Source of the DNA: an uncultured Acidobacteriota bacterium
Lineage (GTDB): Bacteria > Acidobacteriota > Thermoanaerobaculia > Gp7-AA8
DNA: 64,000 nucleotides
Assembly (NCBI GenBank): GCA_963741955.1
Contig: CAVUKB010000001.1
Coordinates: 96,001 to 160,000, forward strand
Reading direction: 5' to 3'
Shown here: positions 1 through 64,000 of the stretch, piece by piece
Layout of the letters: each line of letters opens with the position of its first letter
How positions within the stretch are numbered: position 1 is the stretch's first letter
The notes under the pieces: generated by a model
What the model was told of the DNA's origin: nothing
Database searches by the model: none
The model's input: the letters and a program-made list of their open reading frames with translations, nothing else
Position numbers and translations under genes: made by a program

Positions 1-338
1 GTGCCGGGGAGCGATGGATGCAACCGAGCGGAGATCGTGCGGTTGATGAGCGCTCGGGATTACCGTCTCCCGCTCTCGGGAGGCACGGAGTTGCGGCGTA
101 ACGCGATCTCTCCCAGCGGCACGATCAGTGGTCATGGCACACATCGCTCGCGGCGGGACGCCGCTCGCCATCGCGCGAGACGCGCGACCCACAAGGCGCG
201 ACCCTCATGCGCGACCCACTCCCAGCTGCTTCGTGGCGAACCACCGTCGATCACCTCCTCGATTCCGCTTTGACAGAATGGCCGACTCGCTGTTTACTGT
301 TGCACCTCGCAGGCCCCCCGGCCTCTCGGAAGGAAGCC

Positions 339-1631
339 ATGGATCACGTACGAATCAACAGACTGAAGGACCATGTCGGGCAGGAAGTCGTCGTCGACGG
401 ATGGCTCTACAACAAGCGTGGATCGGGAAAGCTGATCTTCCCGATCATCCGCGACGGCAGCGGATATCTCCAGTGCGTCGTCTCGAAGAAGGAAGTCGAC
501 GAGGCGAGCTGGAACGCTGCGGACGGATCGACGCAGGAGTCGACGGTCCGGATCACCGGAACCGTCGCTGAAGAGGGTCGCGCGCCGGGCGGAGTCGAGC
601 TCCACGTCTCGAAATTCGAGCTGATGTGGAAAACCGAGGATTATCCGATCACTCCGAAGGAGCACGGAACCGCGTTCCTGATGGAGATCCGGCACCTCTG
701 GCTCCGCTCCTCGAAGCAACACGCGGTGCTGAAGATCCGGAGCGAGCTCGAACAGGCCTGCCGCGATTTCTTCTACCAGCACGACTTCGTCCTGATCGAT
801 TCTCCGATCCTGACCCCCGCCGCATGCGAGGGGACCTCGACTCTGTTCGAGACCGACTACTTCGGCGAGAAGGCGTATCTCTCCCAGTCCGGGCAGCTCT
901 ACCTCGAGCCTGCGGCCGCGGCATTCGGGAAGGTCTACTGTTTCGGTCCGACGTTCCGGGCGGAGAAGTCGAAGACGCGCCGGCATCTGATGGAGTTCTG
1001 GATGATCGAGCCGGAGGTTGCGTTCCTCGAGTTCGACGGCCTCCAGGACCTCGCCGAGAAGTTCGTCGAGTCGATCGTGTCGCGGACCGTCGACCGTTGC
1101 CAGGAGCAGCTGAAGATCCTCGAGCGCGACGTGACGAAGCTCGAGAACATCCGGCGCCCGTTCCCGCGCATCACGTATCGTGAGGCGGTCGACGTTCTGA
1201 AGGGGAAGGGCGTGGAGATCAACTTCGGCGACGACTTCGGAGGCGACGAGGAGACCATCCTCGCCGAGGCCTTCGACCGTCCGGTGATGGTCTCGCGTTA
1301 TCCGACCGCGATCAAGGCGTTCTACATGCAGCCCGATCCGAACGACCCCGACGTGGTGCTCGGGCTCGACATGCTCGCTCCCGAAGGTTATGGGGAGATC
1401 ATCGGCGGGTCGCAGCGCATCCACGACCATGATCTTCTTCTGCAGCGGATCAAGGAGCACGATCTGCCGGTCGAGGCGTTCCAGTGGTATCTCGACGTCC
1501 GTAAATACGGCTCCTTCCCTCATTCCGGCTTCGGCATGGGAATCGAACGGGTGGTGGCGTGGATCTCCGGCGTGAGGCACCTCCGGGAGACGATTCCCTA
1601 TCCGCGGATGCTGAACCGGATCTATCCTTGA
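339..1631 (+). CDS. asnS: Asparagine--tRNA ligase
   Basis: N-terminal OB fold; motifs [38 protein letters not shown]; GGAAGGAAG upstream of ATG 339. Confidence 0.93.
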
Positions 1632-1647
1632 TGCGGATCACTTTGAG

Positions 1648-3324
1648 GTGGACCGGGAATTGACCGATTCTGACAGCGTGCTTCGCGTCATCCCGATGGG
1701 GGGACTCGGCGAGTTCGGGATGAACATGATGATCTACGAGGCGGCGGGACGCCTCCTCGTGGTCGACTGCGGCATGATGTTCCCCGACTCGGCGACCCTC
1801 GGCGTGGACGTGATCATCCCCGACATGTCGTGGCTCTTCGATCGGGCCGATGACGTCGAGGCCATCTTCCTCACCCACGGACACGAGGACCACATCGGAG
1901 CGGTGCCGTTCCTGATCGAGCGAGTGCACGCTCCGGTGTACGGGACGCCGCTCACCCTGGCGTTCGTGCGGGACAAGCTCGAGGAGTTCGGCGACCGCGG
2001 CGCGGCCGAGCTCCGGGAGATCGCTCCGCGTCAGACGATCGAAGCGGGACCTTTCACCGTCGAGCCGATCCACGTCACTCACTCCATCGTCGACGCGCTG
2101 GCGTTCGCCATCCGTACGCCGCTCGGGGTGATCATCCACACCGGCGATTTCAAACTCGATCCCACTCCGCTGAGTGGCGACACCACCGACATGCTCCGTC
2201 TCGCCGCGTACGGCGAGGAAGGAGTGCTCCTTCTCTCCAGCGACTCGACGAATGCCGTGGTGGAGGGATATTCGCGTTCCGAGCGGGTGGTCGCGGAATC
2301 GTTCGACCGGATCGTCTCCGGCGCGAAGGGTCGGGTGATCATCACCACGTTCGCCTCCCACATCGACCGGATCCAGATCGCGGTCAACACGGCACGGAAG
2401 CACCGGCGGAAAGTCTTCTTTCTCGGTCGGTCGCTGGTCGAGAACGTCGAGACCGCGGAGTCACTCGGATGGCTGAGGATTCCACGCGAGGCACGCCCGA
2501 GTGGCCGGCTGATCGACGAGGATCCGCGGACTACCCTGGTCCTCACCACCGGAACTCAGGGGGAGCCGAACTCCGCTCTCGCGCGGATCGCGCTGAACGC
2601 GCACAAGGCGCTTCAGATCGAGAAGGGAGACACGGTGGTCCTGTCGGCACGGACCATTCCCGGGAACGATCTCGCGGTCATTCACATGCTCGACCATCTT
2701 TTCCATCGCGGGGCGTCGGTCGTCTACGACGAGGTGCCGGGCGTGCACGTCTCGGGACACGGATGCCGCGAAGAACTGAAGACGATGATCAATCTCACCC
2801 GGCCGCGCTTCTTCGTTCCGCTGCACGGGAACTTCAGGCATCTGGTGCGACACGGCGAGATCGCGGAGGAGGGAGGAATCGACCGTTCCCGGGTTCTGGT
2901 GCTCACGAATGGAGAGATCGCGGAGATCGACGGCGAGCGCGGCCGGATCCGCGAAGAGAAGGTCGAGACGGGGAAGGTGTTTATCGACGCTCAGTTCGAG
3001 GAAGTCTCGGAAGTGGTGGTCCGCGACCGCAAACATCTCGCCGAGGATGGCTTCGTCATCGTGGTGGCGGCATTGGATGTGAATACCGCGAAGTTGTCGC
3101 GCGAACCGGAGATCATCACCCGGGGTCTGGTGCACGTGGACGAGAGCGGGGAGATGCTCGACGAGGTCAGGGGCCTGATCCTCGAGATCTTTCAGGAGAA
3201 CGCCCCTGAAGAGATGCGCGATCCGGAGATCGTTCAGGAAAAGATGCGTGCGGTGTTGAAGCGCTACTTCAGAAAGAAACTGAACCGCCGGCCGATGATC
3301 CTGCCGGTGGTGTGGGAGATGTAA
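1648..3324 (+). CDS. rnj: Ribonuclease J
   Basis: GGLGEFGMN, THGHEDHIG, HTGDFK, HVSGH and C-terminal RRPMILP motifs. Confidence 0.95.
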   Translation: MDRELTDSDSVLRVIPMGGLGEFGMNMMIYEAAGRLLVVDCGMMFPDSATLGVDVIIPDMSWLFDRADDVEAIFLTHGHEDHIGAVPFLIERVHAPVYGTPLTLAFVRDKLEEFGDRGAAELREIAPRQTIEAGPFTVEPIHVTHSIVDALAFAIRTPLGVIIHTGDFKLDPTPLSGDTTDMLRLAAYGEEGVLLLSSDSTNAVVEGYSRSERVVAESFDRIVSGAKGRVIITTFASHIDRIQIAVNTARKHRRKVFFLGRSLVENVETAESLGWLRIPREARPSGRLIDEDPRTTLVLTTGTQGEPNSALARIALNAHKALQIEKGDTVVLSARTIPGNDLAVIHMLDHLFHRGASVVYDEVPGVHVSGHGCREELKTMINLTRPRFFVPLHGNFRHLVRHGEIAEEGGIDRSRVLVLTNGEIAEIDGERGRIREEKVETGKVFIDAQFEEVSEVVVRDRKHLAEDGFVIVVAALDVNTAKLSREPEIITRGLVHVDESGEMLDEVRGLILEIFQENAPEEMRDPEIVQEKMRAVLKRYFRKKLNRRPMILPVVWEM

Positions 3325-4155
3325 TTGAGCACACTGCAGGCGGTCGTTCTCGGTCTGGTTCAGGGACTCACGGAATACCTTCCCATCAGCTCCACGGCGC
3401 ATCTGAGAATCATTCCGGCGCTGATCGGCTGGAAAGATCCGGGAGCCGCGGCGTCGGCGGTGATCCAGCTCGGCACGGTCCTGGCGGTGATCATCTACTT
3501 TTTCCGCGACATCGTGGCGATCATCGTCGCCTTCGTTCGCGGGATCGTGACGGGGAAACCCTTCGCGGATCCCGAAGCACGGCTGGGGTGGTACATCGGC
3601 ATCGGCACCATTCCGGTGGTGGTCCTGGGGCTCGGGCTGAAGAAGTGGATCGAGACGACGTTCCGAAGTCTCTGGATCGAGGCGTTCTCGCTGATTCTTC
3701 TCGCGCTGGTTCTCGGCGTGGCCGAGCTTTGGGCCCGGAAGCGCGCGGAGCGGACGATGGAAGACGTGAGCATCGGGGATTCTCTCTCCATAGGGTTCGC
3801 GCAATGCCTCGCACTCGTTCCCGGGATGTCACGCAGCGGCTCGACGATCATGGCGGGTCTGTTCCGGAAGATGACCCACGAAGGTGCTGCGCGGTTCTCG
3901 TTTCTCCTCGGGATCCCTGCGATCTTCGGCGCAGGCGTGTACGAGCTGATCGGCGAGCGGCATCATCTCGCGGAGCTGGGATGGGGATCCATCGCGATCT
4001 CCATCGCCGTCTCGTTCGTGGTGGGGTGGGCCTCGATCTATTTCCTGTTGCGTTTCCTGAAGACGCACACGACCTGGGTCTTCATCTGGTACCGCATCGC
4101 ACTCGGCGTGCTGGTGATCGGGCTCCTGCTGGCCGGAATCCTCAAACCGGTGTGA
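3325..4155 (+). CDS. uppP: Undecaprenyl-diphosphatase (BacA family)
   Basis: VQGLTEYLPISSTAHL and PGMSRSGSTI motifs; hydrophobic. Confidence 0.95.
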   Translation: MSTLQAVVLGLVQGLTEYLPISSTAHLRIIPALIGWKDPGAAASAVIQLGTVLAVIIYFFRDIVAIIVAFVRGIVTGKPFADPEARLGWYIGIGTIPVVVLGLGLKKWIETTFRSLWIEAFSLILLALVLGVAELWARKRAERTMEDVSIGDSLSIGFAQCLALVPGMSRSGSTIMAGLFRKMTHEGAARFSFLLGIPAIFGAGVYELIGERHHLAELGWGSIAISIAVSFVVGWASIYFLLRFLKTHTTWVFIWYRIALGVLVIGLLLAGILKPV

Positions 4156-4247
4156 TCTCGCAGCCCGAGACTCCCGCGCGACCGGCGAGGGAGGTAAGGG
4201 TCGATCCCGCGTCGCACGAGCTCTATCGCTTCGATATAATCGCGTTC

Positions 4248-4451
4248 ATGAACCGCCGTTCGCGCTACCTCGTTCGGAAGATTCGACTCTCCGAGGAAGG
4301 TGGTGACGACGATGTTCGCAGTCTCCCTCCGGGCGAGCGTCTGGAAATGGTCGAACAGCTGACGCGGGATGCATGGGCCTTCCATGCCCGAGGTGAACGT
4401 GAATCGCGACTATCTCGAGATGTTGGATGCGTTATCCGCCGCGGGCGCTGA
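4248..4451 (+). CDS. Small protein, probable partner/antitoxin of the downstream nucleotidyltransferase
   Basis: 67 aa containing RSLPPGERLEMVEQL; TATAAT at 4235-4240, 7 nt before ATG; overlaps the nucleotidyltransferase remnant. Confidence 0.55.
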   Translation: MNRRSRYLVRKIRLSEEGGDDDVRSLPPGERLEMVEQLTRDAWAFHARGERESRLSRDVGCVIRRGR

Positions 4452-4500
4452 GTTTCTCGTCGTAGGCGCTCACGCCGTTGCGGTCCATGCGAGACCGCGG
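4399..4500 (+). pseudogene. Truncated nucleotidyltransferase-family gene (N-terminus only)
   Basis: VNRDYLEMLDALSAAGAEFLVVGAHAVAVHARPR matches the G-x-x-A...H-x-x-PR start of this family; the expected T-x-D-x-D catalytic motif does not follow. Confidence 0.6.
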
Positions 4501-4589
4501 CCTCGAATTCCAAACCCTCACGGGGAGGAGCCACGATTGCAGGAACGCAACCGTTGGCTTCCGGCGACTCGCCTGTTTCTACCGACGGG

Positions 4590-4638
4590 GCGCCGCGGCT
4601 TCCGCCGCGGCGGGCACGGCGGAAGCCGTGCCGCACCA
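4590..4638. repeat. REP-like double hairpin (family D), second copy at 20270-20320
   Basis: CGCCGCGGC-TTCC-GCCGCGGCG followed by GGCACGGC-GGAA-GCCGTGCC then GCACCA. Confidence 0.65.
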
Positions 4639-4747
4639 GTTGCGACACCTCAATGAATCTCCCCGCTGCCCCACTCTCTCGCGGCGGGCATTTCTACCGT
4701 GCAGACACGGGGTCCGCGCTGCGGCCGCGGAGGTCGCGCGGACGGCG

Positions 4748-5311
4748 TCAGTGGGCCGTCGCGGCGCCGGAGGGCGTTTCCGCCGTCGTCGCCTCGTCAT
4801 CCACGAGGATCATGATGTCGTGGAGGTTCCGGTACTTTTCCCCGTAGTCGAGGCCGTAGCCGACCACGAAGTGCGGTTCGATCGTGAACCCGACGTAGTC
4901 CGGGACGAAGGGAACGCGACGGCTGGCGGGCTTGTCGAGACAGGTGGCCACCCGGACCACGGCCGCGCCACGCCCTTCGATGTACTTGTAGACCTCGCGC
5001 ATCGACAGACCGCTGTCGATGATGTCCTCCACGATCAGCACGGCCTTCCCGCGCATGTCGAGCTGGGGCTCCTTGAGGATGGTCACCACGCCGGAGGACG
5101 ATTTCCGGTCTCCGTAGCTGGAGACCTGGATGAAGTCGAGCGCCACGTCCACGCTCATGGCCCGGACCAGGTCGCAGGCGAAGAAGACGCCTCCCTTGAG
5201 AACGCAGAGGGCGATGATCTCGTGTCCCGCAAGGTCGGCGCTGATGAGCTCCCCGAGCTCGCGGGTCCTTTTGTCGATCTCTTGACGGGGGATTAGGGTC
5301 CTGAACGCCAT
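4748..5311 (-). CDS. hpt: Hypoxanthine phosphoribosyltransferase
   Basis: VLKGG, VLIVEDIIDSG and FVVGYGLDY motifs. Confidence 0.95.
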   Translation of the reverse strand: MAFRTLIPRQEIDKRTRELGELISADLAGHEIIALCVLKGGVFFACDLVRAMSVDVALDFIQVSSYGDRKSSSGVVTILKEPQLDMRGKAVLIVEDIIDSGLSMREVYKYIEGRGAAVVRVATCLDKPASRRVPFVPDYVGFTIEPHFVVGYGLDYGEKYRNLHDIMILVDDEATTAETPSGAATAH

Positions 5312-5347
5312 CTGTGCCAGAATTCTAACAGAAGATCGGAGACGCGA

Positions 5348-6925
5348 ATGTCAGTTGCGGATATCAGCAGGTTGCACTCGATGTATGTGCGCCTGTCCGA
5401 TGAATTCAAGTCGCTCTGGACCTTCCATCAATTCGCGGCGGGAGTGTTCAAGAGTGTCTTTCAGAAGCCGGCTCCGTACGAGATCCGGTTTCAGGAAATC
5501 TACGAGGAGATCCGCAAAGCCAGCGACATGATCCAGTCGGCCTTTCCGGCCGACGCGTTGAAGATGATGCAGAAGAGCGAGGGCGAGCTTCAGCGGGCCG
5601 GAGTTCAGCTGCTGAAGGCCGATGCCGAGATCGGGGCCTCCGTTCTGCGCCGTTTCTTCGAGCGGCTGCGCCAGCAGGACGAGAAGATCATCTTCAATCT
5701 GATCAAGTTCTATTTCTACGTCGATTCAGTGAATGGCGAGCAGCGCGACAAGATCGACTTTCTGTTCACCCGGATCGGCGAGGAGTACATCGAGGATCGT
5801 GACGAATACTCGACCCGCGATTCGCTCGAACTGCGCAGCCAGATGCAGGGACTTCTCGCGATCCGCCCGATCGAGACTCCCTCGCCCGGTCAGCTCGAGA
5901 CGCTGATCGAGACGATTCAGCTGATCCGCAACGAGATTCACCGTGCGGCGACGTTCGAGGAGCTCTCGGAGCTCAACCTGGTCAAGCGCATTCGTGAGCT
6001 GAAGCACCGGATCGGTGATCTCTACTTCCATCCCGACGTTCTTCTTCCGATCATCGACTGCAACGTCACGGCGAAGAACCGGTTCCGGAAGCTCTACCTG
6101 ATGGAAGAGCAGCGCATCATTCACGATTCGAGCAAGCTGCTGGCGAATGAGGAAGCCATCGCCCGCAGCTTCGGTCAGAGCAACCCGGAGCTGATTGGTG
6201 AGCTGCAGCGCTTCAAGGAATTCAAGGAGAAGTTCGACGAATCGCGTGCGACCTCGAACGTCAAACAGGACGTCATCACCCGTCTGAAGGCGTCGATGAA
6301 CAGCATTCTCAACCAGCTCGACCACGACCTCGTCCCCGAGCGCGACCATCACGACCAGAGTCCGGCGTCCATTCTCCTCGATGAGGCGCAGCGGACCGAC
6401 CGGATCGAGTCGAAGTTCGGCCAGGATCCGGTCCTCCAGCCCTATCTCACCCGGATGCTCTCGGTGCTCGAGTTCTTCCCCGACGACGCATCCAGCGAGC
6501 GCATCGCGAACGCTCCGGAGACGAGCGGCCTCCGTCTGGAGCCGTGGGAGGTCGCGGCGTACCAGAAGGTCTTCGGAACCCGCTCCCTGGTGGAGAATGA
6601 GACCGAAGATCTGATGGTCATCTTCCTCCGCGCGGCGGCGCTCCGCATCAAGGTGGAGGAAGAGGCACGCCAGCTCGCCGCACTTCCTTCCGGTGGGTCA
6701 CCGACGAACGAGTTCCTCCGCTCCGTTCGTGAGACGCTCGAGCGTGCGCGAGAGCTCGACGCTGAGCTCAAGGCCTTTCTCCACGAATCGATGTTCGATT
6801 CCGAATCCCACCTTCTCCGTTGCCTCTACCGCTCCCGCCTCCGCCTCCTCCGCGGATTCTCCGGTCTCTGGCTGGTTCACGACCAGTACGCGTCCGGGCC
6901 TCCACGGCGCTCGGGAGAGATTTGA
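5348..6925 (+). CDS. Hypothetical all-helical protein (525 aa)
   Basis: Long ORF with coding-type codon bias; no recognisable motif. Confidence 0.8.
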   Translation: MSVADISRLHSMYVRLSDEFKSLWTFHQFAAGVFKSVFQKPAPYEIRFQEIYEEIRKASDMIQSAFPADALKMMQKSEGELQRAGVQLLKADAEIGASVLRRFFERLRQQDEKIIFNLIKFYFYVDSVNGEQRDKIDFLFTRIGEEYIEDRDEYSTRDSLELRSQMQGLLAIRPIETPSPGQLETLIETIQLIRNEIHRAATFEELSELNLVKRIRELKHRIGDLYFHPDVLLPIIDCNVTAKNRFRKLYLMEEQRIIHDSSKLLANEEAIARSFGQSNPELIGELQRFKEFKEKFDESRATSNVKQDVITRLKASMNSILNQLDHDLVPERDHHDQSPASILLDEAQRTDRIESKFGQDPVLQPYLTRMLSVLEFFPDDASSERIANAPETSGLRLEPWEVAAYQKVFGTRSLVENETEDLMVIFLRAAALRIKVEEEARQLAALPSGGSPTNEFLRSVRETLERARELDAELKAFLHESMFDSESHLLRCLYRSRLRLLRGFSGLWLVHDQYASGPPRRSGEI

Positions 6926-6928
6926 AGG

Positions 6929-6997
6929 CATCTGATATCTGGTATCTGGTATCTGATATCTGATATCTGGTATCGGGTAACTGATATCTGGTATCGG
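6929..6997. repeat. Heptamer tandem array (TATCTGG/TATCTGA)
   Basis: About 9-10 imperfect 7-mers immediately after the stop at 6925. Confidence 0.9.
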
Positions 6998-7151
6998 GGT
7001 CATCGTCGAGCCGACTCGCCGTGAGAGCCTGAATCGCAGCTCCGACTGATGCAGAATCCGGAGCGGATGGAGAGTATGATCCAGCGGTTTGAAGTTTCAC
7101 TCGTCCGTACTGCTTAAACGTACACGAATCACATCACGCGTAATATCACCA

Positions 7152-7208
7152 CATAAGATAACAGATAACAGATAACAGATAATAGATAATAGATAATAGA
7201 TAATAGAT
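7152..7208. repeat. Heptamer tandem array (AGATAAC/AGATAAT)
   Basis: About 8 units running directly into ATG 7209. Confidence 0.9.
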
Positions 7209-7976
7209 ATGAAAATCTATCGCTACGAACACAAGGGTCACATCTTCTGGGGAAAGGGTCAGGGCGAGTCGGTCACGCCGGTGGGCGCAGGGTCGGCCGC
7301 GGAGGTACCCACTGCCGTTCCGGCCGGAGATCCGCTCTCCCTCTCCTCGGTCCGCATACTCAACCCCGTCGTTCCCACCAAGATCGTGGCCGTCGGCCGC
7401 AACTACGCGGAGCATGCGAAAGAGCTCGGAAACGAAGCTCCTCCTGAACCGATCCTCTTTCTCAAGCCGCCCTCGTCGCTCAATGATCCGGGCGGCCGCA
7501 TCGAGATGCCGCCGCAGTCCTCGCGGGTCGATTACGAAGGCGAGCTGGCGGTGGCGATCGGCAGGCGGGCCCGCCGGGTGCGCGCCTCCGAGTGGCGTCA
7601 GTACGTGCTCGGGTTCTCCTGCGCGAACGACGTCACCGCGCGGGACCTCCAGAAGAAGGACGTACAGTTCACCCGCGGGAAGAGCTTCGACACGTTCTGT
7701 CCGATCGGACCGTGTATCGAGACCGATCTCGATCCTGCAGATCTCGCGCTCACCACCAGAGTGAATGGTGAGATCCGCCAGGACAGTCGCACCTCCCGGA
7801 TGATCTTCGGCGTTCCGTTTCTTCTCGAGTTCATCAGTGGAGTGATGACGCTCGAGCCGGGAGACGTGATTCTCACCGGAACGCCGGCGGGAGTCGGGCC
7901 GGTCGCCGACGGCGACGTGATCGAGGTGGAGATCGAAGGGATCGGAGTGCTGAGGAACCCGGTCGGCGCGCGCTGA
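7209..7976 (+). CDS. Fumarylacetoacetate hydrolase family protein
   Basis: KIVAVGRNYAEH, DYEGELAV, NDVTARD, GKSFDTF and GDVILTGTPAGV motifs. Confidence 0.92.
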   Translation: MKIYRYEHKGHIFWGKGQGESVTPVGAGSAAEVPTAVPAGDPLSLSSVRILNPVVPTKIVAVGRNYAEHAKELGNEAPPEPILFLKPPSSLNDPGGRIEMPPQSSRVDYEGELAVAIGRRARRVRASEWRQYVLGFSCANDVTARDLQKKDVQFTRGKSFDTFCPIGPCIETDLDPADLALTTRVNGEIRQDSRTSRMIFGVPFLLEFISGVMTLEPGDVILTGTPAGVGPVADGDVIEVEIEGIGVLRNPVGAR

Positions 7977-7977
7977 G

Positions 7978-9144
7978 ATGACCGACTCGCCGCTCGTTCG
8001 CGCACTCGCTCGGGTGTATCCGGAGATCGATTCGCTCTCCGCGGGAGTCTGGCTCGTCGGCGGCGTGGTCCGCGACGCGCTTCTCGGTTCTGCGCCGGTG
8101 GACGTCGATCTGGCGGCACACCACGCGGCGGCGGCGGCGGAGCTCTTCGCCCGCCGGACGCGCGGCCGGCTGGTCGATCTCGGGCGCGACCGCTTCGCGA
8201 CGTGGCGCGTAGTGGTGGGCGAGCGGGAATACGACTTCTCCGAGATCGTCGGCGCGTCGATCGAAGAGGACCTCGGGCGCCGCGACTTCACCGTGAACGC
8301 GATGGCCATCGACGTGGAGACGGGAGCGATCCTCGATCCGTTCGGCGGAGCCCGCGATCTCGAGTCGCGCATCCTCCGGATGGTGCGGGAGGCGAACTTC
8401 TCGGATGATCCGCTCCGCACCCTCAAGGGCGTGCGGATGACGGTCACTCCCGCTCTGAGACCCGAACCGGCGACCCTCGAGGCGATGGCGCGTCATGCTC
8501 CGGAGCTCGCGACCGTCGCGCCGGAGCGTGTCTCCTCCGAGCTCGAACGGATCTTCGCCTCGGGACGCGTCTCCGACGCCGTGCCGCTGATTCGCCGTCT
8601 CGCGCTCGACCGGATCCTCTTCGACCGCCAGTGGACGGACGAGACGGAGCGGCAGCTCGCGGCACTCGACACCAGCGATCCGGTGCTGATCTACGCGACT
8701 CTCCTCCGCGGCGGCTCGGCGGAGTCACTCGACGCGGTTGCTGCCCGGTGGCGCTGGAGCGGACAGATGCGGCAGGGCGTTCGTGCGCTGCGGCGGCTCG
8801 CGGAATCCGTCCGCGGCGGCGCGCACGATCCGCGGCGTCTGTTGATCGACCTCCACGACGCCGGACGCGACACGTCGTTGCGCTTGATCGAACTGCTGCG
8901 CGCGGAAGGAGCGGTCGACCTGGCAGCCCGCGTGAAGAGTGCGATCGATTCGCGGCGCGACTCGCTGTTCGACGTCGAGCCGCTCCTCGGCGGAAGCGAG
9001 ATTCAGGAGATCACCGGAACCGCTCCCGGTCCGGAGATCGGAAGAATCAAGCGCGCCCTCATCGAGGCGCAGATCGCAGGCGAGGTGCATGATCCCGAAG
9101 ATGCGGGACGGCTCGTCCGTCACCTCGCAGAGGATCCCGACTGA
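7978..9144 (+). CDS. Class II tRNA nucleotidyltransferase, probably CC-adding type
   Basis: VGGVVRD..DVDL, EEDLGRRDFTVNAMA and DDPLR motifs; short segment before EDxxRRD. Confidence 0.8.
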   Translation: MTDSPLVRALARVYPEIDSLSAGVWLVGGVVRDALLGSAPVDVDLAAHHAAAAAELFARRTRGRLVDLGRDRFATWRVVVGEREYDFSEIVGASIEEDLGRRDFTVNAMAIDVETGAILDPFGGARDLESRILRMVREANFSDDPLRTLKGVRMTVTPALRPEPATLEAMARHAPELATVAPERVSSELERIFASGRVSDAVPLIRRLALDRILFDRQWTDETERQLAALDTSDPVLIYATLLRGGSAESLDAVAARWRWSGQMRQGVRALRRLAESVRGGAHDPRRLLIDLHDAGRDTSLRLIELLRAEGAVDLAARVKSAIDSRRDSLFDVEPLLGGSEIQEITGTAPGPEIGRIKRALIEAQIAGEVHDPEDAGRLVRHLAEDPD

Positions 9145-9150
9145 GCTGGT

Positions 9151-9828
9151 TCAGTGACTCAGGTCGAGACGGATCTCGCCCACTTCGACCGTCACTCGCA
9201 GCGTCGCCTTCCCGCCTTCGTTGAAGAACTGCATCCGTCCGGCGAAGAGCCCCTCTTTGGTGACGATGCGGTCGCCGATGTTGGTGATGGTTTTCCCGAC
9301 CCGCGCCCCGGCGTTGACCTCCCGGATCTGCTGTCTCGGCGCCGTGACCGTGACGTTGCCGACGCGAAGGTTCAGATCCATGTTCGCGTACTCGCCGCTC
9401 ACCGAGAGGTCGCCGACTTTCTGATGAACCTCGAGGTTGACGTGACGCGGAATGGTGATGCGTACCGTGAGCTCGGTTCGATTGTTGCGCGCCCAGCGGC
9501 TGGAGGCGGCGGGGCCATGCGCCGGAACGATCGTCATTCTGCTGCCGCGACGGTTGATCCGAACCGCAGTGTCGTCGACGATCTCCTGGAGACGCACCCG
9601 GTCCCCCTCGTCGTGTACCTCTCGGCTGGCGGTTCCACTGACCGAGATCGTCGCGGCGTCCCCGTTGACGATCTCGATCTCTGCGACCGGGATCTCGATC
9701 GAGATCCGGAGCACTCCTTCTGCCGGACTGCTGGTCTGAAACTGGTGGCTCACGGTCGCGTCGGCGAAGCCGGCCACGGGCAGCAGCAGCGCTGCCACCG
9801 AAAATCCGATCGTGCTGAGTGTTCGCAT
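9151..9828 (-). CDS. Secreted hypothetical protein (DUF4097/adhesin-like beta repeats)
   Basis: Signal peptide; repeated V-G-x-I/V-x-L beta motifs; GGGAGG RBS. Confidence 0.7.
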   Translation of the reverse strand: MRTLSTIGFSVAALLLPVAGFADATVSHQFQTSSPAEGVLRISIEIPVAEIEIVNGDAATISVSGTASREVHDEGDRVRLQEIVDDTAVRINRRGSRMTIVPAHGPAASSRWARNNRTELTVRITIPRHVNLEVHQKVGDLSVSGEYANMDLNLRVGNVTVTAPRQQIREVNAGARVGKTITNIGDRIVTKEGLFAGRMQFFNEGGKATLRVTVEVGEIRLDLSH

Positions 9829-9968
9829 CACGTCCTCCCTCCCTGAATGATAACGATCGAAGTGCCGGTGAGGTTTCGGCCGGCGGTTGTGAATCGTGGA
9901 CTGCCGGTTGCGCCGCCGGGGGTCCTGGGCACCGATTGCGGGCGTCGTCGGGTGTGGCTGACACGCGG

Positions 9969-10000
9969 AAAAAGAGAGAGGACTCCTCACGGAGTCCTCT
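9969..10000 (-). terminator. Intrinsic terminator downstream of the 23-aa Lys-rich gene
   Basis: Stem AGAGGACTCC-TCAC-GGAGTCCTCT followed by a T-run on the minus strand. Confidence 0.8.
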
Positions 10001-10031
10001 TCCTTACAGAAATCAGTGGTTGCTGATGCGG

Positions 10032-10103
10032 TTATTTCTTTTTCGTCTTTGCTTTGCTGGTGGACTTGGCGGCCTTCTTAGCCGGCGCCTTCTTCGTGGC
10101 CAT
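10032..10103 (-). CDS. 23-aa lysine-rich micro-protein MATKKAPAKKAAKSTSKAKTKKK (below ORF-track cutoff)
   Basis: AAAGGTGGTG RBS before ATG; own promoter and terminator; N-terminus resembles 57232-57474. Confidence 0.7.
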   Translation of the reverse strand: MATKKAPAKKAAKSTSKAKTKKK

Positions 10104-10300
10104 GCTCTTCACCACCTTTCATGCCGTACGGGACCTCACGGTCGCGCCTACTTGGCAAATCCCGCCGGATCGTGCCGGCGAAAACTGACTGCGAAAACGT
10201 TTGACCGTCCGGCGGAGCGAGAGCTGTTCGTTCGTGACGACCACGCTCACTTCATCCGGACTCTCAGTGAACCTTTTCATGATCAGTGTGATTGAACACA

Positions 10301-10329
10301 AATATGGGATGCGTCAAATATATTGTCAA
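10301..10329 (-). promoter_or_regulatory. Sigma70-type promoter
   Basis: TTGACA-17 nt-CATATT on the minus strand in an AT-rich patch. Confidence 0.65.
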
Positions 10330-10394
10330 GAGATTTCTACGAAAAATCGAGATGCTTTTTCGAGTCGATCGGAAGGGATCTCTCCGCGTCTCCC

Positions 10395-11480
10395 TCACCG
10401 TCTCCCGCGAAGGAGATCGCGGTAGATCGCGAGCGTCGTCTCCGCGCACTGCGACCAGGTGAATCTCCTCGCCTCCACGATCCCCCGTGCCGCGAGGCGC
10501 GCCCGAAGAGTCGCGTCTTCGCCCGCCTTCACCATCGCTTCGGCGATCTCCTCGACCGAGGCCGGGTCGAAGACGAGTGATGCATCGCCCGCCACTTCCT
10601 CCAGCGCCGGTTCTCGCGCGATGAGCACCGCTGTTCCCGACGCCATCGCCTCGGCGACTGGGAGTCCGAACCCTTCGTGGAGACTCGGCTGCACGAGGGC
10701 GATCGCCCCGCGGTAGAGCGCGGCGAGGTCTCCTTCCGGAACGAAGCCCGCCGTCCGCACATGCCCGGATGCGAAGCGCTCCATCGGCGCACCCGCGAGC
10801 ACGAGGTCCCATCCTCGCTCCGCACCGAGCCGCCGGAACGCCTCGACCAGCCGCTCCACGTTCTTGTGCGGCTTGTCGTTGCCGACGAAGAGGAAGTAGC
10901 GCCCGGCCTTCGTCCCGTACCTGCGCGCGGTCTCCTCGATCTCCTCCGGAGTCAGGGAACGGCGGAACGTCTCGTCGATGCCGTTCGGCGTCACGGCGAT
11001 CTTTCCTCGAGATGCCGGGAAGTGCGATTCGATGTCCCGCCGGACTGCGTCCGTCACGGTGAGGATCCGTCGCGCACGCCTGACGGCGCGGCCGATCATG
11101 AACCGCGCGTAGAGCGGCGCGAGCGGCCCGCGTGCTTCTCTCCCGCTCCGGAGGTGAATCAGATCGTGGATGGTGACCACCAGAGGGAGATCGGTGAGGG
11201 GGACGACGTAGTGCGGCGCGTGGAAGAGATCGAGCTTCGCCTTCGCGGCCTTCCGCCCCAGCACCACCGGCTCGCGGAACGAGTAGCCGGGAGTGCTCTC
11301 TTCGATCACGTCGATCCGCGGCGAGGGAGGGATGAGTGATGTCGCTTCAGCGGGCGCAAAGAGGACGAACCGTTCCTCTCCTTCCGTCGCGATCAGCGCG
11401 CTCACCAGACCCCGAACGTAGGTTCCGATCCCGAAGTCGGCGATCTTGCGACAATCGATACCGATCCGGACCCCCATCAT
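10395..11480 (-). CDS. Glycosyltransferase family 4
   Basis: VTIHDL, KPHKN and EGFGLPVAEAMASG motifs; start overlaps the upstream stop (ATGA). Confidence 0.9.
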   Translation of the reverse strand: MMGVRIGIDCRKIADFGIGTYVRGLVSALIATEGEERFVLFAPAEATSLIPPSPRIDVIEESTPGYSFREPVVLGRKAAKAKLDLFHAPHYVVPLTDLPLVVTIHDLIHLRSGREARGPLAPLYARFMIGRAVRRARRILTVTDAVRRDIESHFPASRGKIAVTPNGIDETFRRSLTPEEIEETARRYGTKAGRYFLFVGNDKPHKNVERLVEAFRRLGAERGWDLVLAGAPMERFASGHVRTAGFVPEGDLAALYRGAIALVQPSLHEGFGLPVAEAMASGTAVLIAREPALEEVAGDASLVFDPASVEEIAEAMVKAGEDATLRARLAARGIVEARRFTWSQCAETTLAIYRDLLRGRR

Positions 11481-12562
11481 CTCTCCCCTTCCCGATTCGC
11501 GGCGGCTCGGATCAGTTCCCGCATTCTCGACGCGCTCGCGTCCCACGAGAAGAGCGCGGCGCGCTCGATCCCGCGCTGCAGCAGCTCGTCGCGAAGCGTC
11601 GGTTCTTCCAGCACCCGACGCATCGCGCGCCGCAATCCTTCGACGTCGCCCGGCTCGATCAGCTCTGCGGCATCGCCGAGAACCTCGGGGATCGCTCCGC
11701 CACGAGCCGCCACCACGGCGGTGCCGCACGCCATCGCCTCGAGAGGGGGGAGTCCGAAGCCTTCGAAGCGAGAGGGATAGACGAAGAGGCGCGCGCGTCG
11801 ATAGAGAGCGCGGAGATCCTCGCGCGACACGAACCCGGTCACCATCACTTCGGACGGCGCGTAGCGAGCGAGCTCCCGGCGGATCTGTCGTGTGCCCCAA
11901 CCGGGATCGCCGCAGAGGACGAGCTGCGGCCGCGGGGAGGGGAGCTGTCGCCATGCTGCGAGGAGATCTCCGATTCCTTTTCGCGGTTCGATCGTTCCGG
12001 TGTAGAGGACGAAATCATCGGAGATCCCTTCCGGGAGCGGATCGCCGGTTCCCGGAGAGAAGAACGGATCGACTCCATTGGGAACGATTCCGATCTTCCG
12101 TGCGGGGATTCCGAAGCCGCGCATCACCTCGCCTGCAGTGGTCTGCGAGACGGCTGCGACGGTGATTGCCCGCTCGAGACTCGCCCCGATCAGAAGATTG
12201 AAGGAGAGCACGGTCTTCGTGCGGTGGCGGTGCGCCATGGTGATCGAGGTCAGATCGTGCACCGAGACGACTGCCGGCACGTCGAGCCGCAGAGGAAGGG
12301 TTCCGTGGGGGCCCCACACCACTTCGCACTCGTGACGCCTCACCACCGCGGGGAAGTGAACCTGCTGCCACCACACTCCACGGAACGAGGGGACGACGTC
12401 GAACCGGCACTCCTCCACGCCCCGGCGCTCGGTGATCTCGCGATGCGAAGCGATCAGAGGGGGAGGGGTGAACCCCAGCCGTCCCGCGATCTCGGCGGTG
12501 TGGACTCCGATCCCGGTGCGGTTCCCGACCAGAGGACGTCCGTCGATGGCGAGTCTCACCAT
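11477..12562 (-). CDS. Glycosyltransferase family 4
   Basis: GTIEPRK and EGFGLPPLEAMACG motifs. Confidence 0.9.
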   Translation of the reverse strand: MVRLAIDGRPLVGNRTGIGVHTAEIAGRLGFTPPPLIASHREITERRGVEECRFDVVPSFRGVWWQQVHFPAVVRRHECEVVWGPHGTLPLRLDVPAVVSVHDLTSITMAHRHRTKTVLSFNLLIGASLERAITVAAVSQTTAGEVMRGFGIPARKIGIVPNGVDPFFSPGTGDPLPEGISDDFVLYTGTIEPRKGIGDLLAAWRQLPSPRPQLVLCGDPGWGTRQIRRELARYAPSEVMVTGFVSREDLRALYRRARLFVYPSRFEGFGLPPLEAMACGTAVVAARGGAIPEVLGDAAELIEPGDVEGLRRAMRRVLEEPTLRDELLQRGIERAALFSWDASASRMRELIRAAANREGER

Positions 12563-12563
12563 C

Positions 12564-13865
12564 TCACGACCTCGCCACCCGGATCAGGAGATCCGCGGTT
12601 CGCTTCGCCGCACCGCTCCAGGTGAAGAGTCCGATCCGCTGGCGACCTCTCTCCACGAGTGTCTGCCGCAGCCCCGGATCGTGTTCGATCGACTCGATCG
12701 CTTCGGCGAGCTCCCGCGGCCGCTTCGGATCGAAGTAGAGGGCAGCATCGCCGCCCACTTCCGGCAGAGACGAAGTCCGCGCCGCGATCGACGGCACGCC
12801 GTACGACATCGCCTCGACGAGAGGGAAGCCGAAACCTTCGTAGTGGGAAGGCAGCACGAAGATGCCGGCATTCGCGTAGACCGTTGCGAGCTGCTCCCGC
12901 CGCAGATAGTCGAGATGATGGATCGCGCGGCGCCACCGGCTGTGGGCGATGCGTTCCATCGTTGCCTCCGATTTCCATCCGACCTTCCCGACGATCACCA
13001 GATCGCCGTCATAGCTTCCGCGCTCGCGGAGGAGCTCGAACGCGTCGATCAGTGTGGTGAGGTTCTTCCTCGGCTCGATGGTGCTGACGAAGAGAAGGTA
13101 CTTGCCGGGAAGTCCGGGAACGCCGGCGCCGGGCGGCACCACCGGAGGAATCCCCGAATGGATGGTCACCGCGCGCGCCGGGTCGACGTGGTACAGCTCG
13201 AGGAGGTCGCGCCGGGTCGACTCCGACACGCAGATCACCGCATCGGTGCGGAAAATCTCTGCAGTCATCTGCCGGTCGAGGTTCTCCAGCGTCTCCGCCT
13301 GGAGCATCTCGGGCATGCGCCGGAACGTGAGATCGTGCACCGTCACCACACGCTTTTCCGCCACCGCCGCGAGCGGACGCGGAAGGAAGTAATTTCCTCC
13401 GAAGAAGATCTCGCATCCCTCCAGCCGCGCCAGGATGGGGAATGCTGCCGCGGTCAGCACGGACGTGAGGCGCGAGACGGTTCGTCCCCGGAGATCGAAC
13501 ACGCGGAGAGGACGCCCCGCGGGAAGGGCGACGTGAAGACGTGGCCCCTGATCGAGAAGACGGGGATCGCCGAAGCAGACGATCTCCAGCCGCTCGTCCT
13601 TCACCAGCTCCTGCATCAGATCGTGCAGGTACCATCCGACACCGGTCAGCGGCTCGAAGAAGGGACGGACGTCGATACCGATGCGAACGCGGGTATCCCG
13701 GCGGAGAGCGCGCTGGAGTCTTCGTCGCATCGCGGCCGAGAGTTCGGCGGCGATCACGGCGATCGTATCGCCCGTTCCGAGGAGTTGCGTCACCGGAGAG
13801 GCGGCTCGCCGGGCGAGCGCCAGCAGCGCTCTCCGGATCCGTCCTAGAATACCTCGCACAGTCAC
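12564..13865 (-). CDS. Glycosyltransferase family 4
   Basis: STIEPRKN and EGFGFPLVEAMSYG motifs; start uncertain. Confidence 0.88.
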   Translation of the reverse strand: MTVRGILGRIRRALLALARRAASPVTQLLGTGDTIAVIAAELSAAMRRRLQRALRRDTRVRIGIDVRPFFEPLTGVGWYLHDLMQELVKDERLEIVCFGDPRLLDQGPRLHVALPAGRPLRVFDLRGRTVSRLTSVLTAAAFPILARLEGCEIFFGGNYFLPRPLAAVAEKRVVTVHDLTFRRMPEMLQAETLENLDRQMTAEIFRTDAVICVSESTRRDLLELYHVDPARAVTIHSGIPPVVPPGAGVPGLPGKYLLFVSTIEPRKNLTTLIDAFELLRERGSYDGDLVIVGKVGWKSEATMERIAHSRWRRAIHHLDYLRREQLATVYANAGIFVLPSHYEGFGFPLVEAMSYGVPSIAARTSSLPEVGGDAALYFDPKRPRELAEAIESIEHDPGLRQTLVERGRQRIGLFTWSGAAKRTADLLIRVARS

Positions 13866-13908
13866 GCGGGGATGTTAGCCGAATCGCAGCGGAAACCGGA
13901 GGCAGATC

Positions 13909-15036
13909 GTGAGAAAGCTCGCTCTCTTCGCCATCATCGTGGCGCTGGTCATCGCCGCGTTCGTGGCGTGGCTTCTTCTCCCGTCTTTCGGCGTGCCACA
14001 GCCGCGCGATCTCGGCGCGTCGTCGGATCTGATGGAGCTCGCGGCGCGTCTCCCGCGCGGCTCAGAGGTGATCCTCCTTCCGCGCGCCAGTGTCGACGTC
14101 GCAGCGCTCCAGCGCAATCCGATCTCCCGCTCGCTCCTCGAATCCTTCGGCATGCCGCCCCAGGCGCTCTGGGCGATGCGTATCCTCGGCGATGGTGCAC
14201 TCGCCATCGCACCGCGGAAGGACTCGTTCTCGATTGCGACGCGCACTGGCCCTCTTCGCGGATGGGTTGCATCGGCGCTGATGTCGACGGCGGGCTTCCC
14301 GTTGCGCCGGGAGGGAGGGCTCTGGATCACCGATTCGACCGCGCCTCCTGCTGAGAATGCGGAATCGGATCGCGACGCCATGAGCTCGGCGACGTCAGGT
14401 CTGGTGGGTCACCTATTCGTAGTCGTCTTCCCCTCGTCCCACAACGACGCTCCCTTCGCCGCGAGTGCTCTCCTTCTCGGCAGCACCGTACAGGCCGAGG
14501 GGCGGTGGCTGACGGAACCGGAAGGAGAGACGAACGCGCCGTTCCGCTTCGACCATCCGGCCACCGCTGCGGTCTCGATCGTCAGCAGCCGCACGCCCGA
14601 CCTGCTGCGCCAGGCGGAGCCTCTCATTCCGGAGATCCGGGGAAAGCTCGACGGCGGTTCACTCTTCGCGATCTGGGACGTCGAAACGGGAGGCGCGCTC
14701 CCGCGCCCGGTCGGCGCTCTCGTCTGGGGAAGCTCCTCCGAGCCGCAGTTGCTCGGGTTCGGAGGAGGAGCTCGACGCCTGGAAAATGACCCGAGAATCG
14801 GACCGCGGCTTCCGTCCGGAGAGTGGTCGCTGCAGTTCGATACGACCAGGACGCGACGGGTGATCCATCCGTTCGTCAAATCGCGTCTGGTGCGGATCGT
14901 AGCGTCCCGCTTCCACTCCCGGGTTGAGAGGCTCGACCGCTGGATGGGAAGCCTCCCGCCCGGGAGCAGAGGGTCGGTGGTCGCGGAGCGACAAGGGCGG
15001 CTCGAAGTCTGGCATTTGTGGGTTGAAGCGAAATAG
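13909..15036 (+). CDS. Hypothetical membrane-anchored protein
   Basis: N-terminal TM segment; GGAGG RBS before GTG. Confidence 0.65.
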   Translation: MRKLALFAIIVALVIAAFVAWLLLPSFGVPQPRDLGASSDLMELAARLPRGSEVILLPRASVDVAALQRNPISRSLLESFGMPPQALWAMRILGDGALAIAPRKDSFSIATRTGPLRGWVASALMSTAGFPLRREGGLWITDSTAPPAENAESDRDAMSSATSGLVGHLFVVVFPSSHNDAPFAASALLLGSTVQAEGRWLTEPEGETNAPFRFDHPATAAVSIVSSRTPDLLRQAEPLIPEIRGKLDGGSLFAIWDVETGGALPRPVGALVWGSSSEPQLLGFGGGARRLENDPRIGPRLPSGEWSLQFDTTRTRRVIHPFVKSRLVRIVASRFHSRVERLDRWMGSLPPGSRGSVVAERQGRLEVWHLWVEAK

Positions 15037-15107
15037 TTTCAAAGGCTTACCGGTTAATCCGATTCGCCTCGTCCGGCTTTGTGGCTCGGGGAAGAGGTGC
15101 GTTCGAG

Positions 15108-15662
15108 ATGAGAAAATCAATTCCATTCGATGACGTCGACCAGCTCGGCCCGCAGCATGTGGCCGGGAAGGTGGATGTCACCGCAGAGGAGCTCGATTGC
15201 GAAGAGGTCAGGCGCATCGGCGAGGTGGATGTCGACGTCACGGTACAGAAGGGTGACATCCCCGCCGAGTATCTGGTCGAGGGGAGTGTCCGGTTCGACG
15301 GGGAGTTGAACTGCGCCCGCTGCCTCGGCGGAATGCCGTTTGCCAACGATTCGGGCTTTGCCGTAAGATACCGCCCCCGTTCCTCGGAAGAAGTCCAGGA
15401 AGAGGAGGAGCACGAGATCCACGAAGAGGAGCTCGACGTCGAGTACTACGACGAGCGGGCGGTCTCGATTCACGATCTCGCGGCGGAACAGATTCAACTC
15501 TCGATTCCGATGAAGCCGCTTTGCGACGAGAACTGTCGTGGGCTCTGCCCGCAGTGCGGCGCGGATCTGAACCGAGAGAAGTGTGAATGCAGCACCGAAT
15601 CGACCGACGCGCGGTGGGATGCGCTTCGGGAGATCCGGGAAAAATTGAACGAATCCAAATGA
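15108..15662 (+). CDS. yceD: YceD/DUF177 family protein
   Basis: CARCL and PMKPLCDENCRGLCPQCG..CEC motifs; directly upstream of rpmF. Confidence 0.9.
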   Translation: MRKSIPFDDVDQLGPQHVAGKVDVTAEELDCEEVRRIGEVDVDVTVQKGDIPAEYLVEGSVRFDGELNCARCLGGMPFANDSGFAVRYRPRSSEEVQEEEEHEIHEEELDVEYYDERAVSIHDLAAEQIQLSIPMKPLCDENCRGLCPQCGADLNREKCECSTESTDARWDALREIREKLNESK

Positions 15663-15722
15663 ATTCGAAGCGGTCGATGCCGGCCGCGGAAGAATCCTGA
15701 AAGCCGACCGAGGAGTTTCGTC

Positions 15723-15908
15723 ATGCCGAATCCGAAACGAAGACATTCGAAGGCCCGCACGCGTACCCGACGGGCGCACGATTTCCTGACCCCCAAGTCG
15801 CTCTCGACCTGTCCGAACTGCCAGGAGGCGAAGATGCCTCACCGGGTCTGCCCCAAGTGCGGTTTCTACAAGGGTCGCGAAGTGATCGCCGTCAAGGAGA
15901 TCCTCTAG
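15723..15908 (+). CDS. rpmF: 50S ribosomal protein L32 (Zn-ribbon form)
   Basis: MPNPKRRHSKARTRTRRAH..CPNC..HRVCPKCG. Confidence 0.97.
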   Translation: MPNPKRRHSKARTRTRRAHDFLTPKSLSTCPNCQEAKMPHRVCPKCGFYKGREVIAVKEIL

Positions 15909-16002
15909 CTCGCATTTCTCACAACGTCTCGTCGCGAGGAGGCCGCTCTCCGTTTCCGCAACAGAGATGGTGTGAGAGACGCGGGCTAACCCTCCAGCCG
16001 CC

Positions 16003-17118
16003 ATGACCGATGGCCGGCCTCCATCGAAACGTCCTCATCGAATCGCGGTCGACGCGATGGGGGGTGATCACGCTCCTCGGGAGATCGTGCGCGGAGCCGT
16101 GCTCGCCGCATCCGAGTACCCCGTCAGCATTCTCCTGATCGGCCGCGAAGAAGATGTCCGGCGCGAGCTGGGCGAGATCGAAGGAGCAGTGCCCCCGAAC
16201 ATCGAAGTGGTCGATGCGCGGGAAGTCGTGGAGATGAGCGACACCGCACTCTCGCCGCTCCGCCGCAAGAAGAACTCATCCATCCGGGTCTGCGCGAACT
16301 TCGTCGCCGAAGGCCTGGCCTCTGCGCTGGTGTCGGCGGGAAACACCGGCGCGGCGTGGACCTCCGCACGCATGGTGATGGGGATGATCGAGGGCGTCGA
16401 CCGCCCCGCACTCGCGGCGCTTCTCCCCCGCATCGGCGGCCGGACGGTCATCCTCGACGTCGGCGCCAACGTCGATTCCAAGCCTCGGCATCTCCGGCAG
16501 TTCGCAGTCATGGCCCACTTCTATGCCCAGATGGTTCTCGGGATCGAGCGCCCGAGGATCGGACTGATGTCGATCGGGGAAGAAGAGGGAAAGGGGAACG
16601 AGCTGACCAGGCAGTCGTTCAAGGTCATGCAGGAGGCGGGGCTGAACTTCATCGGCAACGCCGAGGGGCGCGACGTCTACAACGGCAACGCGGACGTGAT
16701 CGTTTGCGACGGTTTCATCGGCAACGTGGTCCTGAAGGCTTCGGAGTCGCTCGCCGAGATGGTCAGCCAGACCTTGAAGGACGAGCTCACCAGGACGCCG
16801 ATCCGGAAGTTGGGCGCCTTTCTCGCGAGGAATGCGTTCAGCGACATGAAGAAACGACTCGACTACTCCGAGACCGGCGGCGCTCCGCTGCTCGGTGTGA
16901 AGGGTGGTTGCGTGATCTGCCACGGCCGATCGAGCTCGAAGGCGATCAAGAACGCGATTCGCGTCGCCGCCGACTTCGTGGAGAACCAGATCGACGAGAA
17001 GATCCGGACCGGGATCAGGGACCTCCACTCGTACGAGCGCGAAGAAGGACTCGGCATCAGCGGCGACAAGAACGCCGAAGCGCCCGACTCCGGAGCGGGA
17101 GATCGGAACGGGCATTGA
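16003..17118 (+). CDS. plsX: Phosphate acyltransferase PlsX
   Basis: IAVDAMGGDHAP, SAGNTGA, LDVGAN, CDGFIGNV and HGRSS motifs. Confidence 0.96.
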   Translation: MTDGRPPSKRPHRIAVDAMGGDHAPREIVRGAVLAASEYPVSILLIGREEDVRRELGEIEGAVPPNIEVVDAREVVEMSDTALSPLRRKKNSSIRVCANFVAEGLASALVSAGNTGAAWTSARMVMGMIEGVDRPALAALLPRIGGRTVILDVGANVDSKPRHLRQFAVMAHFYAQMVLGIERPRIGLMSIGEEEGKGNELTRQSFKVMQEAGLNFIGNAEGRDVYNGNADVIVCDGFIGNVVLKASESLAEMVSQTLKDELTRTPIRKLGAFLARNAFSDMKKRLDYSETGGAPLLGVKGGCVICHGRSSSKAIKNAIRVAADFVENQIDEKIRTGIRDLHSYEREEGLGISGDKNAEAPDSGAGDRNGH

Positions 17119-17231
17119 GCTCGCCGGGGGAGCCTCCCGTGGATCTGCGCTGCGAATTCTGATATCTCTCGCCCTGCATTTTTCGGCGGCTTGCAATCCT
17201 CGATGATGACTGGAAGCGGTGGTATCGAACC

Positions 17232-18170
17232 ATGAGAAGACACGAGATCGCATTCGTCTTCCCCGGGCAGGGGAGTCAGTTCGCAGGGATGGGGAAAGAC
17301 GTCGCCGAACGGTACGAAGAAGCGGCGGCGGTGTTCCGGTCGGTCGACGAAGAGCTCGGGTTCGAGCTCTCGAAACTCTGTTTCGAAGGCCCTGACGATG
17401 CGTTGCGACTGACGGAGAACACGCAGCCGGCCATTCTCACCGTCTCCTCCGCCATTCTCGCGGTGATCCGCAACCGTACCTCTCTCTCTCCCGACATCGT
17501 CGCAGGACACTCGCTCGGCGAATACAGCGCGATCGTCGCCGCCGGAGGCCTGCAGCCACACGAAGCGGCGGCGATCGTCCGCCAGCGCGGGCGATTCATG
17601 CAGGAAGCGGTGCCGGTCGGCGCCGGCGCGATGGCGGCGATCATCGGACCCTCTCTCGACGAGATCCAGTCGATCTGTGACGAGGCGGCCGAAGGCGACG
17701 TCGTCTCTCCGGCGAACGTCAACGCGCCCGGACAGATCGTCATCGCCGGATCGAAGGCGGCCGTCGATCGAGCCATCGCGGTCGCGAAGTCCCGCGGTGT
17801 TCGGCGCGCTCTTCCCCTTCCGGTCTCCGCGCCATTCCATTGCGCGCTGATGAAGCCGGCGGAGGAGCGCCTCCAGCCCGTGCTCGAGCGCGCTCCATTC
17901 CGCGACCTCTCGGTGCCGCTCGTCTCGAACGTCGATGCCAGTCCGATCGGAACCGATCATGCCGTCCGGAACGCGCTGATCCGTCAGGTCGTCTCCCCGG
18001 TCCGCTGGGTGGCTACGATCGAGAAGATGATCGAGATGGGCGTGAAGAAGTTCATCGAGATCGGCCCCGGAAACGTCCTCACCGGTCTGATCAAGCGGAT
18101 CAGTCCGGAGGCGGAGCTGGTCAACGTCAGCGATGTCAAAGGGATCGAAGATCTGATATCGGGTGTCTGA
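17232..18170 (+). CDS. fabD: Malonyl-CoA-ACP transacylase
   Basis: FPGQGSQ, GHSLGEY and SAPFH motifs. Confidence 0.96.
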   Translation: MRRHEIAFVFPGQGSQFAGMGKDVAERYEEAAAVFRSVDEELGFELSKLCFEGPDDALRLTENTQPAILTVSSAILAVIRNRTSLSPDIVAGHSLGEYSAIVAAGGLQPHEAAAIVRQRGRFMQEAVPVGAGAMAAIIGPSLDEIQSICDEAAEGDVVSPANVNAPGQIVIAGSKAAVDRAIAVAKSRGVRRALPLPVSAPFHCALMKPAEERLQPVLERAPFRDLSVPLVSNVDASPIGTDHAVRNALIRQVVSPVRWVATIEKMIEMGVKKFIEIGPGNVLTGLIKRISPEAELVNVSDVKGIEDLISGV

Positions 18171-18173
18171 TTC

Positions 18174-18534
18174 GGGGGTCAGGGGTCAGGGGTCAGGGCG
18201 TATGGGGGTCAGGGGCACAGACTTGAGGAGCGAAGTGATGCGACCGCGCCCGACGAATGCAGAATGCAGAGTTCAGAATTGAGAATTCAGAGTTCAGGCG
18301 CCACCGGCGGCCGATGGCCATCTTTGAGCCAACGAATGGCGAGGGCGAATTCGAAAATCGTCGTCGCGCCCCGAAGGGCAACGGCCGGAGTTTCGCAGCA
18401 GAATGAGTGAAGGGAAGGTCTCCTTTCTCAACTCTGAATTCTGCATTTTGCATTCTGCATTCGCCGTGGACGACCCGATTCGCACGGCGGTGCAGTCACG
18501 AGAAAGCCAGAGTTTGTGCTATGGGGGTCAGGGG
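18174..18534. repeat. Composite repeat: GGGGTCA run, 15-bp direct repeats, inverted heptamer arrays
   Basis: TATGGGGGTCAGGGG at 18201-18215 and 18520-18534; AGAATGC-type array 18254-18297 and its complement 18427-18463. Confidence 0.8.
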
Positions 18535-18594
18535 ATACGTCCGAGTCTTTGAGGCTCGAAGCTTCCGGACACCTGTATCCTGCAATTCGGAGGA

Positions 18595-19341
18595 ATGATG
18601 AAGATCGATCTCTCGGGAAAGAACGCACTCGTGACCGGAGCTTCACGTGGAATCGGAGAAGGGATTGCGCGGCGTCTCGGTGAGACGGGAGCGACGGTGC
18701 TCTGCGCTGCGCGCAAGCGCGAGAGTGTCGAACGGATCGCCGGTGAGATCGAGAGCGGAGGTGGGAAGGCGATTCCGGTCGCCCTCGACATCACCGCGCC
18801 CGATCTCCGGGAACGGGTGAAAGAGATTCTGGAGCAGCACGAGCGCATCGACATCCTGGTGAACAACGCCGGAATCACCGAAGACGATCTATTCATCCGG
18901 ATGAAACCGGAGGCGTGGGACTCGGTGATGCGGACGAATCTCGATTCGATCTTCCATCTGACCCAGGAAGTGGTGAAGAAGATGATCCGTGCACGATGGG
19001 GACGGGTGATCAACATCTCCTCTGTGGTCGGGCTGATGGGCAACGTGGGTCAGGTGAATTACGCGGCATCGAAGGCGGGGATCATCGGCTTCACCAAGGC
19101 GCTCGCGCTCGAGATCGGATCGCGCAACGTCACCGTCAATGCCGTCGCCCCGGGGTACATCGCGACGGCGATGACGGACGCGATGACGGACGAGGCGAAG
19201 GCACGGCTCGAGGAGCGCATCGCTCTGCGGCGTCTCGGCAGCGTCGATGACGTCGCATGGTCGGTCGCGTTCCTCGCCTCGGAGGAAGCAGGCTACATCA
19301 CCGGGACCGTGCTCAACGTCAGTGGCGGTCTTTACACCTGA
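18595..19341 (+). CDS. fabG: 3-oxoacyl-ACP reductase
   Basis: TGASRGIG, NNAGIT and NYAASKAG motifs; follows fabD. Confidence 0.95.
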   Translation: MMKIDLSGKNALVTGASRGIGEGIARRLGETGATVLCAARKRESVERIAGEIESGGGKAIPVALDITAPDLRERVKEILEQHERIDILVNNAGITEDDLFIRMKPEAWDSVMRTNLDSIFHLTQEVVKKMIRARWGRVINISSVVGLMGNVGQVNYAASKAGIIGFTKALALEIGSRNVTVNAVAPGYIATAMTDAMTDEAKARLEERIALRRLGSVDDVAWSVAFLASEEAGYITGTVLNVSGGLYT

Positions 19342-19422
19342 CGAGCGGCAGCGTCGGCCTCCCTCCCCAGGCTGCACTGCGCCGAGCTCTCCATCACGGG
19401 GAGAGGCATCGTGGCTGGGGCG

Positions 19423-19734
19423 TCAGCGTTCGCCGCGGTTCTCAGTCGATCTGGCGATACTCGTCCACGACTGGAAAAGCTCCGGCGAATTGCTCGCCCA
19501 GCGGTCGAGAGCGATCACCAGCAGCTTCTCCTCTCCGGCCTGCCGGATCTCCAGGATCTGGCGGAGCAGTTCGTCGGGTGTGATGCCTTCCTTTCCGGCA
19601 ACCACCGCCCAGGCACATCGCGCAATCCGGGTGAAAGGGCCGATCGTCGAGATCGCCCGTTCGGTTCGGGATTGCCGCTCCTCGTCCATCCCGGTCAGAA
19701 TCACGACGAAACGTCGCGTCGATTTCGATTCCAT
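19423..19734 (-). CDS. Small hypothetical protein, possible ferredoxin-like (Cas2/VapD-like) fold
   Basis: AGAGGGG RBS; beta-alpha-beta-beta-alpha-beta hydrophobic pattern. Confidence 0.5.
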   Translation of the reverse strand: MESKSTRRFVVILTGMDEERQSRTERAISTIGPFTRIARCAWAVVAGKEGITPDELLRQILEIRQAGEEKLLVIALDRWASNSPELFQSWTSIARSTENRGER

Positions 19735-19824
19735 TCGCTGGTTCCCCTCTCGAACTGCAAAGTCCCGTCAGAGGAGTGTCGGAGAGAGCCTGAACCCTAC
19801 CCGGAGCGAAAAATTCGGGCTATG

Positions 19825-19948
19825 GCAGCGAGGCCAGATTCGTTCGGATTTGAGGTGCGTAGCGGTGGCGACTCGCCGAAAATCCGGACGGATTTTGACC
19901 GCTGATCCGCTTTCGCAGCAGGACAGTTTTTACCGCGCAGACTCCTAT
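19825..19948. mobile_element. MITE-A partial copy
   Basis: Matches the right part of 33700-33863 and ends in CGCGCAGACTCCTA. Confidence 0.85.
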
Positions 19949-19975
19949 GCGCGCGCGAAGGGTGTGAAGAAACGG

Positions 19976-20051
19976 TGGTGCGCCCTGAGGGACTCGAACC
20001 CCCAACCCTCAGATCCGAAGTCTGATGCTCTATCCATTGAGCTAAGGGCGC
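19976..20051 (-). tRNA. tRNA-Arg (anticodon TCG)
   Basis: Cloverleaf GCGCCCT...AGGGCGC-ACCA; anticodon arm TCAGA-CTTCGGA-TCTGA; GGTTCGAGTCC T-arm. Confidence 0.93.
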
Positions 20052-20269
20052 TCGCGGAGCGTAAGCCACGATAGCACAAACGCGGGGTGGCATCGATTTC
20101 GACCGGTCATCTCCACGAGTCTTCCAGGAGAGTCGTTCCGCTTCAGTCCGGCGCCGCCGTCCAGGGTCGCCGGGGGGGTCGGAAGACGCGCCGTGGGTCG
20201 AGACGAGAGTCACGCGACTGCCGCGAGAATGCGCGCTGCCGCCTCGCGTTTCTTCTCTCGATCGATCCA

Positions 20270-20320
20270 GCGTCGCGGCTCCTGCCGCGACGCCCGCACG
20301 GCAGAAGCCGTGCCGCCCCA
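20270..20320. repeat. REP-like double hairpin (family D)
   Basis: GCGTCGCGGC-TCCT-GCCGCGACGC plus GCACGGC-AGAA-GCCGTGC; similar to 4590-4638. Confidence 0.65.
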
Positions 20321-20777
20321 GCGGCACCACGGGAGATTTCATAGACACTTTCGTCTGCCCTCGCGGTCATAGAGATCGCCTTGCGATATCAACCGTTCAC
20401 GCCTGTCACCGGGACGATCCGAAGCTCATGATCCGAGCCCGCCCACGCGAACGCCATCCACCGTCCCGGTCGCGCCTTCCGGCTGGAACCTGCAGCATCG
20501 TGTATGTGACTATCTCGGAACCGGGCGCACGGAAGAGTGTGAACGGCCTCCTGCACGACTGCGTGCATTACGGGTCCGTGATCCGGACCATTCACGGGTT
20601 TTCGTCGCGCGCTCCGCAGTGGACGTCCCGTGTAATCCGGACAGGGCCGGCCGGTCGTTTGAGCGCGCAGACTCCTGGGGACGGATCGGGCGGCCGGAGC
20701 TCATACACCGCCCCTGATCCAATGGGGGGGGTACCCTCCCGAGGCACTTTCACGTAGACTGTGCGGTGGAGGAAGCC

Positions 20778-21212
20778 ATGGCAAATGACGCAAACCTGAC
20801 CCTCAGTCCCAGTGAGGCCCAATACGTAATCGAAAAAGCACTCAAAGACAAGAAGCTGAAGCAGTCGGATATACGCGAGTATCGCAAGGCGCTCGACACC
20901 GAGATCGCGGATCTCGACCGCCGCCTGAGTGAGCTCCGCAGCATGAAGCGAGGTGGTGCAGCCCCGGCCCCGGCCGCCGCTCCGGCGAGTGCACCGAAGC
21001 CGGCTCGTGGCCGCCGTTCTCGCAAGCGCTCGGCTCGAAAAGCAGGTGGCTCGAACACCGCCGAGCTGGCGAATTCGCGTAAGATCCAGGGGCAGTACCT
21101 CGGATATCTCCGTCAGATCCCGGAGCGGAACCGCAAACGTTTCCAGGCGATGGCGAAGAACGAGAGCCGAGAGACCGCGATCGCAGCAATGAAGAAGACA
21201 CTCGGGAAGTAA
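20778..21212 (+). CDS. Basic hypothetical protein, candidate nucleoid-associated protein
   Basis: GGAGG RBS; coiled-coil N-terminus, Ala/Pro/Arg/Lys linker, small helical C-domain. Confidence 0.75.
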   Translation: MANDANLTLSPSEAQYVIEKALKDKKLKQSDIREYRKALDTEIADLDRRLSELRSMKRGGAAPAPAAAPASAPKPARGRRSRKRSARKAGGSNTAELANSRKIQGQYLGYLRQIPERNRKRFQAMAKNESRETAIAAMKKTLGK

Positions 21213-21297
21213 GTTCCGAATCAACGGAACTCGCTTTTCCGGCTGCGCCGGCACCACCCGGCAATTTCGGACCGAGCGATATCCTGTGCAGTAGCCG

Positions 21298-21331
21298 AAA
21301 GGGGGCGGCGACTTCAGGTCACGCCCCCTTT
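21298..21331. terminator. Intrinsic terminator, possibly bidirectional
   Basis: AAAGGGGGCG...CGCCCCCTTT inverted repeat. Confidence 0.65.
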
Positions 21332-21378
21332 CCGCATTCTTCTTGCACTCTCCTTTCCCGACAGTGAAAGGAGCTTCC

Positions 21379-21951
21379 ATGCCGCAAGGAGAAGAGACGC
21401 ACGGACACGTTCCACCGATGGAATCGAGCGAAGAGGCGAGCTCGAAACAACTCACCTATGCCCGCAGACAGGGCGACACACTCCAGGATGCGATCGACGC
21501 GATGCTGAAGATGGATCGCCACAGCCAGGAGCGACGTGCGGGCGAGTTCCTGGTCAGCTGCGTGGTCGAGGATGCCGAGGGGATGTGGGTTCCCCGAGAC
21601 GACGGAGCACTCGAATGGGAGGAGCCCGACGAGCAGAATCTCCACGTCGAAGTCCTCGTTCGTGATGGTGCGGACCGCCGCTTCATTCCCGGCCTCCGCG
21701 TCACCCTCACCCTCATCGGCCCGGATGGCAACGAGATCGGAACTCACGAGCAGCCGTTTCTCTGGCACCCATGGCTGTTTCATTACGGGCGGAACTGGAA
21801 AGTTCCGGGAGACGGCGAGTACCGCGCCCGCATCCATATCGACGCTCCCTCCTTCGCGCGGCACGACCACAGGAACGGCAAACGCTATGCGCGGCCGGTG
21901 GACGTCGAGCTCGGACCGATCCACGTCGAGACCGGGAGGAAGGCATCGTAG
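21379..21951 (+). CDS. Iron-transport (P19/Tp34-like) domain protein
   Basis: HVEV..RFIPGL and HYGRNW..PGDGEY motifs; AAAGGAG RBS; no signal peptide seen. Confidence 0.7.
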   Translation: MPQGEETHGHVPPMESSEEASSKQLTYARRQGDTLQDAIDAMLKMDRHSQERRAGEFLVSCVVEDAEGMWVPRDDGALEWEEPDEQNLHVEVLVRDGADRRFIPGLRVTLTLIGPDGNEIGTHEQPFLWHPWLFHYGRNWKVPGDGEYRARIHIDAPSFARHDHRNGKRYARPVDVELGPIHVETGRKAS

Positions 21952-22116
21952 ATCGAGGACCTGAGAGACATCTGAGATCGAGGATCGAGGATCTGAAAGA
22001 CATCGAGGATCTGAGATCGAGGATCGAGGATCTGAAAGACATCGAGGATCTGAGATCGAGGATCGAGGATCTGAAAGGCATCGAGGATCTGAAAGGCATT
22101 CGACATCGAGGATCGG
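21951..22116. repeat. GATC-rich tandem repeat (three 39-bp units built from GAGGATC heptamers)
   Basis: TCTGAGATCGAGGATCGAGGATCTGAAAGACATCGAGGA at 21971, 22010 and 22049. Confidence 0.9.
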
Positions 22117-22248
22117 AGGAGTCCCGAGGAGTGAGAGGGGACCTGTTCGGGCGGGACGGCAGTCCGCCCGCGGAGTCTGGTGGAATCTTTCCCCTTTCCG
22201 GACGTTGTAGCCGCCGTCGGCCGGACCGAACGAACGTCTCGCGGATGG

Positions 22249-22276
22249 TCGACAGAGGCGACACGATCTGTATAAT
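22249..22276 (+). promoter_or_regulatory. Probable tRNA-Thr promoter
   Basis: TCGACA-16 nt-TATAAT followed by a GC-rich discriminator. Confidence 0.55.
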
Positions 22277-22312
22277 GTCGCGCGGCTCCGGGCTGGAGCC
22301 GTTACGCAGTCC

Positions 22313-22388
22313 GCCGTTGTAGCTCAGTCGGTAGAGCAGCTGATTCGTAATCAGCAGGTCAGCGGTTCAAGTCCGCTCAACGGCTCCA
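22313..22388 (+). tRNA. tRNA-Thr (anticodon CGT)
   Basis: GCCGTTG...CAACGGC-TCCA; anticodon arm GCTGA-TTCGTAA-TCAGC. Confidence 0.95.
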
Positions 22389-22615
22389 CTACGACATTCT
22401 CCGAGCCACTGGCAACAGTGGCTCGTCTCGTTTCTGATCCCGGCCCACCGCCGGTCCCGCTTCCGGATCCATCGATTCTCCGTGACGCGCCCTTTCCCGT
22501 TGCTTTCCGAGCCTCGATCCCCGAGCCCCGAGCCTCGATCCCCGAGAAATGCGGGCTGGCATTTCCGGCAGAGCTCTCGCATCTTGTCCAGAGGACATCC
22601 TGACGGAGGGAAAGT

Positions 22616-23119
22616 ATGAAAGAGCAGAACGGACGAAGTCTTCTCGCCGATGTCGCGCTCGGCGCGGCTGCCGGCCTGGCGGGAGCGTGGCTGATGAACC
22701 AGACCACCACCGCGATCTACGACCATCAGTCGGAGGAATCGCTCGAAGAAGAACATCGCGTGCGGGGCGGCGAGAGCGCGTACGAAACGGCTGCGGAGAA
22801 GGCGGCCCGTGCATTCGGGCAGGAATTGACGAAGGATCAGAAATCGACCGCAGCGACGGCGATTCACTGGTCGTTGGGACCGGCCGCCGGTGCGATCTAC
22901 GGCGCTCTCCGTCACGCCATGCCTTCACTCGGTGCCGGGTCGGGAATCGCGTACGGGCTCCTCTTCTGGCTCGCGGTGGACGAAGGTGCGAACACCGCGC
23001 TCGGACTCACCCCGCCCCCGCAGAAGTTCCCGTGGCAGGCGCATGCGCGCGGCGTCGCGGGTCACCTCGTGCTCGGCGCGACGATCGAGTCGGCATTCGA
23101 TCTGTTCGACCGGGCCTAG
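22616..23119 (+). CDS. DUF1440-like membrane protein
   Basis: GAAAGLAG, IHWSLG..GAIYG and GHLVLG motifs; GGAGG RBS. Confidence 0.75.
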   Translation: MKEQNGRSLLADVALGAAAGLAGAWLMNQTTTAIYDHQSEESLEEEHRVRGGESAYETAAEKAARAFGQELTKDQKSTAATAIHWSLGPAAGAIYGALRHAMPSLGAGSGIAYGLLFWLAVDEGANTALGLTPPPQKFPWQAHARGVAGHLVLGATIESAFDLFDRA

Positions 23120-23166
23120 GAGTCTGCGCGATAGCAACGTCCGTAGCGAGAAAGCGGAGCAACGAG
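23116..23166. mobile_element. MITE-A partial copy at the stop codon of the DUF1440-like gene
   Basis: CTAGGAGTCTGCGCG terminus; matches the first ~50 bp of the 33700 copy. Confidence 0.8.
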
Positions 23167-23416
23167 CCGTCGCGCTCGGATGAGGCGTTGCCTCTGCCAC
23201 GTGCGTCCTCTCGATCCGCTCCGAACAAGACTCCGGTGGCGGATCAGAGGATCCGCGCTCTCGGCGTGCGCGGGGCGCGACGTCCACGTCGTACGCGATG
23301 AAGAGCGTGCGGTCGCGAGAATGTGGAGCAGTGAGGCCGCACGCGGTAGCGCCCTTGCAAGTACGTCGGTCTGCTGAAGCGGCGCCGCGATCGCCGCCAC
23401 TCTTTATGGAGACTTT

Positions 23417-24664
23417 TTGGAACAGGTTCATCTAGCCCTCGCCGTAACGGGCGCGGTCGTTCTTCTGCTCGGACTCTTCTCGGGAACGGTCCGCAAGCTT
23501 CCGTTCATCACCCGGCCGATCGCCGCATTGGTGGTCGGAGCCGTCCTCGGTCCGGCCGTTACCGGTGTCGTGCAGCCATCACGGTGGACGATGTCGCCCG
23601 AGTCCCTCCTCGAGGAGCTGGCACGGATCACCCTCGGCATCGCGCTGGTCAGCGTGGCGATGCGGCTTCCTCCGGGATACGTCCGACGGCGCTGGCGGTC
23701 CCTACTGACCGTGCTTCTGCTGGTCATGCCGCTGATGTGGGTGAGCACCGGTCTGGTGCTCTGGCTGTTGGGCGGCCTCCCGATCTGGCTCGCACTCCTC
23801 CTTGGGGCCATTCTCACCCCGACCGACCCCGTGGTCGCCGGAACGATCGTCACCGGAGACGTCGCAGAGAAGAATCTTCCGCCGCGACTCCGGCACCTCA
23901 TCACCGCGGAATCGGGAGCGAACGACGGACTCGCTCATCCGCTCGTCTTCGCCAGCATTCTACTGATCGCCCCGGCGAGTCACGGGACGGCCAGTGAATG
24001 GATCGTCGAGTACGTGTTGAAGGATGTCGTCGCGACGATCGCGTTCGGGATCGCCCTCGGGTACGCAGTCGGATGGATCATGACTCACATCGAAGGGGAC
24101 GAGATCAGCATCAAAGGTGCGCCATTCGTCGCATATGCGGTGGCACTGTCGCTCACCGTTCTCGGCGGAGCCGAACTGATGGGGATGAATGGCGTCCTCG
24201 CTGTGTTCGTGGCGGGCGTCGCATTCAATGACAGCGTCAAAGGTTCCCAGCGGACCACCGTCGATGTCGTCGAGCAGGCCGTGAATCAGTTCTTCATTCT
24301 GCCGATCTTCATCTTTCTCGGCTTCGCCGCGCCGTGGCACGAATGGACCAGGATCGGCTGGCGCGCGCCGGCCGTCGCGATCGCGGTGCTCCTCTTTCGT
24401 CGTATCCCCGTTCTCGCTCTCACCGGACGTCTGATCCCGGCGGTGGAAGGAAAGAGGGACCGTCTCTTCGTCGGCTGGTTCGGTCCGGTCGGCATCGCCG
24501 CGGTCTATTACGCCGCGGTCGCGGAACGCCATCTCCAGGACCCGAGAATCTGGCCCTTCGCCAGTCTGGTCATCATCACCTCGATCTTCGCCCACAGCCT
24601 CACCGCAACCCCGTTGACGCGGCGTTACGGCCGGATGACCGAGCACGATCGCACGGAAGAATGA
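23417..24664 (+). CDS. Cation:proton antiporter (CPA1/NhaP-like)
   Basis: TPTDPV, ESGANDG and GWFGPVG motifs; multiple TM helices. Confidence 0.9.
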   Translation: MEQVHLALAVTGAVVLLLGLFSGTVRKLPFITRPIAALVVGAVLGPAVTGVVQPSRWTMSPESLLEELARITLGIALVSVAMRLPPGYVRRRWRSLLTVLLLVMPLMWVSTGLVLWLLGGLPIWLALLLGAILTPTDPVVAGTIVTGDVAEKNLPPRLRHLITAESGANDGLAHPLVFASILLIAPASHGTASEWIVEYVLKDVVATIAFGIALGYAVGWIMTHIEGDEISIKGAPFVAYAVALSLTVLGGAELMGMNGVLAVFVAGVAFNDSVKGSQRTTVDVVEQAVNQFFILPIFIFLGFAAPWHEWTRIGWRAPAVAIAVLLFRRIPVLALTGRLIPAVEGKRDRLFVGWFGPVGIAAVYYAAVAERHLQDPRIWPFASLVIITSIFAHSLTATPLTRRYGRMTEHDRTEE

Positions 24665-24823
24665 GCCTCCGGTTTCGGCCTTGCGTGATGTTGAGGATCC
24701 CGCAACGCCCGCAGAGCACCCACCCCTTGCCGTGGCAACGATCATCTCCTTCTCTTCGAGAGGATCAATTCTTCTGTTGCGGAAGCGATCCAGTGAACTT
24801 TATTTGGCATGTGCCTTCAGTCG

Positions 24824-24844
24824 CAGAATTAAATTCTGTATACT
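24824..24844 (+). promoter_or_regulatory. Putative Lrp/AsnC operator next to a -10 box
   Basis: Palindrome CAGAATT-A-AATTCTG directly followed by TATACT. Confidence 0.6.
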
Positions 24845-24872
24845 GGCCGAAATTCAGAACGAATGAGGTGAG

Positions 24873-25331
24873 ATGATGCAGCTCGACGCCACAGACAGAA
24901 AGATCCTCAAGGCGCTTCAGGACGACGCTCGGATGCAGAATGCCGATCTTGCGCGCTCGCTCGATCTGGCGCCTTCCGCGACGCTGGCGCGGATCAGGAA
25001 GCTCGAGAATGCGAAGGTGCTGCAGGGATACGAAGCGCGGGTCGACCCTGACGTCATCGAGGCGGGGCTCCTCACGTTCGTCTTCATCCGCACCGACGAA
25101 GCTGCCGGAGACACCGCGGCGGCGAAAGCGATGGCAAAGCTTCCCGAAGTGCTCGAGGTCCACCACGTCGCGGGTGACGACGGCTACCTGGTGAAGATTC
25201 GGGTCGCGGACACTGCGGCGCTGGCGAAGCTTCTCCGGGAAAAGCTCGGGAAGATCCGCAACATCCGGAGCATCAAGACCGCCATCGTGCTCGAGACGGT
25301 GAAGGAGTCGGGAAAGATCCCCATCGCCTGA
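24873..25331 (+). CDS. Lrp/AsnC family transcriptional regulator
   Basis: LDATDRKILKALQDDAR HTH; EVHHVAGDDGYL RAM domain. Confidence 0.93.
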   Translation: MMQLDATDRKILKALQDDARMQNADLARSLDLAPSATLARIRKLENAKVLQGYEARVDPDVIEAGLLTFVFIRTDEAAGDTAAAKAMAKLPEVLEVHHVAGDDGYLVKIRVADTAALAKLLREKLGKIRNIRSIKTAIVLETVKESGKIPIA

Positions 25332-25430
25332 GCCTCGATGAACACGCGCGCGTTCAGAGAACCCTTCGACGCGAGTCTCACGAGCGCATCTCATGCCGGT
25401 TTCTGAGCCGTCGTCCGTTCCGACGACGGC

Positions 25431-26582
25431 TCACCGGATCGTTGTCGTTGCGCGATGCCGCTCGGAACCTTCGTGGATCCCTTTCTTCCGGTCCCTCAGG
25501 AATCCGCCGTCACGATCGGAGAAGACGGCCCGGATCTCGGCCACGATGGAGACTGCGATCTCTTCCGGTCCGTCGGCGCCGAGGTCCAGTCCCACCGGCG
25601 CGTGAAGACGCTCGAGAAACGAAGGGGAGGGACGTGCGCCTCTTGTGACCGCCTCTGCCAGAAGCCGCTCGCTCCTTCGTTTCGGACCGAGTATGCCGGT
25701 GTATCCCGGCTCGTGCGAGATGAGCTCACAGAGCGTCGAGACGTCGTCTTCGAACCGGTGAGTCATGACCACGACCGCGGTGCGGCGATCGATCTTCACC
25801 GGCAGCGGTCCATCACCGACCAGCACGACTTCGTCCGCCATCGGGAAACGTTCCGGGCTCGCGAATGCGGGACGCCGGTCGGCCACCACGACTTTCCATC
25901 CCAACGAGATGGCGATGCGGGCCAGAGGCGCCGCGTCGGCGCCTCCCCCGAAGATGACCAGAGCGGGACGCGGCTCGAGCACTTCCAGGAGCACGTCCGC
26001 CGAACCGCCGGTGACATCGAAATGTTCGACGTGCGAACAGCCGACGCACATCCACTCGCGGAGTGCGCTTCGAACGGCTCCGCCGAGCTCCGGCGGCTCG
26101 ATCACTCCCGCCGGGTCGGATCCCTCGCGAAGATGAATCCGTCCCCCCAATGCAGCACACGCCGCTCCGGTCGTGCGGAACACGGTCGCACTCGCGGCCG
26201 GGATGCGGCTGATCAGCGCGTCCTGGAGGAATGCGAGATGGGCCCGCACGTGAGGCGCCGCCGAGTCTTCGAGGAGGATCTCCAGCGATCCGCCGCAGCC
26301 GAGGCCGAGTCCCCAGAGGAGATCGGCGGCGTCGGAGGAGTCGTAGCGGACCACGTGCGGCGTGCCGCTCGCCACGACGCGTTGTGCATGAGCGAGAAGA
26401 TCGCTGTCCATGCAGCCGCCGCTGATCATGCCGTGGAATTCACCGTCGAGCGTGACGAGCATGCGTGCTCCGGGACGACGGTAGCTGGATCCTTCGGTTC
26501 CCACGACAGTCGCGAGAACGAACTTCCGGTTTTCGTTCTCGAGCCGTTGAAACGTGCGCGCGAGAGAGATCAGGTCACTCAT
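25431..26582 (-). CDS. XdhC/CoxI family molybdoenzyme accessory protein
   Basis: GSSYRRPGARM, ISGGC, GLGCGG and APVGLDLGADGPEEIA motifs. Confidence 0.9.
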   Translation of the reverse strand: MSDLISLARTFQRLENENRKFVLATVVGTEGSSYRRPGARMLVTLDGEFHGMISGGCMDSDLLAHAQRVVASGTPHVVRYDSSDAADLLWGLGLGCGGSLEILLEDSAAPHVRAHLAFLQDALISRIPAASATVFRTTGAACAALGGRIHLREGSDPAGVIEPPELGGAVRSALREWMCVGCSHVEHFDVTGGSADVLLEVLEPRPALVIFGGGADAAPLARIAISLGWKVVVADRRPAFASPERFPMADEVVLVGDGPLPVKIDRRTAVVVMTHRFEDDVSTLCELISHEPGYTGILGPKRRSERLLAEAVTRGARPSPSFLERLHAPVGLDLGADGPEEIAVSIVAEIRAVFSDRDGGFLRDRKKGIHEGSERHRATTTIR

Positions 26583-26736
26583 CGGGTCTCCGTCTCGAGG
26601 TCTCCGCGGCGGATGATGCGGCTCGCGGACGGGAGGATCTCGGGCAGAGAAATCATACACCCGGGAGGCGAGAGGCGAGAGAGAGTCGAATCCTCATTCG
26701 GATTCAAGAATCCAATCCTCGCCGCTCGCCGCTCGC

Positions 26737-27548
26737 CCTCGAGCCTCGAGAAAATGGGATCGTTCAATCGCCCCTACGGGGCTCTCCGATCGTGCTCTTC
26801 CGCGATCAATCCCAGGACTGCGTCCTGGGCTATTGTCAGACGCCCCTACGGGGCTCCCCGAGCCTCGAGCCCCGAGCCTCGAGCCTCGAGGAAATGGGAT
26901 CGTTCAATCGCCCCTACGGGGCTCTCCGATCGTGGTCTTCCGCGATCAATCCCAGGACTGCGTCCTGGGCTATTGTCAGACGCCCCTACGGGGCTCCCCG
27001 ACCCCCGATCCCCGATCCCCGAGCCTCGAGCCCCGAGCCTCGAGCCCCGAGCCTCGAGCCTCGAGAAAATGGGATCGTTCAATCGCCCCTACGGGGCTCT
27101 CCGATCGTGGTCTTCCGCGATCAATCCCAGGACTGCGTCCTGGGCTATTGTCAGACGCCCCTACGGGGCTCGCCGACCCCCGAGCCTCGAGCCTCGAGCC
27201 CCGAGCCTCGAGCCCCGAGCCTCGAGCCCCGAGCCTCGAGCCTCGAGCCTCGAGAAAATGGGATCGTTCAATCGCCCCTACGGGGCTCTCCGATGGTGCT
27301 CTTCCGCGATCAATCCCAGGACTGCGTCCTGGGCTATTGTCAGACGCCCCTACGGGGCTCCCCGATCCCCGATCCCCGAGCCTCGAGCCTCGAGCCTCGA
27401 GCCTCGAGCCTCGAGCCTCGAGAAAATGGGATCGTTCAATCGCCCCTACGGGGCTCTCCGATCGTGGTCTTCCGCGATCAATCCCAGGACTGCGTCCTGG
27501 GCTATTGTCAGACGCCCCTACGGGGCTCCCCGACCCCCGATCCCCGAG
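26737..27548. repeat. Array of five 105-bp palindromic units separated by variable heptamer strings
   Basis: Units start at 26751, 26891, 27066, 27255 and 27423; each has two GCCCC-TAC-GGGGC hairpins and one CCCAGGAC-TGC-GTCCTGGG hairpin. Confidence 0.95.
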
Positions 27549-27566
27549 TGATACCATCCCACGGCC

Positions 27567-28409
27567 ATGCGGTACGCTCTGATCCGATTTCTCAACGCCC
27601 GTCCGCTCTGGTGGGGACTGACTCACCGTCCGGGGCAGGACGACCAGCTTCGCTTCACGTCTCCCGCGCTCTGTGCCGACCTCGTCGCGGACGGCGCGGT
27701 CGACCTCGGGTTGATTCCGGCGATCGAGCTCGCCCGGATCCCCGACGTGGTCGCGGTTCCCTCGATCTGCATCGGTTCGAGAACGGAAGTCCGGAGCGTT
27801 CTTCTCGTCTCTCGCGTTCCGTTCGAAGAGATCCGCTCGGTCGCGCTCGATCCGAGCTCGCGAACGTCCGTCGCGCTCACCCGGATCCTTCTCGCGGAGA
27901 AGCTGGGAGAGGAGACCTACCGCACGATCCGTTTTGATCCGAGCGAGCGAGGGCGTCTCCTCGCTCTCGAGGGTCACGATGCGGCGGTGGTCATCGGCGA
28001 CCCGGCGTTGCAGATCTCGCGGGATCCCGGCCCGTCGATCCGTTTTCGCTACGACCTCGTGTCGGAGTGGAACGCGTTGTTCGGTGATCCCTTCGTTTTC
28101 GCCCTCTGGGCGGGGCGCCGCGACTCCCTGGAGCGATTTCTGGCGGAAGAGGTGCATGAACGGCTTCTGGCGAGCCGTGCGTTCGGAATCTCACAGGAAG
28201 AAGTCATCGCGCGCGAAGCGTCGGAGGAGCTCGCTCTTCCGTACGAAGAGCTGCTGGATTACTTCCGCTCCGCTCTGCATTACGAATTCGGCGAAGACGA
28301 GCGCCGCGCGCTTGCGCGTTTTTACGACCTCGCGGCAAAATACGCCCTCATCGAGGGGAGGAAGGAGATCGAATGGCTGTTCGATCCGAAGAAGTCGCAG
28401 ACATCCTGA
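27567..28409 (+). CDS. mqnA: Chorismate dehydratase (futalosine pathway)
   Basis: FLNARPL, VRSV, SRTSVAL, IGDPAL and PFVFALW motifs; next to mqnC. Confidence 0.9.
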   Translation: MRYALIRFLNARPLWWGLTHRPGQDDQLRFTSPALCADLVADGAVDLGLIPAIELARIPDVVAVPSICIGSRTEVRSVLLVSRVPFEEIRSVALDPSSRTSVALTRILLAEKLGEETYRTIRFDPSERGRLLALEGHDAAVVIGDPALQISRDPGPSIRFRYDLVSEWNALFGDPFVFALWAGRRDSLERFLAEEVHERLLASRAFGISQEEVIAREASEELALPYEELLDYFRSALHYEFGEDERRALARFYDLAAKYALIEGRKEIEWLFDPKKSQTS

Positions 28410-29503
28410 ACCGAGCGGTTGCGGGCGAGCGGATCACGGAGCCGGAGGCGGTGACGCTGTTGCGTGACGCCGATCTCCTCGAGCTCGGACAGGCGGCGAA
28501 TGCGATCCGGAATCGCCTCAATGATCCGTCGGTGGTCACTTACATCATCGACCGGAACATCAACTACACGAACGTCTGCGTCTACAAGTGCAAGTTCTGC
28601 GCGTTCTACCGGAAGCCTGGTGACCCGGAAGGGTATCTTCTCTCGAAGGACGAGCTGCGCAGGAAGATTCAGGAGACGGTGGACCTCGGCGGAACGGGAG
28701 TCCTTCTGCAGGGCGGCGTTCACCCCGAACTCCCGCTCGAGTACTACACCGATCTGATGTCGTGGATGCGGGAGGAGTTCCCCGACGTGCACCGGCACGC
28801 CTTCTCGCCTCCGGAGATCCTCTTCATCTCGCGCTTCACCAAACGGCCGCTGCGCGAAGTCATCTCGGCGCTCATCGACGCAGGGCTGCAGTCGATCCCC
28901 GGCGGGGGCGCGGAGATTCTGGTGGACAAGGTCCGCCTCGAGTCGCTGTCGTATCCGAAGGCGTCGACGGAAGGATGGCTCGACGTGATGCGGGTGGGAC
29001 ATGAGCTCGGCCTCCGCACCACCGCGACGATGATGTTCGGAATGGGTGAGACGGTCGAAGACCGCGTCGAGCACCTGCGCCGGATCCGCGATCTTCAGGA
29101 CGAGACGGGCGGGTTCACCGCATTCATCGCCTGGACATTCCAGAACGAGAACACCGAAATGCCCGACATCCCGGAAGAGAGCGGCTATTCCTATCTCCGG
29201 ATGCAGGCGGTGGCGAGGATCTATCTCGACAACGTCCGCTCGATCCAGTCGTCATGGGTGACCCAGGGGACGCGGCTCGGGCAGCTGGCGCTGAAGTTCG
29301 GCGCGAACGACATGGGCTCGATCATGATCGAGGAGAACGTCGTCGCGGCCGCCGGCGCGAAGAACCGCGTGACGACCGAAGAGATGAAGCAGCTGATCCG
29401 CGAAGCGGGCTACGAGCCGGTGCAGCGTCTGACGCTCTACCAGGGCTACGTCGACGAGGCGACCCACGCCCGGGTTCAGCGCGAGGCCGGCGCGGTCGGG
29501 TGA
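28373..29503 (+). CDS. mqnC: Cyclic dehypoxanthine futalosine synthase (radical SAM)
   Basis: NINYTNVCVYKCKFCAF, SIPGGGAEIL and FGANDMGSIMIEENV motifs. Confidence 0.9.
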   Translation: MAVRSEEVADILNRAVAGERITEPEAVTLLRDADLLELGQAANAIRNRLNDPSVVTYIIDRNINYTNVCVYKCKFCAFYRKPGDPEGYLLSKDELRRKIQETVDLGGTGVLLQGGVHPELPLEYYTDLMSWMREEFPDVHRHAFSPPEILFISRFTKRPLREVISALIDAGLQSIPGGGAEILVDKVRLESLSYPKASTEGWLDVMRVGHELGLRTTATMMFGMGETVEDRVEHLRRIRDLQDETGGFTAFIAWTFQNENTEMPDIPEESGYSYLRMQAVARIYLDNVRSIQSSWVTQGTRLGQLALKFGANDMGSIMIEENVVAAAGAKNRVTTEEMKQLIREAGYEPVQRLTLYQGYVDEATHARVQREAGAVG

Positions 29504-29507
29504 GCCC

Positions 29508-29666
29508 GTGGACGAGCGGCGAGTGGTGAGAGACGAGCGGTGAACGGCGAGTGGTGAGTGGCAACGGGAAGCTTCCTTTCCAGTAAACCGGGACCTTCCT
29601 TTACATCCGCTTCGGGCTTCGTCTCTCCTCCCCGACCCCTGGCCCCGAGCCTCGAGCCTCGAACCC
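29508..29666. repeat. Heptamer arrays (GGCGAGT/GGTGAGT type, then CCTCGAG type)
   Basis: Degenerate 7-mer runs at about 29508-29562 and 29630-29666. Confidence 0.65.
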
Positions 29667-29680
29667 GTCCCGGAATGAAT

Positions 29681-29710
29681 TTGCCTTTCCCGGCATTTTC
29701 CCCGTAGAAT
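29681..29710 (+). promoter_or_regulatory. rpsF operon promoter
   Basis: TTGCCT-18 nt-TAGAAT. Confidence 0.6.
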
Positions 29711-29778
29711 CGCCCGCTCGCGTCTGTCGGACGCGGGAGGATTCTGACAACCTGCATCAGTCCATCACCGGACTGGAG

Positions 29779-29825
29779 CTCCTTGGGCCTCGTCGACACG
29801 AGGCTCCGCTAAGGCCAGAAGGAGG
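29779..29825 (+). ncRNA. rpsF leader (S6:S18-binding autoregulatory RNA)
   Basis: CTCCTT pairs with the AAGGAG SD; inner stem GCCTCGT-CGAC-ACGAGGC; unpaired CCG motif. Confidence 0.7.
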
Positions 29826-29829
29826 CACA

Positions 29830-30363
29830 ATGAGGACCTACGAAGTCCTGGTCATTCTCTCTCCGCGTATGACGGAAGAGGAGATCAACAGCACCATCTC
29901 CGATCTCAAGGGAATCGCCGAGAGCACGGGTGCCACGCTCGCCACCGAGGAAGCGTGGGGCCGTCGCCGACTGGCGTACCCGATCAACAAAGTACAGGAC
30001 GGGACCTACCACCTGTTCGTTTTCGAGAGTGAGCAGGAGCTCGCCGAGCTCGACCGGCGCATGAAGAACATGGAGTCGGTGATCCGGCACATGATCGTGC
30101 GGACGGATCTCGAGCAGCGCCGCGCCGTGAAGCTCGCCAAGAAGCGGAAGCCGCGCCGTCCGGCGCCGGGAACCGCGCCTGCGGAGACCGCGACGCCCGC
30201 GCCTGCGGAAACGGCGACGCCCGCGCCTGCGGAAACGGCGACGCCCGCGCCTGCGGAGACCGCGACGCCCGCGCCTGCGGAAACGGCGACGCCCGCGCCT
30301 GCGGCCACGCCTGACGAGGCGCCCGCCTCGAAGCCTGCCGCCCCCGAAGCGGCGGCGGAATAA
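29830..30363 (+). CDS. rpsF: 30S ribosomal protein S6 with repetitive C-terminal tail
   Basis: MRTYEVLVIL and WGRRRLAYPI motifs. Confidence 0.95.
   Translation: MRTYEVLVILSPRMTEEEINSTISDLKGIAESTGATLATEEAWGRRRLAYPINKVQDGTYHLFVFESEQELAELDRRMKNMESVIRHMIVRTDLEQRRAVKLAKKRKPRRPAPGTAPAETATPAPAETATPAPAETATPAPAETATPAPAETATPAPAATPDEAPASKPAAPEAAAE
30175..30304 (+). repeat. Coding 24-bp tandem repeat (APAETATP x5)
   Basis: GCGCCTGCGGARACSGCGACGCCC five times plus a partial copy. Confidence 0.92.
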
Positions 30364-30381
30364 GGAAAGGGGGAGAAAGAG

Positions 30382-30648
30382 ATGGCTGACGATCGTTCAT
30401 CAGGTCAGGGGCGTCGACCGGGAAAGAAGAAATTCTTCTACCGCCGGAAGCGCGTCTGCAAATTCTGCGTCGAAAAGATCGAGTACGTCGATTACAAGGA
30501 CATGAAGATGCTGCAGCAGTTCATCCCCGAGCGGGGAAAGATCCTGCCGCGGCGCATCTCCGGCACCTGCGCACTTCACCAGCGCAAGCTGCAGAACGCG
30601 ATCAAGCGCGCGCGGACGATGGCTCTGCTGCCGTTCGCAACCGACTGA
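30382..30648 (+). CDS. rpsR: 30S ribosomal protein S18 (Zn-binding form)
   Basis: CKFC, DYKD and [18 protein letters not shown] motifs. Confidence 0.97.
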
Positions 30649-30678
30649 CGCCGCGTGATCTGAGGAAAACGAAACGCG

Positions 30679-31680
30679 ATGATCGAGATCCGAGCCGGCA
30701 ATCCGCCGGTTTCCGCGACGGACGCCGGCGCCGCACGTGAGATGTGGAGCATCGTGCTCCACTCCCTCACCGCGGTGCTGATGTACGTCACGCCGTTCGC
30801 ACTCTTCGTGCCGGCGGTGTACATCCACGCCGCGCTGCGGCGGCGGCAGCGTGCCGCCGTGCTGTCGGTGATCGGATCGGCGGCGATGCTGATCGGAGCG
30901 TTCGCGTTCGGATCGGGCGGGGCGGTGAAGACGGACCAGATCGCGATGGTCGCGAGGCTGGTTCTGGAGATCGGAATTCCGTCTCTCGTCGCATCGCTGC
31001 TGATCGAGCGGGCGGTGAAGTTCGGGACCATTCTGATCGCGGCCACGGGAACCAGTGCCGCGGGAATCGTGGTCGGCGAGCTGCTCATGCGTGCGCTCTA
31101 CTCGTACTCGCCGTACGACGCGCTGATCGCGAATTTCCGGCAGGCGTCGACCGGGACGATCGAGCTGTGGCGCTCGGCCGGGATGGCGAGCGAGAGCCTC
31201 ACTGCGATGGCGCAGTTCTCCACAGCGATCGCGGGCGGCTACATGCAGTCGCTGGTGATCTCGATCTCGATCTTCACGTTCGTTTTCAGTCTGATCATGA
31301 TTCCGCGGCTCCGGGCGGGACGGATCACCGGTCCGACATATCTGTTCCGGAGTCTGGCGCTTCCCGACTGGGTCCTGCTGCTGTTCGTCGTTTCCGGACT
31401 CTCGCCGCTCGCGCACGGAGTGCTCCGTACGGTGGGATTCAACGTGCTGACGGTGGTTGCGGTGCTCTACTCACTCCAGGGGCTGGCGGTGTTCCGGATG
31501 CTTCTGGTCCGGAGCGGCGCAGGGCTTCTCGCCTCGTCGGCATTGTGGCTGGCCCTGATCGTTTTCTGCATCGCCGGAGTGGGGTTCTTCGTCCTCTTCG
31601 CCGGCGGCCTCTTTGATTCGTTCTTCGATTTCAGGCATCTGAACCGAAAGGAAGTTTCCGATGAAAGTAATTCTGACTGA
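30679..31680 (+). CDS. YybS/DUF2232 family membrane protein
   Basis: Multi-TM; QGLAV and GLFDSFFDFR motifs; between rpsR and rplI. Confidence 0.8.
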   Translation: MIEIRAGNPPVSATDAGAAREMWSIVLHSLTAVLMYVTPFALFVPAVYIHAALRRRQRAAVLSVIGSAAMLIGAFAFGSGGAVKTDQIAMVARLVLEIGIPSLVASLLIERAVKFGTILIAATGTSAAGIVVGELLMRALYSYSPYDALIANFRQASTGTIELWRSAGMASESLTAMAQFSTAIAGGYMQSLVISISIFTFVFSLIMIPRLRAGRITGPTYLFRSLALPDWVLLLFVVSGLSPLAHGVLRTVGFNVLTVVAVLYSLQGLAVFRMLLVRSGAGLLASSALWLALIVFCIAGVGFFVLFAGGLFDSFFDFRHLNRKEVSDESNSD

Positions 31681-32119
31681 CGAGATCCATGGCCTCGGCA
31701 GCCGCGGCGAGATCGTGACCGTGAAAGACGGCTACGCCCGCAATTTCCTCTTCCCGAAGAATCTCGCGCGCGCAGCGACGGCCGGGAATCTCAAAGCGAT
31801 CGAGCAGGAGCGGAAGAAGTGGGATCTGCTCGCGCAGCAGGAGCGGGAAGCCGCACAGGCTGCAGCGGAGAAGGCGAACGGGCTGAAAGTCACGGTGCAG
31901 AAGCGCGCCGGTGAGAGCGGAACGCTGTTCGGCTCCGTCACCGCGAACGAGATCGCCGACGCTCTCGCTGCGAACGGCATCGAGGTCGACAAGCGACGCA
32001 TCGAGCTGGAACACCCGATCAAGACGCTCGGCGTTCACGACGTCGAAGTGCGTCTCCATCGCGACGTGACCGCCGCGATCCAGGTCGAAGTGTTGCCCGA
32101 GAGCGAAGCGCAAGCGTAA
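31661..32119 (+). CDS. rplI: 50S ribosomal protein L9
   Basis: MKVIL..LG..VKDGYARNFL and LFGSVT motifs. Confidence 0.97.
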   Translation: MKVILTDEIHGLGSRGEIVTVKDGYARNFLFPKNLARAATAGNLKAIEQERKKWDLLAQQEREAAQAAAEKANGLKVTVQKRAGESGTLFGSVTANEIADALAANGIEVDKRRIELEHPIKTLGVHDVEVRLHRDVTAAIQVEVLPESEAQA

Positions 32120-32131
32120 GATCGCTCCTCG

Positions 32132-33202
32132 ATGAGCGATCGCTACGTGGAAGCCCCGCCCGCGGGGCTGGAAGGCTGGCGACGGGTCTGGAGCGATGAC
32201 TTGCGTTATCGCCCCGGCCGGTCGCCTCTTCGTTTTCTCGGCTCGATTTTCGAGAAGTTGTTCGGCCGCATTCTCGCTCCCGAGCGTGACCGCCAGCGCG
32301 ATTTCAACCTCGCGGTGCTGCAGTTGCTCGATGATCTGCGCGGCGACATCCGCTCGGTCGACACCACCCTGCAGCGTCTCAACCTCGATCTCCACAATCT
32401 CGCCACCGCATCCGCGAAGCGGAGTGACGCTCTGATTGCGGCGATGGATCAGAAGACCGAATCCGTTGCCAGCCGCCTTCGGGATCTCACTGCGCCGCTC
32501 ATCTCACCCGCCGCCAGCGGTTCGGTCACATTGCGTGACGATCTGGTCTACCGTCACATGGAAGACGCCCTTCGCGGGAGCCCCGCGGATCTCGCGGTCG
32601 ATCTCGCGTTCTGGGTCGATCAGGCGGGCGGCTCCGCCCCGGTGATCGATCTCGGATGCGGCCGGGGTGAGTTTCTCGAGCTCTGTCGCGCCCGCGGCAT
32701 CGCCGCGCGGGGCATCGACTCGAACGAGCGCTCCGTCGCGACGCTGCGCGAGAAAGGACTCGACGTCGCGCTCGGGCGGATCCCGGAGTGCTTCGCATCG
32801 ATGGGGGAGGCCTCCGTCGGATCGATCTTCGCCGCACACGTCGTGGAGCACCTCACATTCACCGATCTCGTGTCGCTCTTCGCCGAGTCGGCTCGCGTTC
32901 TCCGCCCCGGCGGTCTTCTGATGATCGAGACCCCCAACGCCGAATCGCTCGCCGTCACCGGATCGACCTTCTGGCGCGACCCCACCCACCTCACCCCGCG
33001 CCATCCTGCAGCCCTGACCCTCATCGCCCGGGAGTACGGATTCGCCGTCGAGCGGCTGGAGACGTCCGCTCCCCTCCCCGACCGCGACAAGCTCCACGCC
33101 TCGCCCGATGCCGCCGCGGACGTCCAGGCGATGGCCGGGCGCCTCAACGCGCTCCTCTTCGCCGACCAGAACGTGCGACTGTTGCTCCGCAAGGGACACT
33201 GA
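32132..33202 (+). CDS. Class I SAM-dependent methyltransferase with N-terminal coiled coil (glycan-associated type)
   Basis: DLGCGRGEFL, HVVEHL, ETPN and DPTH motifs. Confidence 0.85.
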   Translation: MSDRYVEAPPAGLEGWRRVWSDDLRYRPGRSPLRFLGSIFEKLFGRILAPERDRQRDFNLAVLQLLDDLRGDIRSVDTTLQRLNLDLHNLATASAKRSDALIAAMDQKTESVASRLRDLTAPLISPAASGSVTLRDDLVYRHMEDALRGSPADLAVDLAFWVDQAGGSAPVIDLGCGRGEFLELCRARGIAARGIDSNERSVATLREKGLDVALGRIPECFASMGEASVGSIFAAHVVEHLTFTDLVSLFAESARVLRPGGLLMIETPNAESLAVTGSTFWRDPTHLTPRHPAALTLIAREYGFAVERLETSAPLPDRDKLHASPDAAADVQAMAGRLNALLFADQNVRLLLRKGH

Positions 33203-33402
33203 CGCGACGCGCCGAGAAACGCAGCGCCGGATTCACGACGATCGCGCCGAGGAGCGCAGGCTCATCGCCTGCGCCTTCGTCCTTCACCCGGGCCTATTCC
33301 GCAGAAACTGGTCTCGCCCCGAACTGCGTCGCTCGAATGTCATGAGCACCGCGGTGTGGTGCGACCGTCCCGGTCGCATCGCCCGAGCGTAGCGAGGGCC
33401 AC

Positions 33403-33490
33403 CCCTCCTCACTCGCCCAACCCCAGTGCCGCAGGTTGGGTTGAGAATTGCCACGGGGGAAGGCGCTCCGCGCCGGAACCCGGAGTTCAC
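33403..33490 (-). repeat. REP-like family C, reverse degenerate copy
   Basis: Reverse complement contains CCGGGTTCCGGCGCGGAGCGCCTTC..GGCAATT. Confidence 0.65.
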
Positions 33491-33699
33491 GCGCGCGAGA
33501 TCCCCGTTTCTTTGCCTGTCTCGATCATCGAGGGGGCGCGACGCGTTCCTGGGGCGCGGGAGCCACCGCCCTGAAGAACGTCCTGCACGCGGCGTGACCG
33601 GCCGTCGCCATTCGGATTGACTCTGAGCGAGATCGGCATCGCACCGGAAGATCGACACCCGGGGCCGAATCACCGACTTGCGCGCCACAAGCGATGAAC

Positions 33700-33863
33700 C
33701 TAGGAGTCTGCGCGGTAGAAACGTCCGTAGCGAGAAAGTGGAGCAGCGAGGCCAAATTCGTTCGGATTTGAGGTTCGTAGCGGCTACTCGCCGAAAAACC
33801 GGACGGATTTGGACCGCTGATCCGTTTTCGCAGTAGGACAGTTTCCATCGCGCAGACTCCTGG
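33700..33863. mobile_element. MITE-A full copy (160-bp spacing; 3-nt internal deletion; opposite orientation to 36389)
   Basis: CTAG-GAGTCTGCGCG...CGCGCAGACTC-CTGG. Confidence 0.9.
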
Positions 33864-34093
33864 GCTTCGGACTCGCTATGATTTCCGTTGCCATCGCAGC
33901 CGTGATCTGAGTGGTTTCTCGGCCAGAAGGGAGCGACCTTCACCCGGTGGTTGAGTCGTCGCGAGCCTCCTCAGAAACTCCGTCCGGAACGGGAGCCGGA
34001 CCTAAGCCTCCGATTGCGCGATCGCTCGACCAGCGATTACCCTCGGGCGCTCGACCATGGCTGCGAGAAGGAGTAAGGCGAGACATGCGACAT

Positions 34094-34168
34094 GCGAAGG
34101 TCTGACCCCGAAGGTGACCCCGAAGGTCTTGCGAAGGTCTGACCCCGAAGGTGACCCCGAAGGTCTGA
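34094..34168. repeat. Tandem GGT(CT)GACCCCGAA repeats
   Basis: GCGAAGGTCTGACCCCGAAGGTGACCCCGAAGGTCT occurs twice. Confidence 0.8.
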
Positions 34169-34392
34169 GATCGGAGGAGATCTCGGGGATATCCGATCAC
34201 CCGCCTCGGACGCGTAATGTAGCCTGGCTTTGCGAAATGAGGTGTGGAGCGCTGGCGCCGCCGGTGGGAACGTTCGTCGGTCCCCGCTGACCGAGGACCC
34301 CCCGGGTGCGATCGCAGCCAGCTGAAGAGAGCAGGGGCCTCAACGTGGAATTCCCGGTCTGATATCATTGCTATCCCCGCAGGGAGGAGACT

Positions 34393-34626
34393 TTGGCGCA
34401 GCTGATCGTTCGTAATCTCGACGAGTCGCTCGTTCGCGAGCTCAAACAGCGAGCCGTCCGTCATGGGCGCTCGGCGGAGGAAGAGCACCGGCAGATCCTT
34501 CGGGAGGTGCTGCGTCCGAAGCGAAAGAGGCGTTCCCTCAAGGAGCTGCTGACGGCCATGCCCGAGGTTGGAGAGGACGCTGACTTCGAGCGTGCGGACG
34601 ATCGCGGGCGGACGGTCGAGCTATGA
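34393..34626 (+). CDS. FitA-like ribbon-helix-helix antitoxin
   Basis: AQLIVRNLDE..LKQRA..HGRSAEEEHRQIL; GGAGGAG RBS. Confidence 0.88.
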   Translation: MAQLIVRNLDESLVRELKQRAVRHGRSAEEEHRQILREVLRPKRKRRSLKELLTAMPEVGEDADFERADDRGRTVEL

Positions 34627-35036
34627 GCTGGCTGCTGGATACGAACGTGATCTCCGAGATCCGCAAGGGCCCGCGCTGCAATCCGGGTGTCGCGTCGTGG
34701 TGGGCCTCGGTCGCCGACGATGAAATCTTTCTCAGCGTACTCACCACGGGCGAGATCCGGCGGGGAATCGAGAGCATCCGACGAAGAGACCGGAAATCCG
34801 CGGCCGCCCTGGAGAGATGGCTCCGGCAGCTGGTGAAGGACTACTCCGAAAGGCTGCTTCCGATCGATGCGGAAATTGCCGACCAGTGGGCGCGAATGAA
34901 CGTTCCCGATCCGCTTCCGGTGATCGACGGGCTTCTCGCCGCGACTGCGAAGGTTCACGACCTGATCCTGGTGACCCGCAACGCTCGGGACGTCGAGCGC
35001 ACGGAGATTCGGGTTCTCGATCCGTTCACCGCGTGA
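34623..35036 (+). CDS. vapC: VapC/FitB PIN-domain toxin
   Basis: LLDTNVISE, DGLLAATA and LVTRNARD motifs; ATGA overlap with the antitoxin. Confidence 0.9.
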   Translation: MSWLLDTNVISEIRKGPRCNPGVASWWASVADDEIFLSVLTTGEIRRGIESIRRRDRKSAAALERWLRQLVKDYSERLLPIDAEIADQWARMNVPDPLPVIDGLLAATAKVHDLILVTRNARDVERTEIRVLDPFTA

Positions 35037-35093
35037 GCCCGAAGGTGGAGCGCTTCCGAGCCGGCGGCGATGCGAAACAGCGTCCCCACGACA

Positions 35094-35126
35094 CGCCTCG
35101 TCGAGCGTGAGGAAGACCGGGGACAC
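35094..35126 (-). pseudogene. Probable Doc-family toxin remnant (first ~11 codons)
   Basis: SPVFLTLDEA directly after the AbrB antitoxin stop; similarity ends there. Confidence 0.5.
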
Positions 35127-35129
35127 CCG

Positions 35130-35357
35130 TCACTCCGCCAGCCGACGAAAGACCCCGGCAAAACGATCATTGATCTCGTCGACCGCTTTCTTCAGTTTCC
35201 GATTGCGGGCACCGGTGCGAACGGGCGAAATGATCACCACATCGCCATAGGTGGAGATCTCGAGGTCCGTGTTCTCGTCGATCCCCGTCTGTTCGAGCAG
35301 CGGACGATCGAGGATCAGCGAGAGGCTGTTGCCGGTGCGCACCAGTCGTTTGCTCAT
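35130..35357 (-). CDS. AbrB/MazE family antitoxin
   Basis: KRLVRTGNSLSLILDR N-terminus and FRRLAE C-terminus. Confidence 0.85.
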   Translation of the reverse strand: MSKRLVRTGNSLSLILDRPLLEQTGIDENTDLEISTYGDVVIISPVRTGARNRKLKKAVDEINDRFAGVFRRLAE

Positions 35358-35626
35358 GTTCGTACGAATGCCGGAAGCCGTTCGTACCATTCCACCTCGT
35401 CCACTTCCCGCCGGTCAACTCCGGGACCGCATCGTCGCCTTCGGGATCCTCGGACCCAGTTTGTGATCTCCACCTTCCTTCAGCTTCTGACTCGGACATA
35501 CTCCTCTATCTGACCGGGACCTCCTTCGATGGAGCGCGCGCGAACGGGAACTTCGGGGCGCTCCGGGCGTTGTCTCTGTGGACGCGCGAAAGTCTGATGC
35601 CAGCTGCCCGGAGGAGAGTGCCGACG

Positions 35627-37231
35627 TTGAAGCGACCAGTCCTGGTTTCCCTTCTTCTTTTCTCGACGCTGCTGCCGATCGGTTGCGCGCACACGGCCGC
35701 AGTGAATCGAGCCGCCACCGGATCGAACGAAGCGCGGATTGCCCGAGAGCTCGACCAGTACCTGACCATTCGCTCGGAGATGGGCGCGTTCAGCGGCGCA
35801 GTCCTCGTGGTCCGCGACGGCAGAACGATCTTCAGAAAGGGCTACGGGTACGCCGACGTCGCCCGGCGAGTCCCTTTCACGCCGGAGACGCGGCACGAGG
35901 TCGCATCCGTCTCGAAGATGTTCACGGCCATGGCTGCCCTGAAGTTGCGCGACGCCGGCAGGCTCACTCTTCAGGACTCGATCTGCCTTCACCTTCCCGA
36001 CTGTCCCGCGCAGTGGAAGCCGATCACGGTCGACGAGCTGATCCACCACACCTCCGGCATCCCCGACTATGAAGAGAAGCTCGGTCTCGGCTCCGAGAAA
36101 TACATGCGGTTCATGGAGGCGCAGGACGCGTCGAAGCGGATTTTCGAGGAAGCGAAGTCGCTCCCTCTCGGCTTCGAGCCGGGTACGAAGTTCGAGTACA
36201 GCAACACCGGCTACATCGTCCTCTCGCACGTAATCGAAAACGCGGCTGGCGAGGCGTTCGAGCGCTTCGTCCGGGAGACGCTTCTCGTTCCCGCCGGGAT
36301 GAGCCGTTCGGGCGTTCTCGGCGCCGGGCCGCTTCCACCCGATCTCGCCATCGGCTACACGCACGACGACCTGGGCTGGGAGCGGACCCTAGGAGTCTGC
36401 GCGGTAGAAACTGTCCTACTGCGAAAGCGGATCAACGGTCCAAATCCGCCCGGATTTTCGGCGAGTAGCCACCGCTACGCACCTCAAATCCGAACGAATT
36501 TGGCCTCGTTGCTCCGCTTCTCGCTACGGACGTTTCTATCGCGCAGACTCCTAGCCGGCGTGCCTCTGACCGAGGAGCATCTCGAGGCGCAGCCGTTCCT
36601 TCCTCTCACGCCCCCCGAAGGAGATGCGTGGCTGTACAGTACGGTCGACGACCTCGCCCGCTGGAGCGAGATCATGGACGGCAGCGCGCTCGTTCCTCCC
36701 GCGGAGGCAGCGGAAGTGTTCACGCCGGAGCAGGACGGCTACGGCGAAGGCTGGTTCATCGGCAACGCCTTCGGTCGGCGGCGCTATCGCCACACCGGCT
36801 CGCTGCCGGGGTACACGACGGACTTCATCGAGTTCCCGGACGACCACCTGACCATCGTCGTCTTCAGCAATCTGGATCGCGCTCCGATGGTTCACATTGT
36901 CCGCAACGTCTCTCTGATCGCACTGGGGATGCCGTACGACATGCCGGTGAGGGGTAAGGTCGTGAAGTTGACTCCGGAAGAGATCGCGCCCCTGGAAGGG
37001 ACCTACAGGATGGCGGACGGGACGGAGGTCGAGATTCGTAACGAGCCGAAGTACCTCACGGCCGACGTCAAGCGGAGATATACTGCCGGCCTCATTCCAC
37101 TCTCGCCGACTCGCTTCTACATGCCCCTCGCCGATGGCATTGTGACCTTCACTCCCGGCCCGGACGAACGAGCGGAGAGCGTGAACCTCCACTACAGCGC
37201 AGAAGACCATGTAGCGCAGCGAATGAAGTAG
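35627..37231 (+). CDS. Serine hydrolase (beta-lactamase/PBP-like) lipoprotein with a 54-aa in-frame MITE insert
   Basis: SVSK, YSN and HTG motifs; lipobox-like LPIGC; start could be 35597 or 35627. Confidence 0.85.
   Translation: MKRPVLVSLLLFSTLLPIGCAHTAAVNRAATGSNEARIARELDQYLTIRSEMGAFSGAVLVVRDGRTIFRKGYGYADVARRVPFTPETRHEVASVSKMFTAMAALKLRDAGRLTLQDSICLHLPDCPAQWKPITVDELIHHTSGIPDYEEKLGLGSEKYMRFMEAQDASKRIFEEAKSLPLGFEPGTKFEYSNTGYIVLSHVIENAAGEAFERFVRETLLVPAGMSRSGVLGAGPLPPDLAIGYTHDDLGWERTLGVCAVETVLLRKRINGPNPPGFSASSHRYAPQIRTNLASLLRFSLRTFLSRRLLAGVPLTEEHLEAQPFLPLTPPEGDAWLYSTVDDLARWSEIMDGSALVPPAEAAEVFTPEQDGYGEGWFIGNAFGRRRYRHTGSLPGYTTDFIEFPDDHLTIVVFSNLDRAPMVHIVRNVSLIALGMPYDMPVRGKVVKLTPEEIAPLEGTYRMADGTEVEIRNEPKYLTADVKRRYTAGLIPLSPTRFYMPLADGIVTFTPGPDERAESVNLHYSAEDHVAQRMK
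36389..36554. mobile_element. MITE-A full copy inserted in frame in the CDS
   Basis: CTAG at 36389 and 36551 (162 bp apart); TIR GAGTCTGCGCG(G/A)TAGAAAC. Confidence 0.95.
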
Positions 37232-37460
37232 GGGCCACCTTTTGCGGAGCGTCGGTGAGCATCCCCTCGCCAGGCAGTGGGGAGGAGTCACGGCGGTCCT
37301 CGAGACGTTGGCCACGACGGGCGTCATTGCGCTGGGTGGCCTCGGGCGGTCACGCCGCGTGCAGGAGATCTCTCTCGTTTAACCTCCGGCATCGCGGGCG
37401 CGCGCCGCGCCCGCCTGGATTTCCGAGACGGGCAACAGGAATCGTCGGCGTGGGCGGGTT

Positions 37461-37556
37461 CCCCGGGTTACGGCGCGGAGCGCCTTCACCCGGGGCAATT
37501 GTCAATCGCGCCTACGGCGCTGGAAGTTGCGCGAGTGGGAATGGGGGTCGCTTCGT
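37461..37556 (+). repeat. REP-like family C
   Basis: GGCGC-GGA-GCGCC and GCGCC-TAC-GGCGC hairpins; close match to 42686-42780. Confidence 0.8.
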
Positions 37557-37657
37557 CGTGAAGGTCCACCAAAGTCCTGCACGGATGTCGCGGGGCCGTG
37601 ACGGGAGACGATCTTCCCGCGGACACTCCTCTGGTATCCTTGCCCGCGGAGAAAACC

Positions 37658-39835
37658 ATGAAACGACTCCTGATCGCGAGCTGTGCCGCCTTCCTCTCCG
37701 TCGCCTCATTCGCTGCATCCGGCCATCCCGACTCCAGCACCCCCCCTCCGAAGCAGCCCGGCGGCAGCCAGTATCCCACCGCGCACCGCTCGGATCACGT
37801 CGACACGTACTTCGGCGTCAAGGTCGCCGATCCGTACCGCTGGATGGAGAACATCGACTCCCCGGATGTTCAGAAGTGGATCGCGGCCGAGAACGCGCTG
37901 ACACTCCCCTATCTGAAGAAGCTTCCCGGACAGACCTGGTTGAAGGACCGGCTGACGAAGCTCTGGAAGTACGAGCGCTACGGAGTTCCGCTCCAGCGCG
38001 GCGGGCGCTTTTTCTACACCCACAATGACGGGCTTCAGGATCAGGACGTCCTCTTCGTCGCCGAGCGCCCCGAGGCAGAGGGGAAGGTGCTCCTCGATCC
38101 GAACACCTTCAGCAAGGACGGCACGGTCGCACTCGCGCGGTGGACCCCGAGCTGGAACGGTAAGCTGCTGGCCTACGGCACTTCCGACGGCGGAACCGAC
38201 TGGACGACGTTTCACGTTGTCGACGTCGACAGCGGCACGAAACTCGATGACCTGATTCGATTCACGAAGTTCACCGACGTTTCCTGGGCGCACGACGACG
38301 GCGGCTTCTATTACAGTCGCTACCCGCTCGACGCGGAAGGACACGCGGACGAATCGAAAGCGGTGAGCGTCTTCTTCCACAAGCTCGGCACTCCGCAGAG
38401 CTCCGACCGCGAGATCTACGCTCTGCCGAAGGAACCGAAACACGATCCGTACGCCATGGTCACCGAAGACGGCGGGTACCTGATCGTCGACGTCCAGCAG
38501 GGGTACGACTCGAACGCCATCCACGTGATTCCTCTGAAGGAGGGCAAGCCGGGCGCCGCGATCCGCCTCTTCGACCAGTGGGATGCGCTCTACCGATTCG
38601 TCGGCAACAAGGGCTCCCTGCTGTACTTTTCGACCACCCGCAACGCGCCGCGGGGGAGGGTGATCGCGGTCGATCTCCGGCATCCGGATCCGGATCAATG
38701 GACCGAGGTGGTTCCGGAGCAGAGCGAGACGCTGAGCGAGGCGGAATACACGGGTGGAGAGTTCTTCGCCCAGTATCTCGAGGATGCGCACTCGCGGATC
38801 CGCGTCTGGGGCGCGGACGGCGAACACCTCCGGGACGTCGAGCTCCCGGGGCTCGGGAGCGCGGCCGGTTTTGCCGGGCCCGACGACGCCAAGGTGACGT
38901 TCTACAGCTACACGAGCTTCACGACGCCGCCGACGATCTACCAGTACGACATCGCCAGCGGCAAGAGCAGCATCGATCGGAAACCGGACGTGCCGGTGAA
39001 AGACCTCGACTCGTTCGAGGTACAGCAGGTGTTCTATCCCAGCAAGGACGGCACGAAGATCCCGATGTTCATCGTGCACCGGAAGGGGTTGAAGCTCGAC
39101 GGAACGGCACCCACCCTCCTCTACGGCTACGGCGGGTTCGACATCTCACTGACTCCGACCTACAGCCTCGCGCGGATCGTCTGGCTGGAGATGGGAGGGG
39201 TGTACGCGATGCCGAACCTCCGCGGGGGAGGGGAGTACGGCGAGGCGTGGCACGAAGCCGGAACGAAGCTGCACAAGCAGAACGTGTTCGACGACTTCAT
39301 CGCGGCGGCGAAGTACCTCGAAAAGGAGGGCTACACGAGCCCCTCCAGGCTCGCCATCAGCGGAGCGTCCAACGGAGGGCTGCTGATCGGCGCGGTGCTC
39401 AACCAGCAGCCGCAGTTGTTCGGAGCCGCTCTTCCCGCGGTCGGCGTGATGGACATGCTCCGGTACCAGACCGCGAGCGCGAATGCGGAGGGGTGGTCGA
39501 GCGACTTCGGCAAGTCGACCGACAGCAGGGAGATGTTCGAGGCGCTGCGGGCGTTCTCGCCAGTTCACAACACGCGCGAGAAAGGATGCTTTCCGCCGAC
39601 CCTGATCACCACCGCGGATCACGACAACCGCGTGGTGCCGTGGTACAGCTTCAAGTACGCGGCGGCGATGCAGCACGCGCAGAGCTGCGCGAACCCGGTG
39701 CTGATCCGTATCGAGACCCGTGCCGGGCACGGAGCCGGGAAGCCGACCTGGATGAAGATCGAAGAGATCGCCGACGAGTACGCGTTCCTTGCGAAGGCGC
39801 TCGGCATCCCGATGCCGCCGCAGACGAAGCCGTGA
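37658..39835 (+). CDS. Secreted prolyl oligopeptidase (S9A)
   Basis: Signal peptide; ADPYRWME, YGYGGF, GASNGG, DHDNRV and AGHGAG motifs. Confidence 0.94.
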   Translation: MKRLLIASCAAFLSVASFAASGHPDSSTPPPKQPGGSQYPTAHRSDHVDTYFGVKVADPYRWMENIDSPDVQKWIAAENALTLPYLKKLPGQTWLKDRLTKLWKYERYGVPLQRGGRFFYTHNDGLQDQDVLFVAERPEAEGKVLLDPNTFSKDGTVALARWTPSWNGKLLAYGTSDGGTDWTTFHVVDVDSGTKLDDLIRFTKFTDVSWAHDDGGFYYSRYPLDAEGHADESKAVSVFFHKLGTPQSSDREIYALPKEPKHDPYAMVTEDGGYLIVDVQQGYDSNAIHVIPLKEGKPGAAIRLFDQWDALYRFVGNKGSLLYFSTTRNAPRGRVIAVDLRHPDPDQWTEVVPEQSETLSEAEYTGGEFFAQYLEDAHSRIRVWGADGEHLRDVELPGLGSAAGFAGPDDAKVTFYSYTSFTTPPTIYQYDIASGKSSIDRKPDVPVKDLDSFEVQQVFYPSKDGTKIPMFIVHRKGLKLDGTAPTLLYGYGGFDISLTPTYSLARIVWLEMGGVYAMPNLRGGGEYGEAWHEAGTKLHKQNVFDDFIAAAKYLEKEGYTSPSRLAISGASNGGLLIGAVLNQQPQLFGAALPAVGVMDMLRYQTASANAEGWSSDFGKSTDSREMFEALRAFSPVHNTREKGCFPPTLITTADHDNRVVPWYSFKYAAAMQHAQSCANPVLIRIETRAGHGAGKPTWMKIEEIADEYAFLAKALGIPMPPQTKP

Positions 39836-39842
39836 ACGCGAA

Positions 39843-39920
39843 CCCCGGGTTCCGGCGCGGAGGGCCTCCAGCTGGGGCAATCGTCCATCGCGTCTGCGGC
39901 GCTTGGGGTCGTGCGGGAGG
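39843..39920 (+). repeat. REP-like family C, degenerate copy
   Basis: CCCCGGGTTCCGGCGCGGAGGGCC..GGGGCAAT. Confidence 0.7.
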
Positions 39921-40061
39921 GAGTGGAGCGTGCTTTGCGGGGACGGTGCCGGTGGCCTCGGTGAGGAATCTGAGTTTCAGGGTGCCCCTTACGCTTCCCT
40001 CTCACCGAAGACGGGCGTCGGCTGAAGACATGACCCCGGACGTGAAGGCCGCGCGAACGGG

Positions 40062-40187
40062 AGTGGCGAGAAGGATGAGGAACTGTAGCCGGTCCGCATC
40101 GGAGCGAAAGATCTTCTTTCGTTCGTTGCCGCGCGAGGTGACGTGGTGAACCGCGCCTGGAAACTCGAGTCGAAGGGTGCGTGCCAT
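40062..40187 (-). pseudogene. Truncated Y1 (RAYT/IS200-like) transposase
   Basis: MARTLRLEFPGAVHHVTSRGNERKKIFRSDADRLQFL; ends before the HUH motif. Confidence 0.85.
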
Positions 40188-40459
40188 GCGATCGAGAGTA
40201 CCTCGGAATGGGCGAAAGACCGAGGGTTCTACTCCTCGTAGAATCGTCGCCGGAACGGAGCGGTTCGACCGGAGGTACCAACCGAGAGTGTTCGAGATGA
40301 ATGTCGTAGAATCCACGGTGCGACGCGATGATCTGAAGTGACGCACGGAGAAGGGTTTAGGAGATGCATCCGATAGGCGAAGCCTTGACCCCATCCTTCG
40401 CGTCCGGTTCGGAGGGAGGGGCGGAGTGATCCTCCGTCCCTACCCCTATCGCCCATTGA

Positions 40460-41197
40460 TCAGTAAGTTCCCGGCAGTATCGTGACCACCTGAGTTTCAT
40501 CGTTGGTGATACTTACGAGGCTCCAGATCGGATCTGCGTCGCTTTCAACCTCGATACGAACCTCGGTGGCGTCAGCCAGTTCCGGAATACCGAGCGAATC
40601 GATCTGCGCTTCGCCACGGTCCGTGGTGATAGTGAACTCGCGGATAGCGAGAGTGGCACCCGAATCGGCGTCGTAGTAGCGAACATGGCCGTGGCCCGCA
40701 CGCGGTGAAAAGGAATAGACACGGACCGTATGCCGGAACGGGGTTGCCGTGGGGACGCGAACGAAGGAGAATCGCAGACGTTTCGCGCTGTTCCAGTCGA
40801 CCGCCGGTACGAAGGTGCCCCAGTTGAGCGCGGTGCGCGACTCGTCGAAGACGCGCACCTGGAAAGCGAGGCTGGCGCGGTCGGCGCTCTCGACCGAGAA
40901 CCAGGCTGCTCTAGCTCCGTCCGCATAGGCGGCAAGATCAATCGGTTCGATCTCTGTTCCGGCGGGAACGCTCACGATTGCGCAATCTTGGCCCGAACAC
41001 GGAGGAGAGAGGAGAATTACGTGCGAACCGGTATTCAGGACTCGCACGTCGGATGTCCAGACTGATCCAAATGCGCCGCGGACGCTATCGGCAACGACGG
41101 GAATCAGCAGCCACGAAGCCTCGGTACCTTGGGCGCGAACGGACGTCGTTACCAAGAACGAGAGAACTAAGATCGCCATTATGCATATCTTACGCAT
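40460..41197 (-). CDS. Secreted hypothetical protein
   Basis: Signal peptide; LLIPV..GAFGSVWTSDVRVLN; GGAGAG RBS; lower GC than flanks. Confidence 0.75.
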   Translation of the reverse strand: MRKICIMAILVLSFLVTTSVRAQGTEASWLLIPVVADSVRGAFGSVWTSDVRVLNTGSHVILLSPPCSGQDCAIVSVPAGTEIEPIDLAAYADGARAAWFSVESADRASLAFQVRVFDESRTALNWGTFVPAVDWNSAKRLRFSFVRVPTATPFRHTVRVYSFSPRAGHGHVRYYDADSGATLAIREFTITTDRGEAQIDSLGIPELADATEVRIEVESDADPIWSLVSITNDETQVVTILPGTY

Positions 41198-41209
41198 GAA
41201 CACTCTCCA

Positions 41210-42055
41210 TCAATACGTGTTGAGCGCGAAAATTGCGAACGGTTGACTCGCATCCGTGAGATATCCGGGCAGCCAGGGGCGAGAAGCCCCAAGGTCCTTC
41301 GAATGGACGTACACCGTGAAAGATGACCCTGAGTATGGCGGAACGACGACGAGTTCGACGTTGTTCGTGCTCTCAGGCGATGGCATGATGCATGTTGCGT
41401 AGCTCTGCTCTGTAGAGGGGTTGATGTAATTACCCCAATAGGTCGCGCAGTTGCCGAAGTATACCTCAAGATCGAGATCTCTGGTGAGGAGCGGGCTTGC
41501 ATTCCCGGGTGCGGACGCGAAGTCGGACCACGCGAGCACGATTACCGTCCGTTTTGATTGATCGGCCACCGTGAACGTCCGGGACCGCTGTTGGCCTGAA
41601 TCCGTGAAGTTAGCGAGGGTTCCTTCGTCCAGGTAGGTTTTTGTCCAAGCGTTGGTCGAGGAGGTAGCCAAGGTAGAGACGTCCGAATCCCTGACCCGTG
41701 GTGATGTCAGGAATTCCGTTGACGGTGCCAGCGGTGTATTGATCCTTCCCGCCCTTGAGCGAATATGCACCACCAACGAGCGCGGCTTTCATCATGGCAG
41801 CCGAGAACCGATTCGTCGTTGTTCGGCCTTGTTTCGCGTTGATGAGAGCTATCGCGGCGGCGGCTTGTGGAGACGCGAAGCTCGTTCCTGAAGACAGCTG
41901 GTAATCAGCGTCGGTCGTCGTGCCGTACCCTGTGCTGCAAAAGTACGTTGAATAGCTGTGTTTCATGCGAGCGACCGTAACCAGTGTGGATGGCGCGACG
42001 AGTTCCGGTTTGATTCTGCCGTCCCCTGCAGCAACGCCGCGGCGACTCACGAGAC
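41210..42055 (-). pseudogene. Subtilase (S8, KP-43-like) 3' half, frameshifted near 41660
   Basis: DGRIKPELVAP, SGTSFASP and QGFGR in one frame; LAWSD, DLDL and NNVE in another; 5' half missing. Confidence 0.85.
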
Positions 42056-42061
42056 TCCGAC

Positions 42062-42203
42062 GGGCGCCACGGCTCCCGCCGTGGCCGCGCAGATCGCCTT
42101 CAGAACGGCAACGAGACGACACCTGCGGCAGATGCGCAGTAGCTCCGCGCATCTGCTCTGTGAACACCCACAGTGCCCCTTAAGTTCAGGCCATTGGGGC
42201 TAG
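42062..42203 (-). mobile_element. MITE-B partial copy
   Basis: Reverse-complement match to 63714-63854; ends in CTAG. Confidence 0.85.
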
Positions 42204-42248
42204 GCGTGGGCCCGGCGTTGACGCGTGCCGTACGCCTCCAACGTCGCC

Positions 42249-42550
42249 CTGATCCATTCGAGCGTCATCACGTGCGACAGCGTCGCCTCCCACACCGCCT
42301 GCATCTGCTCGCCCTTGAAGAGAGCGCGATCGAAGTGTCACTGGGTCAGTGGATTATGAGAGAGAACCGACAGGCGAAGGCCTGACCCCCCCGTCGATCC
42401 TGATCCATTCGAGCGTCATCACGTGCGACAGCGTCGCCTCCCACACCGCCTGCATCTGCTCGCCCTTGAAGAGAGCGCGACCGAAGTGTCACTGGGTCAG
42501 TGGATTATGAGAGAGAACCGACAGGCGACGGCCTGACCCCCCCGTCGATC
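42249..42550. repeat. 151-bp tandem duplication
   Basis: 42249-42399 vs 42400-42550; two mismatches seen. Confidence 0.92.
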
Positions 42551-42553
42551 GTC

Positions 42554-42664
42554 CAGTACGGGTTCGTTCGTGGTCTCGAGCCGGTCACCTACGTCGAGGT
42601 GATTCTCGAACGCTTCGAGCATTACCGGCAATTCGTGCACGAGAACCCGGACCGAGCGGGATGA
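42554..42664 (+). pseudogene. C-terminal remnant of an MltF-like lytic transglycosylase
   Basis: QYGFVRGLEPVTYVEVILERFEHYRQF resembles the YG-x-x-RG-x-EPV-x-YV MltF tail. Confidence 0.6.
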
Positions 42665-42685
42665 TGTGGCTCTGGCGTGCATGGT

Positions 42686-42780
42686 CCCCGGGTTCTGGCG
42701 CGGAGCGCCTTCACCCGGGCAATTGTCAATCGCGCCTACGGCGCCTGGAGTCGCGCGAGTGTGGGTGGAGGTCGCTTCGT
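42686..42780 (+). repeat. REP-like family C
   Basis: Close match to 37461-37556. Confidence 0.8.
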
Positions 42781-42833
42781 GGGGACGATTCACCGAAGTC
42801 CTGGAGTACGGAGGTCGAGACCTCGGCCGCTCA

Positions 42834-43475
42834 TCACTCTCCCACGTCGATGGTCATCCCTCGCGCCGGAGGAGGCGGCACCTTGTGCGGGATGAATCCG
42901 AGCAGGAGACCGGCGGCGAAGCCGCCGAGGTGTCCGGTGTTGTCGATCCCCGGGATGGTGAAACCGAGGAAGACGTTCAGGAGGGCCCAGAAGATGAGCT
43001 GATGGGTGAGGCTGCGAGCCCACGGCTGGTGACGCCACACCGGCGAGCGGCGGATGGCGATGATCAGCGCGCCGAGGATTCCGAAGATCGCGCCGCTCGC
43101 GCCGGCGGAGAGGATCTGGCGGTGATGGATCAGAGCCCAGTACGAGCTCGCGGATGAGGCGACGAGGCCACTGACGAAGTACGTGAGAAGAAAGCGGGCC
43201 TTGCCGAACATCAGCTCGAACGCGGCGCCGAGCTGATAGAGAGCCCAGAGATTGAGCGCAATGTGCAGAAGCCCGATATGGAGAAACATCGCGGCGAGAA
43301 GACGCCAGTACTGCCCGTTGACGAAGATCCCGGCGGTGACTGCACCGAGATCGTAGAGGACCGGCATGCTCTCCTGGCCGACGTTCCAGGCCCGCATCCC
43401 GCTCGTGATCTCGATCACGAACACGAAGATGATCAGTCCGACGATGGCCATGGTGGCCGGAACTCTTCTGTACAT
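42834..43475 (-). CDS. Rhomboid family intramembrane serine protease
   Basis: WRLL..FLHIGLLHIALN, GASGAIFG and GHLGG motifs. Confidence 0.92.
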   Translation of the reverse strand: MYRRVPATMAIVGLIIFVFVIEITSGMRAWNVGQESMPVLYDLGAVTAGIFVNGQYWRLLAAMFLHIGLLHIALNLWALYQLGAAFELMFGKARFLLTYFVSGLVASSASSYWALIHHRQILSAGASGAIFGILGALIIAIRRSPVWRHQPWARSLTHQLIFWALLNVFLGFTIPGIDNTGHLGGFAAGLLLGFIPHKVPPPPARGMTIDVGE

Positions 43476-44278
43476 CAGGGCTTCTTCCTTTCGAGTAACG
43501 CGGAGGTCACGCGCATGAGGAAGTGTGCGGCGCGGGGAAAGAATTCCTTCAGTCGCATGAAGATGGCGGCTTCCGCCGGAAGGATGATCCGGTATGACCC
43601 TCCCTCTATCGCGCGGCGGATCGCGCGCGCGACGTCCTCCGGCGAGAGAGGGCGGAGAAGTCGGGATGCGGCGGGGATCGCGGCGCGGTCGGCCGATTGG
43701 AAGAATTCGCCCCCTTCCGTGACGCCGGGACAGATCATCGACACGCGGATCCCGTCGCGCAGCACCTCGTCGCGAAGTGACTCGGTGAATCCGATCAGGG
43801 CGGCCTTCGTCGCGCCGTACCCTCCCATCCCGGCCACGCCCATGATCCCCGCGATCGAAGAAACGTTGACGATCGCGCCGCACCGCTGCGATTTCATGAT
43901 CGGGAGAACCGCGAGGGTGGTGTTCACCGCGCCGAAGTAGTTCGTCTGCATCATCCGCTCGAGCTCGGAAAATGGAGTCGAGTCGATTCTGCCGAGGATT
44001 CCGAATCCGGCGTTGTTCACCAGGATGTGGATCGAACCGAATCGCTCCACCGCGGCTGTGGCCAGGAGGCGGGCCGCTTCGGGATCGGCGACGTCGGTCG
44101 GCACCACGATGCATTCGGTTCCCCGGGCGCGGCACTCCGCGGCGACATTTTCGAGACGCTCGGCGCGGCGTGCGGCGAGGACCAGACGGCACCCTGCGAC
44201 TGCGAGCTCCAGTGCGGTGGCCCGGCCGATCCCGCTGGAGGCCCCGGTAACGATCGCAGCTCGGTCGGGCAGCTTCAT
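43475..44278 (-). CDS. SDR family oxidoreductase
   Basis: [12 protein letters not shown] and YGATK motifs. Confidence 0.92.
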
Positions 44279-44478
44279 TGCATCATCAGACTGCGCAGTA
44301 TCAGCGACAATGGGGGAGATTTCAACCCGCGGAAGGCGCGGAGACCGCCGGATCGCAACGGTTTTGTGGCGAAAAATCCGGCTCTTCCCGGACCTCCCGG
44401 AGAATGGGATATACTCCGGTCCGGGTGGCGTACCTCCGTTGTGAGCACGCCGTCTTGAACGAAAAAGGAGGCGCACGC

Positions 44479-45447
44479 ATGGCGTTCGAAGACGTCAAGA
44501 AAATCTGGATGAACGGCCGGTTCGTCGATTTCGAAGACGCGAAAATCCACGTCCTGAGCCACGTCGTGCATTACGGATCCGGCATTTTCGAAGGAGCGCG
44601 CTGCTACAACACGAGCCAGGGGCCGGCGATCTTCCGCCTTCCCGAGCACGTCCGCCGCCTCTTCGACGGCTGCAAGATCTACCGTATGCAGATTCCATTC
44701 TCGCCGGATGAGATCCGTCAGGCGTGCATCGATGCGATCGCGCTCAACGAGTTCGAAGACTGCTACATCCGTCCGATCGTCTACCGCGGGTTCGGCACTC
44801 TGGGCGTCCATCCCGGCAAGTGCCCGATCGACGTGACCATCGCAGTCTGGAAATGGGGAGCCTACCTCGGCGCCGAAGCTCTCGAGCAGGGCGTCGACGT
44901 GCGGGTCTCGTCGTGGAACCGAATGGCGCCGAACACGTTCCCCGCCATGGCCAAGTCGACGGCGAACTACATGAACTCGCAGCTGATCCGGATGGAAGCC
45001 GGGATCGACGGCTACTCGGAAGGAATCGCACTCGACGTTTACGGGTACGTCTCGGAAGGCTCGGGCGAGAACGTCTTCATCGTCCGCGACGGGAAGGTCA
45101 TCACCCCGCCGCTCGGCGCGTCGATCCTTCCCGGAATCACGCGGGACACCACCATCCGGCTCGCGCGCGATCTCGGATACGAGGTGGTCGAGCAGCTCAT
45201 CCCGCGGGAAGCGCTCTACATCGCCGACGAAGTCTTCTTCAGCGGGAGCGCCGCGGAGATCACCCCGATCCGCTCGGTGGATCGGATCAAGATCGGAGAC
45301 GGAGTTCGCGGACCGATCACCGAACGGATCCAGAAAGAGTATTTCGCCTATATCCGCGGGGAGACCGAGGATCGTCACAACTGGCTCACATTTGTGGAGC
45401 AGGAAAAATCGACCCGCAGAGAGAAGAAGGAAGCGGTCGCCCGGTAG
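44479..45447 (+). CDS. ilvE: Branched-chain amino acid aminotransferase
   Basis: [17 protein letters not shown] and ILPGITR motifs; AAGGAGG RBS. Confidence 0.94.
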
Positions 45448-45537
45448 CGGGTTCGCTTCCGTAACCTCCGGCTCCTTTGGGCCGTCCACTGAGCGAGCAT
45501 CCAGCCCGGACAGTCCGGGCCAGAGGGCTCGAGGTGA

Positions 45538-48198
45538 ATGTCATCCATTCGTGATTCCGAGAGTGGAAGCAGGCGGCGCGTCGACGTCCTTCCGGCGTCA
45601 CCGGCGGAGATCGTCACGGAAGAGAACGAGTCCGGTCCTCCCGGATTCTTCTCCCGGTGGCTCCGCCGGCTCATGCCACTGCTGGTCGTCGCGATCTTCT
45701 CGATCGCGCTGACCATCCTCTACGGCATCCTCCGCGACTACCATTACCAGCAGGTTCTCCACTACCTCCGCACTCTCCGTCTATCCGTGATCTTCGGTGC
45801 AGTGGCTCTCACTGCGCTCGGTTATTTCGTCATGACGCTGTACGACGTCCTGGCGATCGAGTACGTGGGCCGTGACGTGCCGTACCGGCGGATCGCTCTC
45901 GCTTCGTTCATCGGCTACGCGTTCAACAACAGCATGGGCTTCTCCGGAGTGATCGGCGGATCGCTCCGCTACCGGCTCTATTCGGCATGGCGGCTCTCTG
46001 CCGTCGACATCGCGAAGGTGATCGCGTTCGTCTCTGCGACCTTCTGGCTCGGATTCCTCACCCTCGCGGGAGCCTTCTTTCTCGCCGCGCCGCCCGTGCC
46101 TCCAGCGGCGGTGCATCTGCACGTGCATCCGCGACCGCTCGGCGTGCTGTTCGTGATTCCCGTTCTGGTCTACCTCGGGCTGACCCTCGCCGGACGCCGC
46201 TCGTTCCGTCTGCGGCAGTGGCGCTTTCCTCTTCCCCACGCTCCTCTGGCAATCGGCCAGATCGTCGTCTCGTCGGTCGACTGGCTGATCGCGGCAGCCG
46301 TCCTCTACGTTCTTCTTCCGAACGATCCGGACCTCAGCTTTCCGCACTTCATCGCGATCTTCCTTCTGGCGCAGATCGCAGGACTGCTCAGTAACCTGCC
46401 GGGTGGGATCGGCGTGTTCGAGCTGGTCATTCTGCTGTTTCTCTCTCCGGCGGTGCCTCCGGATCAGGTCCTGGGCGGGCTGCTCGCGTTCCGCGGCATC
46501 TACTATCTGGTCCCGCTCGGATCGGCGGTGCTGCTGCTGGCGACGCACGAAGTGCTCGAGAAGCGGCAGGGGGTGGCGAGGGTTGCGCGCCTCTTCGGCC
46601 GGTGGGCTCCCGGTGTCGTTCCTCACGTCTTTGCGTTCACTACGTTCGTGGCCGGAGCGATCCTGATTTTTTCCGGCTCCACTCCGTCGATCCGTTCGAG
46701 GCTCGCATGGCTGAATGATTTTCTCCCGCTCCCGGTGATGGAGATCTCGCACATGCTCGGGAGTGTCGCCGGCGTTCTGCTGCTGGTGCTCGCCCGCGGT
46801 CTTCAACGACGGCTCGACGCCGCCTGGGTGCTGACCGTGGCGCTCCTCGGCGGAGGGATCGTCGTCTCGCTGCTGAAAGGACTCGACTACGAGGAGGCGA
46901 TCTTCCTGGCGGTGATGCTGGTGGCGCTGGTTCCGAGCCGCGGCCACTTCTACCGGCAGGCCTCGCTCTTCACGCAGCGGTTCGCGCCCGGGTGGCTGGC
47001 TGCCATCGCGGTGGTCCTGATCGGATCGATGTGGCTCGGGTTCTTCTCTTACAAGCACGTCGAGTACTCGAACGAGCTCTGGTGGCGATTCAGCATGCAC
47101 GCGGAGGCGCCACGATTCCTCCGGGGGACCGTGGCCGGGATCGCGGTCCTGTTCTTCATCGCCGGAGCGAGACTCCTTCGTCCCGTGGCCCGGCGCCGTG
47201 AGCCACTACCCCAACCCGATTCCGCCCGGTTGGCGGAGGTGATCGCCGGATCGAAGTCGACCGCTGCGAACCTCGCGCTGCTCGGCGACAAGTCTTTCCT
47301 CTTCAGTGAGAGTGGTGAGAGTTTCATCATGTTCGGTGTCGAGGGGCGCAGCTGGATCTCGATGGGAGACCCGGTCGGACCGGACGAGGAGAAGGCGGAT
47401 CTCGTCTGGCGTTTTCGCGAGCTCTCGGACCGGCACGGCGGATGGACCGTCTTCTACGAAGTTCACCGCGAGTGGCTGCCGCTCTACGTCGATCTCGGGC
47501 TGGCGCTGCTCAAGCTCGGAGAGGAAGCGATCGTTTCGCTCGACACGTTCACTCTCGACGGCGGGGAGAGGAAGGGCCTGCGCAAGACGATCCGGAAGAC
47601 GGAAGCGGACGGTGCGACATTCGAGATCGTGGCTCCCGAGAGCTTCCCCGAGATTGCCGGAGCGGTGCGGGAAGTGTCCGATGGCTGGATGAAGGAGAGA
47701 CACGTGCGGGAGAAGGGGTTCTCACTCGGGCGTTTCGACGAGAACTATCTCTCCGGGTTCCCGCTGGCCCTGGTTCGCCGGGAGGGACGGATCGTCGCGT
47801 TCTCGAATCTCTGGACCACCGCGACTCGGGAAGAGCTTTCCATCGACCTGATGCGTCATACGGAAGACGCGCCTGCAGGGGTAATGGACTTTCTCTTCGT
47901 CAACCTGATGCTGTGGGGGAAATCGGAAGGCTACCGCCGGTTCAACCTCGGTGTGGCTCCGCTCTCGGGGCTGGAGAACCGTGCGCTCGGTCCGCTGTGG
48001 AATCGGATCGGAGCGCTCGCGTTCCATCACGGCGAGAACTTCTACAACTTTCAAGGGTTGCGTCAGTACAAGGAAAAATTCGATCCGGTCTGGTCTCCGG
48101 TCTATCTCGCATCGCCGGGAGGATTCGTCCTTCCTCGGGTGTTGACCAATATCGCTTCGCTGATCTCCGGTGGATTGAGGGGAGTGGTCGCAAAATGA
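45538..48198 (+). CDS. mprF: Bifunctional aminoacyl-phosphatidylglycerol flippase/synthase
   Basis: Multi-TM N-part with PGGIGVFE; C-domain with GDPVG, EKGFSLG, DLMRH and YNFQGLRQYKEKF. Confidence 0.92.
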   Translation: MSSIRDSESGSRRRVDVLPASPAEIVTEENESGPPGFFSRWLRRLMPLLVVAIFSIALTILYGILRDYHYQQVLHYLRTLRLSVIFGAVALTALGYFVMTLYDVLAIEYVGRDVPYRRIALASFIGYAFNNSMGFSGVIGGSLRYRLYSAWRLSAVDIAKVIAFVSATFWLGFLTLAGAFFLAAPPVPPAAVHLHVHPRPLGVLFVIPVLVYLGLTLAGRRSFRLRQWRFPLPHAPLAIGQIVVSSVDWLIAAAVLYVLLPNDPDLSFPHFIAIFLLAQIAGLLSNLPGGIGVFELVILLFLSPAVPPDQVLGGLLAFRGIYYLVPLGSAVLLLATHEVLEKRQGVARVARLFGRWAPGVVPHVFAFTTFVAGAILIFSGSTPSIRSRLAWLNDFLPLPVMEISHMLGSVAGVLLLVLARGLQRRLDAAWVLTVALLGGGIVVSLLKGLDYEEAIFLAVMLVALVPSRGHFYRQASLFTQRFAPGWLAAIAVVLIGSMWLGFFSYKHVEYSNELWWRFSMHAEAPRFLRGTVAGIAVLFFIAGARLLRPVARRREPLPQPDSARLAEVIAGSKSTAANLALLGDKSFLFSESGESFIMFGVEGRSWISMGDPVGPDEEKADLVWRFRELSDRHGGWTVFYEVHREWLPLYVDLGLALLKLGEEAIVSLDTFTLDGGERKGLRKTIRKTEADGATFEIVAPESFPEIAGAVREVSDGWMKERHVREKGFSLGRFDENYLSGFPLALVRREGRIVAFSNLWTTATREELSIDLMRHTEDAPAGVMDFLFVNLMLWGKSEGYRRFNLGVAPLSGLENRALGPLWNRIGALAFHHGENFYNFQGLRQYKEKFDPVWSPVYLASPGGFVLPRVLTNIASLISGGLRGVVAK

Positions 48199-49706
48199 AA
48201 CGCAGATCGAATGAAGGGATTCAGGATTCAGAGGAAAGAAGGAAGGGGAGATTCGGATCCCTCGCGACGATCTCGATCGCAGCGGCCCTGCTCATTTCGG
48301 TCGCGGCATCGTCGTTCGCACGAACGTCTTCGCGCGAGTCGACCGTCGAATTCGGTCGTTTCGGAACGGTGCACTTGTACGCTCCACCGCATCCGGCCTC
48401 GCGACTGGTGGTCTTCGTCTCCGGTGACGGCGGGTGGAACAAAGGGGTGGTGGACATGGCGCGCGAGCTCTCCACGATGGGCGTGATCGTCGCCGGCGTC
48501 GACATCCGGTCGTATCTTCGGAACCTCGAGAGCGTGCCGGGAACGTGCTCCTATCCGGCCGCCGATTACGAAGGGTTGAGCCAGTTCCTCCAGAAGAGGC
48601 TCGGGTTCGATCGGTACGAGCCGCCGGTTCTGGCCGGCTACTCTTCCGGAGCCACGCTGGTCTACGCGCTGCTCGCCGAGGCACCTCCGAACACGTTCAA
48701 GGGCGCGATGAGTCTCGGGTTCTGTCCGGATCTGCCGTTGAAGAAGCCGTTCTGCCGGGGCAACGGACTCGAATGGAGACCTGGCCCCAAAGGGAAAGGA
48801 GTGATCTTCGAGCCGGCGAAGGATCTCCGGCAGCCGTGGATCGCGTTCGACGGAGAGATCGATCAGGTGTGCGACGCGAAAGCCGCTCGGGCATACGTGG
48901 CGAACGTTCCGGGAGGGGAGATGGTCCTTCTTCCGAAGGTGGGACACGGGTTCTCGGTTCCGCGAAACTGGCTCGGACCGTTCAAGGCGGCCTACGGGAG
49001 AATCGCAGCGGCCCCGATGGAGCGGGATTTTTCGAGACCGTCCGCGTCGACGGTGAAACGCGAGACAGGAGCTGCAGCGGTCGTCGCCGCGCCTGCCGAC
49101 CTTCCCCTGATCGATGTCCCGCCCTCCCGTCCGGGCGCTGCGTGGGTCGCGGTGATTCTCTCCGGTGACGGTGGCTGGGCGGGAATCGACCGCTCGATCG
49201 GGAACTTCCTCGCCGCGAACGGCGTGCCGGTGGTCGGGCTCAATTCTCTCCAGTACTTCTGGCACCGGAAGACGCCCGAGACCGCAGCGCACGATCTCCA
49301 GAGACTCATCGAGTACGCGATGGTGCGTTGGAACGTTCCTGAGGTGGTGCTGATCGGGTATTCACGCGGGGCGGACGTTCTCCCCGCGATGGCGTCGCGT
49401 CTTCCGGAGCAGCTGCGGAGCCGGGTTCGGATGGTCGCGCTCCTCGGTCCGAGCCGGACCACTACGTTCGAGTTTCACCTCTCCGACTGGCTCTCCGACT
49501 CCGAGCGGGGATCTGCGGTCGCGCCGGAGGTGGAGAAGTTGCGGGGGACGAAGATCCTCTGTGTCTACGGTGCGGACGAGAAAGAGAGTCTCTGCAGAGA
49601 TCTTGCACCGGAGATCGCCACGCCGATGGAGATGGGTGGCGGACACCACTTCGACGGCGGCTATGAGGAGATTGCCAGAGCGATCATGAGAGACTCGGAA
49701 CGATGA
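48195..49706 (+). CDS. AcvB/VirJ family hydrolase with tandem domains
   Basis: Two SGDGGW motifs; GYSSG and GYSRG; GGHHF; ATGA overlap with mprF. Confidence 0.88.
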   Translation: MKRRSNEGIQDSEERRKGRFGSLATISIAAALLISVAASSFARTSSRESTVEFGRFGTVHLYAPPHPASRLVVFVSGDGGWNKGVVDMARELSTMGVIVAGVDIRSYLRNLESVPGTCSYPAADYEGLSQFLQKRLGFDRYEPPVLAGYSSGATLVYALLAEAPPNTFKGAMSLGFCPDLPLKKPFCRGNGLEWRPGPKGKGVIFEPAKDLRQPWIAFDGEIDQVCDAKAARAYVANVPGGEMVLLPKVGHGFSVPRNWLGPFKAAYGRIAAAPMERDFSRPSASTVKRETGAAAVVAAPADLPLIDVPPSRPGAAWVAVILSGDGGWAGIDRSIGNFLAANGVPVVGLNSLQYFWHRKTPETAAHDLQRLIEYAMVRWNVPEVVLIGYSRGADVLPAMASRLPEQLRSRVRMVALLGPSRTTTFEFHLSDWLSDSERGSAVAPEVEKLRGTKILCVYGADEKESLCRDLAPEIATPMEMGGGHHFDGGYEEIARAIMRDSER

Positions 49707-50431
49707 GGGAGAGGCAGCTTCCGATTCCGGACCTCGGATTACGGACGTGTCTGGCGGCATTGCTCCTCTTCTCCGCCTGTGCGGGATCAGGAACCGTCGC
49801 TCCGGCTCCGGCTCTCGATTCGCTGTCGGATCTTTCGCTGATCCGTTTCGCGCCGGAAAGCTCCGGGACCATGGCGATCATTCTCACCGGCGACGGCGGC
49901 TGGCGCCGCGTGGACGAGAAGATCGGCAAGCGACTGCGGGAACGGGGAGTCTCGCTCCTGGGGTGGAACATGCCTGCCTATCTCGGGCATCGGCGCACGC
50001 CGCACGAGGTGTCGGACGATCTCGCGCGGATCATGCGGCATTACCTCGAGCGGGGCGTGAGCCGGTTTCTTCTCATCGGCTATTCGCGTGGCGCGGACAC
50101 CCTCCCGTTCATGGCCAGCCGTCTTCCGGCGGATCTTTCCAGTCGTGTCGCCGTGATCGCACTTCTCGCCCCGAGCCACACCGCGGCGCTCGAGTATCAT
50201 TTTTTCGCCCGCCTCTACGGGTCGCGACCGCCGCAGTATCCGGTCCTCCCGGAGATCGAAGCGCTGAAAGGACAGCGGGTGCTCTGCATCGCCGGCGGAC
50301 GCGATCGCGATGCGATCTGCCGCTCCCTTCCGGAGTCGGTCGCGAAGGTCACCATCGTCGACGGATCGCATCACTTCGCAGGCGGGTACTACGCGATTGC
50401 CGATCAGATCCTCGCCGAAGCCTCGCGGTGA
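49703..50431 (+). CDS. Single-domain AcvB/VirJ family hydrolase, probable lipoprotein
   Basis: LFSAC lipobox; TGDGGW, GYSRGAD and GSHHF motifs. Confidence 0.85.
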   Translation: MRERQLPIPDLGLRTCLAALLLFSACAGSGTVAPAPALDSLSDLSLIRFAPESSGTMAIILTGDGGWRRVDEKIGKRLRERGVSLLGWNMPAYLGHRRTPHEVSDDLARIMRHYLERGVSRFLLIGYSRGADTLPFMASRLPADLSSRVAVIALLAPSHTAALEYHFFARLYGSRPPQYPVLPEIEALKGQRVLCIAGGRDRDAICRSLPESVAKVTIVDGSHHFAGGYYAIADQILAEASR

Positions 50432-50442
50432 CGTCGACGCGG

Positions 50443-51705
50443 TCATCCGCGTCCGAGGAGTTTTCGCTTCCCGCTCGACGCGAGCGCTTTGCGTACTCGC
50501 ATCTCGTCCATCCAGTCGGGATGAGGCACGCGCGGGGAAGGGGCGCCGGCGACCATCTCCGGGAGGTGTCTTCGGAGTGCTGCGTCGGCGAGCAGATAGC
50601 CATGGTTTTCGAGAACCGCACATTCTCCTTCCGAAAACGCGTCGAGGTCGGTGCGGATCCTCGCGATGAGCGTCTCGGCGAGATCCTTCGAATATCCGCC
50701 GGGGAGATTTTCGTCGTAGCTGCTGGTCGCGCTCGCGATTCCCCAGTACGTCCCGTTGATGGTCCCGCTGATGAATGAAGAGATCAGCCATCGCTTTCGA
50801 AGTGCGAGCGCCTGCTTCTCGACGATCGCGGTGTAGCGTTTGATCCGCCAGATCAGGTTGCGATCGCCTTCGAACGTGAACGTGGCGCCGCCGTCGGAGA
50901 CGAGGACCGTCCGGTGGTCCTTCCAGACCGGCTCCAGTCCCATGTTGTCGTAGTTCCCGCCGTCGGTGAGCCGCAGATCGCGGATGCAGTCGTCGCGCTC
51001 CGGGCCAGGCGGCTGATCGCCTCCACTGAAGAGAGAAGGGGCGACCCGGACCGGCATCGGATTGAAAACCGGTGGGAAGCACGACGACGCCGCCACGGCG
51101 CGTCCGACCGACCAATCCTCGGGGGGAGGCGTGACGTAGCCGCTCTTGTAGTCGCCCATCCGGCGTTTCTCGAAGATCCAGTTCACTCCGAACGCCATGT
51201 CCGTTGCGCAGAAGACGAAATTCGGCTGGTCCGGAAGCTCCCACGGGGTCAGAGGGGTCAGGTCTTTCTTGTACTTATCGGCGAGATGGAAGACTGCACT
51301 GTGACTTCGAAACCAGTTCCACGGCGCAAGCCGGGAGAGGATCGGACCGGTGCGGATGTCGTGAGCGACGAACCGGCGGAACGGCTGCGCGACGCGCTCA
51401 TCCCAGTCTGCGACCGGCTCGAGCAGCGGCCAGCCGATCCGGGTGGCGAGATGAGCCGAGAGGATGGAGCCGCCCGACACGGCGGAGACGGTCCGGATCC
51501 GGGCGAGCACTCCCGATTCGTTCAGACGGCGGAGCGCGCCGAGGTGAAATAGCGCGGCGCGAAAACCACCGCCGGAGAGGCAGAGGCCGATGCCGATCCG
51601 CTTCGATCCCGGTTCCGGCTCGTACTCCGCGAGCGCGTGCGGAGTCGCACCCGTGCGTGCGGAAACGCTCCCCGTTCGGACCGGCTCGCTCGTGATCGTG
51701 GTCAC
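50443..51705 (-). CDS. Patatin-like phospholipase
   Basis: LSGGGFRA, AVSGGS and DGG motifs; start uncertain. Confidence 0.85.
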   Translation of the reverse strand: MTTITSEPVRTGSVSARTGATPHALAEYEPEPGSKRIGIGLCLSGGGFRAALFHLGALRRLNESGVLARIRTVSAVSGGSILSAHLATRIGWPLLEPVADWDERVAQPFRRFVAHDIRTGPILSRLAPWNWFRSHSAVFHLADKYKKDLTPLTPWELPDQPNFVFCATDMAFGVNWIFEKRRMGDYKSGYVTPPPEDWSVGRAVAASSCFPPVFNPMPVRVAPSLFSGGDQPPGPERDDCIRDLRLTDGGNYDNMGLEPVWKDHRTVLVSDGGATFTFEGDRNLIWRIKRYTAIVEKQALALRKRWLISSFISGTINGTYWGIASATSSYDENLPGGYSKDLAETLIARIRTDLDAFSEGECAVLENHGYLLADAALRRHLPEMVAGAPSPRVPHPDWMDEMRVRKALASSGKRKLLGRG

Positions 51706-51706
51706 G

Positions 51707-52038
51707 CTATTTCCGCCCCACGGGAACGCTGCTGTTGAACATGTCCGCCATCGCCTCCCACCTTTCGCTCTGGAACTGCCAGACCACGAGGTACTTGCCC
51801 TGATCGGCGACGGCGGGTTGCTCGCCCGGCGCGAGAACGGTGATCTCGTAGCGGCCGATCTCGTACGCGAGATCTCCCGACTGTTCGACCGACTCGGTGA
51901 CCAGCCGGATGTGAGTGGTCGCGGGAGCGCTGAACGTCTCGCGGAAGCGATCGCCGGTTGAGCGGAGCCGTTCCTCGCTCCGCCGGATGCGCAAGCGGCC
52001 GTGACGACGCACGCGATGATCGGGAGCCACTTCTTCAT
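51707..52038 (-). pseudogene. DUF4440/SnoaL-like lipoprotein with internal deletion and frameshift
   Basis: AAGGAGG plus signal MKKWL..TAAC in one frame; SGDLAYEIGRY..GKYLVVW..W in another. Confidence 0.7.
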
Positions 52039-52500
52039 GGCATCCTCCTTCGTGGTGAAAGGTCGATCACTCATTGTAGATGAGGCGCGGCGAAGATGGG
52101 AGCGATTGCGGCAGAGACGGCGTGTCTGTTCGGGGCGCGGATCGCGCTCGGCGGTATGCGCACTGCACGGTACCGTGTCACCATGGGGTGCGGATCCCGC
52201 TCGGCGGGATCCGCCGCGAGAATCGTGTTGTACGCGATGAAGACAGAGACTGAGGGTTTCGCGAAGCGTCGGTCGTTCTTGCGCCCCCGCTTCGCTTCTG
52301 CCACATGGCGAGGGGCGGCACCGCTCGGCGTCCGAAAGGCGCATGTGCCTGGGGTGCAGGTTTCGCGAAGCGTCGGTGACGCTGGCGTCAAACTCCGCTT
52401 CAGCCAACGACGCGGGTGATGCTGCCGTCGCGCATGCGCCGTGATCCGCGCGGCGGATTGCGAATCCGCACTCCAATCGCACCCCGCAATCCACGCCACG

Positions 52501-53943
52501 CTACGGCCGCGAATACTCGTCGATCACGTTCTCGATTGCCCGGCTGCAGACGCGACAGAAACCCACCGGATCGCGGGTGAACATGATGCAATCGGCCTCG
52601 GGGCGATACATCCCTTTCGCTTCGTAATCCGCACCTTCGAATGCGCCGACGCGACCGGAGAACTGCATCGTCGAGAGGAGCTTCGTCTCGATCTCCATCT
52701 GCCGGCGGAACAACGCGTCGATCTCCGACTCGGGCGCTCCGGCTTTCCTCAGCTCGCGCCGTTTCGCCTGGTACTCCTGCTCGACCGCCTCGAACTTCGC
52801 TTTCTCCCACGGCGTCGGCAGCGGCGTTCCCGGCGTGACGAGATCTTTCCATTTGAGGTTCGCAGGATCGTGCATCGCGGTGACGTTCGGCTCCCACGGT
52901 TCGGGATGCTGCTCCGTGCCGGTCTCGTACGCCACGTCCGACGTGTAGTACTCGTCGGCGAGCCCCGCGAAGTGATGTCCGAATTCGTGGACGAAGACGT
53001 ACGGGGAGAATGCACTGTCGACCGAAGCGGTCGCCTGGAAGTTGAAGATCCCGCCGCCTCCGTACTGTTTGTCGTTGACCAGAATCTCGAGAAACTCGTA
53101 CGGAGCCGCAGACGCGACGTCACGGAGATAACGGTTGTGGCGGGTGAGTACGTATCGTTCGGAGTCGAACGTGTTGTACGTCGCTCCGAGCTCATCCCGG
53201 CGGAAATCTCCCGCCCGCGGACGATTCACGCCGCTCTCCGCGGTGGGGAGATCGATCGCACGGACGTTGAAGTCGCTCTTTCTCCTCTTGAACGGCTCGG
53301 TATCGAACATCACCGCGACCAGACGTTTCACATCCGAGTGGAACTTTGCCGCCTCCGCCGCGGTGTAGCCGTCTCCGATGATCAGAAGATCGACCTTCTC
53401 CGTCGACGGACCATTCTCGAAGACGGTCCAGACCTTTCCGATCGGAGCGAGATCCTTCGGATTCACGAAACGGGAAGCGGGATCGATGACGGTGGACCAG
53501 ATCTCGTGGAACGCGTTCAGCTCGTCCCTCTTTTCGAGCACCACCTGGACGGGATTGTTCGGCCACGGAAAGCGGAGCGATTCGTGAAACGTCTGGTAGG
53601 AGCTCTTCGCGTCCGGTGTGGTCTCCCATTCTCCGTACATCGACGCGAAGCCGCGGGTATAGAGGACGGCATTGGTCGCGCGGTCGATGACACGGAACTC
53701 GTACTTGCCGAGGTTGAGACTCTCGACCAGGCGGGTGTGGCTCCCGCCCCACGGACCGTCGGAGACGACCTGGTCGAGCGCGACGATCTCCTTCCCCATG
53801 CCGCCGGTGTGAAAATAGTCGACGCGCATGGTCTTGTCGCTGAACCAGTGGTGGAAGCCCGGTTCTGCGGCGCAGAGGATCGAGGGAGTGAGGACGGCGA
53901 AGAGTGCGAAGACGAACAGGAGCGGCTGCTGACGGTCGCGCAT
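52501..53943 (-). CDS. M64 family (IgA peptidase-like) metallopeptidase
   Basis: KTMRVDYFHTG, IGDGYT and HEFGHHFAGLADEY motifs; C-terminal C..CxxC. Confidence 0.88.
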   Translation of the reverse strand: MRDRQQPLLFVFALFAVLTPSILCAAEPGFHHWFSDKTMRVDYFHTGGMGKEIVALDQVVSDGPWGGSHTRLVESLNLGKYEFRVIDRATNAVLYTRGFASMYGEWETTPDAKSSYQTFHESLRFPWPNNPVQVVLEKRDELNAFHEIWSTVIDPASRFVNPKDLAPIGKVWTVFENGPSTEKVDLLIIGDGYTAAEAAKFHSDVKRLVAVMFDTEPFKRRKSDFNVRAIDLPTAESGVNRPRAGDFRRDELGATYNTFDSERYVLTRHNRYLRDVASAAPYEFLEILVNDKQYGGGGIFNFQATASVDSAFSPYVFVHEFGHHFAGLADEYYTSDVAYETGTEQHPEPWEPNVTAMHDPANLKWKDLVTPGTPLPTPWEKAKFEAVEQEYQAKRRELRKAGAPESEIDALFRRQMEIETKLLSTMQFSGRVGAFEGADYEAKGMYRPEADCIMFTRDPVGFCRVCSRAIENVIDEYSRP

Positions 53944-54023
53944 CGGGAATTCTCCGTTTCGTGACATGCGGCGTTAGGATCGATCGTGATTCCGGACCGA
54001 TCGTTGTGGAGCAAGGATATCTC

Positions 54024-55112
54024 ATGGCAGGACCGCACAGGCGAACGACACGTCACGGCATGAGAGGGGCCGCACTTTTCCCGGCGGTGCTCGTGCTTCT
54101 GATGGCGACTGCGGCACTCGCGCAGCAGCCGGAGATCCGGGCCCAGGAAGAGATCACCGTCGAGCGACTGGTGATCGACGCGCGGATCATCGACAGTCAT
54201 GGCAATCCGATCGAGGGGCTGACGCGGAAAGATGTCCGCGTACGTGTCGACGGCCGTCCCGCGGAGGTGGAAGCGGTGGAGTGGGTCTCCGAAGACAAGC
54301 CTCTCGACACGGGGGCGGGCGCCGAGCCGGAGAAGGAAGAGATCCACGGAGTGCCGATACCGCGCGGAAGACTTCTGGTGTTCTTCTTCCAGACCGACTT
54401 CCAGCGGCAGCGGGTGAAGGGAGAGATGCGGATTCTTTCCTATGCGAAAAATCTGCTCGGCACGCTCGGTCCGGAGGATCGCGTCGCGGTCGTGTCGTTC
54501 GACTCGCATCTGAAGCTTCGACAGGACTTCACCAGCGATCACCGGAAGATCGAGACGGCGATCGACGAGGCGCTCCGCATCGACGAGCCGCCTCCGCCGC
54601 CTCTCGTTCCGTCGCCTGCGCTTTTCACCCGCATCGACCGCGACGCGGCGCGGAAGGCGGCGCAACCGGAGACCGCGCTGCTCCTGATCGGAAATGCGCT
54701 GATCCCCATACCGGGGCCGAAGTCGCTCCTCCTGTTCGGCTGGGGACTCGGGCATCTGATGGGGCGGAACGGCGTGGTGATGGACAAGGACTATTTTCCG
54801 GCCAAGCTCGCGCTCGAGCAGGCACGTACGGCGGTGTTCGCTCTCGACATCAGTGATGCCGACTACCACTCGCTGGAGGTCGGTCTGGGAAAAGTCGCTG
54901 CGGACACCGGGGGGTTCTACGCGAAGACGCACATCTTTCCGCAGATCGCGATGGAGCGGATGGAACGGGTGCTCGCCGGGCACTATGAAGTGGTGATCAA
55001 GGTCCCGCCCGGTCCCCGAGGTCTTCACAAGGTCGAGCTCGAAGTGCCGCATCGCCGCGATGCGGAGGTACTCGCCCGGAGCATGTTCGACGACGCGCTG
55101 CGGCAGAAATAG
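54024..55112 (+). CDS. VWFA-related acidobacterial-type domain protein
   Basis: Signal peptide; D..GNPIEGLT, DRVAVVSFD..QDFTSD and A..TGG motifs. Confidence 0.78.
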   Translation: MAGPHRRTTRHGMRGAALFPAVLVLLMATAALAQQPEIRAQEEITVERLVIDARIIDSHGNPIEGLTRKDVRVRVDGRPAEVEAVEWVSEDKPLDTGAGAEPEKEEIHGVPIPRGRLLVFFFQTDFQRQRVKGEMRILSYAKNLLGTLGPEDRVAVVSFDSHLKLRQDFTSDHRKIETAIDEALRIDEPPPPPLVPSPALFTRIDRDAARKAAQPETALLLIGNALIPIPGPKSLLLFGWGLGHLMGRNGVVMDKDYFPAKLALEQARTAVFALDISDADYHSLEVGLGKVAADTGGFYAKTHIFPQIAMERMERVLAGHYEVVIKVPPGPRGLHKVELEVPHRRDAEVLARSMFDDALRQK

Positions 55113-55192
55113 CGGCTGCCGGGCAAGCTGGCACATCGCTTCCATCAGCATTGCCGGATGCGCCCGCCGGAACGGTCGGGCCGGATACGAAC

Positions 55193-55768
55193 GTGAAGCC
55201 GCGCCGCCTCATCGCCGTCGTTCTCGCTCTCTGCGGAATCGCGCAGTTCGGAGCGAGCGCCGCCGCTGCTGCGCCGTCACCCGCTCGCGAGCGCGTGCTC
55301 GGAAGAGAGCTCGAGGTGGTCTACGCCGGCGATCGCGCGGTGGAGGTGGTGATCAAGTACCCGCTTCTCAGCGCGGGAGGAGACGTGACCGGACGTCTTT
55401 ACCTCTCCGATTTCGTGACCAACGCTCCGGTCGAGGACGCGCGCGTGTTCCTCTCCATTCCGACCCGCGGTCTGGTCTTTCCGGCCCGGCGCACCGGTAC
55501 GCCGGGGGTCTACGCCATCCCGCTCGCGTTTCCTTCCAACGGCAGCTACGACGGCATTCTCACCATCAGCGCGCCGCACATCGGAAGCCGGCAGATTCCG
55601 GTCGCGGGTCTGGTGGTCGGTCCGGAGGGGAGCGGTACGGTGCGATCCCGGAACGTGGCGCTGATTCTTCTCGTGTCGACGCTGGCGCTGGTGGGTATCG
55701 GGGCGTGGCTCTATCTGAAAAGGGAGGATTCGATGAGAGGCACGCCGGAGAGTGGGGAACAGCGATGA
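55193..55768 (+). CDS. Secreted/membrane-anchored hypothetical protein
   Basis: Signal peptide; LYLSDFVTNAPV; C-terminal TM; coupled to the next gene. Confidence 0.6.
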   Translation: MKPRRLIAVVLALCGIAQFGASAAAAAPSPARERVLGRELEVVYAGDRAVEVVIKYPLLSAGGDVTGRLYLSDFVTNAPVEDARVFLSIPTRGLVFPARRTGTPGVYAIPLAFPSNGSYDGILTISAPHIGSRQIPVAGLVVGPEGSGTVRSRNVALILLVSTLALVGIGAWLYLKREDSMRGTPESGEQR

Positions 55769-56889
55769 AGACGACCGTGATCTCGTTCGCAATGCTGTTC
55801 GCGATCTCCGCAGCGCTCGGGGCCGATGTCTCGCCCGTCGCGCCGCGTGCACTGCGGGTGGTGAAGGAGGCCCAGTTCCGATTCGGAATCAGGACTGTGG
55901 TGCTCCGTCCGCAGCCGATCTCCCGTGACAGTGAAGCGAAGGGAAGCCTGACCCGCGCTCCGGACGCGGTCGCCGAGCTGCGCTCTCCGGATCCGGGGCG
56001 CCTCGTGCTGTCGCGTAACACGATCGCGAAGAAGGGGACACGCGTGGTGAGAGGTGAAGTGCTCGCAATGGTCGAAGTTCCCGTGACGGCGGGGGAGCAG
56101 GCGGTCTTCCAGCTTCTCCGCGACGACGCGGCGGTCGAGTTGCAGAAGCAGGAGCACGAGACGGCGCGTGCGCGGAGAGAGGTGCGCCGGCTGGAGAAGC
56201 TCTCGGACGTCGTTCCCGCGAAGGAGATCGAGGCCGCGCGTGCGGAGCTTCGGTCCGCGGAAGAAGACGAGTCTCGAAGCAGAAAGCGGATCTCTGCGAT
56301 CGACGCCGCACTCGCGGGCAAAGGTCTCGCCGGACCGCGCCGCATCGTTGCTCCCTTCGACGGAGTGGTGCTCGATTCGAGCGCGGGGCAGAACCAGTTC
56401 GTGGAGAGGGGAGACACTCTGTTCCGGCTGCTCGATCCGACCCGGCTGTGGGTTCGCGTTCATGCCGATCCCGCAATCGCCGCGCAGATCGGTCACTCCG
56501 CGAGAATCGTCTTCCGCACGCCGGAGTACTCTCAGAACCTCTTTCCCGCGAAGCTGGTGGCGAACGGGAACGCCGGAGACGGCACGATGTATCTCGCGGT
56601 CAACAATCCCGGAGGGCGTCTCCGCGAAGGAATGGACGGAACGGTGGAGATCAACACCGAGAGCAGCCGAACCGGTCTGCTCATTCCTCCCGATGCACGT
56701 ACCACGCTGGAGGGAGAGGACGTGGTGTTCGTGCACACCGCGCCGGAAGCGTTCCAGTTGCGGCCGGTACGTCTCGGTACGCCGCTCTCGGACGGATTGA
56801 TTCCGGTCGAGGCGGGGCTGCAGGCCGGAGATCGCATCGTGATTCAGGGAGTCGATTCCCTCGTCTCGGTGATGCGCGGCGGTTTCTGA
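55765..56889 (+). CDS. RND efflux periplasmic adaptor (MFP)
   Basis: Lipoyl half-motifs, coiled hairpin, APFDGVV and GLQAGDRIVIQG. Confidence 0.85.
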   Translation: MKTTVISFAMLFAISAALGADVSPVAPRALRVVKEAQFRFGIRTVVLRPQPISRDSEAKGSLTRAPDAVAELRSPDPGRLVLSRNTIAKKGTRVVRGEVLAMVEVPVTAGEQAVFQLLRDDAAVELQKQEHETARARREVRRLEKLSDVVPAKEIEAARAELRSAEEDESRSRKRISAIDAALAGKGLAGPRRIVAPFDGVVLDSSAGQNQFVERGDTLFRLLDPTRLWVRVHADPAIAAQIGHSARIVFRTPEYSQNLFPAKLVANGNAGDGTMYLAVNNPGGRLREGMDGTVEINTESSRTGLLIPPDARTTLEGEDVVFVHTAPEAFQLRPVRLGTPLSDGLIPVEAGLQAGDRIVIQGVDSLVSVMRGGF

Positions 56890-57231
56890 GCAGCGCCGGG
56901 ACTCTGCGATCTCTCTCCCTGCATATCGATCGAATCAGCGGTTCGTGATCTGCCTCGCGATATTTCTTTTCGCATTCGATGCGAAAGTCGGGATTCGAAA
57001 TCACGCCGCAGGGTCACGTCTTCGATGCGCTCCCGAGCATCATTTCGGCATCATTTTCGTCTCCCGATTCGCTCATTTCTCAAGCCTCGGCCCTCACTCC
57101 GAAATCGTCTCCTGGGGGACTGACGTTAATTCTGGTTAAAAATCCTGTCGACAATTAGTGTCCTTTTGATTTATAAATAAAAGCGCAGCGGTCGGTGAAC
57201 GATAAACATTTTTGAATCGAAAGGAGACAAG

Positions 57232-57474
57232 ATGGCAACGAAGGCAAAGAAAGCAGCAAAGAGACCCGCGAAGAAGGCAGCGAAGAAGCCTGCCGCCAAG
57301 AAGGCCGCGAAGAAGACTGCACGGAAGCCAGCTGCGAAGAAGGCTGCGAAGCGCCCTGCCAAGAAGGCCGCGAAGAAGACCGCGCGGAAGCCAGCTGCAA
57401 AGAAGGCTGCAAAGCGCCCCGCAAAGAAGTCCGCTGCGAAACGATCCTCGAAGAAGACCGCTGCCAAGAAGTAA
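57232..57474 (+). CDS. Histone H1-like Lys/Ala-rich protein (80 aa)
   Basis: AAAGGAG RBS; repeated KKAAKRPAKKAAKK; AT-rich promoter region; terminator follows. Confidence 0.85.
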   Translation: MATKAKKAAKRPAKKAAKKPAAKKAAKKTARKPAAKKAAKRPAKKAAKKTARKPAAKKAAKRPAKKSAAKRSSKKTAAKK

Positions 57475-57498
57475 CGCTGCAATCATTTCTGGGGAAGG

Positions 57499-57531
57499 GC
57501 CGCCGCTGGAAACAGCGGCGGCAGTTTTTTT
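57499..57531 (+). terminator. Intrinsic terminator
   Basis: GCCGCCGCTG-GAAA-CAGCGGCGGC followed by AG and T7. Confidence 0.85.
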
Positions 57532-57613
57532 GGGGCCTCCCTTCTCCCATCGCGACATCCCGCGCTCGGAAGTCGCGAATTCCGAAAAGAGGAATGGGTG
57601 CTACTCTTTCGGC

Positions 57614-58276
57614 ATGAACAACCGCGCGGTTTACCCGCTCATGCTTCTCGCGGTCGTCGCGATCGTGTTCGTCTGGTCCGGCATCGCGCCGTTCGACCGC
57701 GGCACGTGGATCGGCGAGACCGTTCCGGTGATGATCGCGGTTCCGCTGCTGCTGGCGACGTACCGCCGCTTCCCCCTCACTCCGATGGTCTACTTCCTGA
57801 TCGCCGTTCACGCGATCATCCTGATGGTCGGCGGGCACTATTCGTACGCGCGGGTTCCGCTCGGCGAGTGGCTTCGCGACACGTTTCATTTCGCCCGGAA
57901 CCACTACGACCGGCTGGGACACTTCGCGCAGGGATTCGTTCCGGCGATGATCGCGCGGGAGGTGCTGCTCCGCCGCTCTCCGCTCCGGCGCGGCAAGTGG
58001 CTGGTCTTCATCGTCGTCTCCATCTGTCTCGCGATCAGTGCCGCGTACGAATTGATCGAGTGGGCCTCCGCGGTTTTCGCCGGCGATTCGGCGACCGACT
58101 TTCTCGGCACGCAGGGAGACATCTGGGACGCGCAGAAAGACATGTTGATGGCTCTGATCGGCGCGGTGGTGGCGATGCTCACCATGCAGCGGCTTCACGA
58201 TCGGCAGCTCGCGCGGATCGAGACGCCCTCTTCCGCTGAGCGGCTCGACCGCTCCTCTGCTCAGCATGCTTCCTGA
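57614..58276 (+). CDS. DUF2238 (YjdF-like) inner membrane protein
   Basis: GGHYSYARVP, RNHYDRLGHF and FLGTQGDIWDAQKDM motifs. Confidence 0.88.
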   Translation: MNNRAVYPLMLLAVVAIVFVWSGIAPFDRGTWIGETVPVMIAVPLLLATYRRFPLTPMVYFLIAVHAIILMVGGHYSYARVPLGEWLRDTFHFARNHYDRLGHFAQGFVPAMIAREVLLRRSPLRRGKWLVFIVVSICLAISAAYELIEWASAVFAGDSATDFLGTQGDIWDAQKDMLMALIGAVVAMLTMQRLHDRQLARIETPSSAERLDRSSAQHAS

Positions 58277-58340
58277 TCGGCGAGAGTCTCGATTCATGCG
58301 CCTCATGGGCGACTAGCGGTCCGGTTCCGTACCACAGAGG

Positions 58341-60860
58341 ATGGACGCCACACCGCGGAAGGGATTTCGCGCGAGCGAAAGGGAATCTCGCACTCCGCGG
58401 GAAGTCATCCTCGTCGCCGCTGCCGCCGCCTGGGGATTCGCCGTCGCGATCGCGGCCTCACCCCTGGTTCAGGGGAGCGCAGTTCCCGGGCAGATCGAAG
58501 GAGCTCTGAAGCGGAGCGGAACGTCACCACACGGCCCGATCATCGTCCTCCTTCTTCTCGTGATCGTCCCTCTCGCGTCCGGGGCGGTCACCGGAGCGCT
58601 GCTGAGCAGAATCGGGGAGATGAAACGTTGGGTCAGCACGACGATCTCGATCGCGCTCGTCTCCGCACTCTGGATCCGGCTGGTCGGTGGGAGTCTCACG
58701 ATGACGGCCCTGGCACCGGCAGCGGGTGTTCTTCTGACTCTTCTCGCCGCGCGAGTCGAGCCGCGCTGGTCGCGAATGGACGTTGTGCTCATTCCCTCCA
58801 CCCTGTCGTTGTATCTGGCGTTTCTCGATCTCGGGTCCGCAAACCTGGTGTTTCTCTTCGTCGCTGCGGTCTTCCTCCTCTTCGCGCTCCGTCTCGCAGT
58901 CGCGGCGATGCTACCGTTCGTCCGCGTCCCGGCGGTTGCGTTCACCTTCGCACCGCTCGCTCTTCTTCTGCAGTCGAGCTGGTTTCGGAGTGGTGTGGCT
59001 CATGCCGGCTGGCCTTCTTTCGCTCTGGTCGCGGGAAGCCCTCTGCTCGTCTCGCTGCTGCTGAGGAAAATCGATTCGAGTACTTGGTTCGAGATCGGGC
59101 GGGTCGAGAGAGCGGCTCTCGCTCTTCTCGTGCTGTTCGTTTTTCCCGTGGTGGCGATCGTCGATCCGAGCATCACCACCACGTACGCAAGCGAACAGCG
59201 CCCGCGGGTGGACGTCTTCGAGGATGGCCATTCGCTGCTTCCCGCGTCGGAGATGGTGGCGGGAGAGCTTCCGTACCGCGACGTCGTTCCTGCCCACGGA
59301 CTGATCAGCGACGGATTGCTGGACGCCGTGTCGATCCGCGCAGGCGCACGGAGCATCGGTGACGTTCTCGAGAAGCGAGCGTTCGTCGCGGAGTCGAATG
59401 GCGCGGTGATCTATCTGCTGGGTCTCGCGGCAAGCGGCTCCGGTGCGGTGGGTCTGCTCGGTTTCTACCTGACGCGGCTCCTGTTTCCGTCCCTCGGCTT
59501 CATTCGCGTCATTCCTTCGCTCATCGCGCTCGCAATGGCCTGCATGGCAGTTCGCCGCCGGCGTGACCGGTGGTTCGCGGCGGCGGGGGCGGTGATCGTG
59601 CTTGCTGCTCTGACCAGTCTCGACTTCGGTCTCTACGTGCTGATCGCGGTTGCGGTGCTCGCATTGCGGAGCGCGGTGGTGCGACGCGCGTTCCGGCCAG
59701 TGGTGATGCTCGTCGCCGGTATCTCTGCGGTCGCCGTGATCGTATTGATCGCCTTCGTTGCGACGGGGATCACGGGCGACTTCTTCCGGTCGACCTTCCA
59801 CGAGATTCCGTCCGTGAGCGCGGCGTATCTGCTCGACTTCACCGTCCCGGACGCGGTGAAGGGAAAGAGTCTGCTGGCGCTACTGGCACGTCTGCTGGAT
59901 CGCGACAGCCTGAGAATTCTGGGCTGGCCTCTCGCGGTCCTCACGCTCGCGGTTCTTCTCGCTGCTCCGTTCCGGCGTCGAAGAGAGCCTCTGATCGGAA
60001 TGCTGGTCTGGGTCTCCGTGGCCGGAGTTTCGTGGGCCGAGCGGCATCACGATTACTTCATGTTCGTTCTTCCCACCGTTCTGATCGTGGCTACGGTCCT
60101 GATGCTCCGTTCGCGACGGCATGAGATCCGGCTGGCCGGGATCGCCTCTGCCGTCGCGCTCGCGGTGGCGGCGCAGCCGACTTCGTATCTGGTGATGACC
60201 ACGATGATCCGCACGCACGCCGCTTCGCGAGAGAGCGGGTGGACGGACATCTGGGAGATCCCCCGAGCGCGATTCGCCCTATTTCCTCTCCCATCCGCGG
60301 ACGCCATACGCGAGATGAAGACGTTCATCGACCGCGAGCTCCGGCCCGGAGAGACGTGGCTCGACCTCTCCAACGCTCCGATCCTCTACTACCTGTTCGA
60401 CCGGCGCTGTCCGGTGAGGCAGGTCGAGCCGGCGATGTACTCCACGGAGTCGCTGCAGCGGGACGTGATTCGCAGGCTTGAGCGCGATCGCAGCGTTCGT
60501 GCAGTTCTGGTCCGGTTCCCTTCCGGAACGGAAGGCATCGACGGGCTCTCGAATCGCGAACGGGTGCCGCTCGTCTGGCAGTGGGTGGAGCAGAACTTCC
60601 ATCCGGAATTTCAGGGAGCGGGAGTCGAGATCTGGATCCGGGACGACGCGCTCACTTCACCATGGGAACCGCGGTACCGGCGTTCGGCGGCTGCGGATAG
60701 TCGTGACGGTCTTCCAGTGCCGACTGAGGCACTCGTTTCACTTCCACCTTCGTTCCTCCCACCACAGCCCACTTCTGTTGCTGCGGCGAGGACTCCTCCT
60801 CGGCCACTCGAACCTCGACCTGCGCGGCCGCGGAGAGCCGGACCTCCGGAGGATCGATGA
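58341..60860 (+). CDS. Large polytopic membrane protein (possibly GT-C-like)
   Basis: Many TM segments; periplasmic G-x-LPYRD-x-x-x-x-HG motif; 3' end overlaps the convergent gene. Confidence 0.7.
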   Translation: MDATPRKGFRASERESRTPREVILVAAAAAWGFAVAIAASPLVQGSAVPGQIEGALKRSGTSPHGPIIVLLLLVIVPLASGAVTGALLSRIGEMKRWVSTTISIALVSALWIRLVGGSLTMTALAPAAGVLLTLLAARVEPRWSRMDVVLIPSTLSLYLAFLDLGSANLVFLFVAAVFLLFALRLAVAAMLPFVRVPAVAFTFAPLALLLQSSWFRSGVAHAGWPSFALVAGSPLLVSLLLRKIDSSTWFEIGRVERAALALLVLFVFPVVAIVDPSITTTYASEQRPRVDVFEDGHSLLPASEMVAGELPYRDVVPAHGLISDGLLDAVSIRAGARSIGDVLEKRAFVAESNGAVIYLLGLAASGSGAVGLLGFYLTRLLFPSLGFIRVIPSLIALAMACMAVRRRRDRWFAAAGAVIVLAALTSLDFGLYVLIAVAVLALRSAVVRRAFRPVVMLVAGISAVAVIVLIAFVATGITGDFFRSTFHEIPSVSAAYLLDFTVPDAVKGKSLLALLARLLDRDSLRILGWPLAVLTLAVLLAAPFRRRREPLIGMLVWVSVAGVSWAERHHDYFMFVLPTVLIVATVLMLRSRRHEIRLAGIASAVALAVAAQPTSYLVMTTMIRTHAASRESGWTDIWEIPRARFALFPLPSADAIREMKTFIDRELRPGETWLDLSNAPILYYLFDRRCPVRQVEPAMYSTESLQRDVIRRLERDRSVRAVLVRFPSGTEGIDGLSNRERVPLVWQWVEQNFHPEFQGAGVEIWIRDDALTSPWEPRYRRSAAADSRDGLPVPTEALVSLPPSFLPPQPTSVAAARTPPRPLEPRPARPRRAGPPEDR

Positions 60861-61257
60861 CCAGAGCCGGAAGGAGGACGTCCGCGCTCGGCGGAATGTT
60901 CTGCATGGTGAGAGTCGCGTCCGGACGGCCGGGAACCTGGAACACAATGGTGGTTTTGCCGGGCGGGACGTCGAGGATCAGAAACGCTCCGTTCTCCTGC
61001 AGCCCACCCGAGGCGAACGGAATGCCTTCTACGGCGAGGTTGGTCTGCTGGAAGAGAGCGACCTTCCGCTGTTCGTCGCCGATGCCCGGTTGGGTGACCT
61101 GATACCGGCCGCTCGACGGAGTGATGTCTGCGATCCAACCGCGGATGCTCACCGGATGACGCGGGATCTGCGGACCTGCGGGCTCACCGCCCCCGCAACC
61201 GAGAAGGAGGAGGGGGACGAGTGCGGCGAAGGTGTTCCGGACCAGCGCGTTCTTCAT
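60652..61257 (-). CDS. Hypothetical lipoprotein
   Basis: GAGGTG RBS; LLGC lipobox. Confidence 0.72.
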   Translation of the reverse strand: MKNALVRNTFAALVPLLLLGCGGGEPAGPQIPRHPVSIRGWIADITPSSGRYQVTQPGIGDEQRKVALFQQTNLAVEGIPFASGGLQENGAFLILDVPPGKTTIVFQVPGRPDATLTMQNIPPSADVLLPALVIDPPEVRLSAAAQVEVRVAEEESSPQQQKWAVVGGTKVEVKRVPQSALEDRHDYPQPPNAGTAVPMVK

Positions 61258-61384
61258 TGTGTTCACCTCTCGTCGAGATCTTATCGAAAACGGGTTCGCC
61301 GCACCGCAGCGAGAAATGTTGCCGAACTTCTCGGCATCCCCGCCCGTCTTCTCTATAATCGATAGCCGAAGGGTTCCGGATCGA

Positions 61385-62950
61385 ATGAAGCGACTATACT
61401 CGACGGCAGGGACGGGTGCGATTCTCATCTGGGCGGCGATCGTCTTTGCGCAGACTACCTCGACCGCCACGCTCAGCTTGCCCGGCTCCCAGCGCACCAT
61501 CGCGACGGTGGAGTCGAACGGCCGAACGTTCTTCTCGGCCGATGACGTGGTGACTGCACTCGGCGGAACGGTCACCTCCGACAATCACGGGTTTCTCGCC
61601 ACGATCGGAGATCAGCAGGCTGCGTTCGGTCCGGACACACGATTCGGCGTCGTCCGGGACGACCTGATCGAGATGCCGGTCGAGCCGATGGTCGTCGACG
61701 GTCGTGCCTACGTACCATGGCAGTTCTTTCAGGGAGTGCTCCAGAAATCCTCCAATCAACAGGTGAGCTGGGACGCAACGAATCGGATTCTTGCCATACG
61801 GCCTTCACCCAAGCAGACGCTCAACGCACAGCTTTCGCTGGTGGACCTCGGCGGGCTCTCGAAGCTCGTGATCCAGCTCTCGGGAAAGAGCGACTACGAC
61901 GTGTCGCGGGAGCGCGACTACTACGCGATCCGTTTCAAGTCGCCGATACAGGCGCCGCCCGAGCAGTCGTTCGACGATCCGCTCGTCACGCGGATGGTCT
62001 CCCGGAACAACGAGATCGACGTCTGGTTCGCGTCACCCGAGGTGACTGCGACGTCGTACAGTCTGGAGAAGCCGTTCCGGGTCGTGCTCGATTTCAGGAA
62101 AGGCGTCCCGGAGCTCAAGCCCGGAGTGACGCTGCAGACCCCTCTCGCAGTGCCGAATGCGAAGCCGGCTGGAATCCGGACCATCGTCCTCGACCCGGGT
62201 CACGGCGGGAAGGAAGTCGGCGCGATCGGACCGTCGGGGCTGATGGAAAAGGACGCCACGCTGGAGCTCTGCAGGCGTCTTCAGAACCTTCTCACGTCGC
62301 GTCTCGGCGTCCGGGTGGTGCTCACTCGTGACGACGACTCGGTCGTTCCGCTCGAGCAGCGCACCGCCGTGGCGAACCAGTACAAGGCGGATCTCTTTCT
62401 CTCCGTCCACATGAATGCCGCAACGGTGAAGGGGGCGAAGGGAACCGAAACGTACTTCCTCTCTCTCGACGCGTCCGACGAAGTTGCGAGACGTGCAGCG
62501 GAGATCGAGAACGCGTCGGCGAGCTCTGCGCCGGGAGGGAAGTCGGACCTGAAGATGATCCTCTGGGATCTCGCACAGCAGGAGTACCTCAACGAGTCGC
62601 ATCGTCTCGCCGTCGACGTTCAGGACGAGATGAACACTCTCGCAGGGATCCAGGGTCGTGGCGTGAAGCAGGCTCCGTTCAAGGTTCTGGTCGGAGCGAC
62701 GATGCCCGCTGCGCTGGTGGAAGTCGCGTTCATCACCAACCCCGACGAAGAGGCGAAGCTCCGGAGCGATCGGTTCCAGGAGCAGGCAGCGGATGCACTC
62801 GAGCACGCGATCGCGAAATTCAAGAGCGAGTACGAGGCACGGATCGGTCTCGGCGGCCCGGAGACATCCGGGCGAGCCGCAGCGCCAGCCGCCGCGGCAG
62901 CACCTCCCCCCGCATCTCCAGCACCGTCGAAGAAGTCCGGGAGCTCCTGA
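61385..62950 (+). CDS. N-acetylmuramoyl-L-alanine amidase (Amidase_3)
   Basis: VLDPGHGGKE, EKDATL, LTRDDD, FLSVHMN and ALVEVAF motifs. Confidence 0.92.
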   Translation: MKRLYSTAGTGAILIWAAIVFAQTTSTATLSLPGSQRTIATVESNGRTFFSADDVVTALGGTVTSDNHGFLATIGDQQAAFGPDTRFGVVRDDLIEMPVEPMVVDGRAYVPWQFFQGVLQKSSNQQVSWDATNRILAIRPSPKQTLNAQLSLVDLGGLSKLVIQLSGKSDYDVSRERDYYAIRFKSPIQAPPEQSFDDPLVTRMVSRNNEIDVWFASPEVTATSYSLEKPFRVVLDFRKGVPELKPGVTLQTPLAVPNAKPAGIRTIVLDPGHGGKEVGAIGPSGLMEKDATLELCRRLQNLLTSRLGVRVVLTRDDDSVVPLEQRTAVANQYKADLFLSVHMNAATVKGAKGTETYFLSLDASDEVARRAAEIENASASSAPGGKSDLKMILWDLAQQEYLNESHRLAVDVQDEMNTLAGIQGRGVKQAPFKVLVGATMPAALVEVAFITNPDEEAKLRSDRFQEQAADALEHAIAKFKSEYEARIGLGGPETSGRAAAPAAAAAPPPASPAPSKKSGSS

Positions 62951-62951
62951 C

Positions 62952-63554
62952 GTGCGCGCAGAGAAGAAGTCTTTCCTCATTATTTTCGTCGCGGCCGTGG
63001 CTCTGGTCGTGGCGTGCTCGCGTGGTTCGCGCAACAACTCCGAAGTCGTATCCGCTCGCGTGCGGGAAGCGAACAAGGTCGCCACCCGCGCGGTGACGCT
63101 CTACTTCGAGTCGCCGGATCTCGTGCTCGTCCCCGAGAAGCGCAACGTCGCGCTCCCGGAGAGCGACGTCGCGGCGGTCTCCACCGTCGTTCGTGAATTG
63201 CTCGCCGGCTCCTCGAACGCTGCGGTCGCGAGATCGTTCCCGAAGGATGCCGCCCTTCGTGGCGCATTCCTTCTTTCCGACGGGACGGCGATCATCGATC
63301 TCGGCGGCGACACTCTCGCCACGGGCTGGAACACCGGGAGCCACGAAGAGTTGATGGCGGTCTATTCGCTGGTGCAGACTCTGATGGACAACTTCCCCTC
63401 GGTGAAGCGGGTCAGGATTCTCGTCAACGGCCAGCCGGCTCCGACTCTCGCGGGCCACGTCGCCATCGATCACGCGCTGAAACCTCTGACCTGGCTCGTC
63501 GCCGCACAGCCCCCCGCACCGGCCGCGCCACAGCCTCCTCAAGAGGGGCGCTAG
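62952..63554 (+). CDS. GerMN domain lipoprotein
   Basis: VVAC lipobox; VTLYF, ELLAG, VYSLVQTL and LAGHV motifs; follows the amidase. Confidence 0.85.
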   Translation: MRAEKKSFLIIFVAAVALVVACSRGSRNNSEVVSARVREANKVATRAVTLYFESPDLVLVPEKRNVALPESDVAAVSTVVRELLAGSSNAAVARSFPKDAALRGAFLLSDGTAIIDLGGDTLATGWNTGSHEELMAVYSLVQTLMDNFPSVKRVRILVNGQPAPTLAGHVAIDHALKPLTWLVAAQPPAPAAPQPPQEGR

Positions 63555-63717
63555 GAGTCTGCGCGGTAGAAACTGTCCTACTGCGAAAGCGGATCAACGG
63601 TCCAAATCGGTCCGGATTTTCGGCGAGTAGCCACCGCTACGCACCTCAAATCCGAACGAATTTGGCCTCGCTGCTCCGCTCTCTCGCTACGGACGTTTCT
63701 ACCGCGCAGACTCCTAG
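63551..63717. mobile_element. MITE-A full copy (163-bp spacing) at the GerMN stop codon
   Basis: CTAG at 63551 and 63714; TIR GAGTCTGCGCGGTAGAAAC. Confidence 0.95.
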
Positions 63718-63945
63718 CCCCAATGGCCCGAACTTGAGGGGCGCTGTGGGTGTTCAGAGAGCAGATGCGCGGAGTTACTACGCATCTGCCGCAGGTGGCG
63801 TCTCGTTGCGTTCTGAAGGCGATCTGCGCGGCCACGGCGGGAGCCGGGGCGCCCCTCGGAGAGGGGATCCTTCGCTGCCCAGCAAGCTCGCGTCGACTCC
63901 CGGCTGACACGCTGATTTTGCTCAAGTTCGGGCCATTGTCTTTAG
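63714..63945. mobile_element. MITE-B full copy
   Basis: 18-bp perfect inverted repeat CAATGGCCCGAACTTGAG (63721-63738 / 63921-63938), flanked by CTAG and TTAG. Confidence 0.85.
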
Positions 63946-64000
63946 CCCGCATTTCTCACACCGCCTCGACGCGGGGAGGCGGAGAGCGGCTTGGATACAA

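Follow-up and report, generated by a model that had tools for sequence, protein, structure and literature searches.

Tandem Acido-Lenti-1 hairpin repeats joined by heptamer microsatellites between the xdhC-like and mqnA genes of an uncultured Acidobacteriota bacterium

An array of near-identical, hairpin-rich units separated by ordered strings of heptamers lies in the genome of an uncultured Acidobacteriota bacterium, and it raises the question of what kind of element the unit is and how the strings between its copies arose. The window referred to below is the whole stretch of DNA that was analysed, 64,000 nucleotides in length. The Acido-Lenti-1 motif, a hairpin repeat already known and widespread, forms the array in tandem copies joined by ordinary heptamer microsatellites. 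With a probability of about 0.6, we read it as a REP/BIME-like repeat that was amplified locally in microsatellite DNA, mainly as a side product of repeat dynamics, and that would at most modulate the neighbouring promoters of mqnA and xdhC.

Layout of the array and its neighbourhood

The array occupies positions 26751–27527 and consists of five 105-nt units (Table 1). The differences between the units are confined to 3 of the 105 positions, which direct parsing placed at 1, 41 and 45; the substitution at position 41 of unit 4, located in hairpin C, is the only stem-breaking change of the array. The five near-identical 105-bp units described in the initial annotation were confirmed by repeat search, TRF (period 175, score 1160) and direct parsing. 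The parsing also bore out its description of the spacers as strings of 5, 10, 12 and 9 heptamers with a common polarity. All four internal spacers end in at least two CCTCGAG heptamers, and they start with CCCCGAC, CCCCGAT or CCCCGAG (in one case with CGCCGAC).

Table 1. Positions of the array units, spacers and flanks, of the neighbouring genes and of the other motif copies in the window
Feature	Position	Strand	Evidence
xdhC-like gene, divergent from the array	25431..26660	-	Pfam XdhC_CoxI (PF02625), XdhC_C (PF13478)
Other heptamer tracts, GAGGCGA and CTCGCCG, as an inverted pair with a small hairpin between them, left of the array	26665..26741	.	TRF and sequence
Left flank, two CCTCGAG heptamers	26737..26750	+	Read from the sequence
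Unit 1, 105 nt; full Acido-Lenti-1 motif at 26811–26855	26751..26855	+	Parsing, RF01687, model R1
Spacer 1, five heptamers (CCCCGAG, CCTCGAG)	26856..26890	+	Parsing; TRF periods 7 and 14
Unit 2; Rfam motif at 26951–26995	26891..26995	+	RF01687, model R1, parsing
Spacer 2, ten heptamers, the first being CCCCGAC CCCCGAT CCCCGAT	26996..27065	+	Parsing
Unit 3; Rfam motif at 27126–27170	27066..27170	+	RF01687, model R1, fold, parsing
Spacer 3, twelve heptamers, the first being CGCCGAC	27171..27254	+	Parsing
Unit 4; Rfam motif at 27315–27359	27255..27359	+	RF01687, parsing
Spacer 4, nine heptamers (two CCCCGAT, one CCCCGAG, six CCTCGAG)	27360..27422	+	Parsing
Unit 5; Rfam motif at 27483–27527	27423..27527	+	RF01687, parsing
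Right flank, CCCCGAC CCCCGAT CCCCGAG	27528..27548	+	Parsing
TGATACCAT, extended -10-like box, ends 9 nt before the mqnA ATG	27549..27557	+	Read from the sequence
mqnA, chorismate dehydratase family	27567..28409	+	PF02621, aligned from residue 2
Diverged single motif copy with a nested insert in hairpin A, no adjoining heptamers	37462..37521	+	R1 27.6 bits, E = 1e-4; alignment
Second diverged single motif copy, homologous to the copy at 37462	42687..42745	+	R1 24.7 bits; alignment

The start-to-start periods determined by repeat search and direct parsing are 140, 175, 189 and 168. All of them are multiples of 7, as had been pointed out earlier, which is true as numbers; however, this just reflects the length of the unit, 105 = 15 × 7. 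Inside the unit, self-similarity at lag 7 is 0.23, the same as at other lags. Since the unit has no lag-7 self-similarity, the periods are a 1-in-7 coincidence, and the possibility that the unit itself was built from heptamers was ruled out by the missing lag-7 signal.

The position of the array between the divergent xdhC-like and mqnAC genes, proposed earlier from the letters, was confirmed by Pfam domains; MqnC, encoded downstream on the plus strand, carries radical SAM and CofH_C domains. The nearest named relatives of MqnA belong to Thermoanaerobaculia (68% identity), and its closest non-identical relative shows 73% identity. The true start of xdhC is probably an ATG near position 26583. 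The right flank directly adjoins the TGATACCAT box, in agreement with the earlier observation that the last heptamer abuts the box of mqnA. The location of this -10-like box so near the mqnA start suggests a leaderless or near-leaderless mRNA. A simple scan for sigma-70-like promoters between positions 26400 and 27750 on both strands called none, the TGATACCAT box included among those not called.

The translations of 62 ORFs of the window were compared with Pfam, part of the scans being run with strict E-value limits, and no Cas, reverse transcriptase, Y1 or other transposase family was found. The earlier statement that no cas genes are nearby holds for all these translations. The repeats of CRISPR arrays are short, about 23–55 nt, their spacers are unique and similar in length, and cas genes lie close by. 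The array resembles a CRISPR array in outline only, in that structured repeats alternate with intervening DNA of variable length; unlike in such arrays, each repeat measures 105 nt, the spacers (35–84 nt) are interrelated and of low complexity, and the window contains no cas. The CRISPR shape seen in the initial annotation was rejected on these grounds, i.e., the 105-nt repeats, the microsatellite nature of the spacers and the lack of cas in the window. The appropriate annotation is that of Acido-Lenti-1 repeats with a microsatellite rather than a CRISPR-like novelty.

Several other candidates were discarded. A coding repeat was considered, as ORFs such as 25455–27551 cross the array; this ORF is spurious because 140 and 175, two of the periods, cannot be divided by 3 and because it overlaps xdhC on the other strand. 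A replication origin or a set of iterons was dismissed, the GC skew showing no switch near 27 kb, and so was an origin from a plasmid or phage, the unit having no blastn match in plasmid and phage collections.

Units that are at least 97% identical and microsatellites are hard for short-read assembly, and the copy number and heptamer counts might be artefacts derived from a shorter repeat locus. We regard this as very unlikely, given that no two spacers are alike, that each is consistent in itself and in phase, and that three substitutions distinguish the units. In addition, the contig that carries an identical MqnA is 513,416 bases long, a length suggestive of a contiguous assembly.

The repeated unit and the Acido-Lenti-1 family

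The 3' 45 nt of all five units match model positions 1–46 of the Acido-Lenti-1 motif (RF01687) with 47.1 bits, the gathering score being 37. As in this motif, the units contain two hairpins, a GGCUA-type junction, a 12-nt linker and a terminal CU, and the host phylum, Acidobacteriota, fits as well. Passages of Weinberg et al. (2010, PMC2864571) present Acido-Lenti-1 as a probable RNA of Acidobacteria and Lentisphaerae, neither cis-regulatory nor a riboswitch, and a passage of a 2026 preprint (10.64898/2026.10.21.760802) still calls its function unknown.

Within the unit, hairpin B1 occupies positions 20–32, hairpin C positions 38–57, hairpin A positions 61–79, the linker positions 80–91 and hairpin B2 positions 92–104. 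Four local stem-loops (B1, C, A and B2) were therefore counted, by these positions, instead of the three hairpins per unit reported earlier; B1 and B2 are the same hairpin within the array unit. A covariance model of the family, R1, which was built from the alignment A1 described below, scores the array units at 64.7 bits. It also gives a second, partial match of 17.7 bits at the 5' end of each unit, which covers model positions 25–45 (the linker and hairpin B) and in unit 1 lies at positions 26762–26782. Two Thermoanaerobaculia loci of the family, L041 and L066, share the order TCAATCG, B1, about 25 nt, A, linker and B2 in the alignment. The partial 5' match and this alignment together indicate that the unit begins with a truncated copy of the motif, continues with the additional hairpin C and ends in the full motif. 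A single-sequence fold predicted a long-range B1–B2 helix, which was discarded; it is not conserved, since relatives have B1 and B2 stems that are unlike each other. Of the 105 nt, the RF01687 model covers no more than 45, and, unlike in that model, the motif here and in relatives is preceded by a partial or full second copy. The 64-kb window contains seven motif copies in all.

The family was sampled in other genomes by one pattern scan of genome contigs, which yielded at least 126 loci and represents a sample rather than a census. The pattern fixed part of the motif, some of the stem bases included, and for the alignment A1 at least 7 of the 8 pairs of hairpin A were required in addition. 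The sampled loci among the matches listed belong mostly to Acidobacteriota, and others were found in Planctomycetota, Verrucomicrobiota, Chlamydiota-labelled MAGs, Thermoanaerobaculia and elsewhere. When the ORFs of the window were compared with the family loci by tblastn, the best identity was 42% among the matches listed.

Although the pattern did not specify the 5' arm of hairpin A, this arm is present in 135 of the 142 distinct copies among the matches listed; this means that the matches are genuine family members. In alignment A1 (112 copies among the matches listed), 98.6% of the stem cells are paired. Double-sided changes in A1 number 176 vs. 50.7 in shuffles, none of the 500 shuffles reaching 176, and the covariation collapses once the partners are slid. 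Four pairs have 33–56 double changes each in these 112 copies among the matches listed. The 8-bp hairpin, the linker of about 12 nt and the 5-bp hairpin are kept by compensatory changes in A1, the sample being pattern-selected. An upstream B-type hairpin occurs in 106 of the 142 copies, and its distance to hairpin A peaks at 20–22 nt (55 of 142), both among the matches listed.

The heptamer tracts and the origin of the array

Heptamer tracts are a common feature of the window. TRF detected 13 period-7 tracts outside the array, among them tracts of the CCCCGAG/CCTCGAG/CCTCGAT family at 22507–22546 and 29642–29662, with no unit there. When perfect tracts of at least three copies with periods of 5–15 were counted in the window, six had period 7 and two had period 14, with none at any other period. 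The same count in 20 Markov-1 simulations of the window gave 0, and the array cannot be a product of chance. At the loci of other genomes, too, period 7 is the most frequent short period (20 of 56 among the matches listed). The heptamer tracts of the window are often complementary pairs that bracket intergenic segments. The array contains 22 of the 79 CTCGAG sites of the window, and its heptamer tracts fold strongly (z = -5.7); the spacers fold on themselves because CCTCGAG contains the self-complementary CTCGAG.

Heptameric SSRs are described in passages of two papers (PMC4692102, PMC4679880) as an over-represented class of long SSRs in many bacteria. According to these passages, they are intergenic, sometimes form inverted pairs, vary in length between close relatives and are attributed to polymerase slippage. 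Examples given there are GGGNATC in Xanthomonas and Nostoc (PMC4692102), TAACTGA in Beggiatoaceae and cyanobacteria (PMC4679880) and, as cited work in these papers, the heptanucleotide repeats of Calothrix. The tracts of the window resemble the heptameric SSRs of these passages in being intergenic, often mixtures of related variants and sometimes inverted pairs, and CCCCGAT of the array, the reverse complement of a GGGGATC-type unit, resembles the GGGNATC repeats. Unlike known heptameric SSRs, the array tracts alternate with a structured 105-nt unit in a higher-order repeat, and their CCTCGAG is self-complementary. A limited literature search found no description of heptamer tracts in Acidobacteriota. 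The Thermoanaerobaculia genome, unusually heptamer-rich in the window, could serve as a model for why 7-nt repeats dominate bacterial microsatellites.

Judging from this one sequence, a single unit may once have been located between (CCTCGAG)n on the left and CCCCGAC CCCCGAT CCCCGAG on the right. Slipped or unequal recombination between the similar flanks would have duplicated the unit along with a flank, and each internal spacer would therefore be a right flank joined to a left flank. The polarity of the spacers fits this flank-junction model string by string; between the right-flank and left-flank heptamers there is a variable number of CCCCGAG CCTCGAG 14-mers or CCTCGAG alone. Replication slippage may then have lengthened the junction 14-mer (CCCCGAG CCTCGAG) and the CCTCGAG run unequally. 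Slippage, one of the two routes by which the tracts had been proposed to diversify, fits, being the accepted mechanism for such heptamer tracts. As the units are near-identical, the amplification, or homogenisation by gene conversion, was presumably recent.

The other proposed route, unit-wise enzymatic addition, found no support, as the strings follow from flank joining and slippage. That the array is a CRISPR-like record, or one written by a dedicated enzyme that adds heptamers singly in fixed polarity, is scarcely credible. The one feature in favour of this reading is that the heptamer types follow a set order within the spacers; this polarity is, however, fully explained by a right flank, a left flank and slippage. 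Since duplication and slippage explain the polarity, a heptamer-adding enzyme is not needed, and none is encoded in the window, where cas, reverse transcriptase and Y1 genes are all missing. Heptamer tracts of unrelated sequence are frequent at other sites of the window and, without the unit, in other genomes. The idea that heptamer tracts go together with the motif in other genomes was likewise rejected: only 1 of the 20 period-7 tracts lies within 150 nt of the motif among the matches listed, which also speaks against an enzymatic record.

The array might also be a contingency or regulatory locus, in which the tract length or cruciform, G-quadruplex or i-motif structures tune the xdhC and mqnA promoters. 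We consider this improbable, although the last tract adjoins the mqnA -10-like box, CTCGAG makes the tracts self-complementary, they fold strongly, and the minus strand of the spacers contains GGGG runs, which places them in the GGGNATC-type class that, according to a passage of PMC4692102, was studied for G4 formation in Xanthomonas and Nostoc. Changes in the internal spacers leave the spacing within both promoters unaltered. Many intergenic regions of the window that are unrelated to this one contain similar tracts, a distribution that speaks for a mutational cause acting across the genome rather than for a function specific to the locus.

Dispersed repeat or small RNA genes

The family behaves as a dispersed repeat. 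A search with R1 revealed at least two copies in 39 of 77 loci among the matches listed. The 51 adjacent pairs at distances of up to 300 nt among the matches listed comprise 26 divergent, 19 direct and 6 convergent ones; 15 of the 19 direct pairs are tight dimers with gaps of 19–21 nt, and the divergent pairs carry their CTA-tagged ends outward. Single assemblies give up to 8 distinct copies, and the identity of copies is 0.928 within an assembly (57 pairs) vs. 0.726 between assemblies (6048 pairs), among the matches listed. Four or more direct copies were found in none of the 77 other loci among the matches listed, from which the array differs in being a five-fold direct one with microsatellite linkers; its arrangement is thus atypical of the family, a point against the REP-like reading.

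The genes at the family loci were predicted as greedy ORFs and counted only if confirmed by Pfam. Among the matches listed, 26 single-copy loci have both neighbours confirmed, and the copy lies between convergent genes in 12 of them, between tandem genes in 12 and between divergent genes in 2; for convergent vs. divergent, the binomial p is about 0.013. The 12 tandem-gene contexts among the matches listed split into 6 sense and 6 antisense. The 146 flanking ORFs scanned among the matches listed show no recurring neighbour family. They are housekeeping genes, 99 of them have Pfam matches, and three DDE transposases, one site-specific recombinase and no reverse transcriptase were found. The sole Y1 match in these ORFs among the matches listed is a truncated IS200-like fragment at locus L070. 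A link to RAYT through this fragment was rejected, as it is truncated, scores 35 bits vs. the NCBIfam cut-off of 55 and has the motif on one side only.

Tandem arrays of sRNA genes are known in other bacteria. The main rival reading is that the array is a battery of five paralogous Acido-Lenti-1 sRNA genes with one transcript per unit, in which the copy number sets the dose, and we regard it as unlikely. Rfam types RF01687 as Gene; sRNA, and the Rfam seed has two same-strand copies 200 nt apart on one Lentisphaerae contig. The rating as a probable non-cis-regulatory RNA in the passages of Weinberg et al. (2010, PMC2864571) was made on covariation; covariation is strong in A1 as well, and the motif sequence is conserved across phyla.

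The transcription signals and the strand properties of the family argue against five such genes. The scan called no sigma-70-like promoter in or between the units, and hairpin B2 of the units has no T-tail. A T-rich tail, defined as five or more T among the 9 nt that follow B2, is present in only 21 of 143 copies among the matches listed and in 0 of the 5 array units, and an intrinsic terminator was rejected on these counts. The head-to-head inverted pairs, with centres of 22–60 nt, leave no room for a promoter. Between tandem genes, sense equals antisense (6 vs. 6 among the matches listed). In the stems, G.U vs. A.C counts are 13 vs. 7 in the primary (pattern-selected) copies and 3 vs. 14 in the secondary copies among the matches listed; G.U is not in excess of A.C, and these counts thus indicate no strand bias of this kind. 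The homogenisation within genomes and the preference for convergent gene pairs resemble those of REPs. The earlier suggestion that the locus is a source of small structured RNAs stands in so far as RF01687 is typed as an sRNA; its other side is that neither promoter nor terminator was seen in the units. The units are probably not five independent sRNA genes. If they act in any way, they probably do so as hairpins outside genes, formed in the DNA or in the strand, whichever it is, that is transcribed; they might be structural, protective or selfish elements.

The behaviour of REP, BIME and REPIN elements, including the GTAG-tagged REP superfamily, is described in passages of three papers (PMC3733652; PMC2817692, PMC3337134). 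Like these elements, Acido-Lenti-1 is a short extragenic palindrome; it appears to have several copies per genome (seven in the window, up to 8 from a single assembly among the matches listed), which are homogeneous within a genome and prefer the 3' ends of genes. The head–head, tail–tail and head–tail dimers 20–100 bp apart and the clusters reiterated in tandem along with flanking DNA also correspond to what these passages report. An alternating orientation at regular spacing is seen in the family and not in the array, where all units are direct. The divergent genes that flank the array represent the rarest family context (2 of 26 among the matches listed), which counts against a REP-like reading. 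Unlike REP, a single palindrome, Acido-Lenti-1 is a fixed two-hairpin module, and, unlike that of classical REPs, its sequence is conserved from one phylum to another, as could be expected of a functional RNA. RAYTs are single-copy genes. The RAYT association of REP/BIME/REPIN elements was not found for Acido-Lenti-1 in the window and in the 146 flanking ORFs among the matches listed.

The BIME/REP-like mosaic proposed in the initial annotation fits, the family being a dispersed, multi-copy palindromic one with direct dimers and inverted pairs in many genomes. Acido-Lenti-1 works like a REP/BIME element, yet we do not file it as a member because the full GTAG tag is rare and RAYT was not found in the window and the flanking ORFs scanned. 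A limited literature search found no description of the Acido-Lenti-1 family as REP-like. For this abundant Rfam family, the genomic behaviour (dimers, inverted pairs, homogenisation within genomes, preference for 3' ends and no strand bias) points to a REP/BIME-type repeat over a classical sRNA gene, and such a reading alters the choice of sensible experiments on Acido-Lenti-1.

A bolder and far less probable extension of the REP/BIME-like reading is that Acido-Lenti-1 is the REP-equivalent of Acidobacteriota and the PVC group and is handled by a putative conserved ssDNA enzyme, the heptamer strings at its 3' end being footprints of the repeated, templated action of this enzyme instead of passive slippage. 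If this were true, the array would be a readable record of successive events, with the old variants adjoining the unit and the derived ones distal.

A further likeness to REP/BIME/REPIN elements is an unpaired TAG-type tag on the opposite strand after hairpin A. At the tag position, the 112 copies among the matches listed have CTAA (49), CTAC (22), CTAT (21), CTAG (8) or CTG- (12). Unlike in classical REPs, in which an unpaired GTAG (or CGTC) tag is conserved at one stem end, the full GTAG (read as CTAC) is thus limited to 22 of the 112 Acido-Lenti-1 copies among the matches listed, and TAG alone is conserved. In the window, the tag on the opposite strand is ATAG.

Tandem heptamers next to mqnA and other repeats near the motif

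Read on the minus strand, the CCCCGAC, CCCCGAT and CCCCGAG heptamers of two tracts (26996–27020 and 27528–27548) yield at least four GGGG runs with a spacing of 3 nt. These runs confer a predicted G-quadruplex or i-motif potential on the DNA adjoining the -10-like box of mqnA. The minus-strand unit type is that of the GGGNATC class, which has been studied in Xanthomonas and Nostoc (PMC4692102).

Among the motif-bearing loci from other genomes, the Acidobacteriaceae copies (L003, L008, L032, L040, L044, L079, L080 and others) have a common conserved 3' extension, which lies 10–45 nt past hairpin B2 and ends in GTTCTCACGCAGACTCTAAAGCCC, beyond which the flanks diverge; the Acidobacteriaceae repeat is thus longer than the Rfam motif. 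The tandem repeat of locus L010, which has CGGGGCT at its end, begins immediately 3' of hairpin B2 and is a further tandem repeat putatively seeded at the motif's 3' end. Additionally, a dispersed repeat starting with GTCATCC(T/C)GAG, distinct from the motif, recurs near it in several Acidobacteriota loci.

Positions of the repeats and neighboring genes (in the window unless a locus is named)
Feature	Position	Description
Pairing tracts	6930–7209	ATCTGRT (9.4 copies), AGATAAY (7.7 copies)
fabD	17232–18167	
fabD–fabG spacer arrangement	18152–18540	
fabG	18553–19338	
Tracts around tRNA gene	21951–22546	GATCGAG/GATCTGA and CCGAGCC/TCGATCC
tRNA gene	22313–22385	
Minus-strand GGGG-run tracts	26996–27020, 27528–27548	
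rpsF ORF	29830–30363	
Repeat in rpsF	30173–30304	24-nt units
Diverged Acido-Lenti-1-like copies	37462–37521, 42687–42745	nested hairpin within hairpin A
Tandem duplication	42248–42550	151 nt, 2.0 copies, 98% identical
Repeat rich in AAG and GCN codons	57244–57434	12/63-nt units
Tandem repeat, L010	283–340	21 nt (3 × 7)
GTCATCC(T/C)GAG repeat, L070	2846, 3271	
GTCATCC(T/C)GAG repeat, L041	~2880, ~2925	
GTCATCC(T/C)GAG repeat, L066	~2868	

Complementary heptamer tracts in the window

The 385-nt spacer between fabD and fabG contains heptamer tracts of GAATKCA and TGCATTC that form a stem of ~27 bp enclosing a 135-nt segment, and both sides bear GGGGTCA tracts as well as TATGGGGGTCAGGGG in direct repetition. 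The whole arrangement looks like a foldback-type insertion. Mutually pairing ATCTGRT and AGATAAY tracts enclose ~160 nt, the latter stopping 2 nt upstream of an ATG at 7211. The tRNA gene is flanked on each side by partly complementary tracts, the second of which is followed by GAGAAATGCGGG, similar to the start of the array unit.

Diverged copies and in-frame repeats

The two diverged Acido-Lenti-1-like copies share ~120 nt of homology outside the motif and thus make up a second sub-family in the source genome. The tandem duplication lies ~140 nt upstream of the second copy. Repeat units of in-frame length were found in the 3' portion of the rpsF ORF and in the AAG- and GCN-rich region.

Follow-up and report, generated by a model that had tools for sequence, protein, structure and literature searches.

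A palindromic MITE inserted in frame, with a private one-base deletion, in a serine hydrolase gene of an uncultured Acidobacteriota bacterium

A serine hydrolase gene in a 64-kb stretch of DNA from an uncultured Acidobacteriota bacterium (the whole stretch is hereafter the window) was open through a palindromic MITE, which added 54 codons between two of the catalytic motifs of the enzyme. The copy of the element inside this gene (hereafter the gene copy) lacked one base that was present in all of the relatives aligned with it, and the gene continued on the far side of the insert with its conserved residues largely intact. The ends of the element were those of an IS of the IS1182 family. Preservation of the reading frame by a selective filter was, with moderate confidence, the best explanation of this arrangement.

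The host gene and the anatomy of the insert

The host ORF extended over 35570..37231 (from a TTG at 35570), encoded 553 aa and ran through the element without a stop; its likely start is given with the other features in Table 1. The N-terminus of the predicted protein looks like a signal peptide. Pfam PF00144 matched the protein in a single stretch over residues 70–440 (E 7.6e-61), and this domain match, the SxxK, YxN and H/KxG motifs and the fold matches were those of a PF00144/S12 serine hydrolase. The initial annotation had described SxxK, YxN and HTG as all retained, and the three motifs were indeed present, with the residues S, K, Y, N, H and G all in invariant alignment columns. An AlphaFold2 model based on a 121-row alignment had a pTM of 0.84 and a pLDDT ≥90 for 419 of 544 residues. 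Its best PDB fold matches were two-domain PBP-like hydrolases, namely the IS11 esterase 7spn, Pab87 (2qmi), SurE (6ksu) and the D-aminopeptidase 1ei5, with a probability of 1.00 for 7spn, 2qmi and 1ei5, and matches to this group were supported by sequence search too. The class C beta-lactamase model NF033085 scored 52.1 bits, with a cut-off of 415, and every named family in NCBIfam was far below its cut-off; judged by these models, the host protein does not belong to the resistance-type class C beta-lactamases.

A search of 5.8 billion protein clusters returned 1163 matches, of which the best 120 were examined. These homologues were 431–508 aa in length, were at most 57% identical to the host protein (BLASTP), and were named serine hydrolase or CubicO-group peptidase, mainly from Acidobacteriota. 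The initial annotation had proposed an alignment to orthologues lacking the insert, and all of the 120 homologues lacked the 54 residues (alignments of 15 and of 120), the break falling exactly between the conserved stretches ...GYTHxDLGW(E/D)K(T/M/S) and LAG(V)PL..GHL. Neither a close orthologue nor an empty-site allele of the host gene was found in this search; the best homologue was only 57% identical, too distant to date or polarise the insertion. In a collection of 15 billion proteins, no protein covered the host gene, although three neighbouring proteins of the window were present there, on a contig of 513,416 nt.

Both halves of the gene had the composition of other real genes of the window, with codon-position GC of 0.63/0.47/0.82 upstream of the insert (GC3 0.815) and 0.65/0.44/0.81 downstream (GC3 0.805). 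Among residues conserved in ≥95% of the homologues, the host protein kept 74 of 74 upstream and 61 of 63 downstream of the insert; eight control homologues kept 57–60 of 60–62 conserved residues in the downstream part.

The two CTAG sites that bound the gene copy enclosed a 158-bp core, and the span from CTAG to CTAG was 166 bp, giving a net addition of 162 bp. When the element proper is written as GGAGTC...GACTCC, it is flanked by TA within CTAG; it could equally be written as GAGTC...GACTC with a 4-bp CTAG repeat, and the net addition would still be 162 bp. A target duplication was present in either notation, with CTAG on both sides and a unit of TA or CTAG. One CTA-G was native to the gene and the remainder was inserted, because the break in the homologues falls exactly there. 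The 20-nt ends of the gene copy were inverted repeats one mismatch apart, and the whole element was a near-perfect palindrome that folded into a single hairpin of -101.8 kcal/mol (z -13.8), so that the predicted mRNA of the host gene would contain a 166-nt hairpin of this energy. A scan of the element against Rfam gave only a sub-threshold match to a plant microRNA precursor (26 bits vs. a gathering score of 100), which was taken as a chance match to the long hairpin.

The element was 160 bp in length, had no transposase gene and had no open frame other than that of the host gene. It had terminal inverted repeats and a target-site duplication, occurred in several dispersed copies, and had ends in common with an autonomous IS. 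The identification of 36392–36551 as a MITE was thus supported by the terminal inverted repeats, the CTAG/TA duplication, the several copies and the IS1182-family relative with the same ends.

Table 1. Coordinates of the host gene, the inserted element and its other copies in the window.
Feature	Position	Strand	Remarks
Serine hydrolase gene, PF00144 beta-lactamase/transpeptidase-like domain and C-terminal beta-rich domain	35597..37231	+	likely start ATG 35597
SxxK motif (S-V-S-K)	35906..35917	+	invariant columns
YxN motif (Y-S-N)	36197..36205	+	invariant columns
HTG motif, downstream of the insert	36791..36799	+	invariant columns; in frame solely thanks to the 162-bp addition
Left CTAG, target site	36389..36392	.	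contains CTA, a Leu codon native to the host gene; at this site the homologues have ...GW(E/D)K(T/M/S)-L-(A/G)G...
MITE proper, translated as 54 codons including duplicated target bases	36392..36551	+	160 bp; one long hairpin
Left terminal inverted repeat	36392..36411	+	0 mismatches to the pattern
17-nt segment with the unique 1-nt deletion	36511..36527	+	T run is TT at 36518–36519; relatives have TTT, TCT or TTC
Right terminal inverted repeat	36532..36551	-	1 mismatch to the pattern
Right CTAG, duplicated target (TA or CTAG)	36551..36554	.	CTAG flanks also on the full-length IS L040 and most relatives
Truncated copy, left end only	19825..19947	-	one of the two fragments in the window
Fragment, right end only	about 23115–23166	-	adjoins the stop codon (TAG) of DUF1440 gene 22604..23119
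Intergenic copy, net 160 bp	33700..33863	-	lacks 3 nt; left CTAG changed into CCAG by mutation
Intergenic sister copy, net 163 bp	63551..63717	+	TAG of the left CTAG is the stop codon of GerMN-domain gene 62793..63554

The insert contributed 54 stop-free codons to the host gene, and the 54 residues quoted in the initial annotation were recovered, together with its net length and the read-through of the gene. Among the six frames of the gene copy, the sole stop-free one was forward frame 0 (CTA GGA GTC ...), which is the one that the gene uses. With an insert of 163 bp, translation that entered in this frame would be out of phase at the right end; the shifted frame is open until 36957 (ORF 36628..36957) and would therefore miss the C-terminal domain as well as the HTG motif.

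The codon-position GC of the insert was flat (0.57/0.54/0.59), and its composition is non-coding. The insert split a strongly conserved motif (GYTHxDLGW.. and LAGxPL..GHL on its two sides) and was strongly basic, with nine basic residues vs. one acidic residue. In the AlphaFold2 model, residues 261–317, which are essentially the insert, had a pLDDT <50 and were looped out of the host fold, the insertion site lying between two short strands (253–256 and 329–332). The insert is an arginine-rich, probably unstructured excursion in the stretch between YxN and HTG, as far as can be judged from this model. Models of class C beta-lactamases stopped at protein residues 271–272, equivalent to profile position about 241–242 of 382. 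From the profile alignment and class C numbering, we take the insertion site to correspond roughly to the class C omega loop. Of the initial reading, the in-frame MITE and its unique deletion were borne out; the non-coding composition, the lack of a confident structure, the split of a conserved motif and the mRNA hairpin spoke against the suggestion that a selfish element is here becoming new protein.

Sister copies and the element family

The 20-nt terminal repeat occurred eight times in the window at ≤3 mismatches, vs. 0.01 occurrences expected from shuffles, and the window contained three full copies and two fragments of the element. The net lengths of the full copies were 162 bp (the gene copy), 163 bp and 160 bp, such that the length of 163 bp given initially for the copy at 63551 was recovered, yet the full copies of the window were not uniformly of that length. 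Long ORFs over the copies at 33700, 19825 and 23115 were rejected as further in-frame cases, being spurious, with flat codon-position GC and no Pfam match. The CTAG target is scarce in this window: it occurred 12 times in the 64 kb, compared to about 215 expected by base composition and 37 by a Markov estimate, and six of these 12 sites flanked copies of the element.

At 36511–36527 the gene copy read GCTCCGCT-TCTCGCTAC (17 nt), while all three other window copies covering the site had one base more (18 nt), and the difference between a 17-nt and an 18-nt segment that had been pointed out at the outset was therefore real. The 10-copy alignment comprised the gene copy, the three window copies covering the site and seven relatives from other Acidobacteriota genomes. 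The gap column of this alignment occurred in the gene copy alone (1 of 10) and was shared neither by the three other window copies nor by the seven relatives from other genomes. The missing T lay 30 bp from the right end of the element.

The 54-residue insert was also searched against 1.84 billion representative proteins, which gave nine matches at E ≤0.001. Four were real relatives; P0125–P0129 were repetitive proteins and were set aside. A word-indexed search of longer proteins revealed close copies of the insert in four proteins of other contigs, and no short ORFs (29–95 aa) holding the insert peptide were found. Protein P0121 was a cytochrome c with a domain complete at residue 228 and the element beginning at residue 229. 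It was identical to the gene copy across all 44 codons before the deletion, had two variants in common with it that were missing from the other window copies, and continued as ...LLRFLATDVSIAQTP, which is the 3n+1 reading. The nearest sister of the gene copy is known solely as this protein, and its 3n+1 frame implies that the nearest known sister has the extra T. All three complete close copies found as proteins (P0121, P0122 and P0130) were in the 3n+1 frame (...FLATDVS[IT]AQTP), and P0123 stopped at a contig end. The names attached to P0123 and to the homologues of the host protein make Acidobacteriota (Thermoanaerobaculia) the most likely origin of the window. In P0122 a weak VTT/DedA match, which did not reach the cut-off (E 0.0014), was truncated at the element, and the same MITE has probably broken a gene there. 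The match to P0121 makes the insertion in the host gene look very recent.

The terminal repeat was scanned against 185,579 species genomes, and all counts that follow are among the matches listed (at least 70). These included full-length ISs, many contig-end matches, and MITE-size elements in Acidobacteriota and Gammaproteobacteria. None of the matches listed was a copy from the genome of the window, and the closest of them was 79% identical. One full-length IS (L040), located in a Pseudomonadales MAG and hence in another phylum than the window, was 1493 bp in length, had CTAG on each flank and had the same ends as the window element, with about the first 20 nt of the terminal repeats in common (GGAGTCTGCGCGGTAGAAAC). 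Its transposase of 440 aa contained DUF772, DDE_Tnp_1 and DDE_Tnp_1_6 domains and scored 352.7 bits on the IS1182 family model NF033551 (cut-off 270), whereas the window element, with its 160 bp, had no transposase. By this comparison of sequences, the window element was shown to use IS1182-family ends. An autonomous partner IS from the same genome as the window was found neither in the window nor among the scan matches listed.

Pairing of ends within loci gave at least 22 elements of 150–170 bp among the matches listed, 13 of them 161 bp in length, four 162 bp, and one each 151, 159, 163, 166 and 170 bp. The family mode of 161 bp corresponds to a net addition of 163 bp; nine of the 22 listed elements departed from this mode, and three of the 22 had a net addition of 3n. 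A mid-gene location, with coding sequence on both sides, was seen for none of 23 listed elements (the 22 of MITE size and one of 120 bp in L065). A 3n relative (L030) that was read through by an 870-nt ORF was rejected as such a case, its GC1 being higher than its GC3 and its translation antisense-like, and a 1.2-kb pair of ends (L055) was rejected as an IS, with ordinary genes between the ends. Forward frame 0 was open in four of the 10 aligned copies; another four had two internal stops and the other two had a terminal stop. An open forward frame is thus not a trait of the family.

Preservation of the reading frame

Several steps would be sufficient to explain these observations. A non-autonomous palindromic MITE with IS1182-family ends would have inserted at one of the genome's very few CTAG sites, in this case a CTA-G (Leu) inside the gene of a secreted S12/class-C-like serine hydrolase, and would have entered in the sole orientation and phase without a stop codon. 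Loss of one T from the T run would have left an element of 160 bp instead of the usual 161 bp and thereby an addition of 162 bp, with which the gene could read on to the HTG motif and the C-terminal domain. Presumably the hydrolase is under purifying selection, which would have acted as a filter, either in that only a 3n variant could persist at the site or in that a later 1-nt slippage deletion rescued a 163-bp insertion. The insert would then be carried along as a tolerated passenger rather than as a proven new functional module. Selection, the order of these events and the tolerance of the insert by the fold are what we infer from the anatomy of the site.

Among the copies examined, the gene copy was both the sole copy with the private frame-preserving deletion and the sole intragenic copy. 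Only a small part of random insertions at an intragenic CTAG, by a rough estimate 3–8%, would preserve the ORF (one half for the orientations, one half for the allowed phases, and 3/22, or up to about a third, for 3n lengths). This estimate applies to a dispensable gene; in a needed gene, none but ORF-preserving insertions could be observed. Together with the presence of the private deletion in the sole intragenic copy, this favoured a selective filter over chance or error. Length variants were frequent in the family, which makes a frame-preserving copy by chance unlikely but not rare. Since the insertion is young, the undecayed 3′ half of the gene is weak evidence for selection. The initial proposal that selection kept or created a frame-preserving variant was therefore upheld only in part: a filter was the best explanation, and a 3n copy arising by chance, though unlikely, is not rare (3 of the 22 listed).

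Coincidence is an unlikely though credible alternative. The element would be a young, neutral or mildly harmful insertion in a dispensable paralogue, its 3n length and open frame coincidental, the protein misfolded or not made, and the gene decaying. Such a history would be consistent with the low but appreciable share of ORF-preserving insertions estimated above, and the very recent insertion, the flat, non-coding codon-position GC of the insert, the split motif, the pLDDT <50 without a confident structure and the absence of the gene from the 15-billion-protein collection fit it as well as they count against selection acting as a filter. P0122, as a probable case of the same MITE breaking a gene, points in the same direction. 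The basic character of the insert, the hairpin of -101.8 kcal/mol, the frequent length variants of the family, the lack of a close orthologue and the position in a T run, a typical error site, likewise count against a selective filter. What coincidence explains poorly is that the sole copy with a unique frame-preserving deletion is also the sole copy inside a gene, and that no other combination of orientation and phase would be open. There is also no decay downstream of the insert, though a young insertion would show none anyway.

A stronger version of the rescue, in which a 163-bp MITE broke a needed gene, slippage restored the frame and the 54 residues now form an enlarged active-site-adjacent loop that alters binding, appears improbable.

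An error of assembly or polishing would place one more T at 36518–36519 in truth, with an insert of 163 bp and a disrupted gene. A one-base difference in a T run is a classic site of sequencing error, the related records are on contigs of 0.5–1.5 Mb, which would be compatible with long-read assemblies, and no protein was called at the host gene in the public collection. The rest of the window makes such an error very improbable: Pfam matches were obtained in 29 of its 38 ORFs and no domain was split across adjacent ORFs, which implies that indel errors are not frequent here, and an error exactly at the frame-restoring spot would be a coincidence. Where repeats mislead polishing, moreover, the expected error would bring a copy closer to the family consensus rather than take it further from it.

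The least probable of these alternatives is exaptation, with the insert now a useful part of the enzyme, e.g., a lengthened loop next to the active site with an effect on the access of substrates or the binding of partners: the frame is preserved and the profile alignment puts the site, roughly, near the class C omega loop stretch, but the insert was in none of the 120 homologues, is identical to a non-coding sister copy, combines flat composition with a pLDDT <50, and belongs to a family in which the frame is not conserved (open in four of 10 copies, with two internal stops in four others). Nothing but its position speaks for an adaptive role of the insert.

Relation to known intragenic repeats

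Correia elements of Neisseria are MITEs of about 100–150 bp with terminal repeats of about 26 bp, a TA duplication and long hairpins in transcripts. They sometimes disrupt coding sequences (PMC10969869). They differ from the window element in sequence family and host and are mostly intergenic, and the passages of PMC10969869 that deal with them claim no in-frame insertion in an enzyme. Other intragenic bacterial MITEs, among them ERIC, BOX and Anabaena MITEs, replace or extend gene 3′ ends or lie in frame in ORFs (PMC5896051, PMC10969869).

Fusion in frame through an intragenic MITE is no rarity, and Rickettsia palindromic elements (RPEs) represent the extreme, R. conorii having 44 insertions, of which nearly half lie in ORFs (PMC10969869, citing Ogata 2000 and 2002 on RPEs). 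The precedent named in the initial annotation, that RPEs are repeats translated in proteins, was sound (PMC10969869). The window element resembles RPEs in being a palindromic repeat of about 150 bp that lies in frame, is stop-free and adds a peptide to a conserved protein (PMC10969869). In contrast to the many in-frame RPE cases per genome, there was here one among the available copies, and unlike RPEs the window element had clear terminal inverted repeats, a CTAG/TA duplication, an IS1182-family relative and an open frame that was not conserved. Recurrent in-frame insertion with a conserved peptide, as in RPEs, was not observed: there was one mid-gene case, the frame was open in four of 10 copies, and none of the 23 listed elements lay mid-gene. 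Literature searches on RPE structure and on IS1182-derived MITEs with CTAG targets returned nothing useful.

The elements QMITE1 and QMITE2 of Coxiella alter the 3′ ends of genes and at times lie in frame within hypothetical ORFs (PMC5896051). The C-terminal extensions that result are mirrored by P0121, in which the MITE follows, from residue 229, a complete cytochrome c domain. Affected genes that are functional in Coxiella have their insertions at the 3′ end (PMC5896051), whereas the present insertion is mid-domain, between catalytic motifs. The gene copy described here differs further from QMITEs in its private frame-preserving deletion.

In class C beta-lactamases, short insertions in the loop between YxN and KTG are tolerated and shift the substrate range. 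Compared to such omega-loop variants, the insert consists of 54 transposon-derived residues, in a protein below the NCBIfam cut-off for class C (52 vs. 415 bits).

In-frame MITE fusion is thus already described as a kind, and what is particular here is the mid-domain site, the IS1182-type ends and the private base deletion. Few routes lead bacteria to wholly new peptide segments within existing proteins, and in-frame insertion of a MITE is one of them. The documented cases come mostly from Rickettsia or from the 3′ ends of genes; this one lies mid-domain in a recognisable enzyme, with a near-identical non-coding sister copy available for comparison, and one private base makes the difference between a broken and an open gene. 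Should the deletion be real and the protein made, the gene would illustrate cleanly, and in a form open to dating, how that route begins, namely with tolerance; otherwise it would be an ordinary young insertion. If both the rescue of the frame and the altered loop were true, it would be a case, caught in the act, of the conversion of a transposon into part of an enzyme outside Rickettsia.

CTAG sites and gene ends

The tetranucleotide CTAG was strongly avoided across the whole window, with 12 occurrences against the ~215 expected from base composition, and GATC was found 849 times in the same 64 kb. Half of the CTAG sites (6/12) were accounted for by the flanks of the MITE, the palindromic element carried in frame by the serine hydrolase gene. 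Besides the copy in the hydrolase, two copies abutted the 3' ends of genes exactly (63551-63554 and 23116-23119). Because the TAG stops of these genes belong to the flanking CTAG of the element, C-TAG stop codons are suggested to be preferred insertion sites of the MITE.

The hydrolase gene and its surroundings

In a collection of 15 billion proteins, which includes three proteins of the window neighbouring the insert-bearing hydrolase (35597-37231), none was found to cover the hydrolase itself. Pfam analysis placed a toxin-antitoxin pair immediately upstream of the hydrolase, and a small AbrB/MazE-looking ORF on the minus strand (35130-35390) had no Pfam match.

A second family of dispersed, intergenic repeats of ~90-130 nt was observed flanking the hydrolase and prolyl oligopeptidase genes, and the window also contained several tandem arrays. 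About 160 nt adjoining the 63551 copy of the MITE (63702-63861) were found again, inverted, at 42055-42215 with 90-96% identity (I3, I9), and this stretch could represent either another repeat or a flank that was duplicated.

Genes and repeats in the window
Feature	Position	Description
GerMN-domain gene	62793..63554	TAG stop is the TAG of the MITE's flanking CTAG, 63551-63554
DUF1440 gene	22604..23119	TAG stop is the TAG of the MITE's flanking CTAG, 23116-23119
Antitoxin	within 34393-35036	FitA-like ribbon-helix-helix, E 4e-17; overlaps toxin ORF
Toxin	within 34393-35036	PIN-domain, E 9e-14
Second repeat family (D6, I7, I8, I14)	37449-37579, 39837-39961, 42668-42803; 33421-33503	last copy inverted
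Tandem array	26716-27590	units of 175-189 nt, made of 7-nt CCCCGAG/CCTCGAG sub-repeats
Tandem array	30149-30333	24-nt repeat
Tandem array	21938-22117	39-nt repeat
Tandem array	42248-42549	151-nt unit, two copies

Related elements in other genomes

In the representative protein library, a relative of the 54-residue insert peptide (P0124, 49% identity) contained two head-to-tail units of 54 codons, both translated in one open frame. This repeat represents a related MITE subfamily with a 162-nt unit arranged in tandem. Among the matches listed, gammaproteobacterial genomes (Milos-ODIII6, Woeseiaceae) carried MITEs with identical ends and a length of 161 bp, and with interiors that differed (loci L007, L015, L034, L054, L067, and L070; L005, L013, and others). 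Across the phyla represented among the matches listed, it is the length of the MITE that is conserved, and not its core sequence.
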